Of a stretch of 64,000 bases of DNA, positions 1 through 64,000 are shown piece after piece. Position 1 is the stretch's first letter. Each line of letters begins with the position of its first letter. The stretch comes from Hamiltosporidium tvaerminnensis FI-OER-3-3 (Eukaryota > Fungi > Microsporidia). The notes under the pieces were generated by a model that made no database searches, was not told the origin of the DNA, and was given only the letters and a program-made list of their open reading frames with translations. The stretch covers positions 1,116,001 to 1,180,000 of the forward strand of contig JAKIMF020000004.1 of assembly GCA_022605425.2 (NCBI GenBank), written 5' to 3'. A program made the translations under genes and the position numbers.

Positions 1-92
1 AACATAAAACGTTTGAAAAGATTCTATTGGTTCAAGAAAAATTTGAGGTAAACTCTGTTAAAATTGTTCCCAGGGTTTGTATTAATTAAGAA

Positions 93-120
93 CTAGTCGT
101 TAAACCCGTAGAAACGGACT
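93..120 (-). other. Helitron 3' terminus: hairpin followed by CTAG|T
   Basis: Minus strand reads AGTCCGT-TTCT-ACGGGTT (stem-loop with G.T pairs), then TAACGA, then CTAG followed by T. This is the canonical Helitron 3' end. Confidence 0.8.
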
Positions 121-3100
121 AAATTATATATCAAAAAATCTTTAATATTGAGTGAATTATTGCATAGTATAGAAATTTGTTTTATCTTCTTTATACTGTT
201 GAAACTCCTGCTTATTAAGCATATTAAGTGGGAAAAGGTTTTCATTTCTATAAGATGCAGTTAAGAATATAGAAATAATTGAAGGGAGCCAAGGAATTTT
301 AATTTACAAAGATATTGCATATACATCCTCCTTCAAACCGAAAATGTTAAGAAATTAACATAAGTAATTAAAGTCATTTATTTATCCTTAAATTTTTTTT
401 AATAAATAAATTTTCTCCAACCTGGAACAAATAAATTTTTATATTGTTTACATTAAAATAATAAGATTTTAGACTTCTAAAATATTTTAATTTTAAAAAT
501 ATAGCGCTTGTATTTTAATATATACTCAGTTGTCAGAAACTGGTTAATATCCTCATTTTTTGTAAATATTTTGTCACTTCCTGGCAAAATTTTATCTTGC
601 TCAGCCGTATCTTTAATATAAACTTTAACATCACTTGAACATATAACACTGTAAAATGCAACATAGAATTGCCCATCGCCAAAACAGGTGTTGGCAAAAA
701 AACAACAAACCTTGTCTAGTGTTTGACTTTGTGATTTGTTTATTGTCATAGCGAAAGCCAATCTGATTGGGAATTGTCTCCGTTAAGTTGAAAGGAAAGA
801 CCTGAATCTATGGTCAAATCGATTCTTGGAGAAATATATAGTCCTCTTTTAAACAATCGGTCAATAATTTAGCTAATATTAGATTCGGCTTCATTTCACA
901 TACAATTAGCCAAGTCCCGTTACAAAACCTTCTTTCTGTATTCAAATTTCTAAGAAGCATAATAATAGCGCCTTTTTAAGATAAGGAGCGTGAAGAGGTG
1001 TTCCAGAAGGTCAAGAGAATTTAAAAACTTTATATGATAATCAGTTATATTATAAGTATCATCACCAATAAGACTATCTGTACTTAAATAAGTTTTTTCT
1101 TTGCCCTAAAGAATATCAAGTACACTTTGATTGATTGTATCAACTTTTTCATTTGTATGCGCTAGAATTACCTTCTTGGAAAATTTACAGATCGTATGTA
1201 CGAATAGTAAGTACTTCGCCAAAAATATCTTTGACAATATCTTTAGAAATCATATAAAATAGGATTTCAATTGCGGTTTCTTCTAAACCCTCAGTATTCA
1301 TAAGTTGTCTATTGCCAAATTTAGCAGCTATTCACTATACGGCTTGTCTTTCGCTTGCATTGTTACGAAGCTTCAATGTGTTAAAGTTATTCCACAAAAA
1401 GCAATGCTTTAAGTTGGATTGAATAACGTCTGTTGCTTGAGCTCCGGGTATTACGGCAAACGATTTCAATAATCTCCTCCCAAAATTATTGCTTACACCA
1501 AAACTTAATCGGGATTTACATTAAATGTCTCTCAATAATCTATCTATAGTTTGCATGGAGAAACCTGGAGCTATGGTACCTTCATATTATATAATGCGAA
1601 AAGAATCATGAATTTCTCGCCCTTCGCTCGAGTTTAGTTATACACCACAAACAGACGTTTCATTAAGAATCAGTTGGAACTATAAATCTTGAATAATATG
1701 AGCCCCCTTTATCTAGTAAGTTTGTTAACATTCCTGTTAAGGCACCTGAAATAATAGTTCTTTCAATTCGTTTTATTGCATAATACAATGCTTTATAAAG
1801 ATAAGCCTTTCCCCTAACTCCTGGTCCGTCTAAAAAGAAAGACTTTTTTCGTTATTTCTGGTATTATAATGTGTTCTAAAGCATTTCTTTGCTCTTCATT
1901 TAATGTTTCTTCATAGTTAAAAATTTCTTGTTCATCAAATGTAGCACATAGTAGTAGAAGATTAGTCGGGAGGTATTCTAATCCGAAATCTCTACAGCGT
2001 TTTCCATGTGTATTCAAAATCATATTTGTATCATTCAAAACATAACTCACACACAATTCGCAAAATTCCCCGACGGCATGCTCGTAAAAGCGGCGACACT
2101 CTTCGATAAGATTATCTTTGTGATTTGTCCATAATTTTGAAATGTAAGCAACATCACTAAAAAGACATATATATGCGAATAAATCTCTTATGTTTTTCTG
2201 TATTTTCATCGTTAATGCATCATTTAAAGTTTCGTTCCCAAAGTTTTCATCAGTTGTCAACTCTTTTGCTATAGCTGCTTTAAAAAAATTTTTATAAGTT
2301 TTTCCGTTCCTGTCCTCAAATATTCGAAATAAGTGGCTCCCGATATATGCAATAACAAAATTCTTAAGTAACATAACTCGAAGTTCACCATAATCATGAG
2401 TAAGATTCTTCCGATACAGTTTTTTGCGATTCTAATTCGAGGTAGCCCCATGTGGTCTTTGCAGACTAAGTTCTCGGGGATTTCGGAAGATTTCAAGTGA
2501 CAGTACTGAGTATATTCCCTATATACCTCGAACAAAGCTGTTAATGTGCTGTCTATATTATTAGATATAGATTCTTTTATTCTTTGTTCAGCTGGTTGAA
2601 AAATATATTTTGTTCTCCTTAAAGATGAACTGGTTTTCTTTCAACAGTATGGCTTTGTTCATGTGTAGGAAATTTAAAAATTCTGCAGAGGGCATCATGA
2701 GGACTTACATACCTTGAATCTTTATGAGTTTTTATTTCGTCAAATTTAAAACTAATATTTGCGCAATCGGATTCTTTATAAGCATAGCCAAATAGATATT
2801 TTACATTTTAAATGAAGCACATATATCAACATTTATATGAAAGTTATATTTTAAGGAAATATATGGATTATAAGGAACCACGCAGCTATTATCAACATGA
2901 TTTTTCCCGATTTTAACTAGATCCTTTTTTCGTCTACGATAAAGAGGGTATCCGTCAGATTTTAAACCGTGTATACTTTTAATTTTTGGTAATAATTTAC
3001 TACATATATTTTCAACCATGTAATGTGAATATGACGTAAATCCACATGCTTCATAAATCATATTTTTAGTTATTATACTAAATAATTCAGGATGAGTATA

Positions 3101-4744
3101 TTTATTAGGAATTTCTGCCGAATTCATTTTATCAATTAATGCTGCATCGCGTGGCTTATTATAACCTTTCAAAGTTATCAAAATATGAGCATTTGGTAAT
3201 TCGCTTTTTGGAAATTCTAAGAAATAGCAATATGCTTTTACCTTTCGAAAAATTTTATTTTTTATAATATCTGTCATTAAGACCTTATGTTTTTGTCTAA
3301 AGATCTATCTGGTAAATCAGGCCTATTCTCGTGTTTTTCATTTGCATCTGGATTTTCAAATATTGTAGCATACTTTGGATTGCAAGTCATACTAATGAAC
3401 AAATCAAGTTTCCCACATTTTCTAACCATTGCCATAGCATCTGAGATTTCTGCTGCATGTTTCGAGGACTGCCTGAAAATTTTGAAGGCAAAATTACTCT
3501 CTTTCCCACATTAATGCCTTCTTTACTATCTTGATTTTTCATATACTAAATTAAATCATTTATTTTTTCGGCTCGAAGATCTTTTTGATGTGTCCGAGCA
3601 TGATTCAAATCATCGACTTCAGCTTTGCAATATGCATCTGCTTTAACTGTTGAGTAAATCTCTCTGCTCTTAAAAGTTGGTTGAATTCATCTCTAAATAC
3701 AAGTACAAATAAAATTGTTTAAATGTAAAATTTTTATGAGCTTCAACGCTTTTCCTCTTGCATTATAAAGTTTTATGTTAACCATAAGTTTGTTCTCTAT
3801 ATGAAAACAACGGTGGATAAGACAAAGCATTTAGATTTCTATGCCTGTAGTCTATACGACGTGTTTTAGGAATTACAGTATCTTCCAGCCTAAGATGCCC
3901 CAGTATGTATCTATCAACAGGAGTTTCTACGTCTCTACTCGCAAAAACAATTGCTACTTCATTACAGCGGTAATCATTATATCTTTTCGAATCAGCTTTT
4001 CTATTTTGCAATATTTCTATTTAAATTTATGTTTCTATGGTAGGCTTAAATATTTTTGGGCTTCTTCAACTTCATACATCATTTTGAAAGCACGCGCAAA
4101 AGGATTGTATTTCATAAAATAGATGTTTTTTCCATGAGTCTTAACCAACACGTTTTATTTGCTACTTCATTTATCCTTTCGTTATTTGCTGCATCTTTAT
4201 CAAGAATGTATAATTAGCATATTTTCTGCTATAATTTTTGTCTGGATGCAGCGTCCCGAAAGATGATACATTTTTCAATGAATACGGTAACAAAATAGAC
4301 CGGACCCTCGAGGAATTTTAATATTTGCTCAGATCGAGATAAAAGCAAGAGCACTATTATATGATCTTATATTTTTTAAAAATTTATTTGAATCGGTATC
4401 CTGCACGTTCATTCATTTTTTTAGCGTCTCGTGTATTTTAATATTTTTGATTTAATAGATCCTAAATTGCAACATATATTAAAGAGTTTTGATGCTGGCC
4501 TTTTACGTTTGAAAAATTTCGCTTGGCATCTGTGACAGGTTTTTTCTAGTCCGCCAAGATGATGTTTTACAATTTGTTTTTTATCAAATTCTGTCAATTT
4601 CTCAATGCAATACATAAAAGTTGCTCTGTCATAAGTCGTTCTCTAGAAATTCTATGTGAATTTTTATTTCTTTGCGTTTCCCTGCTAGCATTTTATACTG
4701 TTCTATTTTTCCTTAAATTTTGTAGCCTTGGTCTTTCTAAATGT

Positions 4745-5100
4745 CTCTCTTCTTGTGATTTATTTTCTCTCAAAGCTTTTAGATATACTATTTCAGCCTT
4801 CTTCTCCTCTTCTGATTTATTTTCTCACAAGGCTTTAAACCGTGCAAACTCAGCCTTCCTCTCCTCTTCTGATTTATTTTCTCTAAGAGCCCTCATCCTT
4901 AATCCTTCTGCATTTCTCTCCTCCTCAGATTCATTTTCCCTAAGAGCCCTCATCCTTAAAACTTCTGCATTTCTCTCCTCTTCTGATTTATTTTCTCTTA
5001 GAGCTATTAGCCGAGCTAACTAGGTATTACTCTCTTCTTCTGATATATTTTCTCTCTGAGTTATAAGTCGCATTAATTCGGAATTTTTTTCATCCTCTGA
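4745..5100 (-). repeat. About six 60-bp tandem repeats encoding 20-aa charged repeats in the Helitron N-terminus
   Basis: TCTTCTGATTTATTTTCTCT-like units recur every 60 bp; the minus strand encodes ..ALRENKSEEE.. units. Confidence 0.8.
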
Positions 5101-6904
5101 TCTTTAGCCCTTATCTTTTAAGTCGCGCTAGATTTTTATTCTGTTTTATGCTGAAAGATTTTTTCATTTAGTTTTATCACGTTCTGCTCTTTTTTTGTTT
5201 AGCTTCTAAGATATTTGCGGATTTTTCTTCGTCTATATAAACTTGCTTTTTTCGTGGCGTTACGTAGCACATAGTGAGGTAATCATATAACTTTATATTT
5301 TCTGGAAGCGTTTTAGTTTAAACTAATGTTATTTTTTTATGATATTAATCGAAACAAAAATATTATATTAGTTGATTTTTGGTTCATGGTAATCTCTATG
5401 GCTATATTTAAGTTAGGTTAGATCTCTTAATCGTCTTATGAAAAAAATCTCATTAGGTTAGTGTTACCAACAACCTAGGATTTTATGTTTTAATTTGATT
5501 AAGTTATAGATCATGAAAAATAAAAATTATCCTTACCTTTATTGATTTATTGTTTACTAATAAGATTTTTTTAAAATAAGATTACATAAAAATTCGCAAA
5601 AAACATTTATCTCATTCGTCAGCTAGCTTGGATTTATTGTTCTTTTGGTTTAAAATATTCTTTATTTTTAATTTTTTGTTTATATTTCGAGACAAAGCTT
5701 CATTTCTATTCATAGAATTTCGATGTTTTGAATGTATAAATATTACTTTTGATTACATACTAATGCCTTCTCATCACATTAATGTACATTTAGATGATTA
5801 TTCTTTAGATGCATGAAGTATGTTTAACAATCGTTTCTGATTCCGTAATATTTTCCTCCGATTCGAAATTTTTCTTCGTGTAAAATAAAAGATTTAAATA
5901 ATTTTTGACTACTATTGAGTGAATAAATCATCTCATTAGCCAAATTTTAAATATATACATTCATTTATAGTTAATCTATCCTTAAATTCTTAGAAAATAA
6001 ATCTTAACCAAGTGATTTAATTGTTTTTATGACAGAATACTTTAGAAAAATGAAAAATAAATATATTAATATTTTTTTCCTTCCATATTTATACAGTCTA
6101 AAAAGTATTTTTACAATATTTATTATTTCGAATATTTTGTTGAACCAATAGAATTTTTTTAATTGTTTTATGTTTACTTCTACTTACTATTATTAGTTGT
6201 GTAAGATTTATGAACAAATAGAAAGAAACATATCTTAATTGGAGCATTCTTATTGGTGTCTTATATTTTTTTTAACCAATTAAACATTTCGGGTGAGTCG
6301 TCGTCGTCATCGGAACATTTCTGAATTTTTTAAATGAAAATTGAATACTCAGAAAAAAACAGATATTATGAAAGCTTTAAATAAATTTGTACACAATATT
6401 ATGCTTTTTAGTGCATGTATCAAATTTTACAACGAAATTTTGCTTTACACATATTGACCAATGCAAATAACTGAAAAAAGCAAAAAAAAGAACACAAAAG
6501 AATAATATTAATTTTATTGGATATTTTATTCATAATTAAAACATCCTATTTGCTTATGCTAAAGAAATCTTAAGAAATGATGGATAATAAAATGTTAAGG
6601 AATTTGGGAATAAATAGGTTATAAGGATATAGAATGTAAAAGGCTATATCAAAAAATAAAGTGTGTTATCAAGATTAAAAATGTATACGAAATAACGGGG
6701 GTTCTATTGGACATGAGGGGGTTTATTGGCCCGTGACAATTATTAACCAATAAAAATTCATACAAAATCCTTTTGAATATAAATTTTCTTTTATGATTTA
6801 AATTAAATGATTCCTTTGCTTTAAAAAATCGGTAATTTAATGTTTTAGTGCTTTTTTAATTTAATTAATATTACTTATAAAAAATCTCTTCTAAATAACC
6901 ATAA

Positions 6905-7459
6905 ATGTCGAAACAAAAAAAGAGAGTTTCCGAGGAGTTTATGAATAATATTTTTGAATATAAACTGCAAGAACGTAAGGCTAAGATTAAAACCGGAATT
7001 TATAAAATTATAACGCATGGTTTTATATTTTCGATTTTCTATACCATGTTTTTGTTGTACTATATTATCTTGACATATCTTTTTATCATGAGATTCGATC
7101 CTAATATAGTTTACAAATCTATAAAAAAATATTTTTTACTCATACATTTATTCCTTCCGCATATAGTGTATCATTTAACGATTATGTCTAAAAATTTAAG
7201 TAATGTGATTCTAAAACTTTTAATTTTTAAAATGTCTATTTTTATATGTAAATCGTTCGAAATAATTATTGATATAAAAAATCCGTTGGAAATTGGAAAC
7301 ACTTTACCGATATTTATCTATTTTATCTATCAATTACTCAGATTAAGGATTTCATTCAAGTATTTTGTAGATTTTGTATCTTTTATTTTTGAATTTGAGA
7401 AACAACTTGTTCAGGATACATCGAATTTATTTTTAAAATTAGTTATGGTTTTATCATAG
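6905..7459 (+). CDS. Multi-pass membrane protein (lineage-specific family A); C-terminus apparently frameshifted and cut by an element insertion
   Basis: 184-aa hydrophobic ORF paralogous to 9752-10497 (FEIIIDIKNPLEIGNTLPIFIYFIYQLLRL vs FEIIFEINNPLCAENTLPIIMLFIYQFLRL). The 730-nt element starts a few bp after the stop. Confidence 0.6.
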   Translation: MSKQKKRVSEEFMNNIFEYKLQERKAKIKTGIYKIITHGFIFSIFYTMFLLYYIILTYLFIMRFDPNIVYKSIKKYFLLIHLFLPHIVYHLTIMSKNLSNVILKLLIFKMSIFICKSFEIIIDIKNPLEIGNTLPIFIYFIYQLLRLRISFKYFVDFVSFIFEFEKQLVQDTSNLFLKLVMVLS

Positions 7460-7464
7460 AAGCA

Positions 7465-8192
7465 ATGGAGGGAGGATAACCACATAAAAAACTTTCTGCT
7501 TGGCAATGAGTGTGTGAAACTGGTGGGAGATCATTGTTTGGATTTTTGGTGGGAATAAAACCACACTACATCTTCGGTTGTTCCATGGGTGTTTGTATGA
7601 GAAGGAGAGGTCTAAGAAATGGAGAAACTTTTTCTAAAAATTTATTTGTAGTTTTTTATGTAACCAGATTGCAGACCGCAGCTGAACATGTAGGTAATTG
7701 CCATGTAAAAACATGGAAACCTAGCCTTGCTCACTCGGGTTAGAAGACTTAGCGCCTGGGAGATATAAAACAAACAACCATTTAAAGCCGGGTGAGCTAA
7801 GTAGCAGGTTATACCTGTTGGTATGACATTGCACTGTCTAGGTGGACCCCATGTAATTCTCTGAAATATATCTTAGCTAGAAGTTTATTGGGTTCAGAAA
7901 GTGTAGAGTAAGTGGGAATGCTGCATAGTCTTGGGGGGAGCCCAGGGGGGGATTCGGCCTTCGATCACACTCCATGCAACGGACATTAACCAACTTGGGC
8001 AACTGCCTCGCCTAGTAATTAGGTTCTAAACACCTGGTAGATGAAAGGCTTTGGGATGTAGGTATCACAGGGGGTACTGATGGAGTTTTGGCTAGCAGTT
8101 ATTTATGTTAAACCTATAACTACGTTAATGTCATGAAAACAGATATAACACTTGCCACTATTTTAAAAAGATGTGATACTTTTAATAAAAGT
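7465..8192 (+). mobile_element. ~730-nt non-coding retroposon (SINE-like), young copy 1
   Basis: Runs from TGGAGGGAGGATAACCACATAAAAAAC to GATGTGATACTTTTAATAAAAGT; colinear and very similar to 49482-50216. Confidence 0.9.
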
Positions 8193-9751
8193 CTAAATAC
8201 TGTATTTTATATATCATCGTAAAAGAAAGAACAATGTTTCTATAATAAAAATACAATTTAAATTCAATATAAATTACATAATAGCCTGACTGATAACGAT
8301 AAAAAGGCATTTAATAACAAATTTACCTACATTTAAAAATACGCATAATTTTTAAAGATTTATAAGGAATTATATTATAACTTCTATTACCTTAATATTT
8401 TTTAAAATAAAATAATAACAGATAGAATTTAGGTGCTTCTCCTCAGAATTAAAATTTTCGATAAAAGCCTAAATTATTACAAAATGTATTTGGTTTAGAT
8501 TATAAAAATAAATTTGAGGATCTCATATCTTACAACGCCAAAGAGCTTATTTAATTAAATTTTTAGCATTTCATAAAATCAAAAGAATATCCAATTTTCA
8601 ATATAGCTCATAACATAAAACTATTTTATACCAGACAAGCATTAAATTTAGCCCCATAAATAATTATTTTTTAAAATAAAAAATTTTAATATCAAAAGCC
8701 AACATTTTGTCAAAAAATAAATCTTTGCTTTTAAAACGATAACCAAGCTAATTAATTATTATTTTATTTTAATGGAAAAATCTATGTTCGATTTTTTTAA
8801 GACGAGTAATTTTTATTGATCTTACTTGCATCATTCTAAACTCTTATCCACTGTATTTTTTGATTTATACTTAACTCTTTTTATATTCTAAATATTTTTT
8901 TTTATTTCAGTCGTTTTATTCGTATTCTCAGGTTCCTTGGTTTTGGTGATTGATTTTATAACATGTTTTTATCTTATTTGCGTTTATTTAATTTGGGTAT
9001 AAATTTTTCAGGAATTTTTTACTTATATATTACATTTCCAAATGCACCATTTGACTACACATCAAAACTGAGCTTAGTAGAAGCTTTCTGTCAATCGAAA
9101 AAAATAGTTTGCCTTTTTAAAGTCCTATTTCCAAATGTACCCTTTATTCTTACTGATATTCTAAGCTTCAAGGTATATTTTAGATTTTTAGTTCTAATAA
9201 ATAGTACTCCAAGCCTTCACAAAACGTTTGTCTCAATATTTATAAAAAAATCAATATCATTTGGAATAAGCAGTAATTCAATATTTTTAAAATCTGCAAA
9301 TATTATAAATAAAGCAGTTTAGCAAAATTGTGAGTAAATAATCTGAATAAAGAAAAACTTGATAGCCAGAATTTCATGAAAATAATTACGATATGTGCTT
9401 AAAACATAAAGAATGCCTAAATTTGAAATTTAGAGTAGTTTTTTTTCATTTACTATATATTATAAATTTTCTCTGAATATATCGAACTTCAAATATTTCG
9501 AATGAAAAATTAATTACGATCCACCTTTATTACTGGTTGTATACATGCACAATCTTTCAATCAAAAGTTTCATATACAAGTTTTATATTATAACTTTAAG
9601 CTCAAATAAAATTTCTTTCTTAGCTTTAAAATTAATAATTTACTATTTTTATACGGTTTTTTAATTAAAATATTTTTGATTAAAAATATTTTTTAAAATA
9701 CCGTAGATACACAGACGAAAAAGCCATCTTTCAGAGGTTTATGAAAAACCA

Positions 9752-10497
9752 ATGTTTACATACGAACTACAAGAAAATAATACACCGTTAAAGAACATAA
9801 TATCTAATTTTATAACCAATGCCATCATATTCACTATAATTTATATAATTTACATGTCCTATTATATAGTATTAATATATTTTCTATGCTCTTTATTCGA
9901 ATTTAAAAGATTCTTTAGATTTATGATAGGTATCTCATTCTTACAAATTTAATTCTTTCATAATTAGTTTATCATTTAATAATTAAATTCCGAGAATTGG
10001 AGATCACTGTTTTGAAATTTTTGATATTTAATATAACAATTCTCTTCTGTGTAACATTTGAAATAATTTTTGAAATAAATAATCCGTTATGTGCTGAAAA
10101 TACTTTACCAATAATTATGCTGTTTATTTATCAATTTCTTAGATTAATGATTTTATTCAAGTATTTTGCAGATTTTATAGCTTTAATTTTAATTTGAAAA
10201 ACAAATTGTTCGAAATACATTTATCTTTTTTCTTAAATTTACTTCTTTTTTTATTATTGAAGCGATTTTAAAGCTACATTTAAGTAATTCTTTCAATGAA
10301 ATTTTCTTTTTTCAATCGATTTTCTTAATTTTTAATATTCTTTATATAACAATATTCATTAGAAGAACGAAAAATATTTTAGACCGTACATTAGGTATAA
10401 TAGTATATATTTTGTTTTATATTATATTGAATGGAACCTCTATGAACAATTTTTTGTTAAAAGAACAATTGAAAGTTAGGCGAATCAACATATAATG
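9752..10497 (+). pseudogene. Pseudogene paralog of membrane family A
   Basis: ORF pieces 9752-9952 and 9997-10197 are homologous to 6905-7459, with an in-frame stop and a frameshift. The hydrophobic reading continues to about 10497. Confidence 0.65.
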
Positions 10498-10639
10498 TGA
10501 TTTAATTTAATAAAATTTATTTTTATAACATGTAACTTTTTTCACAAAAACAATCTTTAAATTAATCAAAAAATTGCAATTGATTTACAAATATTTTTGG
10601 TTTTAAAACAATGTGGTATATTGTTTAGTAGTCTAGAAA

Positions 10640-11340
10640 GATTTATCACACTTAAACTACAAATTTGGAAAAGAAAAAGCCAAATTAATCTAAAAACCAT
10701 TGCTTGGAGATTCAGGGTGATAACCTACACTTTCTGGTTTCTCCATAAGAAATTTTTGCATGAAAGAGGAGGGTCTTCAAAACGGCGAAAATTTTCTATA
10801 GAGTTAGTTTGTAATTTTTATGTAACAAGATTGAAAATTCAAATTAAATATTTAGTTAATACCGTGTAACACATATATTCATAGTCTTTCTTACATCACA
10901 AGACATTGTGACAAGTATATTAAAACTTTAATGCTTAAAAATGCCTGAATGCCAGGTAGCTGGTTATTCTGTTGGTATAGTATTGTAAACTCTAGATGAG
11001 TTCAATGCAAGTCTCCGAAATATGTTTTAACTAAAACCTGCTCGGTAAGTATGTATAGAGTATGTGATAATGCTGCTAGTGTTTAGGTACCCAAAATAGG
11101 TTTATACTTACGATCAAACATAATATAAAGAATATTATCCATTTCAGGCAGCCGCATAGACTAGTAAATAAGCCAAGAGTGTCTTTTAGATCAAATGCTT
11201 CGAATGTTGGCATTGTAAGAGATCTATATGTTTTAAATGGCTGATATATATCTTTATATTCAGAAATGTATTTATGTCATGGAAACAATATCGAACCAGC
11301 CATTTTTGAAAATATATGATGTTTATTCTATAAATAAAAA
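10640..11340 (+). mobile_element. Old diverged copy of the 730-nt element
   Basis: Colinear remnants: GAGGAGGGTCTTCAAAACGGCGAAAATTTTC, TTTTTATGTAACAAGATTG, TGTTGGTATAG, TTATGTCATGGAAAC, terminal AATAAA. Confidence 0.7.
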
Positions 11341-13944
11341 CATTGTTTCCTATTCTGGCTTTTTTAAATTGTATTGTTTATCTTTATAGTGTTTCACTGA
11401 ATATTTATACTTTATTTTTTTTATCTTTTGTGTGATTTACTATTCTGGTATTATTTTTTAAAAATAAATCATTTTTGTGGATTTTATTTTTTTATCTTTG
11501 AAATTTTAAAAAATATTCTTAATAAAATTGCGATTCTGATGCTTTAATATATTTCGATTTTTTATCTCTTTCTACATTTAAAAAATTGCAAATTTTTTTC
11601 AAATTATTTTATAATGGTAAAGAGTAAACATTAGTAGTATTATGGTTGTTTTAATGTATTATATTAAATTTGTTCTTCATTGAAATATATTGTGTTTTTT
11701 ACATAGGTTTTGGATTTTATTTTGAAAAGACGGATGGAGAAAGGAGATAAGCATTTGACGAGGTGTGTGAATTGAATTAAAATTATATTTATAAAATTTA
11801 AGAACAGAGGGATGATGGTAGTACATTAAGAGTTGTGTTAATTAAATTGAAATTATTTTTTTTAAGAAGAGAATAGATTAAGGAAGACTTCGGTGGTAAA
11901 TAAAATTTAAGCTTGTGTTTTTAATTTATTGATTTAAAGATAGATAACATAGGAAAAATAATCGTGTCTAGAATAATTAAAATTACAAATTTAAGGTTTA
12001 ACAACTATTTTATGTGGACTTGGATTGGTTTTTAGAAAACGTAAGTAATCTTTTATGTTTGTTGATTCAAAATATATTGGTTTATAGGACGTTTTGAGTT
12101 TGCAAATAAATGCTTATTTTGTGCAAAAGTAAGTTTTGAAGTATCATAAATCATTCAAGGATTATATTATTAAATAAAAGGCTTGGATTAACCATAGCAC
12201 TGAAGTCTTCTTTGTAGTAAGTTTAAATCGATCAAACTGATTTATAGACACATTTTTCATAATGCTAAATATCTGAATAAAAGAAAATGAAGAAGAACAA
12301 TCGGATTGTGTGAAAAAAAACCATACCGAATGATAGATTTGTCTGAACTTAGAAGAAAAAAACCTCTTTATAAAACCTTGAGCAGAAGCTATATAGAATC
12401 ATGTTATTTGTTTTGACTCATTAATAAGGTTTATACTGAATAAATATTTATATATTTTTTAAAAAAAAATTGTATTTGGTATAACAAAGTGCAAGTATGC
12501 ACATTCGGTATTTTTATTTTAATTTAAAAATAAAAATGTATTTTTTGAAAAAGAAATATAGCCCCTAAGTAAGTAAATATGAATTTAGATATTTATGTAA
12601 TATACCTGTAAAGTATGTTTAGTTTTTTTTTTAGAAATAAGAATTAATTTATTGAAAAATTACATTGAAGTGACCCTGGTAAAATATAATTAAAGTCATG
12701 TAAAAAATTGTAAACAGTCTCTTTGAAAATTCTTCCAATTTAGTATGCGGAAATAAGAATTACACAGCTTTCTCTTGATTTAAATCAATAGAATGATTAA
12801 AACTAAATTTTATTTGATAAAAAATAAAATTAAAAAGCAATTATTTGAACTAAAATTTATTATGAGCTTTATTCAAAATAGTAAGACTTCGAAATTGATT
12901 AAGTACTATTTTAAATTAATGTGTAGTATTTGCGTATAAATATAGTATAAAGGGTTTTTTATACTATGAACCGACTATAATTGATCTCGAATAACATATA
13001 TGTGCTTTAGAAACCTATATTTGATATAAACGTATGTTAAATTTCGAACGATCTAAAGTTCAGTAAACCAGGTTTTTTTCATACGAAAAATAGACTAAAT
13101 CAAATGCCAACAAAAGCGTAAAGATAATGCAGAGTTGTAATAAATAGAGCAAATATGCACTAAAATAGGCAAAAAACGGCATTTACGTGCTAAAGAAAAA
13201 GACTGGCAATAATAGCGATAATTAATATTGCAGAAAGTAAGATGAAATCACGGTAAATAAATTCTCGACTCAAAATATAAAAAAAATAGAACAAATAAAA
13301 TGCTACATAAATATCTTGGGATAAACTACTTAAAGAAAATCATACGTCTTGTATTTAGTAAATTTGATTTCTTGTAATTTACTCATTAAGTAAATGATGA
13401 CCACAATAAATACATTTTTTTAAAAAATTATTGATATTTAGCCCAGAATTATTTTCTTATATAGGCAATTGAATTTGGTTAGTAGCATTGAAGCTAAAAA
13501 CCAAGTACAATTTTAATAATTTAAACGAAACGAAAACATAATTAAAATATAACATTTTCACTGTGAAATAGAATTTGAAATTTCTTTCTATTAAATATAT
13601 TCGGTTGTTTGTGTTTTATCAAAAGAAATACTATTTTATCTATTACTAACCATCGGTTGATTTATGGCGTCTTTCTTTAGAAGAAAAATGGAATTAATAA
13701 AATTTAACTAGAATAAAATCTTTATGCGAATTGCTGATTTTCCGTGTTGATTTACCCAATACAAAAATGTGATAACATAGCTCAAGCAAAATACTTCGAA
13801 ATTATGTGTTTAAGCATCAAGATGGTGCATTTACTTACAAATATAAAATTAATTGAAGTAATTTTATTTTTTTTTGTAAATTAACCAATTTTTTCTTTTT
13901 TTAATATTTTTTTGCTATTTTTATATAGAATAAGTAAATCATTT

Positions 13945-14710
13945 ATTTAATAAATTTCTGGGTCAAAATAGGTTTACGATTTTTATGCATTTTCTTCTAC
14001 CGCGTTTACCCCTACTGTTGCTTCTTTCGAACCCGACTCTTAATTTATGTTTATCGTCGGCTTCTCAAACGTAGTTCTTCCTTCTGAAATTAGGATTGAA
14101 TTATTTTTCTTTTAAAATTTTATGCACCGTCTTCCTCAATCTTCGCTTGTTTTGGAGGGTGTGTTGGTTCCTTAGGCATCTCTGCTCTCATAATAACAGA
14201 CATTGACCCTCTCTCTGCACTCTCTTCGGCATTTAGTTCTGACTCCAGTCCTCTTCGTAGATCGAAGGAAATTGTTTCGACTGTCTTCTTAGGTACTATA
14301 GACTGAATGTATGCCTCTATATTCATAGGTATTTCTAATTTTTTAAGCTGTGAATTATGGTATTTTGTTAGAATACCGTCCCAAGTCATCACATAAGGGA
14401 TTATCTCAACCCCACACTTATAAATAAGACCCAACTCATTGGTAGCGGGTCATATTCATAAATTTTCAGTTTCAACTATTTGAAGTGAATCTTAGGAAGG
14501 GATTCTTGTTTCAATGAGTGTTATCTTATTCATCTTCTTATCTAAAATAAATCTATCGGACCTATAAACAAGAATTTTAACAGCATTATAATTATGGTGT
14601 CCGGTCTTATCTCTGCCTACTCATTATCAAGAATTGTTTGAACTGAGTGACTCCTAATTCGGTTTGAAGATTTAAACTTAAATCTATTTAGGAGAAGTAA
14701 GTGTAGGCAT
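13945..14710 (-). mobile_element. 5'-truncated, decayed copy of the R4/Dong-like RLE non-LTR retrotransposon
   Basis: ORF 14120-14434 (VEIIPYVMTWDGI...YIQSIV..KTVETISFD) matches 30196-30729. Both share the 3' end motif ACCCAGAA(A/T)TTTATTAAATAAA. Confidence 0.9.
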
Positions 14711-15111
14711 AAAAAAAACTTACTTGTAAAAATATATTTTTCCTTCATATTAATACATAAGTTAATATCAAATAAATTTTTAGTAACTGAAAGAATATAA
14801 CTAAATTATAATTTTAGAACTAACTAGTTCAAATATAAAGGTATTATAATTTTATTACTTGTATGTATTTTTGAGTAAATTTTCAAATCAATTTATTAAG
14901 TAACTTAGACTAAAATAACTAGATTATTTTTTAAATCTTTGATCATTTATATATTCCTTAAAATTTCTACAAAAGTTTTTTTTACTTTTATATTTCTTTA
15001 GATAATTTACAGTAACGAAAAATAAATTTAAAAAAATATTTTTTTCTCAGATGATAACTTAGAAGTCAATGAGATTTTTTTATTTAAATAATTTTATCAC
15101 ACAAAAATGAT

Positions 15112-15834
15112 TCATTTTAACATTTTTTCTATTTCATTAATTTTTTGAATAATAAAATCATCGAAAAGTCCAATATAAAAATTCTTTTTTTTGGTGATTT
15201 CTTCTTCTTTTGATAATTTTTTTCTTTTAACAATTTCATTTTTATATTTATTTTCTTGAAAAGATTTTAATACACGATCTGTATTATTTATATAATCCCA
15301 TCTAGCCTTAACAGAATTGTCCCATACAAATCTAAGACTCAAATTATTATTTGAATTTTTTTCATTAATTTTTTTAAATGCTTCTAATGCACTTCTGGAA
15401 TCATAAAATTCTACAAATTTTTGATTGTGACGATATTCTCGTACAGCTTTTATTTCTCCAAAAATACTGCACATTTTTGATACTTCTTCTTCGCTTAGTG
15501 TATTATTATCTTTATTGGTTATAAGAATTGTACTTTGGTTTTTTCCTTCATCGCATTTATCCGATTCTCTTGGTATTTCATATTTAGAAACTGTATAAAT
15601 TGGAACTGCCGGAAAAGGCAATGTAGAACATCTTTGAAAAAATAGTTCTGCATTTCTTAAATCATAAAATATTATAAATAAGATATTTTGATTTTCTTTT
15701 ATTGTATAAACTTCTTTTACCGGTAAATCTTTATAAAATGGTTTAATTTGTTCTGCATTTTCTAAATTTGTAATTAATACAGTTCTTGTAGATTTATCTT
15801 CGATTGCTGTTTCTTCTTGGTAAGGTCTTTTCAT
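15112..15834 (-). CDS. mei2: Mei2-like RNA-binding protein (two RRMs)
   Basis: RTVLITN...FIIFYDLRNAE (RRM1) and NQSTILI...FGEIKAVRE..HNQKFVEFYDSRSA (RRM2) match Mei2-family RRMs. Start moved to the ATG at 15834, which is directly preceded by CCC. Confidence 0.75.
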   Translation of the reverse strand: MKRPYQEETAIEDKSTRTVLITNLENAEQIKPFYKDLPVKEVYTIKENQNILFIIFYDLRNAELFFQRCSTLPFPAVPIYTVSKYEIPRESDKCDEGKNQSTILITNKDNNTLSEEEVSKMCSIFGEIKAVREYRHNQKFVEFYDSRSALEAFKKINEKNSNNNLSLRFVWDNSVKARWDYINNTDRVLKSFQENKYKNEIVKRKKLSKEEEITKKKNFYIGLFDDFIIQKINEIEKMLK

Positions 15835-16582
15835 GGGTGATACAAAGACTAGATTATATAAAATGAAAAGTTTACGAATTCTGTTAAACATTGATATTTT
15901 TAAAAATTCAAAATTGTGGATTTAAAATATATTTCCAAAATTATTTTATTATTAGATTTTAGAAAAAGTTTTTCTATATGTCGGTACTTATCTTTTAAAT
16001 TTTTTGAGCACAAAGTTATCTTTTTAGCCTTTCTAATTAATAAATAAAAGCTTTAATCATCAAAAACCATCGGTTAAAACAAAAAAGGGATTTACCATCG
16101 CTAATCTATACATAAAAATTTATTTTATCACTAGAATTACGAATAATCCCCATTTCATCGTTTAAATTAGTGGTTTCTTAAAACCACGATAAAATATTGC
16201 AAATTTTTAAAAAAATCTAATATATTCATTTGATGAAAACATAATTGATATTTTAGGTTGTAAAAAATGGTTGTTTCTTTATAAATACAACTTTTTTAAG
16301 AAAAAACTTTTAATATTTACATTCCGGTTCCAGATAATTAAATACGTTTCTTTCCATATTAAAATTATAAATATATCTGTTCAGATTGTTCAATTTTATG
16401 TCTTATGCGTCGTGTGAAGAACATAAGAAGCAGAATACATAGAATTCATAATTAAGCTTAAATCGGAGGTCATATTTGATCTCTTGGTAACAAAAAACTT
16501 CAAATGCAAAATTTTACTGATATAATTAAAAGTCTTAAAATTTATCCTAACATAAACCAATACTTTTCTTGTGATTCAATTC

Positions 16583-17240
16583 TTTATTTAATAAATAAAA
16601 CATTTTTTTATTACCAGTAACATATGTTTTAGTATTTTCAAGAATTAACGCAGTTCTAGGTTTTACACAGATAATTTCTCGCCGAACAAACTCTATCTAA
16701 CTCTCCAAGGTTGACTCTATCCCAAGGATTTGATATGAAAGTCGTCTGGAACTTATTTAATTTGCCGAGCAGTTTTCCAGAGTCTTTAGCCCTGTTACCC
16801 GGAGTATTAAGGCTGGTCGAAACCCACTTTAAGCACCCTCAAGATCAGCAGAATTCCCATTTATTCTAGGGTTTCTGAATGTAATAGATTTCCATATAAG
16901 ACATATCTCGGTGCTACATGAATTCCATCTAGACACAGGTGACTATACCAACAGGCATAGCCAGTTATTTATAACTCCTGGTTTCTTCAAACAGTATGTT
17001 TTTTTGTACCTATAAAACACTGAATTTTCTAATCGAATTAAGAAGTCTAGGCTTGGAGGTTTTAATATGACAATGCTTGCTATAAAGTTATGGCTTTTGA
17101 TATATTTCCATGAATAACTACAAACTTTTTCATGAAAATTTTTTACTGTATTACATACCGTCTTCTCTTTATACAAATTATCATTTAGCGATCAAAATAA
17201 ATGGTTTTTTGTTTATTGTAACTCTAAACAAAGCTATTTG
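16583..17240 (-). mobile_element. Old diverged copy of the 730-nt element
   Basis: TTAACGCAGTTCTAGGTTT is the reverse complement of the element's 3' segment; CCAACAGGCATAGCCAG and CCATCTAGACA are also colinear. Confidence 0.7.
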
Positions 17241-17320
17241 ACTAATTTTATTTACTCGTTGTCAAACAGATTTTTTTTAATTTAGTTATCGTCCTTCAAT
17301 ATTTAAATAAAGAAACAAAA

Positions 17321-17747
17321 TTATTTAATATTCTTGCTGTAATCTAAATAGAACATTCCCGAAAAAATGATTAGATCTAAAATTAAAATAGCGCACACTG
17401 ACACGATATAAAAGGTATGTTCGTCAGAATTCAACAAACTTTTTCTATTTCTAGAATCGAAAATAGAATAAAGCAAATAGAATATTTTTATAAATATTTA
17501 AAAGACAAATAAATGTTCTATATGTAGTGCCTTAATCTGTAGCAAAACCATAAATTCAATGACATTAGCACAAAACAAAACTATCATTAAGATTTCAGAC
17601 AGATTGATCCTATCAGAGTCTTTTTTTTGGTGATTAGTTTTATTTTTACTCTCTAGTGTTAGTGGTTCGGTTCGTTTGAGGAAGTTGCTTGGCAGAGATT
17701 CCGTTTTTGAAAAAGGTATAACCACCTAGTATTAGATTCGAATTCAT
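17321..17747 (-). pseudogene. Frameshifted member of small 3-TM family B
   Basis: Starts MNSNLIL in the same upstream context (+ strand TTCATTATAT) as 39245 and 46830. Later IFIKIFYLLYSIFDSRN matches IFIKIFYLIYSFFELKN of 46417-46830. Confidence 0.7.
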
Positions 17748-18289
17748 TATATAGAGACCATGAATTTCTTTACACAAAAAAATAAATTATTTTTTTCGAA
17801 ATATTTGCTGTATTCGGAAACCAATATTACCAATAAAGAATAAGTTGTAAATTATCACATAAAATTTTTTGAAACTTAATATAGCTATTTAGAGAATATT
17901 AATTTTTTTAATACAAAATTTATCGCTTTGATTTTGATTTTTCTTCCATCCCTTTAAATGTTTATAAAATGATTTCTTCTAACTATAAAATAATTTTATG
18001 GATTAACTCACTACATCATTCTTTTATATCTAGTTGGGCAATTCGACCATTTGGCAAATGTTACGCAAAATTTGTTTCGCACCAATATGTGTATTTGATT
18101 GGGCGTATATTGTCATGCATTTCTCCTTTATTTTTAAATTTATTTGAGGTATTTTCTATTCGTTATACAACAATATTGTTTCATTTATTTTTATACATAA
18201 ATAAAAAATTTTAATATTATTTTGAAACCAATAACCGATTGTATGGCACAATAGGTATAAATCGGAAAATTTAACTTTCATTTATTTCT

Positions 18290-18900
18290 TTCCATTAAAA
18301 ATCATACACTTTAAAACAGCGGAACGCATTATCTTGTTTTGATGACATTAACCCAATGCTAGGTTAAACATAGAAACTTATCTCCTCACATCCAACACTC
18401 ATATCTATACCCCTACAATACCTACATCCCGAGCTTTTCCTCTAAAAAGTATATAGAAGCAATTCAATAGATGGTTCTTTGTTAAAATCTATGACAAAAA
18501 GTGCGATAGCAGATCAAACCCGCATTTGACTACCACCCCCAAGCCTGCACCATTGCCAGTAACTCTAAACTTACCGAACTAAGTAGACTTCAAAGTAATA
18601 TATTTCTGGACAACTTAAATAGAATCCACCTAGAATTTCAATGCTATATCAAGAGTTATCAACTGATAAGAAGCTTTCCGGTTTTAGAAAATGTATTTTT
18701 TTCTGTATTTTCTAGAGGCCATATCTTCTAACTCAAGCGAAAAAGGCTTGTTTTTCATTATTTTGCATAAAAATTACTCGAAGTGGTGCCGTGCTTTCGA
18801 TCCAGTTGCATTTGAAAGTACAAACTTATTTGTAGAAAAAAGTGTCTTCATTTTATAAATCATCTGAATTATATTTATTCCTATGAAAAAACGAAATTTA
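18290..18900 (-). mobile_element. Old diverged copy of the 730-nt element
   Basis: TGACATTAACCCAATGCTAGGTTAAACATA, ATACCTACATCCC and TTTGTAGAAAAAAGT are reverse complements of element segments, in colinear order. Confidence 0.7.
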
Positions 18901-19317
18901 ACTAATGATTATCATACATACTACTCAATTTTTGCCAAGCAGATAGTTTTAAATATGGTTCTTTCTTTAACAATTTGATTTCGAAATAATTAAAAACTTT
19001 TGATAAAATACGCAGCAAAAACAAAACCAATTTTCGATACTATGACTTTATAGGGTAATAGAAATAGTTATTTTCCATCCAATTTAGTTAGTTGGTACGT
19101 TGCAATATATGTAAACAGTATAAGGAGGGTATTGTAATCTTAGAATAGAGATATACCTCAGCCATAACAATTTAGGTATGGCATAAGAAAAAATTCTGAT
19201 TTGTAAACCTCCTTATATAATGGAGAAAATTATGAATTACTTGAGTAAACATCATCGAATGACTATTTTAATAAGTATTTCTAAAATTTAAAAATTTAAG
19301 TATTTACCATTAAAAGA

Positions 19318-20049
19318 AGTTGAGTGAGGTTAACTACATAAAAAACATTTTGCATGGTAATGAATGTGTAAAACTGATTTGAGGATCATTTTTTTTTTGC
19401 TTTTTAGTGGGAATAAACCCACAATACATCTTCCGTTGTTACATTAGAGTTTTCCAAGGAGGAGAGGTCTATGAAATGGTGAAATTTTTTCTATAAATTC
19501 ATTTTGTAGTTTTTTATGGAACCAAATTGCAGACCGCGACTGAACATTTAGGTAATTGCCATGTACAAACATGAAATCTGGACTTGCCCACTCGGGCTAG
19601 TAGACTTGACGTCTCGGGGATATAAAAATACAAACCATAAAAAGCCAGGAAAGCTAAGTAGCAGTTTATACCAGTGTATGGCCTTGCACTGTCTAGGTAG
19701 CCCCCCATATAAGTCTCTGAAATATATATTAGCAAGAAGTTTATTGTTTCAAGAAATGTAGAATGAGTTGGAATGCTACATAGTCTTGGGATAGCCCAAG
19801 GGGGGCTTCGGCCTTCGATCACACTCCATGCAACGGACATTAAAAAACTCTGGGCAACTTCCTCGCCTAGTAATTAGGTTTTCAACATCTGGTATATGAA
19901 AGGCTTTGGGATGTAGGTATCACAAGGGGTACCGATGGAGTGTTGGGGTAATAGTTATTTATGTTAAACCTAGAACTGCGTATATTTCATGAAAAAAAAA
20001 TGTAACACTTGCCACTGTTTTAGGAAGATTTGATACTTTTAAGTAAAGT
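19318..20049 (+). mobile_element. ~730-nt non-coding retroposon, copy 2 (intermediate age)
   Basis: Full-length and colinear with 7465-8192; includes GGGGGCTTCGGCCTTCGATCACACTCCATGCAACGGAC and ends GATACTTTTAAGTAAAGT. Confidence 0.9.
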
Positions 20050-21533
20050 AAACTATTTTTTACTTTTTATTTTTATCATATTATTTTGATTTTATTATCA
20101 TTTTACTGCTATTTGAATGGATTAGGAATAAAAGAATCACTATATTTCTTATTATTATTCCAAATTTCTTAATAATTGTAATTTTCTCAAAAAAGGGTGA
20201 GTATGAAATTATAAACATAGAATACATTCAATCACCATGATATTCATTACCATATCTCCATATTCTTACCCGAACCAATAATTTTTTAAATATTATGCTC
20301 AGTTATAATATCTGCATTTTTACATTTTTTTCGAAGAGAAGAGAGATGCGGTATATGTGTAAATGACCTTAATACATTCCCATTTTGATTTTTCGATCCA
20401 CTTTTCTATAAACGAGATAATTTCCCTATATTAGGTTGTAGATAAATAGTGAGTCATGGATACCACAATATATACTCATGTATATTTAATGTCATTATGA
20501 GACAAATTGCAAAATTAAATCCAAATATTCAAGGCTCGCCTATAATTTAACCATGATATATTTTATTCGTTGATCCCAAGTTGAAAAAAAACATCATATA
20601 TTATCTTGACGTTTTTCTTTTAGGAATTTACCAAGTATTCGATATAAAACGGGAATACAATCGAAAATAGATATTTGAATTATATACAGAGACTTAATTA
20701 AATTATATCATTAACTTTGATTCAAAAATGATTAATTCCATTTAGGTAAATATATTAAACATGGAAAAATCGTTACCGCAAATAAAGCCTATAATAGCAG
20801 CATAGTAATATTGCATATTGGCATGATAAAGATAATAAATTATAAAAAACCGAGATTTTTAGTCTGTTTCATAAACAACAATAAAAATTCATTATAACGA
20901 TCTTAATAAAAAAATTAACCCGTTTATATTTACTCATTTGTTGTATAAAATGCATTTCAGTGTTTCAATAGGAAAAAAAACTTTATTCTTAGGCCTAGGT
21001 TTGGGTATAATTTTAAAATAATTTATAGTCTTAACTACAAGTTTTTTCAGTATTTAGGTACCCTCTTTACATAAAAAAGTACAGCAAATCCTGAATTTTT
21101 TACAAAAATTCTACAATTAAAATTTTTTTTTTGCCAAAAAAGGAAAAAATAAATGATAAAAAATTAAATTGAAGAGAGTCGGAATATAAGGTCTTTCATT
21201 GTTATGGAAAAAGATTAGTCGCATAAACAACTAACACCTTCTTTGAAGTAAATGAATAAACAGGAAGATGGTGTTAAAACAGAAAACAAAACATTTTATC
21301 CCTTGTTTCGTATGGCGCAACCACAGCAGAAGAATCGACAATAAACATGAATAAAGATTCGAATTTAAGAGCGAATAATGAAGTGGTTAAAATACCGAAA
21401 AATTCTAGAAAAGAGCTAAGTTTTTTAGTCCAGAATTTGTTAAACCAAAATTTAAAAATTTAATTAAAGATAAAATAGTCTTGATACATATATTTTTATC
21501 CAAATAAAAATTAAATCCTTTATTTAATAATTT

Positions 21534-23888
21534 ATGAATATTTGGACAGCTTTGTGGTTAAAGGCATATTATAAACCTGATAGATTCTATGTGTTTAGAT
21601 TTATTCTGTCTATGTTTATAAGATTGAATTTTGTTATCTCCTATAGATTTACTTATATATTTGAAAGAAGAAGAAATTTAGAAATTATATTTTATGAAGA
21701 GATACAGAATTCACAAGTGTACATAGAAAAATCAGAAGATTGTTTCGATATGAAAATTTATTATGCTGTAGACTCTATAAGTTTAAGCAAAACAAATCAG
21801 GTTTTTACATATAGAAAAGAAAATTTTATTGGTTTTGAAATTTTAAACGATTTTTTAAATGCAAATACATTTCAAAATGTGCATGGAAAAGTTGAATGCA
21901 ATTTTGATTTAGCCTACATTTTTAAAATTACTAAAGATATCTCGGAATTACCCGATAGAATGAACACTCATCGATTTGATTGCCTATTTTCAATATGTAG
22001 AAATCTTAAAGTAATCAAAAATAGAAATATTTTTAAACTTCTTGAAGTAATAATCATTAAAACATATTTTTGTCAAGTTAAGAAGTATATAGTTTACAAA
22101 TATAGAAAACTAGAGAAAATAATTAAATCTATTTCATTTGAAAAAATTGATTTTTACATGAAGAAAAATCTCATCTCTTCCTTTCTGAACATTTTAATGA
22201 TCAGACATACTTTTTACGAAGATAATTTAATATTATTACAAAACACAAAACTTTTTGAAATTTCTTCATTTTATGACCACATTCCATATAAAAATTTATT
22301 GATAAATGATTATATGATATTCGGTTATTTTGAAAAAATGCTCAAAAACCAATGTCTTTTTAATATTTTAGAAATTTTACTGAGTGAAATTAACATTAAA
22401 TCCCTATTACTTGATAATATTAAGGAATTTGAGACTAGAGATAACTATCACAGTTATTCCATCTTTTCAATGAAGATTTTTAGATCAATTGTTATTTCTA
22501 ATTTTTCTGGATCGCCTCATGTGGTTTTGTATGAACTAAGTAAAGCTATTCACGTAAATTTAGAAATATTTGGTTTGGAAAATATAATTATGAACGCAAA
22601 ATACTTTAATTTGATTTTAAAAAACCATAAGTTAAAAGTTTTGATATTAGATAACATTTCAATGAATGGTGGCGGTATATACTATCTTAATGATTATATT
22701 AAGTTAAATAATACATTAGAATTTATTGATTTTCGAAATCCTCAAAATAATTTTACTTGGTGGATTAGTTTTGTTAAGTCATCAAATATTAAGAAAATTT
22801 TAATTACTTTTAATTCGTTACAAATTGAAGAAAATTTTATAAAAGAATTTTGTGGATTGAATTCCGAAGTTCATATATTGTTGTTGCAAATAAATTTTTG
22901 CTTTTTTGCTATGTCTAAAGGATTTTGTAAATCTTTAAGGTATTTCAAATCACTTCAGACCTTGAAACTTTATAATTATGAATCAAATAAAGATATTGAG
23001 CCGTATTTATTAAAAGCCTTAAATAATATGAAAGATTTAACGGTTTTGGAAATAGAATATAGTGAATTTGGAAAGAAATTTTACAATTTTTTAAGTGCGA
23101 ATCAAAAAATCGGTGGTTTGAAGATTAATAATAACTTTTCCAAACATGAAATTTTAAATCTTAAACCATTTATTAATTACAAAACCTTAAATCTACTATT
23201 TTTGAAAAGTATAAGGATTAGTGAATCTGGTTTAATAGAAATTTTCAAATTAGAAAACCTGAAGATTTTGTCTTTAAAGGCATGTACGTTAACGGCAATC
23301 GGAAATCCAAAATCTCTAAATTTTATGTCAAAAAAACTTTCTTCGCTATGTTTACAAGGTACTGATCTAAATTTGCTGAAATATGTCGATATGCTAACTC
23401 ACCTCAGATACCTAAAAAATCTAAAATTAATCGCAAAAGAATTAGAGATGTATCGTCTCGCAAAATTGAACAGCTTGTGCAATGTAACTTTTAATAAACT
23501 TTTTTATAACTGGGGTATCTTAGATTCAAATGATTTAAATAGAATAAAATCGTTTGAAGTTCTGGAGGTGTTAGATCTCTGTGGATGTAAATTTATTGAA
23601 GGAAGCTTGTGTGATTTGGGAAAAGATTGTAAGTTCTTTAATTCTTTGCAAAAATTGAATTTATATTTCGTAAAGCTTACATTGGATGATTTTATATATT
23701 TAAGGAATTTTAAAAATTTAAAAAACTTAAAATTGATGTTCTATGATCTTCGATTACTTCAAATAAACATAAATCTTTTTTGTTTAAAAACGTGTCATTT
23801 TTCGCTTAAAAAAATATATGATAAAAACAATGGTATGAGCATATTGAATTATTTAAAAGAAGAAAGTATTGATGGAATTTATGACTAA
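21534..23888 (+). CDS. Leucine-rich-repeat protein, probably from a lineage-expanded family
   Basis: 784-aa intact ORF with many C-terminal LxxLxL units (SLQTLKL, NLKILSLKAC, VLEVLDLCGC, SLQKLNL, NLKNLKL). Confidence 0.8.
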   Translation: MNIWTALWLKAYYKPDRFYVFRFILSMFIRLNFVISYRFTYIFERRRNLEIIFYEEIQNSQVYIEKSEDCFDMKIYYAVDSISLSKTNQVFTYRKENFIGFEILNDFLNANTFQNVHGKVECNFDLAYIFKITKDISELPDRMNTHRFDCLFSICRNLKVIKNRNIFKLLEVIIIKTYFCQVKKYIVYKYRKLEKIIKSISFEKIDFYMKKNLISSFLNILMIRHTFYEDNLILLQNTKLFEISSFYDHIPYKNLLINDYMIFGYFEKMLKNQCLFNILEILLSEINIKSLLLDNIKEFETRDNYHSYSIFSMKIFRSIVISNFSGSPHVVLYELSKAIHVNLEIFGLENIIMNAKYFNLILKNHKLKVLILDNISMNGGGIYYLNDYIKLNNTLEFIDFRNPQNNFTWWISFVKSSNIKKILITFNSLQIEENFIKEFCGLNSEVHILLLQINFCFFAMSKGFCKSLRYFKSLQTLKLYNYESNKDIEPYLLKALNNMKDLTVLEIEYSEFGKKFYNFLSANQKIGGLKINNNFSKHEILNLKPFINYKTLNLLFLKSIRISESGLIEIFKLENLKILSLKACTLTAIGNPKSLNFMSKKLSSLCLQGTDLNLLKYVDMLTHLRYLKNLKLIAKELEMYRLAKLNSLCNVTFNKLFYNWGILDSNDLNRIKSFEVLEVLDLCGCKFIEGSLCDLGKDCKFFNSLQKLNLYFVKLTLDDFIYLRNFKNLKNLKLMFYDLRLLQININLFCLKTCHFSLKKIYDKNNGMSILNYLKEESIDGIYD

Positions 23889-25494
23889 CTATTAAATTTG
23901 AAATTCATTTATTTAACATATTCTGTTTTTTAAATTATAAATACATTATCTTTTTAATATTTCTTACCTATACATTTTTTATTAAAAATTTAAAAATTTA
24001 ACATTTACAAAATAAAATGTGCAAAGAATGTTGATTTAACTATTTTTTTGAAACATAAAGTTTATCAGTAGGGTATAATATTTAAAAAATCCAAATTTCA
24101 CTTTAATAAATATCAGCCTCAATTTCTATCAGAAATTATCAATATAGTCTAATATAACCGATGAACTTTGATCAGGGTTTTCTGCTCATAATTTCAATTT
24201 TGCAACGATCTCGTATTTTAATTTCGAGTTTAAGCCAATTTACGCCCTAAACATTTAATTAATATCTACACATTTCGTGATTTTATTAAGTTTTACTTTG
24301 AAGATTATAGGTTTTTCTCGCTTTTTTATACGCAAAAAAATGTAGTAGTGTATCAAAAACCTCTTGGATGTACCATAAAGGATTAAGAAAAAGTATTCTT
24401 TAGAATGAAAGACTTTTTATTACTTAATGCGAGGCGAAATAAATCCAAAGGAAATTACGAACTGATTACCACATAGTTATTTTGATGTTTTACTTTGAAC
24501 TAGAAAAATACACTTTGTTTGAGAAAAAAAGTTAATACATTAATTCATATAAAATAAACAACATAAATATACCTTCAAAATTGAAATACTGGTGTAACTT
24601 TTCCCATATATACGTAATATACTATGTAAATAATATTTAAAAGTGAATGTTTGACTTACATATCTGATACAATTACGATGCTTTGTACACTATGACCATA
24701 AAATATATTAAAATAAAGAAAAAATAATAATTTACCATGATGAAAATGAGCAGCAGCACCCCTGTAAATACTTAGATTGTGCACTAAAATCAGAAAGAAA
24801 TACGAATAAATTATATTATAAATCATAGAAAAAAGAGTTTTCCAACCAGAATTCTAAAATATCATAATAAAAAATATTTTCTTTTGCAAAAATGACGATT
24901 TAAATAATAGATATTCCAAAAATGAGCCGTGGATCTTTCAATTTAAAGTTGTTAAAGCGAATTATTCTGTTGATACGAACACATTTTATGATTTAACTAA
25001 ATAAATTCTGCGCGTGATACAGTCAATTATCTAATTCGATACAAGAATTCGATATAAAAAATGATAAAATTTTTTATATTAATAGAATTTAGATAATTTA
25101 GTAAGTCATTTTTTAGATAATTACTTTACTATCAGAGCTCTTTTTCAATATGAAATCCTTGAATTGATTGTATTTATAATTTCTTCATACAAAAACTTAT
25201 TTCTTTTCACAAAAAACTTTATATTACTTTGCAACTACCAGCTTGAAAAGAATAGACTATACCAATTGTTATACATACTCTTAATTTTTAACCCGGAAAT
25301 CATTTTACAACTAAATTTCGAATCACTTTCTAAAATAGTAAATACGGGTGTAATGATTCTAGATCAAGTATCGGTTTTAGATTCTTATCTTTCTTAAAAG
25401 AATTGAGTACTGAGCCGACACCTCGAATTAAAGAATGCATCAACGTCTAAAAAATACCTATAAAATAATAAAAGCAACACACTTATTATATACT

Positions 25495-25710
25495 TAATAG
25501 CTCACTCCTTCCCTACGATTAGAACACAATCCCATGATGAATCATAGCTTCGCCAAGTTCTAGGCGTTTCAAAGACAATTTTCTCTGATTGGTTAGGTTT
25601 TCAGCCTCACGCAAACTTTCCGAACGAAAGATAAAGAGTGCGCCAACTGGGGAATGAACAGGGCCCTTCGAAATCAGATTCAGATATCCTCACCACTAGA
25701 CCATTGGGGA
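25495..25710 (-). mobile_element. tRNA-headed SINE-like element or tRNA pseudogene with a GC-rich tail
   Basis: 25710->25639 is a 72-nt tRNA-like sequence: TCCCCAA-TGGTCTAGTGG (A box)...CTG in the anticodon loop...GTTCATTCCCC (decayed B box)...TTGGCGCA. The acceptor stem is broken. About 145 nt of relatively GC-rich sequence follows. Confidence 0.6.
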
Positions 25711-27419
25711 CAAAACTACCACACTGAACCTGAAAAACACTTAGTAGATATTCTAAGCTTCTAGTAGAAAAATTATTAAAACTGAAATATATGCTATCTC
25801 GAGCTTGCAATCATTATAATAGTGGTTAAAGTTGCAAAACCAAAGAAAAGTAGCAATAAAATTCATGCTACCAAAACGAGATTTTTTCATATAAATTATT
25901 GGTTCTGTAAAAGTCAAAGTATAATAAACATGCCTGAATGAGATTACGTAATATTTTGTTTATGAATGGCACAACGAATCAAAAAGTGTTATTAAAAAAA
26001 TGATATGTTTTTTTTTACGAAATTTGAATAATCGGATTATGAAACCTTGGGATCTTTTCTCAATGTTAAAAAATAGAATAATGTTCATTCCTGAGTTTAA
26101 TTAATAGTCTAAATATAATACCGATGAGAAAATAAATTTGTTTTTATTGCCAAAAACGTGTTTCTTATAAATTCATTATATTTGCGAAACTTTCGTTTGA
26201 AGGTCTATGAAAGCTTCAAAAGCACGAGAAGACTTCTGAACCAAACCATAATGCTGAAAAAATCAATTTATTAGTGAGTAAAAAGTTAATTTAGAATGTA
26301 ACAAGAATTTTATCAGTGAAAATAAGATAAAATAATATGATTACACGATGTTTATAATAATAACATGAATCGAAAGAAAACATTTAATATCTGAAAGGTA
26401 TAACCATTTAAGAGTCTCAAAGACCGTTCGATATTTTTAAAGCATAAAACCCACAAAATAAATTGTTTATAAATAAGGTTAAAATTCATGTTTAGATGAT
26501 TAAAGAATCTCTCTCTACAATTTTGTGGACTGAAACATCTTTAATTTTGGCAAAGCAATCAAATTAGTGTTATATAACCGTGTAGAAGAAATACCCAGCC
26601 ATAATTTATTATATAAGTATTAATTCTGCATATGCTAGCCTTTACGTAAAATAATTAAGTAGCAGATTTATTATAAGATATAATATTAATTGACTGTTAT
26701 AAAATCATAGTTAGATTAGAAAATATATTCGCATAAATATGTATTTGCTTTTAAAAACTTTATGGCTAAAATATAAAAATACACTAATGATTCAACAATC
26801 GTTGCAAATAAAAGATTCTGTTTGGTTAGATACATCCAGTCGAGGGCCAATATGAAAAAATAAAGGCAAGAAAACGATGAAAAAAACTTCGGATTAATAA
26901 ATCTTGCTTCCATAAGTACAAAAAATTCACTAAGAATCCAAAGTTCTAAAACGAATAATAATAAAGAGGTTTACCCTATGAATTCAAAAGAATTAAAGCT
27001 TTCGAAAAACGATTTTTTTTGGTTTAATTTGCATGAAACAATAATTTTGGAACATAACATGGATGTTGTCAAATATGATATTCGAATGCTGTAACATACT
27101 TACACTCTGTGAAAAAGACATTGGTATGAATTTATGAGCTAAAATTAAAATTTTGCGAATTATATCTTTTTATTTTGACCAATCAAAATATTATTTTTCT
27201 AAAGGCGAGTTTTATTATTTCACAATCTCTTTAACAGAACTGACTGAAATCAGATTCAAAGCATATAAACCAAGATGATTTTAGAATTTAAATGATTCAA
27301 ACACAATAATGCTCATATTTTAGACGTTCACTATAATTCGTTCTAAAATTTAGAAAAAAACATATATTATTTATTTTTCTTATATTATTAAATTCCTAGG
27401 TATAGATTTATTCTCGGCA

Positions 27420-27650
27420 ATACAGCTCCACATGAGCCGTAGTCTCTTCCAGCAATGCCACCCACCGGTCTCTTTCCAGTGGGTTCTTTTACTTTTTTGG
27501 GTGTCGTAAAAAGGTGGTTTTAAAGGGTGGATTGTTAACTAAACTTCCAACTTGGAGGAAGAATCCTTTTTAATCGCCTCGTACGACAAGTAGAGAATAA
27601 CCCAAGTCAAATCTGCTCCCGCCATGGTTGGGAATAGATATAAATACCGA
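27420..27650 (-). mobile_element. Possible 3' fragment of an RTE-type LINE
   Basis: GC-rich island; the minus strand encodes RDRWVALLEETTAHVEL, which resembles RTE ORF C-termini. Confidence 0.35.
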
Positions 27651-28472
27651 CTAAAATTAGTCTATGTGCGAACCAAATATATTATCTATAGACTATAAAA
27701 TTTGACACTTTAATTACCTTGTATGAGTTAATATTAGGTCACAAATCAAATGAATCTTCTTAAAAATCAATCGAAGTTTTGTAAAATAATGTTAAAAGAT
27801 AATTTGTTTCAATACGCTCATTTCTTTTCCCACGTATGGAATAAAAAAGACACTTGAAATAAAGATTTGCTTGGTTTTAGGTGTTCCAGTGAATTTTTTT
27901 TCGTATGCTAATGTTGTGTATTTACCGCAAACTTAATTGAACAAAGTCAAAATAAATTTCAAGAATCTTTATAAAATCAATGATACAAAATTATCTGTTC
28001 TGACGATATTTTTTTCTTTTTTATACTGTATCGATGCGTTATAATATATTTTTCAAATATATTTGAATACTCACCAATTTCAGATATTAAGATCGAAAAT
28101 TAAAAATTGAATGAAAATTAAGAATATAAATTATAATCAGGAGATTATAGAATAGAAAAATCTAGATAATAGACTAAGATACTAGTCAAATGTAATTTGA
28201 GTACTTATTAAAGAATATTGTGAGTTTTATATTGTATAAAATCTCTAAAAATAGGCAACCCAAAGTATGTATCATTTTATTAACCCTATATTCATATATT
28301 TTTTTTTCGGTGCCAAGTCAAATATTTATATGCAGGTCCTAATATTTTATTTCAAGTATTTGAATGAAAAATATCCACGTTTCGGTTTCTTATTTCGCAT
28401 CTCAAATAAAATTTATAAATTTTTAATTTTTTTTTATTAAAATATTTAATTGAGTATTTTTTTTGGCTTAAT

Positions 28473-29188
28473 AACTTTATTTAAAAGTATCACATCTTTT
28501 TGAAATAGTGGCAAGTGTTATATTTTTTCCCATGACATTAACCCAGTTTTAGGTTTAACATAAATAACTATTACCACAAAACTCCATCGGTACTCCCTGC
28601 GATACCTACGTCCCAACGCCCTTTCATCTACCAAGTGTGTAGAACCTAATTACTACGCGAGGCAATTGCCCGGAGTTCGTTAATGTCCGTTGCATGGAGT
28701 GTGATCGAAGGTCGAAGCACCCCAAAACCATGCAGCATTCCCACTTACTCTCACTTCCTGAATTAATAAACTTCTAGCTGAGATGTATTTCAGAGACTTA
28801 TATGGGCGTCAACTAGACAGTGCAATGCCATACCAACAGGTATAACCTGCTACTTAGCTTTCCTGGTTTTAAATGGCTTTTTGTTTTATATCTCCAGGCT
28901 CTAGGTCTTCTAACCCGAGTAAACAAGGCCAGGTTTCCATGCTTTTACATGGCAAATACCTACATGTTCAGCTGCGGTCTGCAATCTAGTTACCTAAAAA
29001 ACTATAAATAAATTTGTAAAAAAAGTTTCGTCATTTCATAGATCTCTCCTTCTCATGCAAACCCATGGAATAACAGAAGATTTAATGTGGTTTTATTCCC
29101 ACAAAAAATCCAAACAATAATCCTCACATCAATTTGCCACACTCATTTCTAAGTAAAAAAGTTTTTATGGGTTATCTTCCCTCCACTA
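28473..29188 (-). mobile_element. ~730-nt non-coding retroposon, copy 3, with an imperfect TSD
   Basis: Reverse complement of the full element. Flanks are TTTGGCT---TAA (28462-28471) and TTTGGCTGCGTAA (29189-29201). Confidence 0.9.
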
Positions 29189-29232
29189 TTTGGCTGCGTA
29201 AATTTAAATTTTATAATAAAATGTCCCCGAAT

Positions 29233-29724
29233 ATGTCTCGTTTTTATTGTGACTTTTGTAAAGTAATTTTACCAAATTGTTCTCAAAAAAGTAAAGAAAC
29301 ACACAGAGATGGTTTTAAACACAAACAACTGCGAACCACCTATTATAACGACATGCTAAGCAAAAAAGAAATATTTTCAAAAATAAATGACACTATTTAC
29401 AAAATAAAAATGTATAATAATATTAAACAGAGTGAAGAAGTCATTAAAATAAATGAACCTTCGAGAAAAAACATAGAAAAGGTGGAAAAAAAGGATGAAA
29501 ACAAAATAAAATCAGAGTTTTTGAATATATTTAACGAATCATGCAATAAAATACAAAATATCAAATTTGAAATGCCCAATTTTAATATTCCACCCGATTT
29601 TATTTACCCACCACCACCAAAAAATTTTAGACTGCCTAAGGATTTTGATTTCTCAAATATTAGTAATTTTCCAAAGAATATGCAAGAAGCGATTCAGAAA
29701 TTTACATCAGATTCACATAATTAG
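29233..29724 (+). CDS. SNRPC: U1 snRNP protein C (U1-C/Yhc1)-like zinc-finger protein
   Basis: MSRFYCDFCKVIL.......KETHRDGFKHK matches the U1-C N-terminal matrin-type finger, and the tail is Pro-rich. The ATG at 29233 follows an AT-rich tract and CCCC. The longer called ORF starts inside the mobile element. Confidence 0.75.
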   Translation: MSRFYCDFCKVILPNCSQKSKETHRDGFKHKQLRTTYYNDMLSKKEIFSKINDTIYKIKMYNNIKQSEEVIKINEPSRKNIEKVEKKDENKIKSEFLNIFNESCNKIQNIKFEMPNFNIPPDFIYPPPPKNFRLPKDFDFSNISNFPKNMQEAIQKFTSDSHN

Positions 29725-30064
29725 TTATCTAATCAACCATTATGTATAATTTATGAAACATGTATTTAGTACAATCAAAATACATTATTTCCTTCTTATC
29801 ATATGCATATTACATGTTTCATCTAAATTCTTCCTTTTTTTAATTGCAAGTTAAATTAAAAATTAAACCAAAACAAATTTTATTGTCAGTTTCAAATAAT
29901 TCGATAAATTATATAATAATTTTACCATAAATTTAAAAGTGAATTTATTTTGTTATTTCACATAAATTATGAATAGTAAAATAAATCTTGGTATATAATT
30001 ATATTGGTATTCTTTTGTAAAAATACTTAAATCTTTTTAAAAAATAATTTTCTATATAGTATAT

Positions 30065-32528
30065 TTTTATTTAATAAAATTCTGGGTTAACAAATTTTTC
30101 TTTTTAAATAATTCTTTCCACCATTTCAACCACTTCTATCTCTTCCTCCAACTCCAACTCTTCATTTGTATTAGTTGTTGGTTCCTTTGCCGTGGTTATG
30201 CCATCCAAAATAAGGGGTAAAATATTTTTTGTATTTTCCGTTTTAACATCATCTTCCTCGTTGTCTCTTGCTTTAAAGGGGGTATTGGTTGTTTATGCAT
30301 CTCAGCTCCTAAGATAACACTTAATGATGCTCTCTCCCAGCTCTCCTCGGCATTTGGACCAGACTCAAGTCCTCTTCGTCGATCAAAAGAAATTGTTTCG
30401 ACTGTTTTCTTGAGTACTATGGATTGTATATATGCCTCTACATTCATGGGTATTTGCAGTCTCTTAACATACGTCTTATGGTATTTTGTCACAATACCGT
30501 CCCAGGTCATCACATAAGGAATTATCTCTACATTGCATTTATAAATAAGACTTAACTCATTTGCTAATAGGTCATACTTCCTAAGCTTCTCTGTTTCAAC
30601 TATTTGAAGAGAGTCTTGGGATGTGATTCCTACTTCAATGAGGGTTATCCTATTCTGTCTCTTGTCTAAAATAAATATATCTGGTCTGTTACACCAGATC
30701 TTGACATCAGTTTTTATTCTGGTGTCCACTCTTATCTCTGCATATTCGTTATCAAGAATTTCTTGAACTTAGTGGCTTCTAATTTGTTTCGAAGACTTAA
30801 ACTTATATTTATTCAGCAAGAGTAAATGTATACATCGTACCACTTCATTATGTCGTCTAGTATAGTCATGACCAAGCATTTTTTCACATCTCGTTGCTAA
30901 GTGATCAACAGTTTTCCTAGACTGGTTGCAGTGTTGACACATACCTTCTGCACCCCAGAATACATTTCTATCCTGGATATAACAGAACACTGCTTCATTA
31001 CGTGATCTTACACTTCCTTTCTTTAACCATCTTGAGGAGTCATTTACACTTACCAGCTCGTTATTTCTAGCGCTATATAACTTTGAATGTAGTTTTCGAT
31101 TTTTGATTTCGTTATATAGGTTAGCTAGTTGAGCTTCTTCCAATTTCTTTTTTGTGACTTCCTCTTCCAACCCGTATTTTATTTTTAAAAAGTTTTTAAT
31201 TAGTGAAAGGTGGGTTTTATTATTATTCTTAACCTTTAGGATTGCTGCTCTTCTGGTCGATGTATCTTTATGTTTTTCCAGACAATCCAAGAGTTGCAAA
31301 AGCATATGTTCGCTTTTTAACTCGACACTATGTAAACCTCTTCCAAGTTCTTTACGTGGAAGGTATAGACGTTCTTTGCATCCTGGGCGTAGAAGTATTT
31401 TGTTCTTTACTAGCACTGCACGCACCGCATCATCTAACTTAGAGAAGTCAGCCGGTTCTAGTCGGTGTACACTTATATGATAGTTTAGTAAAGAAATTGC
31501 ATGTTGATTAATGGCTTGAAATAAATTTCTTGCATTTAATCTCGTGCGACAAAGTCTTTCTACTCGTGCTATAAGTTTGGTCTGTACTTCCTCAAACGAC
31601 TTACTTGTTGGAATTCCTCTGCTATCTTCTATAATTCCAAGGTATTTATAAAAACCTATTCCTTCAAGAAGAGTAGCAGTATCTTCACAACATGGATCAT
31701 TAGTGGCTGACTTCTCTTTGTTAATTTCCAATCCTATATTATTCATAAACTTTTTAACCTCCTCTGTCATTTCTTCCAATGTTTGTCCATCTTCGGCAAG
31801 AAGCTTAAGATCATCAATAAACAAGAGATGATTAGTCGCGTGGGATTCTGCATCTGTCTTTATTGTCACTTTTGTGTATTTCTCATTAAGCTTTCGGCTC
31901 AATGGATCCATACACAACACAAACAATAATGGTGACAAACTATCTCCTTGCAGAATCCCTCTATCAATCTTCTTGCTCATAATTTTTTCAGGCCCTATTG
32001 ATATATCAATTTTCCATTTTGATATAATTACCTTAATAAATTTCAGGATCCAATCAGGTAAATTAAGGTTTTCAATACATTGAGTCAAATAAGCATGATC
32101 TATTGAATCATAAGCTTTTTTGACATCAATCCATGTTGCCTTAAGATTGTTTCCGTACTCCTTATTAATGGCAATATTCAATAGGGCCTGTTCTTTCGCT
32201 CCTTGCACTCCTCTTACTGCTCCCAACTGATTTTCTGAAAGTAATCCTCGTCTTTCCACCTCAACCTGAACCACTTTAGTGACACATTTTGTAGTCAGTT
32301 TATACAGGTTTGACATACAAGTTATTGGCCTGTAATCAGAGCCAGTCTTTGGTGTACCTTTAGGTATCAGATAAGTAAGTCCACAATAATACCAATCGGC
32401 TTGAGGCGTTCCTTCTAAACATATGGCTTTTACAATATCGTAAAGATATTTATGAAGGCTCGTAAGTTTCTTGATGTAAAAGTTATAAATACCATCAATT
32501 CCAGCGGCTTTCCAGTTAGGCAGCCAAT
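30065..32528 (-). mobile_element. 5'-truncated R4/Dong-like non-LTR retrotransposon (RT, CCHC, restriction-like endonuclease) with a 10-bp TSD
   Basis: RT motifs YRPITCMS, WIDVKKAYDS, GILQGDSLSPLLF, HLLFIDDLKL and YKYLG; CQHC...DHLATRC...RHN; RPDIFILD...IEV..T...K..KY. One in-frame stop at 30769-30771. TATAGTATAT is repeated at 30055-30064 and 32529-32538. Confidence 0.92.
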
Positions 32529-33169
32529 TATAGTATATAACAATATAAATATTATAATCAAATTCCACTGATACTTTATTTATATGAATGAAATAAAACA
32601 GATATTCACTAGCAAAATAAATTTTGGGTTTGTTGTAAATAAATTCACTAAATAGCAAACAAATAGATTTAGGTTACGACGTAGTTCCTAATAAATTGCC
32701 CTAATATAATCATTTAAAAATATAGTTATGAAATCTTTAATCTTGAAATTTTCATTAAATATAAATTTTTTTTAATCGAAATATTTGTGTAATAATCTTG
32801 TTATTGGGACAAATGAATATTAATAGAAATCAAATTATTTTGTCCTAATTTGGGTAAGAAGAATAATTTAAAAGACACTGTATAGAAATTATAAAATATT
32901 TTTAGTTATTTAAGAATTAAATTAAAAATATGGAAAAAACTACTGAAAATATTGACATTGATTTTCATTTACTACAATAATTTTTTTATATAGTTAATGC
33001 AATTTTGGACATTAATGTATTGAAAGGTATATGATTCTTGACTTTTTTTCTTACAAAATTATTTTATAATTTGAAAATTTATACAAAAAGAATGTTACTT
33101 GCTAATGTATAATGTGATAAATGTAATTTTCAAAATATCATAATTTACAGTTTATTTAAATAAATTGGT

Positions 33170-34115
33170 TGTGACAGTTAACCACTTTTAAAACCATCTG
33201 CTGCAACAATTAGGCACATTTGATGGGAAAATCCTTTTTCAATTTTTTAGTAAGATGAAAAAAATCATATTTTTGGTTTTTAGATGGAATTTTGCTAACA
33301 AGCCAACGGCGAAGATACTATGAAATATCTTTTGCAAATTTTTGACTTTTTTTATAGCTAGATTGTAAACAGCGGCTTAAATCAAGTTTAATTTACATGT
33401 AAAGCCTGTAAACCTAGCCTTGCTCACTCGATTATAAAATTTATTATAAAAAAAAATTATACCCCTTAAAAAGCTTACAAACTTATTTCTTTCCTCTTTT
33501 AACTCTGAGTGTCGGGGATGAACAAATGAATGTTTTCCATTCGTTTCTTTTCATCAGTTGTAACTCGGGATTATAGAAGATTGGTCCATAGACCCGATGT
33601 GGTTTATTTATACTCCTCCACAATGGTAGGAATAATTGCAATACAAATTGTACATATTTATTACCAGGCTGAAAGTTTTTAATGTGGGCATCCTCCCTCC
33701 ACAGCCCCTTAAAATGCATAAAAAGAAAATTATAAAATTATACCTCTTGATATGAATTTGCGATTTCAAGGTTTACCATGTGTAACTCGCTAAAGTATAT
33801 ATTAGATAGAAGTCTATTAGGTTCGAAGAGAGTACATGAAGGTACGAATACAGCTGTTCATTCTTGAAATAATTGTGGTTTTATAACGACCACATCTTAG
33901 GATTCAAATTTTAACAAACTCATGGTAATTGCTTTAGGGATTAAGGAATTTAGCATACCTTTTAGATAAAACCTATGTGAGTTGGTTATTTTAGGGGGCA
34001 TCGAGAGAACTCTATCGACCAATTATCTTCTTAATGCTTTAAATGTGTTATTAACATAAGAACAATATAACATATAATACTTTTATAAAAATTTGTAATA
34101 TTTATAAAATAAATA
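33170..34115 (+). mobile_element. Old copy of the 730-nt element interrupted by a nested insertion
   Basis: AAACCTAGCCTTGCTCACTCG (about 33410-33430) is exact element sequence. Homology resumes after 33717 (TTATACCT, TAGAAGTCTATTAGGTTCG). Confidence 0.7.
33475..33704 (-). mobile_element. 230-nt sister element sharing the 5' head of the 730-nt family, with a 13-bp TSD
   Basis: Minus strand begins CTGTGGAGGGAGGATGCCCACATTAAAAACTTTCAGCCTGGTAAT and then diverges. Flanked by CCCCTTAAAAAGC (33462-33474) and CCCCTTAAAATGC (33705-33717). Confidence 0.8.
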
Positions 34116-34136
34116 AAATTTATATTCTAAGCTGTT

Positions 34137-34832
34137 TTGAAGAGAGGATATCAATAAAAACTTTATACTTGCCAATGAATAGGCGAAATTCGTGTTAAGA
34201 TCATTGTATAAATTTTCGATGAGGATATCTCCTGATATATTTTCGGTTGTTTTATATGAATTTGTAGATGGAGGTCTACTAGATGGCGAAACCTTTGACG
34301 CGAATCTATTATGTAGTTTTTATGCAACCAGATCAGAGCCAAACCTGTAGATGATTTCTATGTAAAATCATATGTACTAGACCTTTTCACTCGGGCTAGA
34401 AGACTATGCGCTCGGATGATAAAAAAATAAAATCTTTAAGAGCCAGGAGAGCCAAGATACATATTATACCTGTTGAACAAATGGTACTGTTTAGTTGTAA
34501 TCCATTAAAGTCACCGAGATATATCTTAGCTAGAAATTTATTAGGTTTGGAAATTGTAGAGTGATTGAAGACGCTGCATAGTCATGAGAGGAAGCCCCGA
34601 GAATGTTTTTACCTACGAGCAAACTCTATGCAATAGACATTAACAATTGCTTGAAACGCATTGCCCATTAATTGGGTTCTACATGCCTTTTAGATGAAAG
34701 TATTTTTATTATAGGTATTTCAAGGGATATCGATGTGATGTTAGGGGCCAGTTATTTATCTTAAAATTACGTTATATCATGAAATAAATATAAAACCTGC
34801 CATTATTTTTTAAAAAGGTATGATGTTTGTAA
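34137..34832 (+). mobile_element. Old full-length copy of the 730-nt element
   Basis: Colinear: GAGGATATCAATAAAAACTTT, GGCGAAAC, CACTCGGGCTAGAAGACT, ATATATCTTAGCTAGAA, GCTGCATAGTC. Confidence 0.8.
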
Positions 34833-35014
34833 AGAATGATATTTAAGCTAATGAAATTGAAGGGCATATAAATTTATTTAGATTCTAATATAGATAATCA
34901 TTTTTTGAAAAAAAAATTAGTCATTAAATCTCTTAAAAAGCTTTTTGGATCTCTGAAACTTGAAATGTAGTTTATAATAAAGTAAAATATTATAGGAGTT
35001 GTCAGATATAAATG

Positions 35015-35716
35015 ATGGAGGAGGATAATCACATAAAAAACTTTCTGTTTGGAAATGAGTGTGTCAAAGGGTGTGAGGATCATGTTTGGATTTTTGGTTG
35101 GATTAAAACCACACATCATCTTCATTGTTCCATGGGAATTGTTATGAGAAGGAGAGGTCTACAAAATAGCGAAACTTTTTCTACAAATGTATTTTTAGTT
35201 TTTTATGTAACCAGATTGCAGACCGCAGCTGAAATAGTAGGTAATTGCCATGTAAAAGCATAGGAACCTACCCTTGCTCACTCGGGTTAGAAGATTTAGC
35301 GCCCGGGTGATATGAAAATAAAAACCAGGAAAGCCAAGTAGCAGGTTATACCTGTTGGTATGACACTGAATTGTCTAGGTGAACTCCATATAAGTCTCGT
35401 AAATATATCTTAGCTAGAAGTTTATTGGGTTCGGAAAGTGTAGAGTAAATGAGAATGCGGCATAGTTTTGGGGTGCTTCGGCCTTCGATCACACTCCATG
35501 CAACGGACATTAACGAACTCCGGGCAACTGCCTCGCCTAGTAATTAGGTTCTACATACCTGGTAGATGAAAGGGCGTTGGGACGTATGTATCGCAGGAGG
35601 TATCGAAGGAATATTGGGTAGCAGTCATTTATGTAAAATCTAGAACTGCGTTTATGTCATGAAAACAAATATAACACTTGCCACTGTTTTAAAAGGATGT
35701 GATACTTCTAAATAAA
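35015..35716 (+). mobile_element. ~730-nt non-coding retroposon, copy 4
   Basis: Full-length and colinear. Shares the short GGGGTGCTTCG variant with copy 3. No clear TSD. Confidence 0.9.
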
Positions 35717-36039
35717 TATTATATTATTCGAAAAAACTCGCTTCTTTGCTTCCCGAAAAACCAAAATAAATTTCGCCAATATGAAAATGATAATTTTTTT
35801 CACATAAATATGCATTTAGATGAATTATTTGTTTTTGCAAACAAATATTATCCTGTGTTATATAAACGGATAATCAAAAGAATAATTACAATTTATGAAA
35901 AAACCAAATATTTTTTTAAATTGCACGTGTTGAATTTTTCGATGCCATTATGTCTTTCGAAAATTATGATATAAAATGCTCTCTAGAACTCAATCCTTAC
36001 ATTTTAAAATTATGAAAATCTAAAAGAATTTTATCTAAA

Positions 36040-36380
36040 TTATATGTAGCACCCGTCTAATAGAGCTGATTGTACATTGGAGTTTAATATAACCGTTGTA
36101 TTAATGGAAAGCAGACCGGAACTAACCTCGGTCTCTTAGAAAGCCGGCATCTTTGGCAAGCACCTTACAAGATCAAAAAAACAATTCCAGATAATGCGTG
36201 CATTGGCGACTTATGTTGGGTCCCATATATTTTCCCTTTCAAATAAACAGATATAGCCGGTTACTCCGATTTCCTGGCTTTCTGAAAAATGTCTTCATAT
36301 CACACCGGGAATAAGTTGTGTAATCCTTATGGGAAGGTTAAATTTATACTTTACATTAGAACTACCCACGAGTTAAGTTA
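36040..36380 (-). mobile_element. Very old internal fragment related to the 730-nt element
   Basis: Minus strand CCCGGTGTGATATGAAG...AAAGCCAGGAAATCGGAGTAACCGGCTATATCTGTT aligns with CCCGGGTGATATGAAA...CCAGGAAAGCCAAGTAGCAGGTTATACCTGTT. Confidence 0.55.
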
Positions 36381-38825
36381 CAGTTTATAATATATTTAAA
36401 TAAAAAACGAAATTTTTTTTTGTAGAAAATATTACCGATATGTGGATTTTTCATACTCAACACAAATAGGTACAAGAGAACTGAAATAATTAAGTAAATG
36501 AGACCTTCTTCATCTTATAAAAAATTTCCGAAACAGATCAACACGTAATGTGAATTTCATCTTACTAAAACCCAACCAATAATTTATACACAAATCCAAA
36601 TTAAATAATACTTAAAGGATGTTTTCTATGTGGTCATATACTTATCCTTTGACCTATAATATAGGAATAAGTATATTAAAATATCAAATATTTCTATTAG
36701 TTGATGTAATTTAGTATTTTTTGAATTAATCACACGATAGAAATATAAAAATTTATAGTAAAGCTTTTTTAGTTTGAAAAACAACACATCTTTACTTATG
36801 AAGAAATCGGATTTCAGTGCTAGAGATAGATAAAGATTTCTTTGCTTAAATAACTAACCAAAACATCAGACTTTCTTGTTTAAGTATTAGTTTAATTTTT
36901 TCTAAATGACTTTCACCTTGAATCATTATTTTACAAAACTCTAAGAATTAGCATAAAGGTAACTTTGAATTTTTAGGAAAATGCTTGTGAATTTCGAATA
37001 ACTTGTTCAATATATATCATTAATAGATTAACAAGGCAGATAATCTCATGATATTATATATTTTATCTTGTTGATGTTTTCATCAAAACTAGAACAGTTT
37101 ACCAACCAATTTATTTCAAACATTTTAGCATACAAACCCTTATTCTTTTAGACTCTGTAATATCATAATTCGATTTCTGGATAATGAAGTTGTATTTTTA
37201 TAATAAAATTATAGTTTTCCTAAGTAAATTTCATCTTTGGTGTTATAAAAGACTTAAATTCATCTATTTCCATAAAAATATTGTTTTCTTTTGTTTTTTC
37301 AACTAAAATTATTAACTTCCACATTATTTTAATTTTAATTTTGAAAATATTATGAATTATCCAAAAAAAACTAACTTGCCAAGGCTCACTCAAGGTAACA
37401 ACAACAAGAATTTTTTAAAAAATCAAAGCATTAAAACATTTGGCTTTATAATTGTTTAAAACGCTTTTTGAAAAAAAACTTGGTCTTATAATAACAAACA
37501 AACCAATAATAGTCTAATTATGAAATTTATACAAACATATAATCTAGATTTTCAAAGTGATAACGATTATAAATCAATTGCGTTTAATTATAAAAATAGT
37601 TAATAAAACAAATGATATTAAAAATATTACAACAAAAATTCTTAAATAAAAGACTTACTAGGATAAAATTTTAATCACTATATGCGTTTCTAATTTAATA
37701 TAATTGATTCTGTGTCTTTACGTTTTTTTACATTTGATTTTTGATTTTGAATCTATGGTTTGTTTCCCTTCATTTCTCTACAATTTATTCTTCGATAATT
37801 TGAATTTATATGCATAATATAGCCTAGTATATTTATTTGGATGTTGGAAAATTTATTCGTTTCGGGTAATGCCTACTTCTTTAATTAAAGTTATATTCGT
37901 TCTTCTTAGTGAACATCTGTATTTGTTTTGAGTTCAAATCATTTTCATAGAAAAGAAAATAAATTTTGAAAATGCTATATTATATATTGCCTAAATATAT
38001 ACTTCAATTATAACTGATATCTGCGTTTATTAGGCACATAATATAGTGTTAAAACAATAATCTCAGAAGTTTAAAGAGTAATGATATTCAAATACTATGT
38101 ATATAAAGCGTTTTACAACATCAGTAAACAAGTATTGATTCTTAAAGGTTTAGTATAACAATTTTAAGTGATGTTTGATTTGTTTTGCGACAAAAACCGT
38201 CTAAGCTTGATTTTTCAAATTTTATACATTATATTTTTTAGGATTCTCTTTCTGCTTCTTATAGTTCTTTTTTGTTTTAAAAAAAATAATTATTTAGACA
38301 AACTATATACAATCAATTCCAGTATGCCCTCTAATATAGTCTTTTTCGAATATTTTTGTCTCCAATCGACAAATTTCGCAGTAAATTTCGGATACCACGA
38401 TATAGACACTTTCATACTTTAGTCCAAAACATGTTTCTAAGTTAGGTGCAAATATAACCCTTTTCGGCTTTGGCTTTTTCCTCCAATTCTTAAGCATCCA
38501 TAAAATGTTTTTATAACCATTATTTTTCGAAGTTAGCTTTAAATAGTTTAGAATAAAATTTTATATTCGTCATATACGTTGAAATATTTGTGCTCTTACA
38601 ATTTTTTATAAAAGAACGATTTGATTAAAATTATACAGTAAGAAAATAAATGACAAATATATGCGATTACCTAAAGAAAAAAATAGTTATCATTTACTAT
38701 TTTATTAAAAAAATTATAGCAAACACTCTTTCATTGAAGAATTATGAATAAAATCAAATATTACTTCTCTATTCGAGGTTGGTAATAGTGTTAAAAAAAG
38801 TATTATCAATAATTAAACCAAATAT

Positions 38826-39245
38826 TTAATGAACTGGATTGTAATATAAATATAACGCTTCAGAAAAAATAAAAATATCTAATAAAAGTATAAAAAAAAT
38901 TGATATTAGATAGAAGATTATTTCGCTCCAATAAGAAGATCTCAATACATTTTTTAAATCCAGAATTAAATAGAGCAAAAAAACTATTTTTATAATTATT
39001 GAAAAAAAATTCATGAATGCAAGTTTCTCTGAATTATTTTCTATCGAAATTAAAATTTCTATCAAATTGAGAATCAACAAAATCGTCATTAATATATAAA
39101 ATAAAATTTGGATCACGATGTCTTTTTTTTGAAGATTAGAATTGTTTTCTTGGTTTGTGTTTAATGATTCGTTCGATGAATTCAAGCGAAAATAATTGTT
39201 TTGGTCGTGTAAATTCACGGGATTTAGTATCAAAGATGGATTCAT
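38826..39245 (-). CDS. Small 3-TM membrane protein, family B
   Basis: MNPSLILN...NESLNTNQENN plus three hydrophobic segments; paralog of 46417-46830. Start set by homology. Confidence 0.75.
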   Translation of the reverse strand: MNPSLILNPVNLHDQNNYFRLNSSNESLNTNQENNSNLQKKDIVIQILFYILMTILLILNLIEILISIENNSEKLAFMNFFSIIIKIVFLLYLILDLKNVLRSSYWSEIIFYLISIFFILLLDIFIFSEALYLYYNPVH

Positions 39246-41904
39246 TATATGGAACCCACCGATTTTTTTAAAAATATAATTTATCATCTTAATAAAATAT
39301 TTGCTGTATTGAGAATTCAATATTACTAAAAATGAATAACTTATAAATTATGCTAAAAAATCGCAAAAACTTTTGTTAAGAGGTTTTTAAGCATAAATGT
39401 ATCCAATTAAAGATTACCAATTCATTTATTCTTTCATATCTTTTTTTCTACTTAAAATATTCTGTTACCTGGTCGTTTTATTAAAAGTCATTTTCCAAAT
39501 TAAAATGTGTTTTTAATCGTAATTCTTTGCAATAATCGGCATTTACCAATTTTAAGCCTTTAAGCAAGAACAATTGCTTGCTAATCTGTGTATCTGATCA
39601 GCGCATTTTTCTCAATGCAGCTCTGCACTCTGATCGAATTGTTAAGTTATTTCACTACTCTTTATGCATTCAACTCGCCATCAATCAAACGAAACAATTT
39701 ATACTATTCTTTTTGAAATCAATATCTTGATTTATCTTAGTATTTTTGTTGAATACACGTTTTTTTAGTATATTATTAAAATATTTCGTCATTATATATT
39801 GCTTTGTTCAAAAATTACGAAATATTTATGCCTCGAATTTATACATAAGACTACTTCTGTAACTACCAGATCCTAAATCTTACTCTCAAATCTGAAGGTT
39901 TATCTATTTGACAAAAGTTTCGTAAAGATAATTCAGTAAGTATCTTAGTAATAAATTCTTAATCCTATTTAAGTATTAAGGTGTGTGATTTGGAAAATGC
40001 ATCTCGATTGAAGCTTTGTACCATATTTTATTCCTATACACTCGTTTAGAGAATTTCTTGAACTGAGTGATTATAATTCATTTTTTTTGACATAAATTTG
40101 AATTTATTTAAAAGATTTGGATGTTGAAACATGAAAAATTTGTTGTAATGATGCGTATAGTTGAGTCTAATTTTTTTTCGTTCTTACCTGTTGATTTCAT
40201 TATTAGCTTTGAAAACCTTATCAATCAGATACTCAATTTCCGCAAGCCAGAGTATTTTTATATTCTGTATAGAGCAAAGAAATTCTTTCTAAGTTTACAC
40301 ACAACTTTTTTTTCTTTAGTCACTATCCACAATTAGGACATAAAATGACTAGTTTTTTCTAGCATTCTATAATTTTAAAAGCAGTTTGAGTTTTTCTATT
40401 CATTCATATAAATTAACTAGTTGAGGCTCATCTAATTTCTTCTTTGTTCTTCTCTGCGAACACAAAATTTACTTTTAAGTAGTCTTTTATTCGAATACTA
40501 AAAATTTTTAAATTATTCTCAACTTTTGGTATTTGGGCTCTTTTGGTGATTTTCTTTGGTTTTTCAAGAAAATCTCAATGTAGCAAAAGCATAATTCGAT
40601 TTTAAACTTAACACTTTTAGACTTTTCCAAGTTTTTTTTTGAGATGGAGTAGACAATATTTGAATCCGGTGCTTAAAATTTATATTTCTTATAGCAAGTT
40701 CGTTTTTACACCATCTTACTTTAGAGTCGCCAAGCCAAAATCAAACTACTTTTATGGGATAATTAATTAAAAATATTGCCTCCTAGGGAATTACATATGT
40801 AGGGTTTGGGTATTTGATCTCGTGCAACGGAGCTTCCCTGGTGATGGTATAAATTTCGTCTGTACATATGCTACATGTTTTTGTGTTAGAAGCACTAAAT
40901 ATGTTAATTGATCGAGTCTATTTATATATCCATTTCCCTTTAAAAGACAGTTTATTTCCAGACTGACGATCATTTAATATTTATTCCATCTATTTATTTT
41001 TAAAACGTGTTGTTTATAAATTTTTAAACTTATTGGTCCTCTTTTCGATGTTTTTTTTCAGAATTAAGCAAGGCCAAAGTTAACCAATGAGCAAGAGATG
41101 ATTTGCAATGTGATTAATTTAGTTTTTATTGTCCTTTTTAGGTATTTCTGATGTAACTTTCGGCTTAATACTTGAAGATATAACACAAAGAATAAAACTG
41201 AAAAATCAATTTTTTCCAAAAACTTTTTTTAATTTTTGTTTCATAATTTATTAGTTCTTACTGATTTATCCATTTGATTTAAAATTACGACCTCTATAAA
41301 TTTAATATTTAATCCGGTAAGTTCGGATTTCAATGCATTATTTAAGACAAACTTGCCCCATTGCAAGGTTTAAAATACTTTTTAGCTAGTGGTTCATATT
41401 GACTTCTTTAATAAGTCTCGATGTCTAGATACTCTTTATTTTTAATACCAGGGAATTGAAAGGTATGCCTTCTAGTTTTAATATTAAAATTTTCATACAG
41501 ATATCCGAAAAAATAAATTACTTCGTAATAATTTTTTTTGGAAAAATATTCAAATACATTACCGAAATTTTATAAGGTTTTTCAGCTATACATAATTAAA
41601 TTCAGTACATCATATTTCTTAAGGTTTTATTTCGGTTTCGGCACTAAAATTCTAAGTAAAAAGATTTTCTACAATGAAATACAAAATAAATATTTACGAA
41701 TCTAAATTAACAGATAAGCACGTGGAGTTATTATTGCCAATTTCTACGATTGTTTAGATCGTCAAGTTCAAGAAATTATTTTTAAAATCTTTTAATTAAC
41801 TCGTTCTCTCAAGTAATTAATCCTGCCATACTTCTTTTGCTATTCCATTTTTAATATTTAGAATAAATAATAATAAAAATAATGTTCAAAAAAAGTCGCT
41901 TGCT

Positions 41905-42012
41905 ATATAGATTTTTGTTGTATTACAAATTCAATATATAAATTATCTATAATTGTAGATTTTTGTTGTATTGCAAATTCAATAATAAATTAACTATAAT
42001 TGTAGATTTTTT
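41905..42012. repeat. Local ~50-bp tandem duplication
   Basis: TAGATTTTTGTTGTATT(A/G)CAAATTCAATA...CTATAATTG occurs twice, plus a partial third copy. Confidence 0.75.
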
Positions 42013-44299
42013 ATATAATGCTCATATTTTTTGGATTATTCGTATAAAAATACCTCATCTACAAAAAATATCGTGAAGGACCAGATAAATGAGTCTACGA
42101 TCTAAAGGTTAAACCTCATGCTCTATTGAAGCATGTGTTCGACAAATTTTACAATGCATTTGGATTGTTATATAGCTCTTTGTTTAAATGAGCCTTGTAC
42201 TAACACTATTTTTTGCCTTTTAAAACCTGCGACCACATTATATCGGTTATCGGCCAGTAGAACTAGCTATTTAATTTCTACATGAATGACTTTTGCAATA
42301 CACATAGTGGTCAGCGTGTAAAGGTTTAACATACGAGAAATTAGATGTATTGAGTCCCTTTCTGTAGTCAAACTTGAATATCAGAGAACTCGATTTCGAT
42401 AAAACTAATTAGGTAAAGAGAGATTTTCTTAAACAAAAAATAACTTTGGTAATATCGTAAAGATATTTATTAAGAATTTTAAGATTTCTAATTTAAATGC
42501 AGATACACTCAAATCAACAGCTTCTAATTAAAGCTGATTAATGATACATACAAATATTTGAATTGAGGAAACGACTGTTGGCAAGTATCTGAAAGTTTTC
42601 AAATGCTTATCCTACGTAAAAATTAATTCTTTTTGTTAGACATTGTGAAAAAATTCAAAATTTTGTTTAAATGCACAACATCTTAGAATTCGTAGCTCTC
42701 AGAATGCCTGATAATATACACCTCGAGATAACCTAAACATAAAGATTTCTATTTTGAAGGTTTTCCTACCGTCTCACCGGAATAGTTTCGGTAAGCGCAT
42801 TCACAAGATAATTATTTTTTTAATGAAACCTTTAACGATAATATGTCGCGTTTAGATCCAATTAATCTCTCGCCTTCGTTTTTGAAATTTTTTTGTCTGA
42901 TGAGACGAGTTTTTCATGTATGCTTTGATGAGAATATCATTTTTAGGTTTAAACACCAAGATTTACCCTTGAATTTTCTTTACCTGTAAAACCTGGCTTC
43001 TCGTTACGTGTTTTCTTTTCTTAACATACTTAATGCACCTGGAAGATTCGCTTTACATCCGATTTTATCGTCGGTATATCAGTTCGGATATAAATCGACT
43101 ATTCGAGCAATTAAATTCAGAATTATGCTTTCAAATAGGCTTTTAACATTTTTGCTTATGAACTACTCGTTTTCTGTTTTCCTTCTCTTATATTTCTTTG
43201 ATTGTTTTAAATACTTTCTATAGAGCCTTTTGACAAGATTTCATTTATCTTTAAACATTGCTCGCATAAGGAAAAGCTAGTAAATGGTACTTAATATTCT
43301 CTTTTGGCCGGGTTATTTTGCTCGCTACCAAATCCAGGGTTTTTTGGCACATCCATATTTCTACATGAAAAAATCTCTTTATGTTATTTTTATCCCTTTT
43401 CAACATTCCTAAGATTAAACCAAACCTTGTCTGTGCTGCAAAAAGAACTTCGAATAAATTTCCGACCCTTAGATTCAACAATTCTGAGTATAGTTCGAAG
43501 TACTATTAGTCTTTGAAAATAGGTAAACACGGGCGATTTTATTACTAGCTTTATATCTGGCTCATAGGGTTCTTCACTTAATTGTTTTTAGGTGTAGATA
43601 ACAAGGGCATGTTGTTAATAAAACATATCGACATGCTTGATTTACACTATGATTGTTCTATAAATGCGTTTCGAATGACAGGTGGGTGTGCTGGGGAGCC
43701 TGTTGGTGGCTATTTTTTTAGATGATTTGCTCGCTTTTTTACTTTATTATCTTCTTTGCAGGTTCCATCACTTTTTTTCTTTTTAGCTACCTTCATTTTT
43801 TTATACCTTTTCAAATATACAAATTATCAAATAAAATACATTTTTTCATGCCTAACTATTTTACTGTTTTCTATTTTTTTAGCTTTTATTATGTTTACAA
43901 ATCGAAAGAAGTATTGGCTTTTAGATATATAGCTAAACAGCATAAAACAGTCTATAAATGTATCGAGGCTTTCTATTCTTAGGTTTTTTTTCTTTTGTGT
44001 TTATATTTTATATACTAGATAACTTTATTGTAACTAAAATGTGAATGTGTATATATTGTATAAATAAAGAAAAAAAATTCAACGACATATTTTAAATTCG
44101 GTCAGCATAAAGAATCGTGTAAATCTTAAGAGATCTAATAATAAATATCTGAAACTTTACTTGGTTAATGATTTCATGAATACGCAAAAACTTTCATTTA
44201 ATAAAAAATAAAACATTAGACTTCAAAATTGGTAAATGAATTATTTAAATTTCTATATTTAAACATTGTTTTTCGGTGCTGATACTACCTAAGACAGCC

Positions 44300-46060
44300 A
44301 TCGTTTCAAAAATAATCTTTTTGAGCTGCTTTCAATTACTAATTATCAAGTTATAGACGATGGAGTAAAATCAAAGAGCGGAAGCTTAGTAGAAAGGGCA
44401 AAATAGGTTATAAAATATATGACGGAAGAATAAAATTGATTAAATAGAGCTAAAAAGTGGATCAGGCTTTAAAAAAGAGTTTGCGCATATAAATGCGCAA
44501 AAGACGATGCCATAAAGATATCAAAATTTGTGCTTTTCTCTTGGAAATTAGGTTTTAATAATTCCCTTCGTTTAGCATAATAGCAGAAAACAAAGCAAGG
44601 CTAATTTAATGGTACCTACTATTAAATAAGTTTCTGTTGTGTTACTAGAATTAGAATGCGCATGGTAACCAAGCTTAGTGATTGCTCCGAAGCGTAGGAT
44701 AAAACAACAGAACAGTAACACCCATAATTACCTCGAATAAATCTAAATATCGATAATTATAGAACATTTCCGCAAATTTGTAAATTTTATTTCTAAATCT
44801 TAGAGAAAAAAGGCATATTAAAAATGAATTAACCGAGTCTGGAGCTTTTTGTCTGTTGTTAAAAGGGCCTAATAAAATTTCCTGTACATAAATATAAAGA
44901 ATATGTCCAATTTTGACTCTTTTTAGGTTAAATTAGTTCTTATTATGACATATATTTTGAGAAATAACATTCTTGAAGGAGAATAATGAAATTGATTAGA
45001 ACAGTTTACAAGTACCTAAAAAATTGCATTTAAACTTTTCTTTAGCGAATACATCTATGCCCATTTTTTATATGCCAAAATATCTTATACAATGATAACA
45101 GATTTTTTTAGAAATTGATTAAATTACCCAATTATATAAACGGTTTTTAAATTGATCTCTATTAAATTTAAGAAGAAAATCACTCCATTTGTTTTGAATA
45201 TCTGTCGATTCAAAGGCGAATAATAGTAAATAACGGAGAGCTAAAAATACAAAAATGTAACCAGAGATATAAAAGCACAAAGGGAATGCACTTTCCCGTA
45301 TGCCTTTTATAATCCCTGCCAAAAAAGCTATTATAATGGTAAGAAATGCTTCGAAAGCATATATACAACAAAGAAGTACAGTATTTAGGCTGTACGATGA
45401 CATTGATGACATAGCGAAAAAGATTAAACCGCTCTGCAGATCTATCAGGAAGATTGAACATGAAACACGAAAGGCAGAGTTTCATACGACCGAAAAAAAC
45501 AGAGTACATGATGACTCCGAGAAATCTGGATAATATTGCCTTTATACGTAAATTCTAACCACTTCGAGATTATAGCTTTTTATTGAATATCTAGGAGTGC
45601 TTCTGACAAATAATAGTAGAATGTTGCAGGAAATAATGCATATATTGACTCACAAGAAATCCTATAATCATGACCTTTAAGCGGTGAAGCAAAAAATAAC
45701 ACATATGAATATTTTGAGATCCATAGTGATGTACGGCTACAAAACTTAAATATTGGCAAAGCGTAATGAAGTGATGTTACGCATTAAGGTCAAAAGATTC
45801 ATCAAAATTTGCGAGCCAATAATAAACCAGCAAGAATGTGGAGAACACGTAAGAAATTGAGCCCCAGCATTTATTTTGGTATAAAGAATGGGTAAACGAT
45901 GTTAAAAGAACAAGAATCCGACGACTACGCCATCTGGAGGAATGCTAGAAAGAAAAGCATTGAAAAGAGGTTATATGTATAATCCCAATGTCGATGCTTT
46001 CTGGTCGTTCCAAAACTAGATGGCTAGATGATTTAAAAACAAAATCTCAGTAACTTTGGT
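44300..46060 (+). mobile_element. Highly decayed RTE-clade non-LTR retrotransposon
   Basis: Remnants in order: QA/GF(K) near 44460, IVMYGYKT* (YGCETW-like, about 45725), RIRRLRHL (about 45915) and GRSKTRWLDDLK (about 46003). These are typical of the RTE C-terminal region. Boundaries are approximate. Confidence 0.65.
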
Positions 46061-46416
46061 TAAGACGAATGGAAAATATTTTGCTTCATCATGACAATCA
46101 AAAGTTTATAGCAAATGAGACCAAGGCTCTTAATGAGCTGCAAATCATTGAGTAACTATGAATTATAGTGTGCAAGAAACTATTAAAAATGAAGAGGAAA
46201 TATAGTAAGCGAGAGCTATATTGGACCCTGATGGAGCTTAATAGATAGGCTTAACCAATTAAGAAAGCGCCTTAGATCATTTTACGGGGTTTGAATTAAT
46301 TTAGTACAAATGACGACTATTTGGGATTATTTTTAACAATCAAGTATTAATCTTAGATTTAAAGTATATTTTATCAAAGAAGAATGAATAAAATCACAGA
46401 TTTTAATGAAAATATT

Positions 46417-46830
46417 TTATTGAACCTTATGGTAAGTGAAATAAAATGATCCCGAAATAATATCAACTATAAGTATAATCAACATCGTTATGTTATAAAA
46501 AGATATTTCGTGGCAATAAAAATATCGCTTTACGTTTTTTAATTCAAAAAATGAATAAATCAAATAAAATATTTTTATAAATATTGAAAAACCAGCCAAT
46601 AATGTTAGTTTTACTGCATGCTCATTCGATAAGTTTGAGATTTGTATCCAATTAAGAGTAAACAATGCCGTCATTAATATAAAAAATATGATTATGTTCG
46701 TGATGTCTTGTTGTTGAAGTTTGAAATTATTTTCCTGGTCTGAGTTTAATGATTCGTTTGTGGAATCTAAGCGAGAAAAGTCATTCTGTCTTAATAAGTT
46801 CGCAACATTCAATTTCAAAGAGGAATTCAT
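46417..46830 (-). CDS. Small 3-TM membrane protein, family B
   Basis: 137-aa ORF, MNSSLKLN...NESLNSDQENN; homologous to 38826-39245, including about 150 bp of upstream DNA. Confidence 0.75.
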   Translation of the reverse strand: MNSSLKLNVANLLRQNDFSRLDSTNESLNSDQENNFKLQQQDITNIIIFFILMTALFTLNWIQISNLSNEHAVKLTLLAGFSIFIKIFYLIYSFFELKNVKRYFYCHEISFYNITMLIILIVDIISGSFYFTYHKVQ

Positions 46831-49481
46831 TATATGGAAGCTAGAATTTCTTTTTTTAAAAAAATTTAATTTATCATTTTTTATAAATAATTATTTGCTC
46901 CGTTTGGAATTTAATATTGCCAATAAAGGAAACTTAAAAATTAAGCAGTGAAAAAAATTAAGAAACTACTATATAAAGGTTTTAGTGCATGGATTTATTT
47001 TAAATTGATTATATTCCGTAAATTCCATATTTATTTTCTCTTTCGACCCATAATCGTTTCGGCTTGCCGTTATTATTAAAATCTTCGGTTGAACATTAGA
47101 TACGGTTAGAGAGAAATGAAATTTATTTTTGTCGCATTTTTCTCTATTTAATTTTTATTAACAAAATTCGTGTAAAATAATATCCGCTTTATTTAATATA
47201 TACTTTCAATTAATTTTCAAAAAGTTTACTTTTAATTTTAAATCGATGATTCCTTTTAAAAAATATTCGTAAATGAAATCATTCAACTTAAGCCTTTTGT
47301 TAAAATTATGTTTTGTTTTAAAACTTTCAGATCTCGACTATAAATTTTCGATTATGTTGTTATTAATACCTGATTCCCGTATAAAATATGTTAAAAGGTT
47401 TACACTATCATAAGAAAAGAATTTTGTTTCTTTCTAATTGTTGTAGGCATGAATGGTGTTCATCGGAATATAAGGTTCATCTTAAAAGATATATTATATC
47501 TAGCATTTTTTAAAAAAACCAAAAGTTCTATTTGTAACAATTTGCATATAGAATCTCTTTGTCGTTCTCAAAATAGCTCCTCACACCCATTGTGGGCAGA
47601 TAAGACTCATCTATTATACTTTCTTTTGACTATAACTATTTCATATATTTACCTACCTGTTCACGCCCAACAATTTTTTTCACAAGAATACAAGCAATCG
47701 TTTTGCATTAGATATCTTAGGTTCTTTAATAGTGTCTGTTATAGTTGCATCTGAAAAATCATGCATGGCTCTGATGGATCATATGGTAATTCAAAAGTAT
47801 ATCTTCAAATGATATAAATTACATCATGAATTCCGATTTTTAAGTTTTCAATTACACTAAAGCAATATTCGGTTATATTTCTTATCACAAAACGTACAGC
47901 AGAAAAGAATCCTTCATAGAGAAAGAATCTAGGTGTTAAGTCTTCTATTTCAAACATAACATGATTTTGCTAATTATGCCTTTCTAAGAAAAAAAATTAC
48001 ATCTCTATGTTACTATCGTTTCTTACTTGTATTTCGAAGCTTTTGATAAATAGTTTTCTAATTTTAACAAGTACCATAACAAATAGAAAATTTAATGCGA
48101 AATTCAAATAGTTATTAAAGTTATATATTTTGTAATATTTAAATTTTTCATTGTAAATTGATAAAAAAAGAGGTAAAAATAAAAACTAAATTCCCTTAAA
48201 AAATTTTTATTTTCCCTCTGACCTTCATCGAGATTCCAACCAAATCATCTTCCATATTAAATTTTTGGATTACTTGTCTTTCTTTTATACAATTCAAGTT
48301 TGCTATTTTTGTGAATTGAGTCTAAAACTGCTGTATTGCTAAAATATGTGTGCGGATTAGCGCGTATAATGCAAAGCAGTTCTGTAGTCTATCTCACATT
48401 TTTTTATATTATTCTTTGTGCGATAAAAATTCAGTTCTTTTAAGAATAAATATAAAGAATTTTTACTGAATTTCGCTGTCAATAATCCGGGTTATGAGAT
48501 TCATTTCTCCAAAACTACGGATTTTTAATGTATTAATTAAAATATTTTGTCATTATATATTGTTTCGCTAATAATATCAAAAACCAGTTCCACAACAAAA
48601 TTTTAAATTAGACTTGAATTCATAACAAGAAGTCTTCTATCTTTAGTTTGATAATTGGATTTAATTTGAAAGAGCCTTGAAACGCGATTCCTAATTCAAG
48701 GCATCCATCTTGATTTTAGTCTTATCTAAAATTAAAATTCCAGATTTATAAAGCCATATCTTAATATTTCCGCACAAATGCGTTCAAACTGTTGAAGTGT
48801 GTGACTTCTGATTCGTTTCTAAGACTTAAATTTAATTTTATTAAAATTATTTAGACGTTCATATCAAACCAATTGTCTGAGAATATTTGTATAGTTGTGT
48901 CTAGGCATTTAAAAATTTTCCATCGCTAAATACATTATTGATCTTTCAAAAATCTACCAATATATACACTTTATTTCTGCACGCCTAAATGTATTTATAT
49001 TGTGTATATAGCCATCAATTTGCTTTCTCGGGCTACCACGAGTTAATTTTCTGATTCCCCGAAATAAACCAGAATATCCAACAGCTCATAATTTCTAGAT
49101 TTCTATTATTGTGTGAAGTTTTATGTTTCTAATTCAACATTCAAATCCGCCATTAAGCTGAATTAAAGATTATCTTAATTCAACCTATATTTTACAAGCT
49201 CGATTTTCTACTAATGCAAGTTTGGATTAATTAGTATTTTTCGACTTGTGGATTTCTGCTGCTCCCTTTAGTGATTCGAATTTACTACTTTACAGAAAAT
49301 TCAAGACAGGAAGAAGTAGGTATTTACTTACAATTAAACACCAGTAGGGCATTTTATAAGTTCTGTTCTGGAAGTTAGAATTTTATAAAACCACAATACT
49401 AATATAGTAGTACTATGGGCATTCTCCAAACAACATAAATTTCTTATCTATAAATATAATTAAGAATATATCATTCATCAG

Positions 49482-50216
49482 AAGTGGAGGGAGGATAACC
49501 ACATAAAAAACTTTCTGCTTGGCAATGAGTGTGTGAATCTGGTGTGAAGATCATTGTTTGGATTTTTAGTGGGAATAAAACCACACTACATCTTCGGTTG
49601 TTCAATGAGAGTTGTTATGTGGAGAAGAGGTCTAAGAACTGGCGAAACTTTTTCTACAAATTTATTTGTAGTTTTTTATGTAACCAGATTGCAGACCGCA
49701 GCTGAACATGTAGGTAATTGCCATGTAAAAGCATGGAAACCTAGCCTTGCTCACTCGGGTTAGAAGATTTAGCGCCTGGGAGATATAAAAATAAAAACCC
49801 TTAAAAGCCGGGAGAGCTAAGTAGCAGGTTATACCCGTTGGTATGACATTACACTGTCTAGGTGGACCCCATGTAGTTCTCTGAAATATATCTTAGCTAG
49901 AAGTTTATTAGGTTCAGAAAGTGTAGAGTAAGTGGGAATGCTGCATAGTCTTGGGGGAGCCCAGGGGGAGGTTTCGGCCTTCGATTACACTCCATGAAAC
50001 GGACATTAACAAACTCCGGGCAACTACCTCGCCTATTAATTAGGTTCTAAACACCTGGTAGATGAAAGGCTTTGGGACGTAGATATCGCAGGGTTTACTG
50101 ATGGAGTTTTGGGGTAGCAGTTATTTATGTTAAACCTAGAACTGCGTTAATGTCATGAAAACAAATATAACACTTGCCACTGTTTTAAAAAAGATGTGAT
50201 ACTTTTAAATAAAGTT
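49482..50216 (+). mobile_element. ~730-nt non-coding retroposon, copy 5, with a perfect 13-bp TSD
   Basis: TATCATTCATCAG at 49469-49481 and 50217-50229 brackets AAGTGGAGGGAGG...TTTTAAATAAAGTT. Confidence 0.95.
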
Positions 50217-51119
50217 TATCATTCATCAGTATAAAAATATGAAATACACTTTCAAATCGAATCAAAAACAACCAGAGTACATCCCATTATTTAAAATTTT
50301 ATATTTTTTTTCTTAATAAGATATACATTTTAATTAATTAATTCTCAGAATATGTTTTAATAAATATAAAATCTAATTCAATATAATAAAATGAAGTATG
50401 GATATTGTGTTTAAATAATGTCATATGTAATAAATCTGTACTGTATCGATATAAAATTAACAAATTAAGTATAAAAAATACGAAGCACTAGTTTTAATGT
50501 AAAAATATATTTAATCTAATAATTGGAAAAATTATTTCTGAAATTTATTTTTTCAAGAAGACTTTGAAAATCTTTAATAATCGTATAAAAAGACCCGAAC
50601 TTTCCTCTCATTTTTTTATCTGTTGATATATAACGTAGTAAAGAAATAATAGCAAATAATGATGAATTATAGACATATAATACACCCAACACCCGAATGT
50701 AGAAACAGATTACAATAATTAAATAAAACAATAAAAAAATAGGATATAAATGTGGTACAACGTAAAAGGCACTCTATAGCTATTTTTTTAGTTAAAATTT
50801 TTAATTTTTACCAAAATTCATAAAACCAAAGTAGAAAGCCAAATCCTTTTTCAAAACAGTAAAATCACCAATAAAAAATAAAAATAAATTAAAATCAAAC
50901 AGTAGTCTTTAGTTGAATATAAATAGATTTACTATTTTTTTACATAAATTTTAAAAAAATAAATCAATCTCTATTTTTTCTTAATAAGCAAATTTATATA
51001 AATACTAAAAACCACCACCTAATAATACAAAGCACATCTAAACACCACCTAATACCATTAAACACATCGTTATACCCACTAAAAAAATTTTTAATTTAAA
51101 AAGATCTATTTCGATAAAA

Positions 51120-51286
51120 AATTCTTTTAATTAAAAAAATATTTTTCACCCAATAAAAAACTATTTTAATTAAAAAAATATTTTTCAACCAATAAAATAA
51201 TTACAAATGGATTTAAAATAAATTAAAAAAAAAATTTAACGGAAAAAAAAATATTTTATTTTGTATTTTAAATCCCCCTAAAAAAA
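51120..51286 (+). promoter_or_regulatory. Putative promoter: duplicated CCAAT-containing unit and CCC motif
   Basis: TTTTAATTAAAAAAATATTTTTCA(C/A)CCAATAAAA occurs twice; CCCCC lies 8 nt before the ATG at 51287. Confidence 0.5.
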
Positions 51287-53722
51287 ATGATAATATTTCT
51301 TTCTTTTTTCATTTTTGCAATAAAATGCGAAATACTTGGAATTGACTATTCAGATGAAATGAGAACAGCTCAAAATATTCGATCTCGAAGAGTTGTATAC
51401 AAGATAAATGGAAGTTTATCGCGACCTACAATATTAGACCTTAAAGAAATGTCACCTACAAAATTCCTTTCTTATTTTACTATTGAAGACCTTTCAGATA
51501 TTTTTTGTTTTGAAAGTAAAGATTTGTGTGAAAAAGTTCCGTATTTAGTAATTTTAGAAAACAAAGAAAAACATTTTAAGATTCCTAGTTTAGAGTCACC
51601 TTTAAATTTTACAGCCTTAAATTTTCTTTTTGTTAAATATTTAAATCTGGAAAATAACAAATTTAAATGTGTTTTGTCAAAGCGATCTTATCTCACTAAA
51701 GAACAGTCCCAACAGTTGTTTCAGTCTTTTCATAAAGCAGATTACAAAGTTTCTATGGTTGTACCAGAATCTCTTTGTTTTCTAGCAGATTATATCTCAG
51801 CACTTCCCATTGAAACAGAAGAAGAAGTTAAGAAAAATAGTGAGAATGAAAAGAATGATGAGAAAACTGAGAATGAAGTTAAAGCCGACAGTGAAGTTAA
51901 AACTGAGAAAGATGAGAAAAGTGATAAAGAACAGAAAGATGAAAATGAAAAGAATGAAAAGAAAGATGAAAAAGAGAAAGACAATAATAAATACGAAGGA
52001 AGAAATTACCTTGTAATCTCTACAAGAGGTATAAAATCTGTATTTTCAATGTATTCAGTAAAAAAAACAGAAAAAAAAGTAAATTTTAAAAATTTATTTC
52101 ACCTCGAATCAGAAGATTTCAGTGACAAAACAATAAAATCAACATTTTACTCAATCGTAGAAGATATAACAGTAACCAATTTTAAAAAAGAATTTTTAGA
52201 ATCAAAAGGATCCTCAGTTGAAATACCAACCCTTATATGTTACCCAAGAGACAAAACAGTTACTCAAGAAAACAATAATTTTTTATTTTGTGATTTATCA
52301 AAAATAATAAAAAAAATAATTGAAGGAATCATAAGAAACGATGATATTTACAAACCTTTAGACATAAAAACCTACAATTTAAACAAAGAAGTTAAATTTG
52401 TGTTGTTTAACACATTTTTTGATTTAAAAGAAATAAAAAATATTTTTTTAAAAATTATTTTAGAAAAAAAAACAAAATTTGAAAATATAAAAGAAGAAAT
52501 AAAAAGTAAAATTGAAAATAAAGAATTTAAAACATTATTTTGTTCAAATTTTGTAGAAATGAAAATGTTCCAAAATATTTTTCCATTTTATTTTGAAACC
52601 AAGTATACCAATAAAGACAGTATTTCATTTGGTGCTGCGTATTTAGGAGAAAAGCATGTAAAAATACAAGACGAAAGAATTCTATATCCAACCTCAGACA
52701 CCTTATTTGGAAATTCCAAATCCAACAAAATAATTGAAAATGTTATTAAAGAAATTAAAATACGAAATGACTTTAAAAATACTCTTGAAAAATTTGAAGG
52801 CCAAAATCTTTTAAAAAATTTCAGTGAATTTTCTGACACAGAAATTGGTGAAATAATTGAAAAAGCAAAAAAACAATTTTCTAATTTAAAAGAAATGGAA
52901 AATTTTATTTCTTTAATAAAAAATAAAATTGAAGAAAATTCTAAACGAATCCGTGAAAAAGAAAGAAAAGCCAAAGAAATTGAAAGAAGAGGTGAAGGTG
53001 TTAAACAGTTAGACAATTTAATCTCAGAACTTGAAAAAGAGAATTTATTTGCAGACCTAGAAGATTTGAGTAAAGAGAGTATTTCTAAAGAAGATATAAA
53101 GGATCATAGTAAAGAAGATATCAGTAAAGATAATACTAACAAAGATAATACTACCAAAGATAATATTACCAAAGATAATATTAACAAAGAGAATACTACC
53201 AAAGAGAATATTAACAAATATAATATTAACAAAGAGAATATTAACAAAGAGAATATTATTAGAGATGTAAATACTACCATTCCTACTGATACCTCTACTA
53301 AAGAAGTAAAGAACATAGGAAGTGAACACCTTGTTGAACTTAGAGATGTATTTGTTAGTGTTAAGACTTGGTTTGAAAATAACAAAGAAAATAAAGAAAT
53401 CGGACATTCAGAATTCTTAAATCAGTTTGTTAATTTAAAATCAAAACATCGAATTATTACCACACGAATACAAAGAATGAAAGAAGAAAAAGAGAGAATT
53501 GAGAAAGAGAAGTTGGAGAAAGAGAAGTTGGAGAAAGAAGAGAAAGAAAAGGATAATAAAGGTAAGGATAATAAAGAGAAAGAAAAGGATAATAAAGAAA
53601 AGGATAATAAAGATAAAGAAAAAGAAAAGGAGAAAGAAGATATTCCAACTTTACCCTCTGAAGAAAATGAAGTCTTACCACCCTTTAATGAAACACCTTC
53701 TTTTGAAAAGACTGAGTTATAA
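51287..53722 (+). CDS. Divergent ER-luminal Hsp70-superfamily protein (Lhs1/Grp170-like)
   Basis: Signal peptide, ILGIDYS (Hsp70 phosphate-1-like), SISFGAAY (like EAVAxGAA), charged C-terminus ending KTEL. Confidence 0.7.
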   Translation: MIIFLSFFIFAIKCEILGIDYSDEMRTAQNIRSRRVVYKINGSLSRPTILDLKEMSPTKFLSYFTIEDLSDIFCFESKDLCEKVPYLVILENKEKHFKIPSLESPLNFTALNFLFVKYLNLENNKFKCVLSKRSYLTKEQSQQLFQSFHKADYKVSMVVPESLCFLADYISALPIETEEEVKKNSENEKNDEKTENEVKADSEVKTEKDEKSDKEQKDENEKNEKKDEKEKDNNKYEGRNYLVISTRGIKSVFSMYSVKKTEKKVNFKNLFHLESEDFSDKTIKSTFYSIVEDITVTNFKKEFLESKGSSVEIPTLICYPRDKTVTQENNNFLFCDLSKIIKKIIEGIIRNDDIYKPLDIKTYNLNKEVKFVLFNTFFDLKEIKNIFLKIILEKKTKFENIKEEIKSKIENKEFKTLFCSNFVEMKMFQNIFPFYFETKYTNKDSISFGAAYLGEKHVKIQDERILYPTSDTLFGNSKSNKIIENVIKEIKIRNDFKNTLEKFEGQNLLKNFSEFSDTEIGEIIEKAKKQFSNLKEMENFISLIKNKIEENSKRIREKERKAKEIERRGEGVKQLDNLISELEKENLFADLEDLSKESISKEDIKDHSKEDISKDNTNKDNTTKDNITKDNINKENTTKENINKYNINKENINKENIIRDVNTTIPTDTSTKEVKNIGSEHLVELRDVFVSVKTWFENNKENKEIGHSEFLNQFVNLKSKHRIITTRIQRMKEEKERIEKEKLEKEKLEKEEKEKDNKGKDNKEKEKDNKEKDNKDKEKEKEKEDIPTLPSEENEVLPPFNETPSFEKTEL

Positions 53723-53759
53723 TTCTAATTAAAAATATTATTTTTTTCTAGTAATGATC

Positions 53760-55083
53760 ATTGTAATTTTTATATTATGTTTTATAGTAATTTTTATAGT
53801 ATTTCCTAGTAATATTTAGTAATCTTTATAGTATTTCTTAGTAATATTTCTAGTAATGATTATAGTCTTACATTCTAATATGCTCTAGTAATGATTATAG
53901 TAATTTTTATAGTAATTCCTAGCAATATTTAGTAATCCTTATAGTATTTCCTAGTAATATTTATCATTTAGTATCCACTTAACTGTTAAAGATATTGCAA
54001 AAATAACTTATTTACATCTAAAGTATGTAAAATACATAGATTATTTATATTAAACTTTATTATATAAATCATAGTTTCTCATCCTTCTAAATAATAATTT
54101 TACATTCTCTCTATATCTATACATATAATACTTCCTTAATATTTCATATCCAAATAAGTAATTACTCTTGAGTATCTTCCTATTTTATATTTAATTTGTT
54201 TAATTTACCATTTATACTTTTCTTCTTATATTCTTCTCTTCTTATATTCTTATATACTTCTATTCTTATATTTAATCTGTTTAATTTACCATTTATACTT
54301 CTATTCTTCTTTCTTATATTTTATATTTTATATTTTATATTTTATATTTTATATTCTTCTATTCTTCTATTCTTATATTTAATCTATTTAATTTACCATT
54401 TATACTTCTATTCTTCTCTTCTTATATTTTATATTTTATATTTTATATTTTATATTTTATATTTTATATTTTATATTTTATATTTTATATTCTTCTATTC
54501 TTCTATTCTTATATTTAATCTATTTAATTTACCATTTATTTTACTTACAATTAACATATATTTCTATGAAATGTACATATATTTCTATGAAATGTTTTTA
54601 TTTGTCAGAAAAAAATACTTTTCTTTTATTAAAGATATAATTCTTTTTCTTAAGATATAATTCTTTTTTTTAAGATATAATTCTTTTTTTTAAGATATAA
54701 TGTATTCTTAAGATATAATGTATTACTTAATTATATTTTTTTAAATAAATTATTATATTTTTTATAATTCTTACTTTATTTCTTACTTTAATTCTTACTT
54801 TAATTCTTACTTTATTTCTTACTTTATTTCTTACTTTAATTTATCAACTATCTTGACATTTAAACCAAATACCAATACAAATAACATTTACCAATAACAT
54901 TTACCAATACAACTTATAAATAACATATTAACAATACAACTTATAAATAACATATTATTAATACAACTTATAAATACAACTTATAAATAACATATTATAA
55001 ATAACATATTAACAATACAACTTATAAATAACATATTACCAATACAACTTATAAATAACATATTATTAATATCACCAATACAA
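53760..55083. repeat. Intergenic mosaic of minisatellites
   Basis: TAGTA-rich units (53780-53970), (TTTTATA)n with composite units (54180-54540), ~21-bp TTAAGATATAATTCTTTT (54630-54725), 12-bp TTCTTACTTTA(A/T) (54765-54840) and ~27-bp AATACAACTTATAAATAACATATT-containing units (54905-55070). Confidence 0.85.
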
Positions 55084-55227
55084 TTGATACACCCCTTTCT
55101 ACAATCACCTATCCAATATCCACACCCCTTTACTTTCTCCACCCCCTTTTACTTCCTCCACACCCCCTTTACCTCTCCACACCCCTTTTTTTTCACAAAT
55201 ATTAAAACCCACCAAAAAAGAAAAAGA

Positions 55228-58200
55228 ATGCAACCCGAAAAAAACACAGACACCAGATACAACACAGAAATAAAAAAGAAACTTGACGCTTTCAAAACAG
55301 CAAAACAATGGTCAGATTTCATATCACTCCTCTCTTCTTTAGACACAACCCTAAAGAAACACAACACAACATACATTCCCCACAAAACCCAACTATTCAA
55401 ACGTTTAAGCCAATGTCTAAACCCTGCACTACCATCAGGTGTCCATAACAAAGTACTTCAAACATACCACATCATTTTCCAAAAATTAGACACACAAAAT
55501 TTTATAAAAAACTTTAATTTATACACACTTGGTCTCTTCTCATTCTCTATTCATACACGTTTAATTCTTAAATCTCAATATGTAACACTTATCCATACAC
55601 ATATAATACCCCTTTCTCCATATTTACATCCATTTATAAGTAATATACTTTTAGGTATTTTACCTAATCTTGATGAAGAAAATACAGATCATTATTCTCA
55701 AGCACTTAAATGTCTTAAAGATTTACTTACTCTTATACCTTTACCTTTATTTAATACATCACTTTTTTATTTATTACAAACATGTACACACCTTAGACAA
55801 CCAATTACTAATTATTTAATTAAGTATTCTATACAATATAAAGTATATATTACATTACAAACTATTAAAGCATTTTCATATTCTTTAAAAGATAAAGAAA
55901 TATTTGTATTAAGAAGTATATTAGATATACTTATAATGAAATATAATCTTAAAAAGATACTAGAGTATAGTGGTGAGGGTAGTGGTGGTGTGGGTGGTGA
56001 GGGTGGTGATGTGGGTGATGTGGGTAATGATAAGAATAAGGATAGTAGTGGGGATAGTGATAAGGATATAGATAATAAGGATAACATAGATAATGATAAC
56101 ATAGATATTAGGGATAACATAGATATTAGGGATAACATAGATAATACCCCTATCATAGATAAGGATATTAAGGATATTATAAATACAGATGTTAAGGATA
56201 AAGAAAGAAATATGATTTTAGATATTTCATTTAAAGAGAATTACAATGGGGGTAATGATAGTGGTAATAACAAAGGGGATAATGATAATAGGGGTAATGT
56301 TTTAGGTAATAATGATATAGGTAATAATGATATAGGTAACGATACTTTAAATAACCCTTTAAATAACCCTTTAAATAACCCTTTAAATAACACTTTAAAT
56401 AACCCTTTAAATAAGGATACTATTACCAATAACACCCCTTTAAATAACAACAATACCAGTAATAATATCACCCTCCACTATATCGTTGATCTCTCTGTTA
56501 ATATACTTAAATTATTTTTAAAAAGAGATATTTCCTTAACAAAACGTGTTTATAGTTTTTATGAAATATCAGATTCTATAAACAAAACCTCTTTAAATAT
56601 AATATGTCTTAGTTTATATGAATTATTAAAAAGAAAAGATTTTATTTCTTTTTTTAAGATTATGATATGTCTTAGTGATAAGAAAGATGTATGTGATAGT
56701 GTATTGTTATTAATAACACCATATTACCTATATAGGATATATGAGGTGTATGGAGTGGTGGAGGGTTATATGGGTGATATAGGTGATATTAGTTATATGG
56801 GTTATATGGGTGATATAAGTAATAGAATAGGTGATAGTAATAGAATAGGTGATAGTAATAGAATGGGTGATAGGTTAGAGAATAACCCTACTACTAACAA
56901 CCATTATACCAACAATACTACTAACAATACATCTAACCCTTATACCAACAACCCATACAACAACCTTATAAATATTAATGTAGATGTTCTTAAGTATGTT
57001 AATCTCTTTCATGATACTGTTGAAGTATCTTTTATATGGAAATTAGTTATAACATCCTTTATAAAGAGAATAAAGGGTATATGTAATGAAGAGGGTGATA
57101 TAGGTGATGAAGAGGGTGATAGTAGTTATAAGGGTGATGTAAAGGGTGATAGTGATAGTAGTGGTAGTGATAGTAGTGATAGTGGTATAGGTGATAGGGG
57201 TAGTAGTTATAAGGGTGATAATAAGTATAAAGATATAAGACATATAAATAACAGTACTAACAATAACCCTACTATTACTAATACTTATACTAACAGTACT
57301 AACCCTTATACTAATAATACTAATAACCCTAATACTAACCCCAACCCCACCCCTACCCCTACTAATAATACTACCCCTTATACTAACACACCCTCCACCC
57401 TTATTACCCCCCTACCTCTTAACCATTTTATTTATGTTTTATCTTTTTTTATTAACAACTTTAATTTCTGTGATAAAGAGGTGTTAGAAATACATATTTT
57501 ATTTTTATTTTATTTATGTTTAAAATATAAAAAGTATTTTAAAAAAGAAGAATTAACAGTATTTTTATTATTATGCATAGAGAGAATGGAGTGGTGTTGT
57601 GATAGTGGAGGTAGTGGTGATAGTGGTAGTGATATAGGTGGAGGTAGGGATGTGGGTAGTGGTAATATAGGTAATATAAGTAATATAAGTAATATAGGTA
57701 GTATAGGGTGTTATAGTGCTAGTAGTATAAGTGATATGTATAACACTATAAATGATAGTATAAATGATAACAGTATAAGGGATAAGAAAAATAAAGATAT
57801 AAATACTAAGAATACTAAGAAAAATAAGAATATAAATAATAAGAAAAATAAGGATAATAAGGATAATAATAATAACAATACTAACAATAATAAACATATC
57901 AATACTAACAATACTAACAATACCAATACTAACACACATAATATCAACCAACATAATAACAACACACATAAAAACATTGATAGTCTTAACTCTCTTCATA
58001 TTTCTATTTTTAATTATTATGAAGGTGTTAATGATAGTATTATTAATAATTTAGATATTGTTTATGTAGGGTGTTATTTATTAATATTAGGGTTTTTTAA
58101 AGATAAAAAGAATTTTCATTTTTATAATTTAATTTTAGTAAAATATTTAGAGAGAATGGGTGTGGGTAAGGGTGATAGGGGGGAGGGTGATAGTAGTAGT

Positions 58201-61200
58201 AGTAGGGGTAAGGGTTATAATAACACTAGTATAAATAATAACCCTAGTATAAATATAAATAACCCTAGTATAACTAATAACCCTTATACTAAACATATAA
58301 ATAATACCCCTTATATAAATAACCCTTATATAAATAATAACCCTTATAACCCTTATATAACTAATATAAATAACACACACATTACACCCTCCCCCATTAC
58401 ACCTCTACCTTTATCCTTCTTACATTTATATTTTAATATAATATTACAAGGTAGTGTTAATGAATTAGAAAATTCTTTAAAAATATTTAAAAATTATAAA
58501 TTAGAAGGGTTTTATTCATTAGAATTATTTAAAAAATTATGGAATAATTTTAATTTTAGAATGTGTTATTTATTATATGAATTTAATATTTTATATTGTT
58601 GTATATTTGAGAGGTATGTTATTATAAGGTTAAGTGGTATAAGTAATAACATAGAGTATTACAGTAGGGATTTAGATGATAGTATGTGTGATAGTGATAT
58701 TATGTGTGATGGTGATAGTATATGTGATAGTGATAAGAATTTAGATAATAGTAATAAGAATTATAAGAGTAGTAGTAATAAGAGTAATAAGAGTAATAGT
58801 AATAGTTATAAGAATAAGAGTAATAAGAATAAGAGTAGTAACAACCAATATAATAACAAATACACTAACCAATATACTAACCAACATACTAGTAACAAAT
58901 ACACTGATGTCTATAAAACTTCTAATCTTTTACTTTTTATTATAAATGTTTTAAGAAGTGAAGAGTTATACTTTATGGATGCATTTGTATATTTAAACAG
59001 GATATTAAGAGAGAGTATGTGGTATAAGGGTAATGATAGAGATATTAGGTATAAGGGTGATATTAGAGATACTATAAGAGATAACAGTAATACTATAAGA
59101 GATATAAATTATAAGGGTGATATTAGAGATACTAATAATAACATTAATACTATAAGAGATAACAGTAATAATATAAGAGATACTTATAATAACACACCAT
59201 CATATAACACACCATCATATAACACCCTATCATATAACACACCACCTAATATATCTAACACATCAGATGCTAATATCTTTCTTACTTGTTTGAAAAGAAT
59301 AAAACACTTTAATTCTATTTATAAATTTATATTAAATAAATTAAAGAATGCATGTATAGAAAGTAAAGAAGGATATTATTATGATATTATAGAATATGAT
59401 ATAGTATATGGAGTATTTGATTGTTTAATTAATATGTTTGAGTATTGTAATGAGTTTATTATTTTTTTAAGAAGTAGTGTGTATGTACAGGGTGATGGGT
59501 TTATGGTGTTTCTTAATAATGGGGTTGTTAATGTTAGAAAGGTTTTATTTTCTAGTTTTTTGTATTTTGTTATCAACGATGTTAAATGTGATTTAGGGTG
59601 TGGGGATGGAGGGTGTGGGTGTGAGTGTGGTGATGGAGGGTGTTATAGTAAGGATAGTAATTATAAGGATAGTAATTATAAGGATAATACTAAGGATAGT
59701 AATTATAAGGATAGTAATACTAAGGATAATGATTCTAACAATACTGACAATACTACTTACAATACTAACAATACTAATAACTATAACTATACTAATAACA
59801 ATACTAACTATAACAACTATAACAACTATAACAACCATCCAAATTATCCAAATACTAATACTAATTATCCAAATAATCACTTGTCTGAGATACGTAGAGT
59901 ACGTTTGATGGCTTTGTTTTTAATTTCTAAAATGGTAGATTTAAATATGTTAGAATCTCAAGAAATAATATCTTATGATTTAAATCCTTTTATTTCTTTT
60001 ATAATAAAAAATATAAATGATGTGTTAATTGTATGGGAATGTTTACCTTTATTAAAAATATTAACAGGTAATGAACAATGGGTGAATATTTATTTTAAAA
60101 AGGTGTTTGAATTTTTAGTTGTGTATTTTTCTAAGAAATATTCTTTTTTTATTTTTGAGATTTTAAATATAGAATTAAGGAATAAGGTTGTTCGTGAGGT
60201 GGTGAGTAGTAATATGTTGTGGGATATGGATGTTTGTGTGGTACAGGGGTATTTTTCTTATGTTTTTGGGAATAAAGAATATTTTGGGGATGTTCTTGAG
60301 AAATTGGTGTGTGGGTGTTTTAGGTATGTTGAGGGTAAAGTTGGAGGAGGAATAAGAAATTATGATATTTTAATAGGTGGTAGTATAGGTTATGTAGGTA
60401 ATAGGGAGATAGTAGAGGAATTAAAGGATAGTAAAGAAATAAAGGATGTAAATGATATAAGAAAGGATGTAAAGGATAAGAATAGAGAGATAAAGGATAT
60501 AAGAAGGGAAGTAAGGGGTAACAAGGAGATAGTAGAGGATAAGAATAGAGATGTAAAGGATAACAATAGAGATTTAAATGAATTAAGAAAGGATAATAAA
60601 GAAATAAAGGAATTAAGGGATGTAAGGGGTAACAATAGGGATTTAAATGATATAAGAAGGGATGTAAAGGATAAGAATAGAGAAATTAAGGAATTAAGAA
60701 AGGATAAGAATAAAGAAATAAATGATGTAAAGAAAACCCCTAAAACCCTACTAAATGATGTTCTTTATGATAAATATTCTACTTCTTATATGTTTACAGG
60801 GTTAAATATAAAAGAAACTTCTAATTTTATTTGTATGGATTCTTTAATAGAAGAATTTAAAAATATAAATTTTAAGAAATGTGTAGATTTAAATGTAGAA
60901 CCTTATATTTTACTTTTAGATTTTATATTTTTAAAAGAAAATATTTTATTTGCTAAATGTCTTTTAAATTTTAAATGTGAATCTATAATTTTAGAATTAA
61001 ATTCTTCAAAATTAAATCTTTATATGATTTATTTAGAAAAATTTAATAAAAATATAGAAATATTTCCTTTTTTATGTAAAATAGAGGAAAGTTTTAGTGA
61101 GGAAAGGATTTTAGTAATTTTAGAACAAAGTATTAATATTTTAAATATTATGTTTTTAGGGAAGAGTAAGAATGGAAATTTAAAACATTATATTTGGTTT

Positions 61201-62271
61201 TTAAATTTGATTTGTAAAATTAAAATGAATAAAATTACAGATAGAATTATTGAGATTGTAATTAGAATTTTAGAAAATTCTTTTACTGTTTTTTTACGTA
61301 CATTAGATTTACCAAATAAAAAGAAAGAAAATAAAGATATTTTACTTTTAATTAAAGTAATACGAAATATTTTAGAAAATATAAATATTGAAAGATATTC
61401 TTTATTGTTTAATAATGTTGTGTATGGGTTGTTGAGACAAAGGAATTATTTGTATTCTGAGTCTTTGGGTATTTTGGGGCTTTTAAAGAATTGGAAAAAA
61501 GATTTTTTTGATTTTTTTTGTGATCAAAAGTTTTTTAACGATTCGTATGAAAATATTTTGATAAAAAAGAATTTAATTTGTTCTTTTTTTTCTAGTGAAT
61601 ATGAGAAGATAGATGAGTTGTATAATCGTATGGAACAGGGATTCTTTGTTTCTAAAGAAACTGATTCTTTAAACAAATGTTCTATAATTAGAAGAATAGC
61701 TTTTCTTGTGTTTTGTTTGGATAAAAAAATTATTTATTCTAAATTTCCACCAATTATAGAAATAATAAGTGAATTTATTACGAATACATCTTCAAATATA
61801 AAGAAAGAAATAATTTTTTTAATCAAAATTATTTTAATAAAAATTGATACTGAAAAGCTTTCACATTTATGGCCTTTAATTTTTTGTGAAATATTTAATG
61901 AAAAAGAAGATTTAGAAGTTGAATGTGAGACTGTACGGCTTATTGATATTATATTTACTTTTAATTTAGAAGAAACAGTTGAAATGTTATGTGATTATGT
62001 TGGAGGTGTTGTTGTTAATGATAGTGAATTAAATTCTTCGTTTGTTCATTATTTAAGTTTGAAGAGTGGTGATGAACAGAGTCGGTGTGAAATTAAGTTT
62101 GAAGATAAAATTGTACCGCTGTGTAAATTTATTGATGTTAAAAGTAAAAGTGATTTGAAATGGTTTTATGAGAATTGTAATCAATATTTTACAGAAGCAA
62201 GAATTTTTGGAAGGGAGGTGGATTATGAATGGATAGAAGATAATGTATTATATGAGTTTATAGAGAAGTAG
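55228..62271 (+). CDS. DOP1: Dopey/DOP1 (Golgi-endosome trafficking scaffold) with nine low-complexity insertions
   Basis: Dopey_N signature WSDFISLLSSL...KRLSQCLNPALPSGVHNKVLQTY and C-terminal HLWPLIFCE. First ATG is at 55228, downstream of a CCC motif. Confidence 0.9.
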   Translation: MQPEKNTDTRYNTEIKKKLDAFKTAKQWSDFISLLSSLDTTLKKHNTTYIPHKTQLFKRLSQCLNPALPSGVHNKVLQTYHIIFQKLDTQNFIKNFNLYTLGLFSFSIHTRLILKSQYVTLIHTHIIPLSPYLHPFISNILLGILPNLDEENTDHYSQALKCLKDLLTLIPLPLFNTSLFYLLQTCTHLRQPITNYLIKYSIQYKVYITLQTIKAFSYSLKDKEIFVLRSILDILIMKYNLKKILEYSGEGSGGVGGEGGDVGDVGNDKNKDSSGDSDKDIDNKDNIDNDNIDIRDNIDIRDNIDNTPIIDKDIKDIINTDVKDKERNMILDISFKENYNGGNDSGNNKGDNDNRGNVLGNNDIGNNDIGNDTLNNPLNNPLNNPLNNTLNNPLNKDTITNNTPLNNNNTSNNITLHYIVDLSVNILKLFLKRDISLTKRVYSFYEISDSINKTSLNIICLSLYELLKRKDFISFFKIMICLSDKKDVCDSVLLLITPYYLYRIYEVYGVVEGYMGDIGDISYMGYMGDISNRIGDSNRIGDSNRMGDRLENNPTTNNHYTNNTTNNTSNPYTNNPYNNLININVDVLKYVNLFHDTVEVSFIWKLVITSFIKRIKGICNEEGDIGDEEGDSSYKGDVKGDSDSSGSDSSDSGIGDRGSSYKGDNKYKDIRHINNSTNNNPTITNTYTNSTNPYTNNTNNPNTNPNPTPTPTNNTTPYTNTPSTLITPLPLNHFIYVLSFFINNFNFCDKEVLEIHILFLFYLCLKYKKYFKKEELTVFLLLCIERMEWCCDSGGSGDSGSDIGGGRDVGSGNIGNISNISNIGSIGCYSASSISDMYNTINDSINDNSIRDKKNKDINTKNTKKNKNINNKKNKDNKDNNNNNTNNNKHINTNNTNNTNTNTHNINQHNNNTHKNIDSLNSLHISIFNYYEGVNDSIINNLDIVYVGCYLLILGFFKDKKNFHFYNLILVKYLERMGVGKGDRGEGDSSSSRGKGYNNTSINNNPSININNPSITNNPYTKHINNTPYINNPYINNNPYNPYITNINNTHITPSPITPLPLSFLHLYFNIILQGSVNELENSLKIFKNYKLEGFYSLELFKKLWNNFNFRMCYLLYEFNILYCCIFERYVIIRLSGISNNIEYYSRDLDDSMCDSDIMCDGDSICDSDKNLDNSNKNYKSSSNKSNKSNSNSYKNKSNKNKSSNNQYNNKYTNQYTNQHTSNKYTDVYKTSNLLLFIINVLRSEELYFMDAFVYLNRILRESMWYKGNDRDIRYKGDIRDTIRDNSNTIRDINYKGDIRDTNNNINTIRDNSNNIRDTYNNTPSYNTPSYNTLSYNTPPNISNTSDANIFLTCLKRIKHFNSIYKFILNKLKNACIESKEGYYYDIIEYDIVYGVFDCLINMFEYCNEFIIFLRSSVYVQGDGFMVFLNNGVVNVRKVLFSSFLYFVINDVKCDLGCGDGGCGCECGDGGCYSKDSNYKDSNYKDNTKDSNYKDSNTKDNDSNNTDNTTYNTNNTNNYNYTNNNTNYNNYNNYNNHPNYPNTNTNYPNNHLSEIRRVRLMALFLISKMVDLNMLESQEIISYDLNPFISFIIKNINDVLIVWECLPLLKILTGNEQWVNIYFKKVFEFLVVYFSKKYSFFIFEILNIELRNKVVREVVSSNMLWDMDVCVVQGYFSYVFGNKEYFGDVLEKLVCGCFRYVEGKVGGGIRNYDILIGGSIGYVGNREIVEELKDSKEIKDVNDIRKDVKDKNREIKDIRREVRGNKEIVEDKNRDVKDNNRDLNELRKDNKEIKELRDVRGNNRDLNDIRRDVKDKNREIKELRKDKNKEINDVKKTPKTLLNDVLYDKYSTSYMFTGLNIKETSNFICMDSLIEEFKNINFKKCVDLNVEPYILLLDFIFLKENILFAKCLLNFKCESIILELNSSKLNLYMIYLEKFNKNIEIFPFLCKIEESFSEERILVILEQSINILNIMFLGKSKNGNLKHYIWFLNLICKIKMNKITDRIIEIVIRILENSFTVFLRTLDLPNKKKENKDILLLIKVIRNILENINIERYSLLFNNVVYGLLRQRNYLYSESLGILGLLKNWKKDFFDFFCDQKFFNDSYENILIKKNLICSFFSSEYEKIDELYNRMEQGFFVSKETDSLNKCSIIRRIAFLVFCLDKKIIYSKFPPIIEIISEFITNTSSNIKKEIIFLIKIILIKIDTEKLSHLWPLIFCEIFNEKEDLEVECETVRLIDIIFTFNLEETVEMLCDYVGGVVVNDSELNSSFVHYLSLKSGDEQSRCEIKFEDKIVPLCKFIDVKSKSDLKWFYENCNQYFTEARIFGREVDYEWIEDNVLYEFIEK

Positions 62272-62274
62272 AAT

Positions 62275-62620
62275 AGAATTGAGGATTAAGTTAGGGATAG
62301 AGAGTTATGTTAGGATAGAGAGTTATAAGGAAGTAGAGTAAAGTTGGAAGTAAAGTATTATAACGAAGTAGTGTAAAGTTGGAAGTAGAGTATTATATGG
62401 AGATGTAGTGTCTTATAATGAGGTAGTATTATAATGAGTAGAGCAGTATAACGAAGTAGTATTATAAGGAGTAGAGTATTATAAGGGGGTAGAGTAAAGT
62501 TGGAAGTAAAGTATTATAAGGAGTAAAGTATTATAATTAGGTAGAAGCATTATAACGAAGTAGAATTATAAGGAAGTAAAGTATTATAAGGAAGTTAAAT
62601 CGGGTGACTGGTTATATAAG
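62275..62620. repeat. G-rich degenerate minisatellite 3' of DOP1
   Basis: Recurrent AGTATTATAAGGAAGTAG and GTAAAGTTGGAAG units. Confidence 0.75.
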
Positions 62621-63257
62621 AGATATAGAGACAGTCATGAGTAGATAAAGGGATGTATGGGTTAATGAGATGTATGGTTTTACAGAGGTAGAATGAAATA
62701 GAGGTTTAAAGAGAAGTAGGTGTATATTATGATTAAAGGGTTTTGATTATAGTTTTTCTCTTTTAAATATTTAGTTCATGTCTGTTTTGAAAAACCGTTT
62801 TTTTTTAAATTTAAATTACAAATTAAATTTATTTTCCTTAGATGAATATTCTTTTCTAGGATTTTGAATTGATTTTCTAAGAAATATTCTTTTCTAGGAT
62901 TTTAAATTGATTTCCTAATAAATTTTATTTATAATTTTAATCTCTTATAAATTAAATGATTTTCTAGGATTTTAATCTCTTATAAATTAAATGATTTTCT
63001 AGCTCGTGGTAATGAAATTAGTTTATATTTCAGAAAAAATAAAGTGTTTTATCTTCTTAAACTTATTTGATTAAACTATAATTTCTTTATCTTTTTATTT
63101 AAATTTTTATACCTTTATCTGATGTGTTTTATTAGAATATTTTGATTTTTAAAATTTTCATTTTTAGTTGTTCTTGTGTGATTTACTGTTAAAATTTATT
63201 ACATGTTTGTATATTTCTCTTCTGTTTTATTTATATTGTATTTTTTAGTGAAATCTT

Positions 63258-63466
63258 GGTATTTTATATTTATTCTGTATAGTTTAATATATTTTTTAAT
63301 TACATTCCTTCTTTCTGGTTGGTATTTTATATTTATTCTGTATGGTTTAATATATATTTTAATTACATTCTTTCTTTCTGGTTGGTATTTTATATTTATT
63401 CTGTATGGTTTAATATATATTTTAATTACGTTCCTTCTTTCTTTCTGGTTGGTATTTATTCGTATG
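63258..63466. repeat. About 3.3 copies of a 63-bp tandem repeat
   Basis: GGTATTTTATATTTATTCTGTAT starts at 63258, 63321 and 63384, with a partial copy at 63451. Confidence 0.85.
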
Positions 63467-64000
63467 GAAGTTTTTTTTGTTTGCAAAAATTCTTATTTTT
63501 AACTATATACTGTATTAGTTAATTCATTTGGTATATAACTTCTTCGTTATTTTTATTAAAATCTTTTATCAAAATCTTTTATTAAAATCTTTTATTAAAA
63601 TCTTTTAATTTAATCAGATATAAAATTTCATGAGACAAATAAAATTATTTATTGAAATTATTATTAAAAATATAAATAAATTACATTTAGGAAAAGTAAG
63701 GAAGTATCAATATTATTCTTGAAATGTTTATATCATTTTAGAATTCATAGAAGAAAGAAATTCTAGAAAATAATTATTTTGACTTTTTATTTTAAAATCG
63801 AACTTTAAATAAACACATTGAAGTGGGTCTTTTTTGAATTACTCGATTTAAAAATGAAGATATCTCTCTTGATTTATTTTTTTATACTTCTGTTTTAAAT
63901 TAATAGCTTCGTTTTAAGATATTTAAATTAAATCTCTTATCAGTTTTTTTCTTTTATTAATTTATTTAAAAATAGAAAGATAAATGAATATAAACAATTA

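Follow-up and report, generated by a model that had tools for sequence, protein, structure and literature searches.

Nine G-then-C inserts in the DOP1 gene of Hamiltosporidium tvaerminnensis look like the footprint of mutation on one DNA strand rather than excised RNA hairpins

The DOP1 gene and its inserts

The window, by which we mean the whole 64,000-nucleotide stretch that was analysed, carries the DOP1/Dopey gene of the Daphnia parasite Hamiltosporidium tvaerminnensis, a housekeeping gene present in one copy in the genome (Table 1). Its nine inserts measure 82-172 aa (246-516 nt) each and make up about 1000 aa together (1002 codons), and they are absent from other microsporidian DOP1 proteins. 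Three independent runs (DNA, judging by their long contigs) carry the inserts, and therefore we do not consider them an assembly artefact.

Table 1. DOP1 and the features around it (positions in the window)
Feature	Position	Strand	Remarks
Upstream 811-aa gene within the skew field	51287..53722	+	four-fold sites C27:G5; last 300 nt G-rich
5' flank C arm	54050..55227	.	C 0.41 directly before the ATG; tandem ACACCCC; repeat periods 7, 20, 27, 19
DOP1/Dopey gene	55228..62271	+	2347 aa; ten conserved blocks and nine inserts; domains Dopey_N, DOP1_C
C-biased start of conserved Dopey_N block	55228..55600	+	NNY codons C:T 22:7 (first 300 nt); residues shifted to H, T, P, Q
Insert 1	55966..56481	+	switch near 56341; in-frame length polymorphism
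Insert 2	56740..56988	+	switch near 56884
Insert 3	57088..57420	+	switch near 57241
Insert 4	57580..57987	+	switch near 57868
Insert 5	58156..58407	+	switch near 58219; 11-nt perfect pair; sole insert folding beyond local shuffles
Insert 6	58666..58911	+	switch near 58840
Insert 7	59014..59271	+	switch near 59182
Insert 8	59581..59886	+	switch near 59734; two copies of a 14-nt word common to the genome-wide repeat family
Insert 9	60319..60756	+	nearly all G arm, C arm 24 nt; edges least certain
Last conserved block	60757..62271	+	silent sites C-depleted: NNY C:T 3:159, four-fold G14:C0
3' flank G arm	62272..62740	.	G ~0.3, C 0.02; no C-rich partner after it

Judging by the sequence, the inserts are most likely translated, because the frame is open, indels come in multiples of three, and most inserts occupy loop positions between helices. 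As originally noted, the frame is open throughout, with no in-frame stop where about 95 are expected (minimum 60 in 2000 shuffles). Indels of 3, 15 and 36 nt separate isolates and indels of 21 and 30 nt separate species, all in frame; the repeat periods within inserts are likewise multiples of three, while those of the flanks are not. Placed on the Astathelohania orthologue, inserts 1-4 and 6-8 fall between its predicted helices, with 5 and 9 ambiguous. The inserts are thus in frame, hydrophilic, Asn-rich, built by tandem duplication and polymorphic by whole codons, as low-complexity loop insertions are. That they are lineage-specific hydrophilic loops between the helices of the DOP1 solenoid is shown or nearly so, and the same can be said of their lengthening and shortening through short in-frame tandem duplications.

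Homologue searches with the C-terminal block and inserts 6-8 gave no match, and comparison with H. magnivora is therefore confined to the first 90 codons of insert 1. Here the outer G arm differs at 9 of 93 sites, against 2 of 154 synonymous sites in block 1 (p=0.003), and G is involved in eight of the nine differences. Polymorphisms at the inserts are too few and too unpolarised to give a direction of mutation.

Plasmodium proteins, in an AT-rich genome, carry Asn-rich low-complexity insertions that are in-frame, hydrophilic, slippage-built, length-polymorphic and located in surface loops. The DOP1 inserts share the in-frame, hydrophilic, slippage-built, loop and length-polymorphic traits, as well as the AT-rich parasite genome, yet we know of no fixed G-then-C order or strand-symmetric bracket in the Plasmodium insertions. 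Searching the literature on microsporidian or Plasmodium inserts, we found no account of polarity, and only one precedent, the Asn-rich in-frame expansions of Hamiltosporidium MCM proteins, whose nature (intein or harmless expansion) was left open (Haag et al. 2020, PMC6944219). Like the DOP1 inserts, these occur in the same genus, are in frame and Asn-rich, and split conserved motifs; unlike in our description of DOP1, G/C polarity, shared words and silent-site skew go unmentioned there.

Strand polarity at the locus and a genome-wide repeat family

All nine inserts run from a G-rich to a C-rich arm, as originally described. Pooled over the inserts, the G arms contain G at 0.29 and C at 0.02, and the C arms C at 0.26 and G at 0.02. 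Purines make up 0.70 of the G arms vs 0.47 of the C arms, and a bias of transitions only is rejected on this ground. Codon choice follows the arms, with AAG:AAA at 55:13 in G arms vs 289:1434 in the background, and AAC:AAT at 67:65 in C arms vs 14:77 in G arms. With the flanks of the gene included, C arms and G arms number ten each, such that every conserved block is bracketed; the two flank arms, which lie outside the gene, are unpaired. The arms bracket conserved blocks, and so the cassette is the wrong unit.

In 100-nt windows the skew attains values of plus or minus 1.0, and it recurs ten times within one ORF; G density is 0.45 where an arm meets its block and drops to about 0.2 further in. 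It enters the blocks themselves: the halves of blocks 2-9 differ (G,C = 97,46 vs 143,23, p=2e-4), and replacements at conserved columns run toward C in aa 1-160 (19 vs 5) and toward G in blocks 8-9 (19 vs 4). Among 27 other ORFs, the two same-strand neighbouring genes have the most extreme four-fold skews, one in either direction (p=6e-11), and the downstream gene is G-biased already in its first 300 nt. Since the skew is found at silent sites, at conserved residues and in both neighbours, it must act on DNA. A DNA-level, strand-asymmetric bias, whereby each strand running 5' to 3' away from a conserved block is G-rich and C-poor, is thus as good as demonstrated. A helix-capping preference (Gly after helices, Pro/Thr/Asn before them) might seed the order, but leaves silent sites and flanks unaccounted for, and was rejected. 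On a larger scale, the 14-kb island as a whole forms the opposite field, C-left/G-right, and the nearest field beyond it has the opposite order, while ordinary genes of this genome show weak gene-end skew only.

The original prediction suggested scanning the genome for such switches. The composition switch of DOP1 is far beyond chance and has no second instance in the 264 kb sampled; the pattern is a genome-wide class (752 vs 218 word pairs). That the inserts share words with a genome-wide repeat family is established, or close to it. Words and spacers of this family are common to different chromosomes, and a 14-mer of DOP1 has 73 copies in the genome vs 1 for the control. Family units place a G core and then a C core exactly 30 nt apart in 206 strand-matches, against 81 in the reverse order and 0 in controls, with in-register GGG/CCC core swaps within the 30-nt units. 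Family loci other than DOP1, MCM among them, are known from count searches and snippets of 35-80 nt. In DOP1 itself, AAG-GGT and AAC-CCT lie in the same codon frame, canonical cores are few, and inserts 6 and 9 are polar without them.

Foldback transposons and MITEs, and head-to-head telomere fusions, resemble the locus in having modular G-rich then C-rich arms, and a 35-nt hairpin is central in the family arrays. Here, however, the arms repeat each other directly with the core exchanged and are not inverted copies. No insert has the long terminal inverted repeats of a foldback element: the 25 longest inverted repeats all extend beyond a single insert, and a G-for-C swap fits the arms better than the reverse complement. 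A search for Tc1/mariner-type ends revealed no family, the 29 matches to TA-CAGGGTG being scattered and without common continuation.

RNA stems, break repair and other explanations

The original prediction had seen fold-back cassettes with complementary words in their arms, and allowed two classes of explanation: RNA stem-loops serving excision, bypass or pausing, or the footprint of a strand-symmetric expansion or mutation process. At the positions it gave, eight of its nine word pairs are exact reverse complements, as is the TGTATGG pair, while TATGAGG/CCTTATA requires a G-U pair. Its caveat about chance short matches was well placed, the longest match per insert equalling that of codon-shuffled arms for all but insert 5 (11 nt, nominal p=0.027 among nine). 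In a whole-arm swap test, arms paired with their own partners no better than with swapped partners (p=0.33), and arm-to-arm likeness is greater under G-for-C exchange on one strand than under reverse complementation. Inserts 2-5 do fold better than arm-wise shuffles (z -1.7 to -3.9), but only insert 5 clearly beats local codon shuffles. Nor is pairing at the edges partner-specific: with alignment-defined edges, 0 of 16 edge tests gave p<0.05, vs 4 of 16 with edges like those of the prediction. Given the lack of partner-specific pairing, the eight inserts folding no better than local codon shuffles, the strong signs of reading-frame selection and the two unpaired arms outside the gene, the stem-loop class is not supported; the second class is supported, and the interpretation overall is thus partly supported.

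Removal of the inserts via edge stems, as non-canonical introns or bypass elements, is barely credible. The protein without them would be about the size of the 1314-aa Astathelohania orthologue, but the open frame, the whole-codon indels and periods, the want of a shared edge motif, and an Iso-Seq annotation that holds short introns only, none confirmed in DOP1, all argue against it. Microsporidian spliceosomal introns are about 20-70 nt long, with GT..AG ends and a conserved donor; the inserts far exceed this length, have no common edge motif, are not among the Iso-Seq confirmed introns and, as originally noted, show no GTAAGT in 55900-60800. The swap and edge tests above lend no support to a hairpin-defined intron. 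Bypass of the T4 gene 60 type has a stop codon after the take-off codon, then a non-coding gap, and no stop occurs in the insert codons. An intein, which carries a Hint domain and has splicing residues at either end, was rejected too, the inserts being low-complexity sequence without shared ends or any Pfam match. Long "skip" joints in reads were not taken for excision, as they rest on 21-31 letters of repeat and derive from other loci; the read comparison covered the locus outside the repeats at 57264-57374, 57491-57524 and 57780-57811, and the one RNA-type run contained zero parasite reads. An Rfam search of the locus gave no match, and a sigma-70 promoter scan, irrelevant to this locus, gave chance-level matches. 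That generic G:C stems in the mRNA are selected because they delay ribosomes between helical modules or make the message more stable is improbable. Seven of the nine inserts are predicted to close on themselves, and the arm-wise shuffles and the four edge tests point the same way; on the other hand, alignment-defined edges fail, both arms are A-rich and would pair in either order, and the bias extends over the upstream flank (very likely untranscribed) and the neighbouring genes.

The best explanation, which we hold tentatively, is repeated repair of double-strand breaks inside the inserts. At human meiotic break hotspots, the exposed strand to the left of a break shows C>G and A>G changes and the right side shows the complementary ones, with off-centre peaks, insertion bias, tandem duplications and template switching (Hinch et al. 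2023, PMC7615360). The inserts would be recurrent break sites, at which resection would expose the top strand to the left and the bottom strand to the right; damage and error-prone fill-in would convert C and A to G, and also C to T, on the exposed strand, leaving a G-rich left arm and a C-rich right arm with off-centre peaks. Slippage and template switching during repair synthesis may add tandem copies in the middle and bring in units of similar arrays from other places, with orientation always kept, while selection would retain only in-frame, stop-free, hydrophilic outcomes. Most speculatively, longer repair-synthesis tracts could yield the opposite field of the 14-kb island. In composition only, the inserts match the hotspot pattern, in which the forward strand gains G to the left of the centre and C to the right, peaks lie off centre and insertions are in excess. 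At human hotspots, moreover, rare variants are slightly in excess across 1-2 kb, whereas DOP1 shows fixed composition over 100-400 nt of coding DNA at putative breaks. Break repair is favoured by the skew at silent sites and conserved residues, the G gradient along the arms, the G-related divergence of insert 1 from H. magnivora, the in-frame indels and the family words common to several chromosomes. The genome contains one Y-family polymerase gene, not identified as Rev1, and no Ku was found in it. Several observations count against break repair: the 340-630 nt saw-tooth requires single-strand tracts below about 250 nt, vs 1-2 kb in human hotspots; order is reversed in the field nearest to the island, and the G arm of the 3' flank lacks a C counterpart; and the in-register GGG/CCC swaps resemble micro-inversion or expansion of a small hairpin seed more than point mutation.

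The main rival, possible though somewhat unlikely, is an extreme form of fungal gene-boundary skew (5' C, 3' G) recurring at every insert edge, the inserts being spacer-like, nucleosome-poor DNA with cryptic starts both ways, built on the microsporidian CCC initiator word. In unicellular fungi, gene starts are C-rich and gene ends G-rich with A and T little changed, and amino acids, four-fold sites, promoters and 3' UTRs are affected (McLean and Tirosh 2011, PMC3315797). DOP1 matches this in its 5' C and 3' G bias, silent sites, flanks and little-changed A and T; moreover, many ordinary ATGs of this genome follow an ACCC, and so do ATGs in orthologous DOP1 genes, the CCC motif is described in PMC2803860, and the true DOP1 promoter is shaped like an internal C arm. 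Against it stand nine internal reversals instead of one monotonic gradient, a skew of full amplitude that is limited to islands and comes with repeat expansion, the weak skew of ordinary genes, a downstream gene G-biased from its start, and C arms without a following ATG; expansion and hypermutability are left unexplained. A minisatellite family might instead have been seeded by the 35-nt hairpin with AGGGTGTT and AACACCCT ends, slippage copying the G-core unit to the left and the C-core unit to the right, which would give polarity at no cost on either strand, and a sequence-specific DNA-binding factor may keep the core. The 30-nt core spacing, the shared spacers, the common codon frame and the 14-mer copies speak for this; but it is strained as a sole cause, and unlikely as such, given the few canonical cores in DOP1, the polar core-free inserts, and the lack of a route to silent-site skew in blocks or neighbouring genes. 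Such seeding is probably true for part of the family and is compatible with break repair. Skew from a fixed replication origin in the island, with local reversals where forks stall or meet at inserts, would suit the opposite extremes of the two neighbours, but a stochastic origin zone predicts a smooth gradient and not a 500-nt saw-tooth, and we consider it very improbable. Healing of both break ends by telomerase, with head-to-head fusion of the healed ends, is more improbable still: the orientation is that of fused telomeres, C arms contain TAACCCT 15 times and the genome encodes TERT, yet the locus has no tandem telomere units, only six single TTAGGG and three single CCCTAA, and silent-site skew is unaccounted for.

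It is conceivable, though we remain doubtful, that the inserts are self-perpetuating break hotspots in essential genes. As a protein-free class of element, they would grow through being repaired and pass units from locus to locus without any change of orientation. Strand by strand, they would also remodel the silent sites and conserved residues in the host gene and in its neighbours.

Implications for Hamiltosporidium

Within one reading frame the C-to-G bracket occurs ten times, and therefore this locus separates gene ends from skew. It thus offers a direct test both of the unexplained 5'-C/3'-G bias of fungi and of the origin of low-complexity insertions in parasites, for which Iso-Seq and population datasets are publicly available. 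The structure of the inserts also accounts for the breaks of short-read drafts in such genes and for the false long introns of gene predictors. For one gene, our results answer the question of Haag et al. on Hamiltosporidium expansions: the DOP1 inserts are most likely loops of the translated protein rather than inteins or introns, with a previously unreported property, a fixed strand polarity strong enough to alter conserved residues.

DOP1 inserts and their reading frame

Microsporidian DOP1 orthologues have 1314-1850 residues, without the inserts. A G-rich arm followed by a C-rich arm had been noted for each insert, and this order holds for all nine (246-516 nt). Pooled G arms contain A 0.41, T 0.28, G 0.29 and C 0.02, and pooled C arms A 0.45, T 0.26, C 0.26 and G 0.02. 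This saw-tooth is absent from the DOP1 loci of Astathelohania, Spraguea and Conglomerata, and is therefore lineage-specific; none was seen at other loci in 264 kb scanned of the same chromosome. Insert 1, at least, is common to H. tvaerminnensis and H. magnivora, and contigs from three other sequencing runs also carry the inserts.

The reading frame had also been described as open, and the inserts indeed contain no in-frame stop, against 95 expected from shuffled bases, with 90 and 335 stops in the other two frames. With a single weak exception, repeat periods inside the inserts are divisible by three, while those in the DOP1 flanks include 7, 17, 19, 20 and 35. Insert 1 varies in length by 3, 15 and 36 nt among isolates, and by 21 and 30 nt between H. 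magnivora and H. tvaerminnensis. Inserts 1-4 and 6-8 are predicted to fall between helices of a compact orthologue, and none of the 98 introns (mean 28 nt) of an Iso-Seq study is confirmed in the DOP1 gene (PMC10542269). The open frame, the multiple-of-three periods and indels, the loop positions and the lack of a confirmed intron together argue strongly that the inserts would be translated. The inserts failed tests of whether they are introns, bypass elements, inteins, foldback transposons or telomere fusions.

Features of the DOP1 region (window coordinates unless prefixed), of L002 (positions just past the window end), and of G000, the whole genome searched (C, contig)
Feature	Location	Strand	Description
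DOP1 gene	55228-62271	+	2347 aa; Dopey_N and DOP1_C domains
Upstream ORF	51287-53722		811 aa; hydrophobic N-terminus; C-biased four-fold sites; G-rich KEK tail, then short C-rich end; no match in Pfam search
15-nt tandem array	53126-53258		within the 811-aa ORF
63-nt tandem repeat	63256-63442		three copies, 95%; shortly past the 3' G arm end
Retroelement ORF	30769-32658		reverse transcriptase
Amino-acid transporter gene (Aa_trans)	L002:21-1223		downstream neighbour; four-fold sites G27:C1 over entire length, no insert
Telomerase gene	G000:C4:420294		at most 3 kb from a dense repeat-family island (422959-431764)
Family arrays	G000:C9:94999-95453; C12:2469179-2469513		C and G cores repeated every 60-90 nt
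Island pair	G000:C1:1170700-1172664; C1:1266669-1268286		near-identical, opposite orientation: inverted segmental duplication
Y-family polymerase gene	G000:C2:1519168-1519677		single copy; 539-aa frame

Polarity of arms, codons and neighbouring genes

Two further arms lie in the flanks of DOP1, the tenth C arm on the 5' side and the tenth G arm on the 3' side; no C partner follows the latter. G density is 0.45 at the block edge and declines outward within 120-150 nt to about 0.2; the C arms show the mirror image of this profile. One rule covers all twenty arms: on whichever strand leads 5' to 3' out of a conserved block, G is plentiful and C scarce. The unit at DOP1 is a conserved block bracketed by arms.

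The compositional bias works through point changes on DNA. Lysine codons AAG:AAA stand at 55:13 in G arms versus 289:1434 elsewhere, and asparagine codons AAC:AAT at 67:65 in C arms versus 14:77 in G arms. Within conserved sequence, C:T counts at the ends of NNY codons are 22:7 over the first 300 nt and 3:159 for the last block, with a background of 907:3824; in blocks 2-9, composition differs between the first half and the second (p=2e-4). Replacements at conserved columns run 19 to 5 toward C codons in residues 1-160, and 19 to 4 toward G codons in blocks 8-9. Internal C arms are followed directly by no more than a weak C excess, so a gene-scale gradient dominates inside blocks. The same-strand genes flanking DOP1 have the most extreme four-fold skews among 27 other ORFs (C27:G5 upstream, G27:C1 downstream). 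Against H. magnivora, the outer G arm of insert 1 differs at 9 of 93 sites and block 1 synonymous sites at 2 of 154, a roughly sevenfold faster divergence that repeat misalignment may inflate.

A genome-wide repeat family

DOP1-type polarity is a genome-wide class. Across 21,638,905 bases in 17 contigs, AGGGT lies 170-200 nt ahead of ACCCT in 752 cases, versus 218 in the reverse order (controls 81 and 66), and these pairs cluster into islands; at 400-430 nt the orders are equal (108 versus 102), as the saw-tooth predicts. Many arrays consist of 30-nt direct units with a GGG or CCC core in the same register, with an imperfect hairpin of 35 nt as the central unit. Strand-matches of core units number 206 with G first and 81 with C first (controls 0). 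The C9 and C12 arrays resemble products of the duplication of a two-unit block.

DOP1, the sole locus analysed in full (other family loci were viewed as snippets), is a degenerate member of this family. Canonical cores are scarce in it; a 14-nt word from insert 8 recurs in 73 copies across family arrays versus 1 in the control, and AAG-GGT and AAC-CCT occupy one codon frame.

Fold-back, mechanism and significance

The complementary words listed in the original prediction are present in DOP1, one pairing only via G-U, but the selected, partner-specific stems they suggested are not supported. Insert 5 alone clearly out-folded its ten-codon block shuffles (z -2.8), the remaining eight giving z -1.4 to +0.9; with 40 arm-wise codon shuffles each, inserts 4 (z -2.7) and 5 (z -3.9) stood out. 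With all G arms paired against all C arms, own partners did no better than swapped ones (p=0.33); the perfect matches of greatest length (13-14 nt) join different inserts. Of 16 edge-window pairing tests, 4 reached p<0.05 with edges near those originally proposed, a partly circular choice, and none of the 16 did so with edges from alignment gaps; none of the 25 longest inverted repeats is contained within a single insert. The inserts should fold, just like any G-rich stretch beside a C-rich one. The arms resemble each other more by same-strand G-for-C exchange than by reverse complement (5-mer cosine 0.73 versus 0.40; codon similarity 0.79 versus at most 0.41), with a narrower gap for words with two or more C (0.55 versus 0.44). 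This is partly due to protein constraint, since true reverse complements of G arms would be 22-54% hydrophobic and contain stops.

Our best guess, a tentative one drawn from composition, is that break repair may have caused both polarity and expansion. At human break hotspots it is the forward strand that is single-stranded left of the break; on this exposed strand C>G and A>G changes arise, with peaks off-centre, and there is a surplus of insertions made by tandem duplication and template switching; the DOP1 inserts are alike in side, mutation types, profile and expansion (PMC7615360). The single Y-family polymerase gene, the absence of a Ku match in the genome search and a weak Spo11-like match are permissive for break repair, not proof of it. 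A Y-family gene is missing from Encephalitozoon; Encephalitozoon cuniculi is reported to be without Rev1 and Rad30. Break repair has weak points: it requires short single-strand tracts at DOP1, the field over the whole island runs in the opposite order to the inserts, and in-register core swaps call for micro-inversion or a hairpin seed.

The strongest rival, possible but less likely, is fungal gene-boundary skew (PMC3315797) acting on inserts that resemble spacers; the unchanged A and T of the arms and the CCC initiator word agree with it. Expansion of seed repeat units accounts for the family arrays but fails to account for the silent sites, and we think it rather unlikely. Selected RNA stems fit less well and are improbable, replication origin effects, also fitting less well, slightly more so; we give very little credence to telomerase, and equally little to excision of the inserts or ribosome bypass, both poorer fits.

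The only earlier published trace of such inserts that we found is a remark on Asn-rich MCM expansions in Hamiltosporidium (PMC6944219). Among the eleven MCM matches in the genome are identical-scoring copies on C13 (three) and C3 (two). Open frames of only 490 and 560 aa in some of the matches may be broken or mis-polished. The DOP1 inserts show all testable features of a low-complexity loop insertion, and work like one. What is new is their fixed G-then-C polarity, which reaches conserved codons and neighbouring genes.
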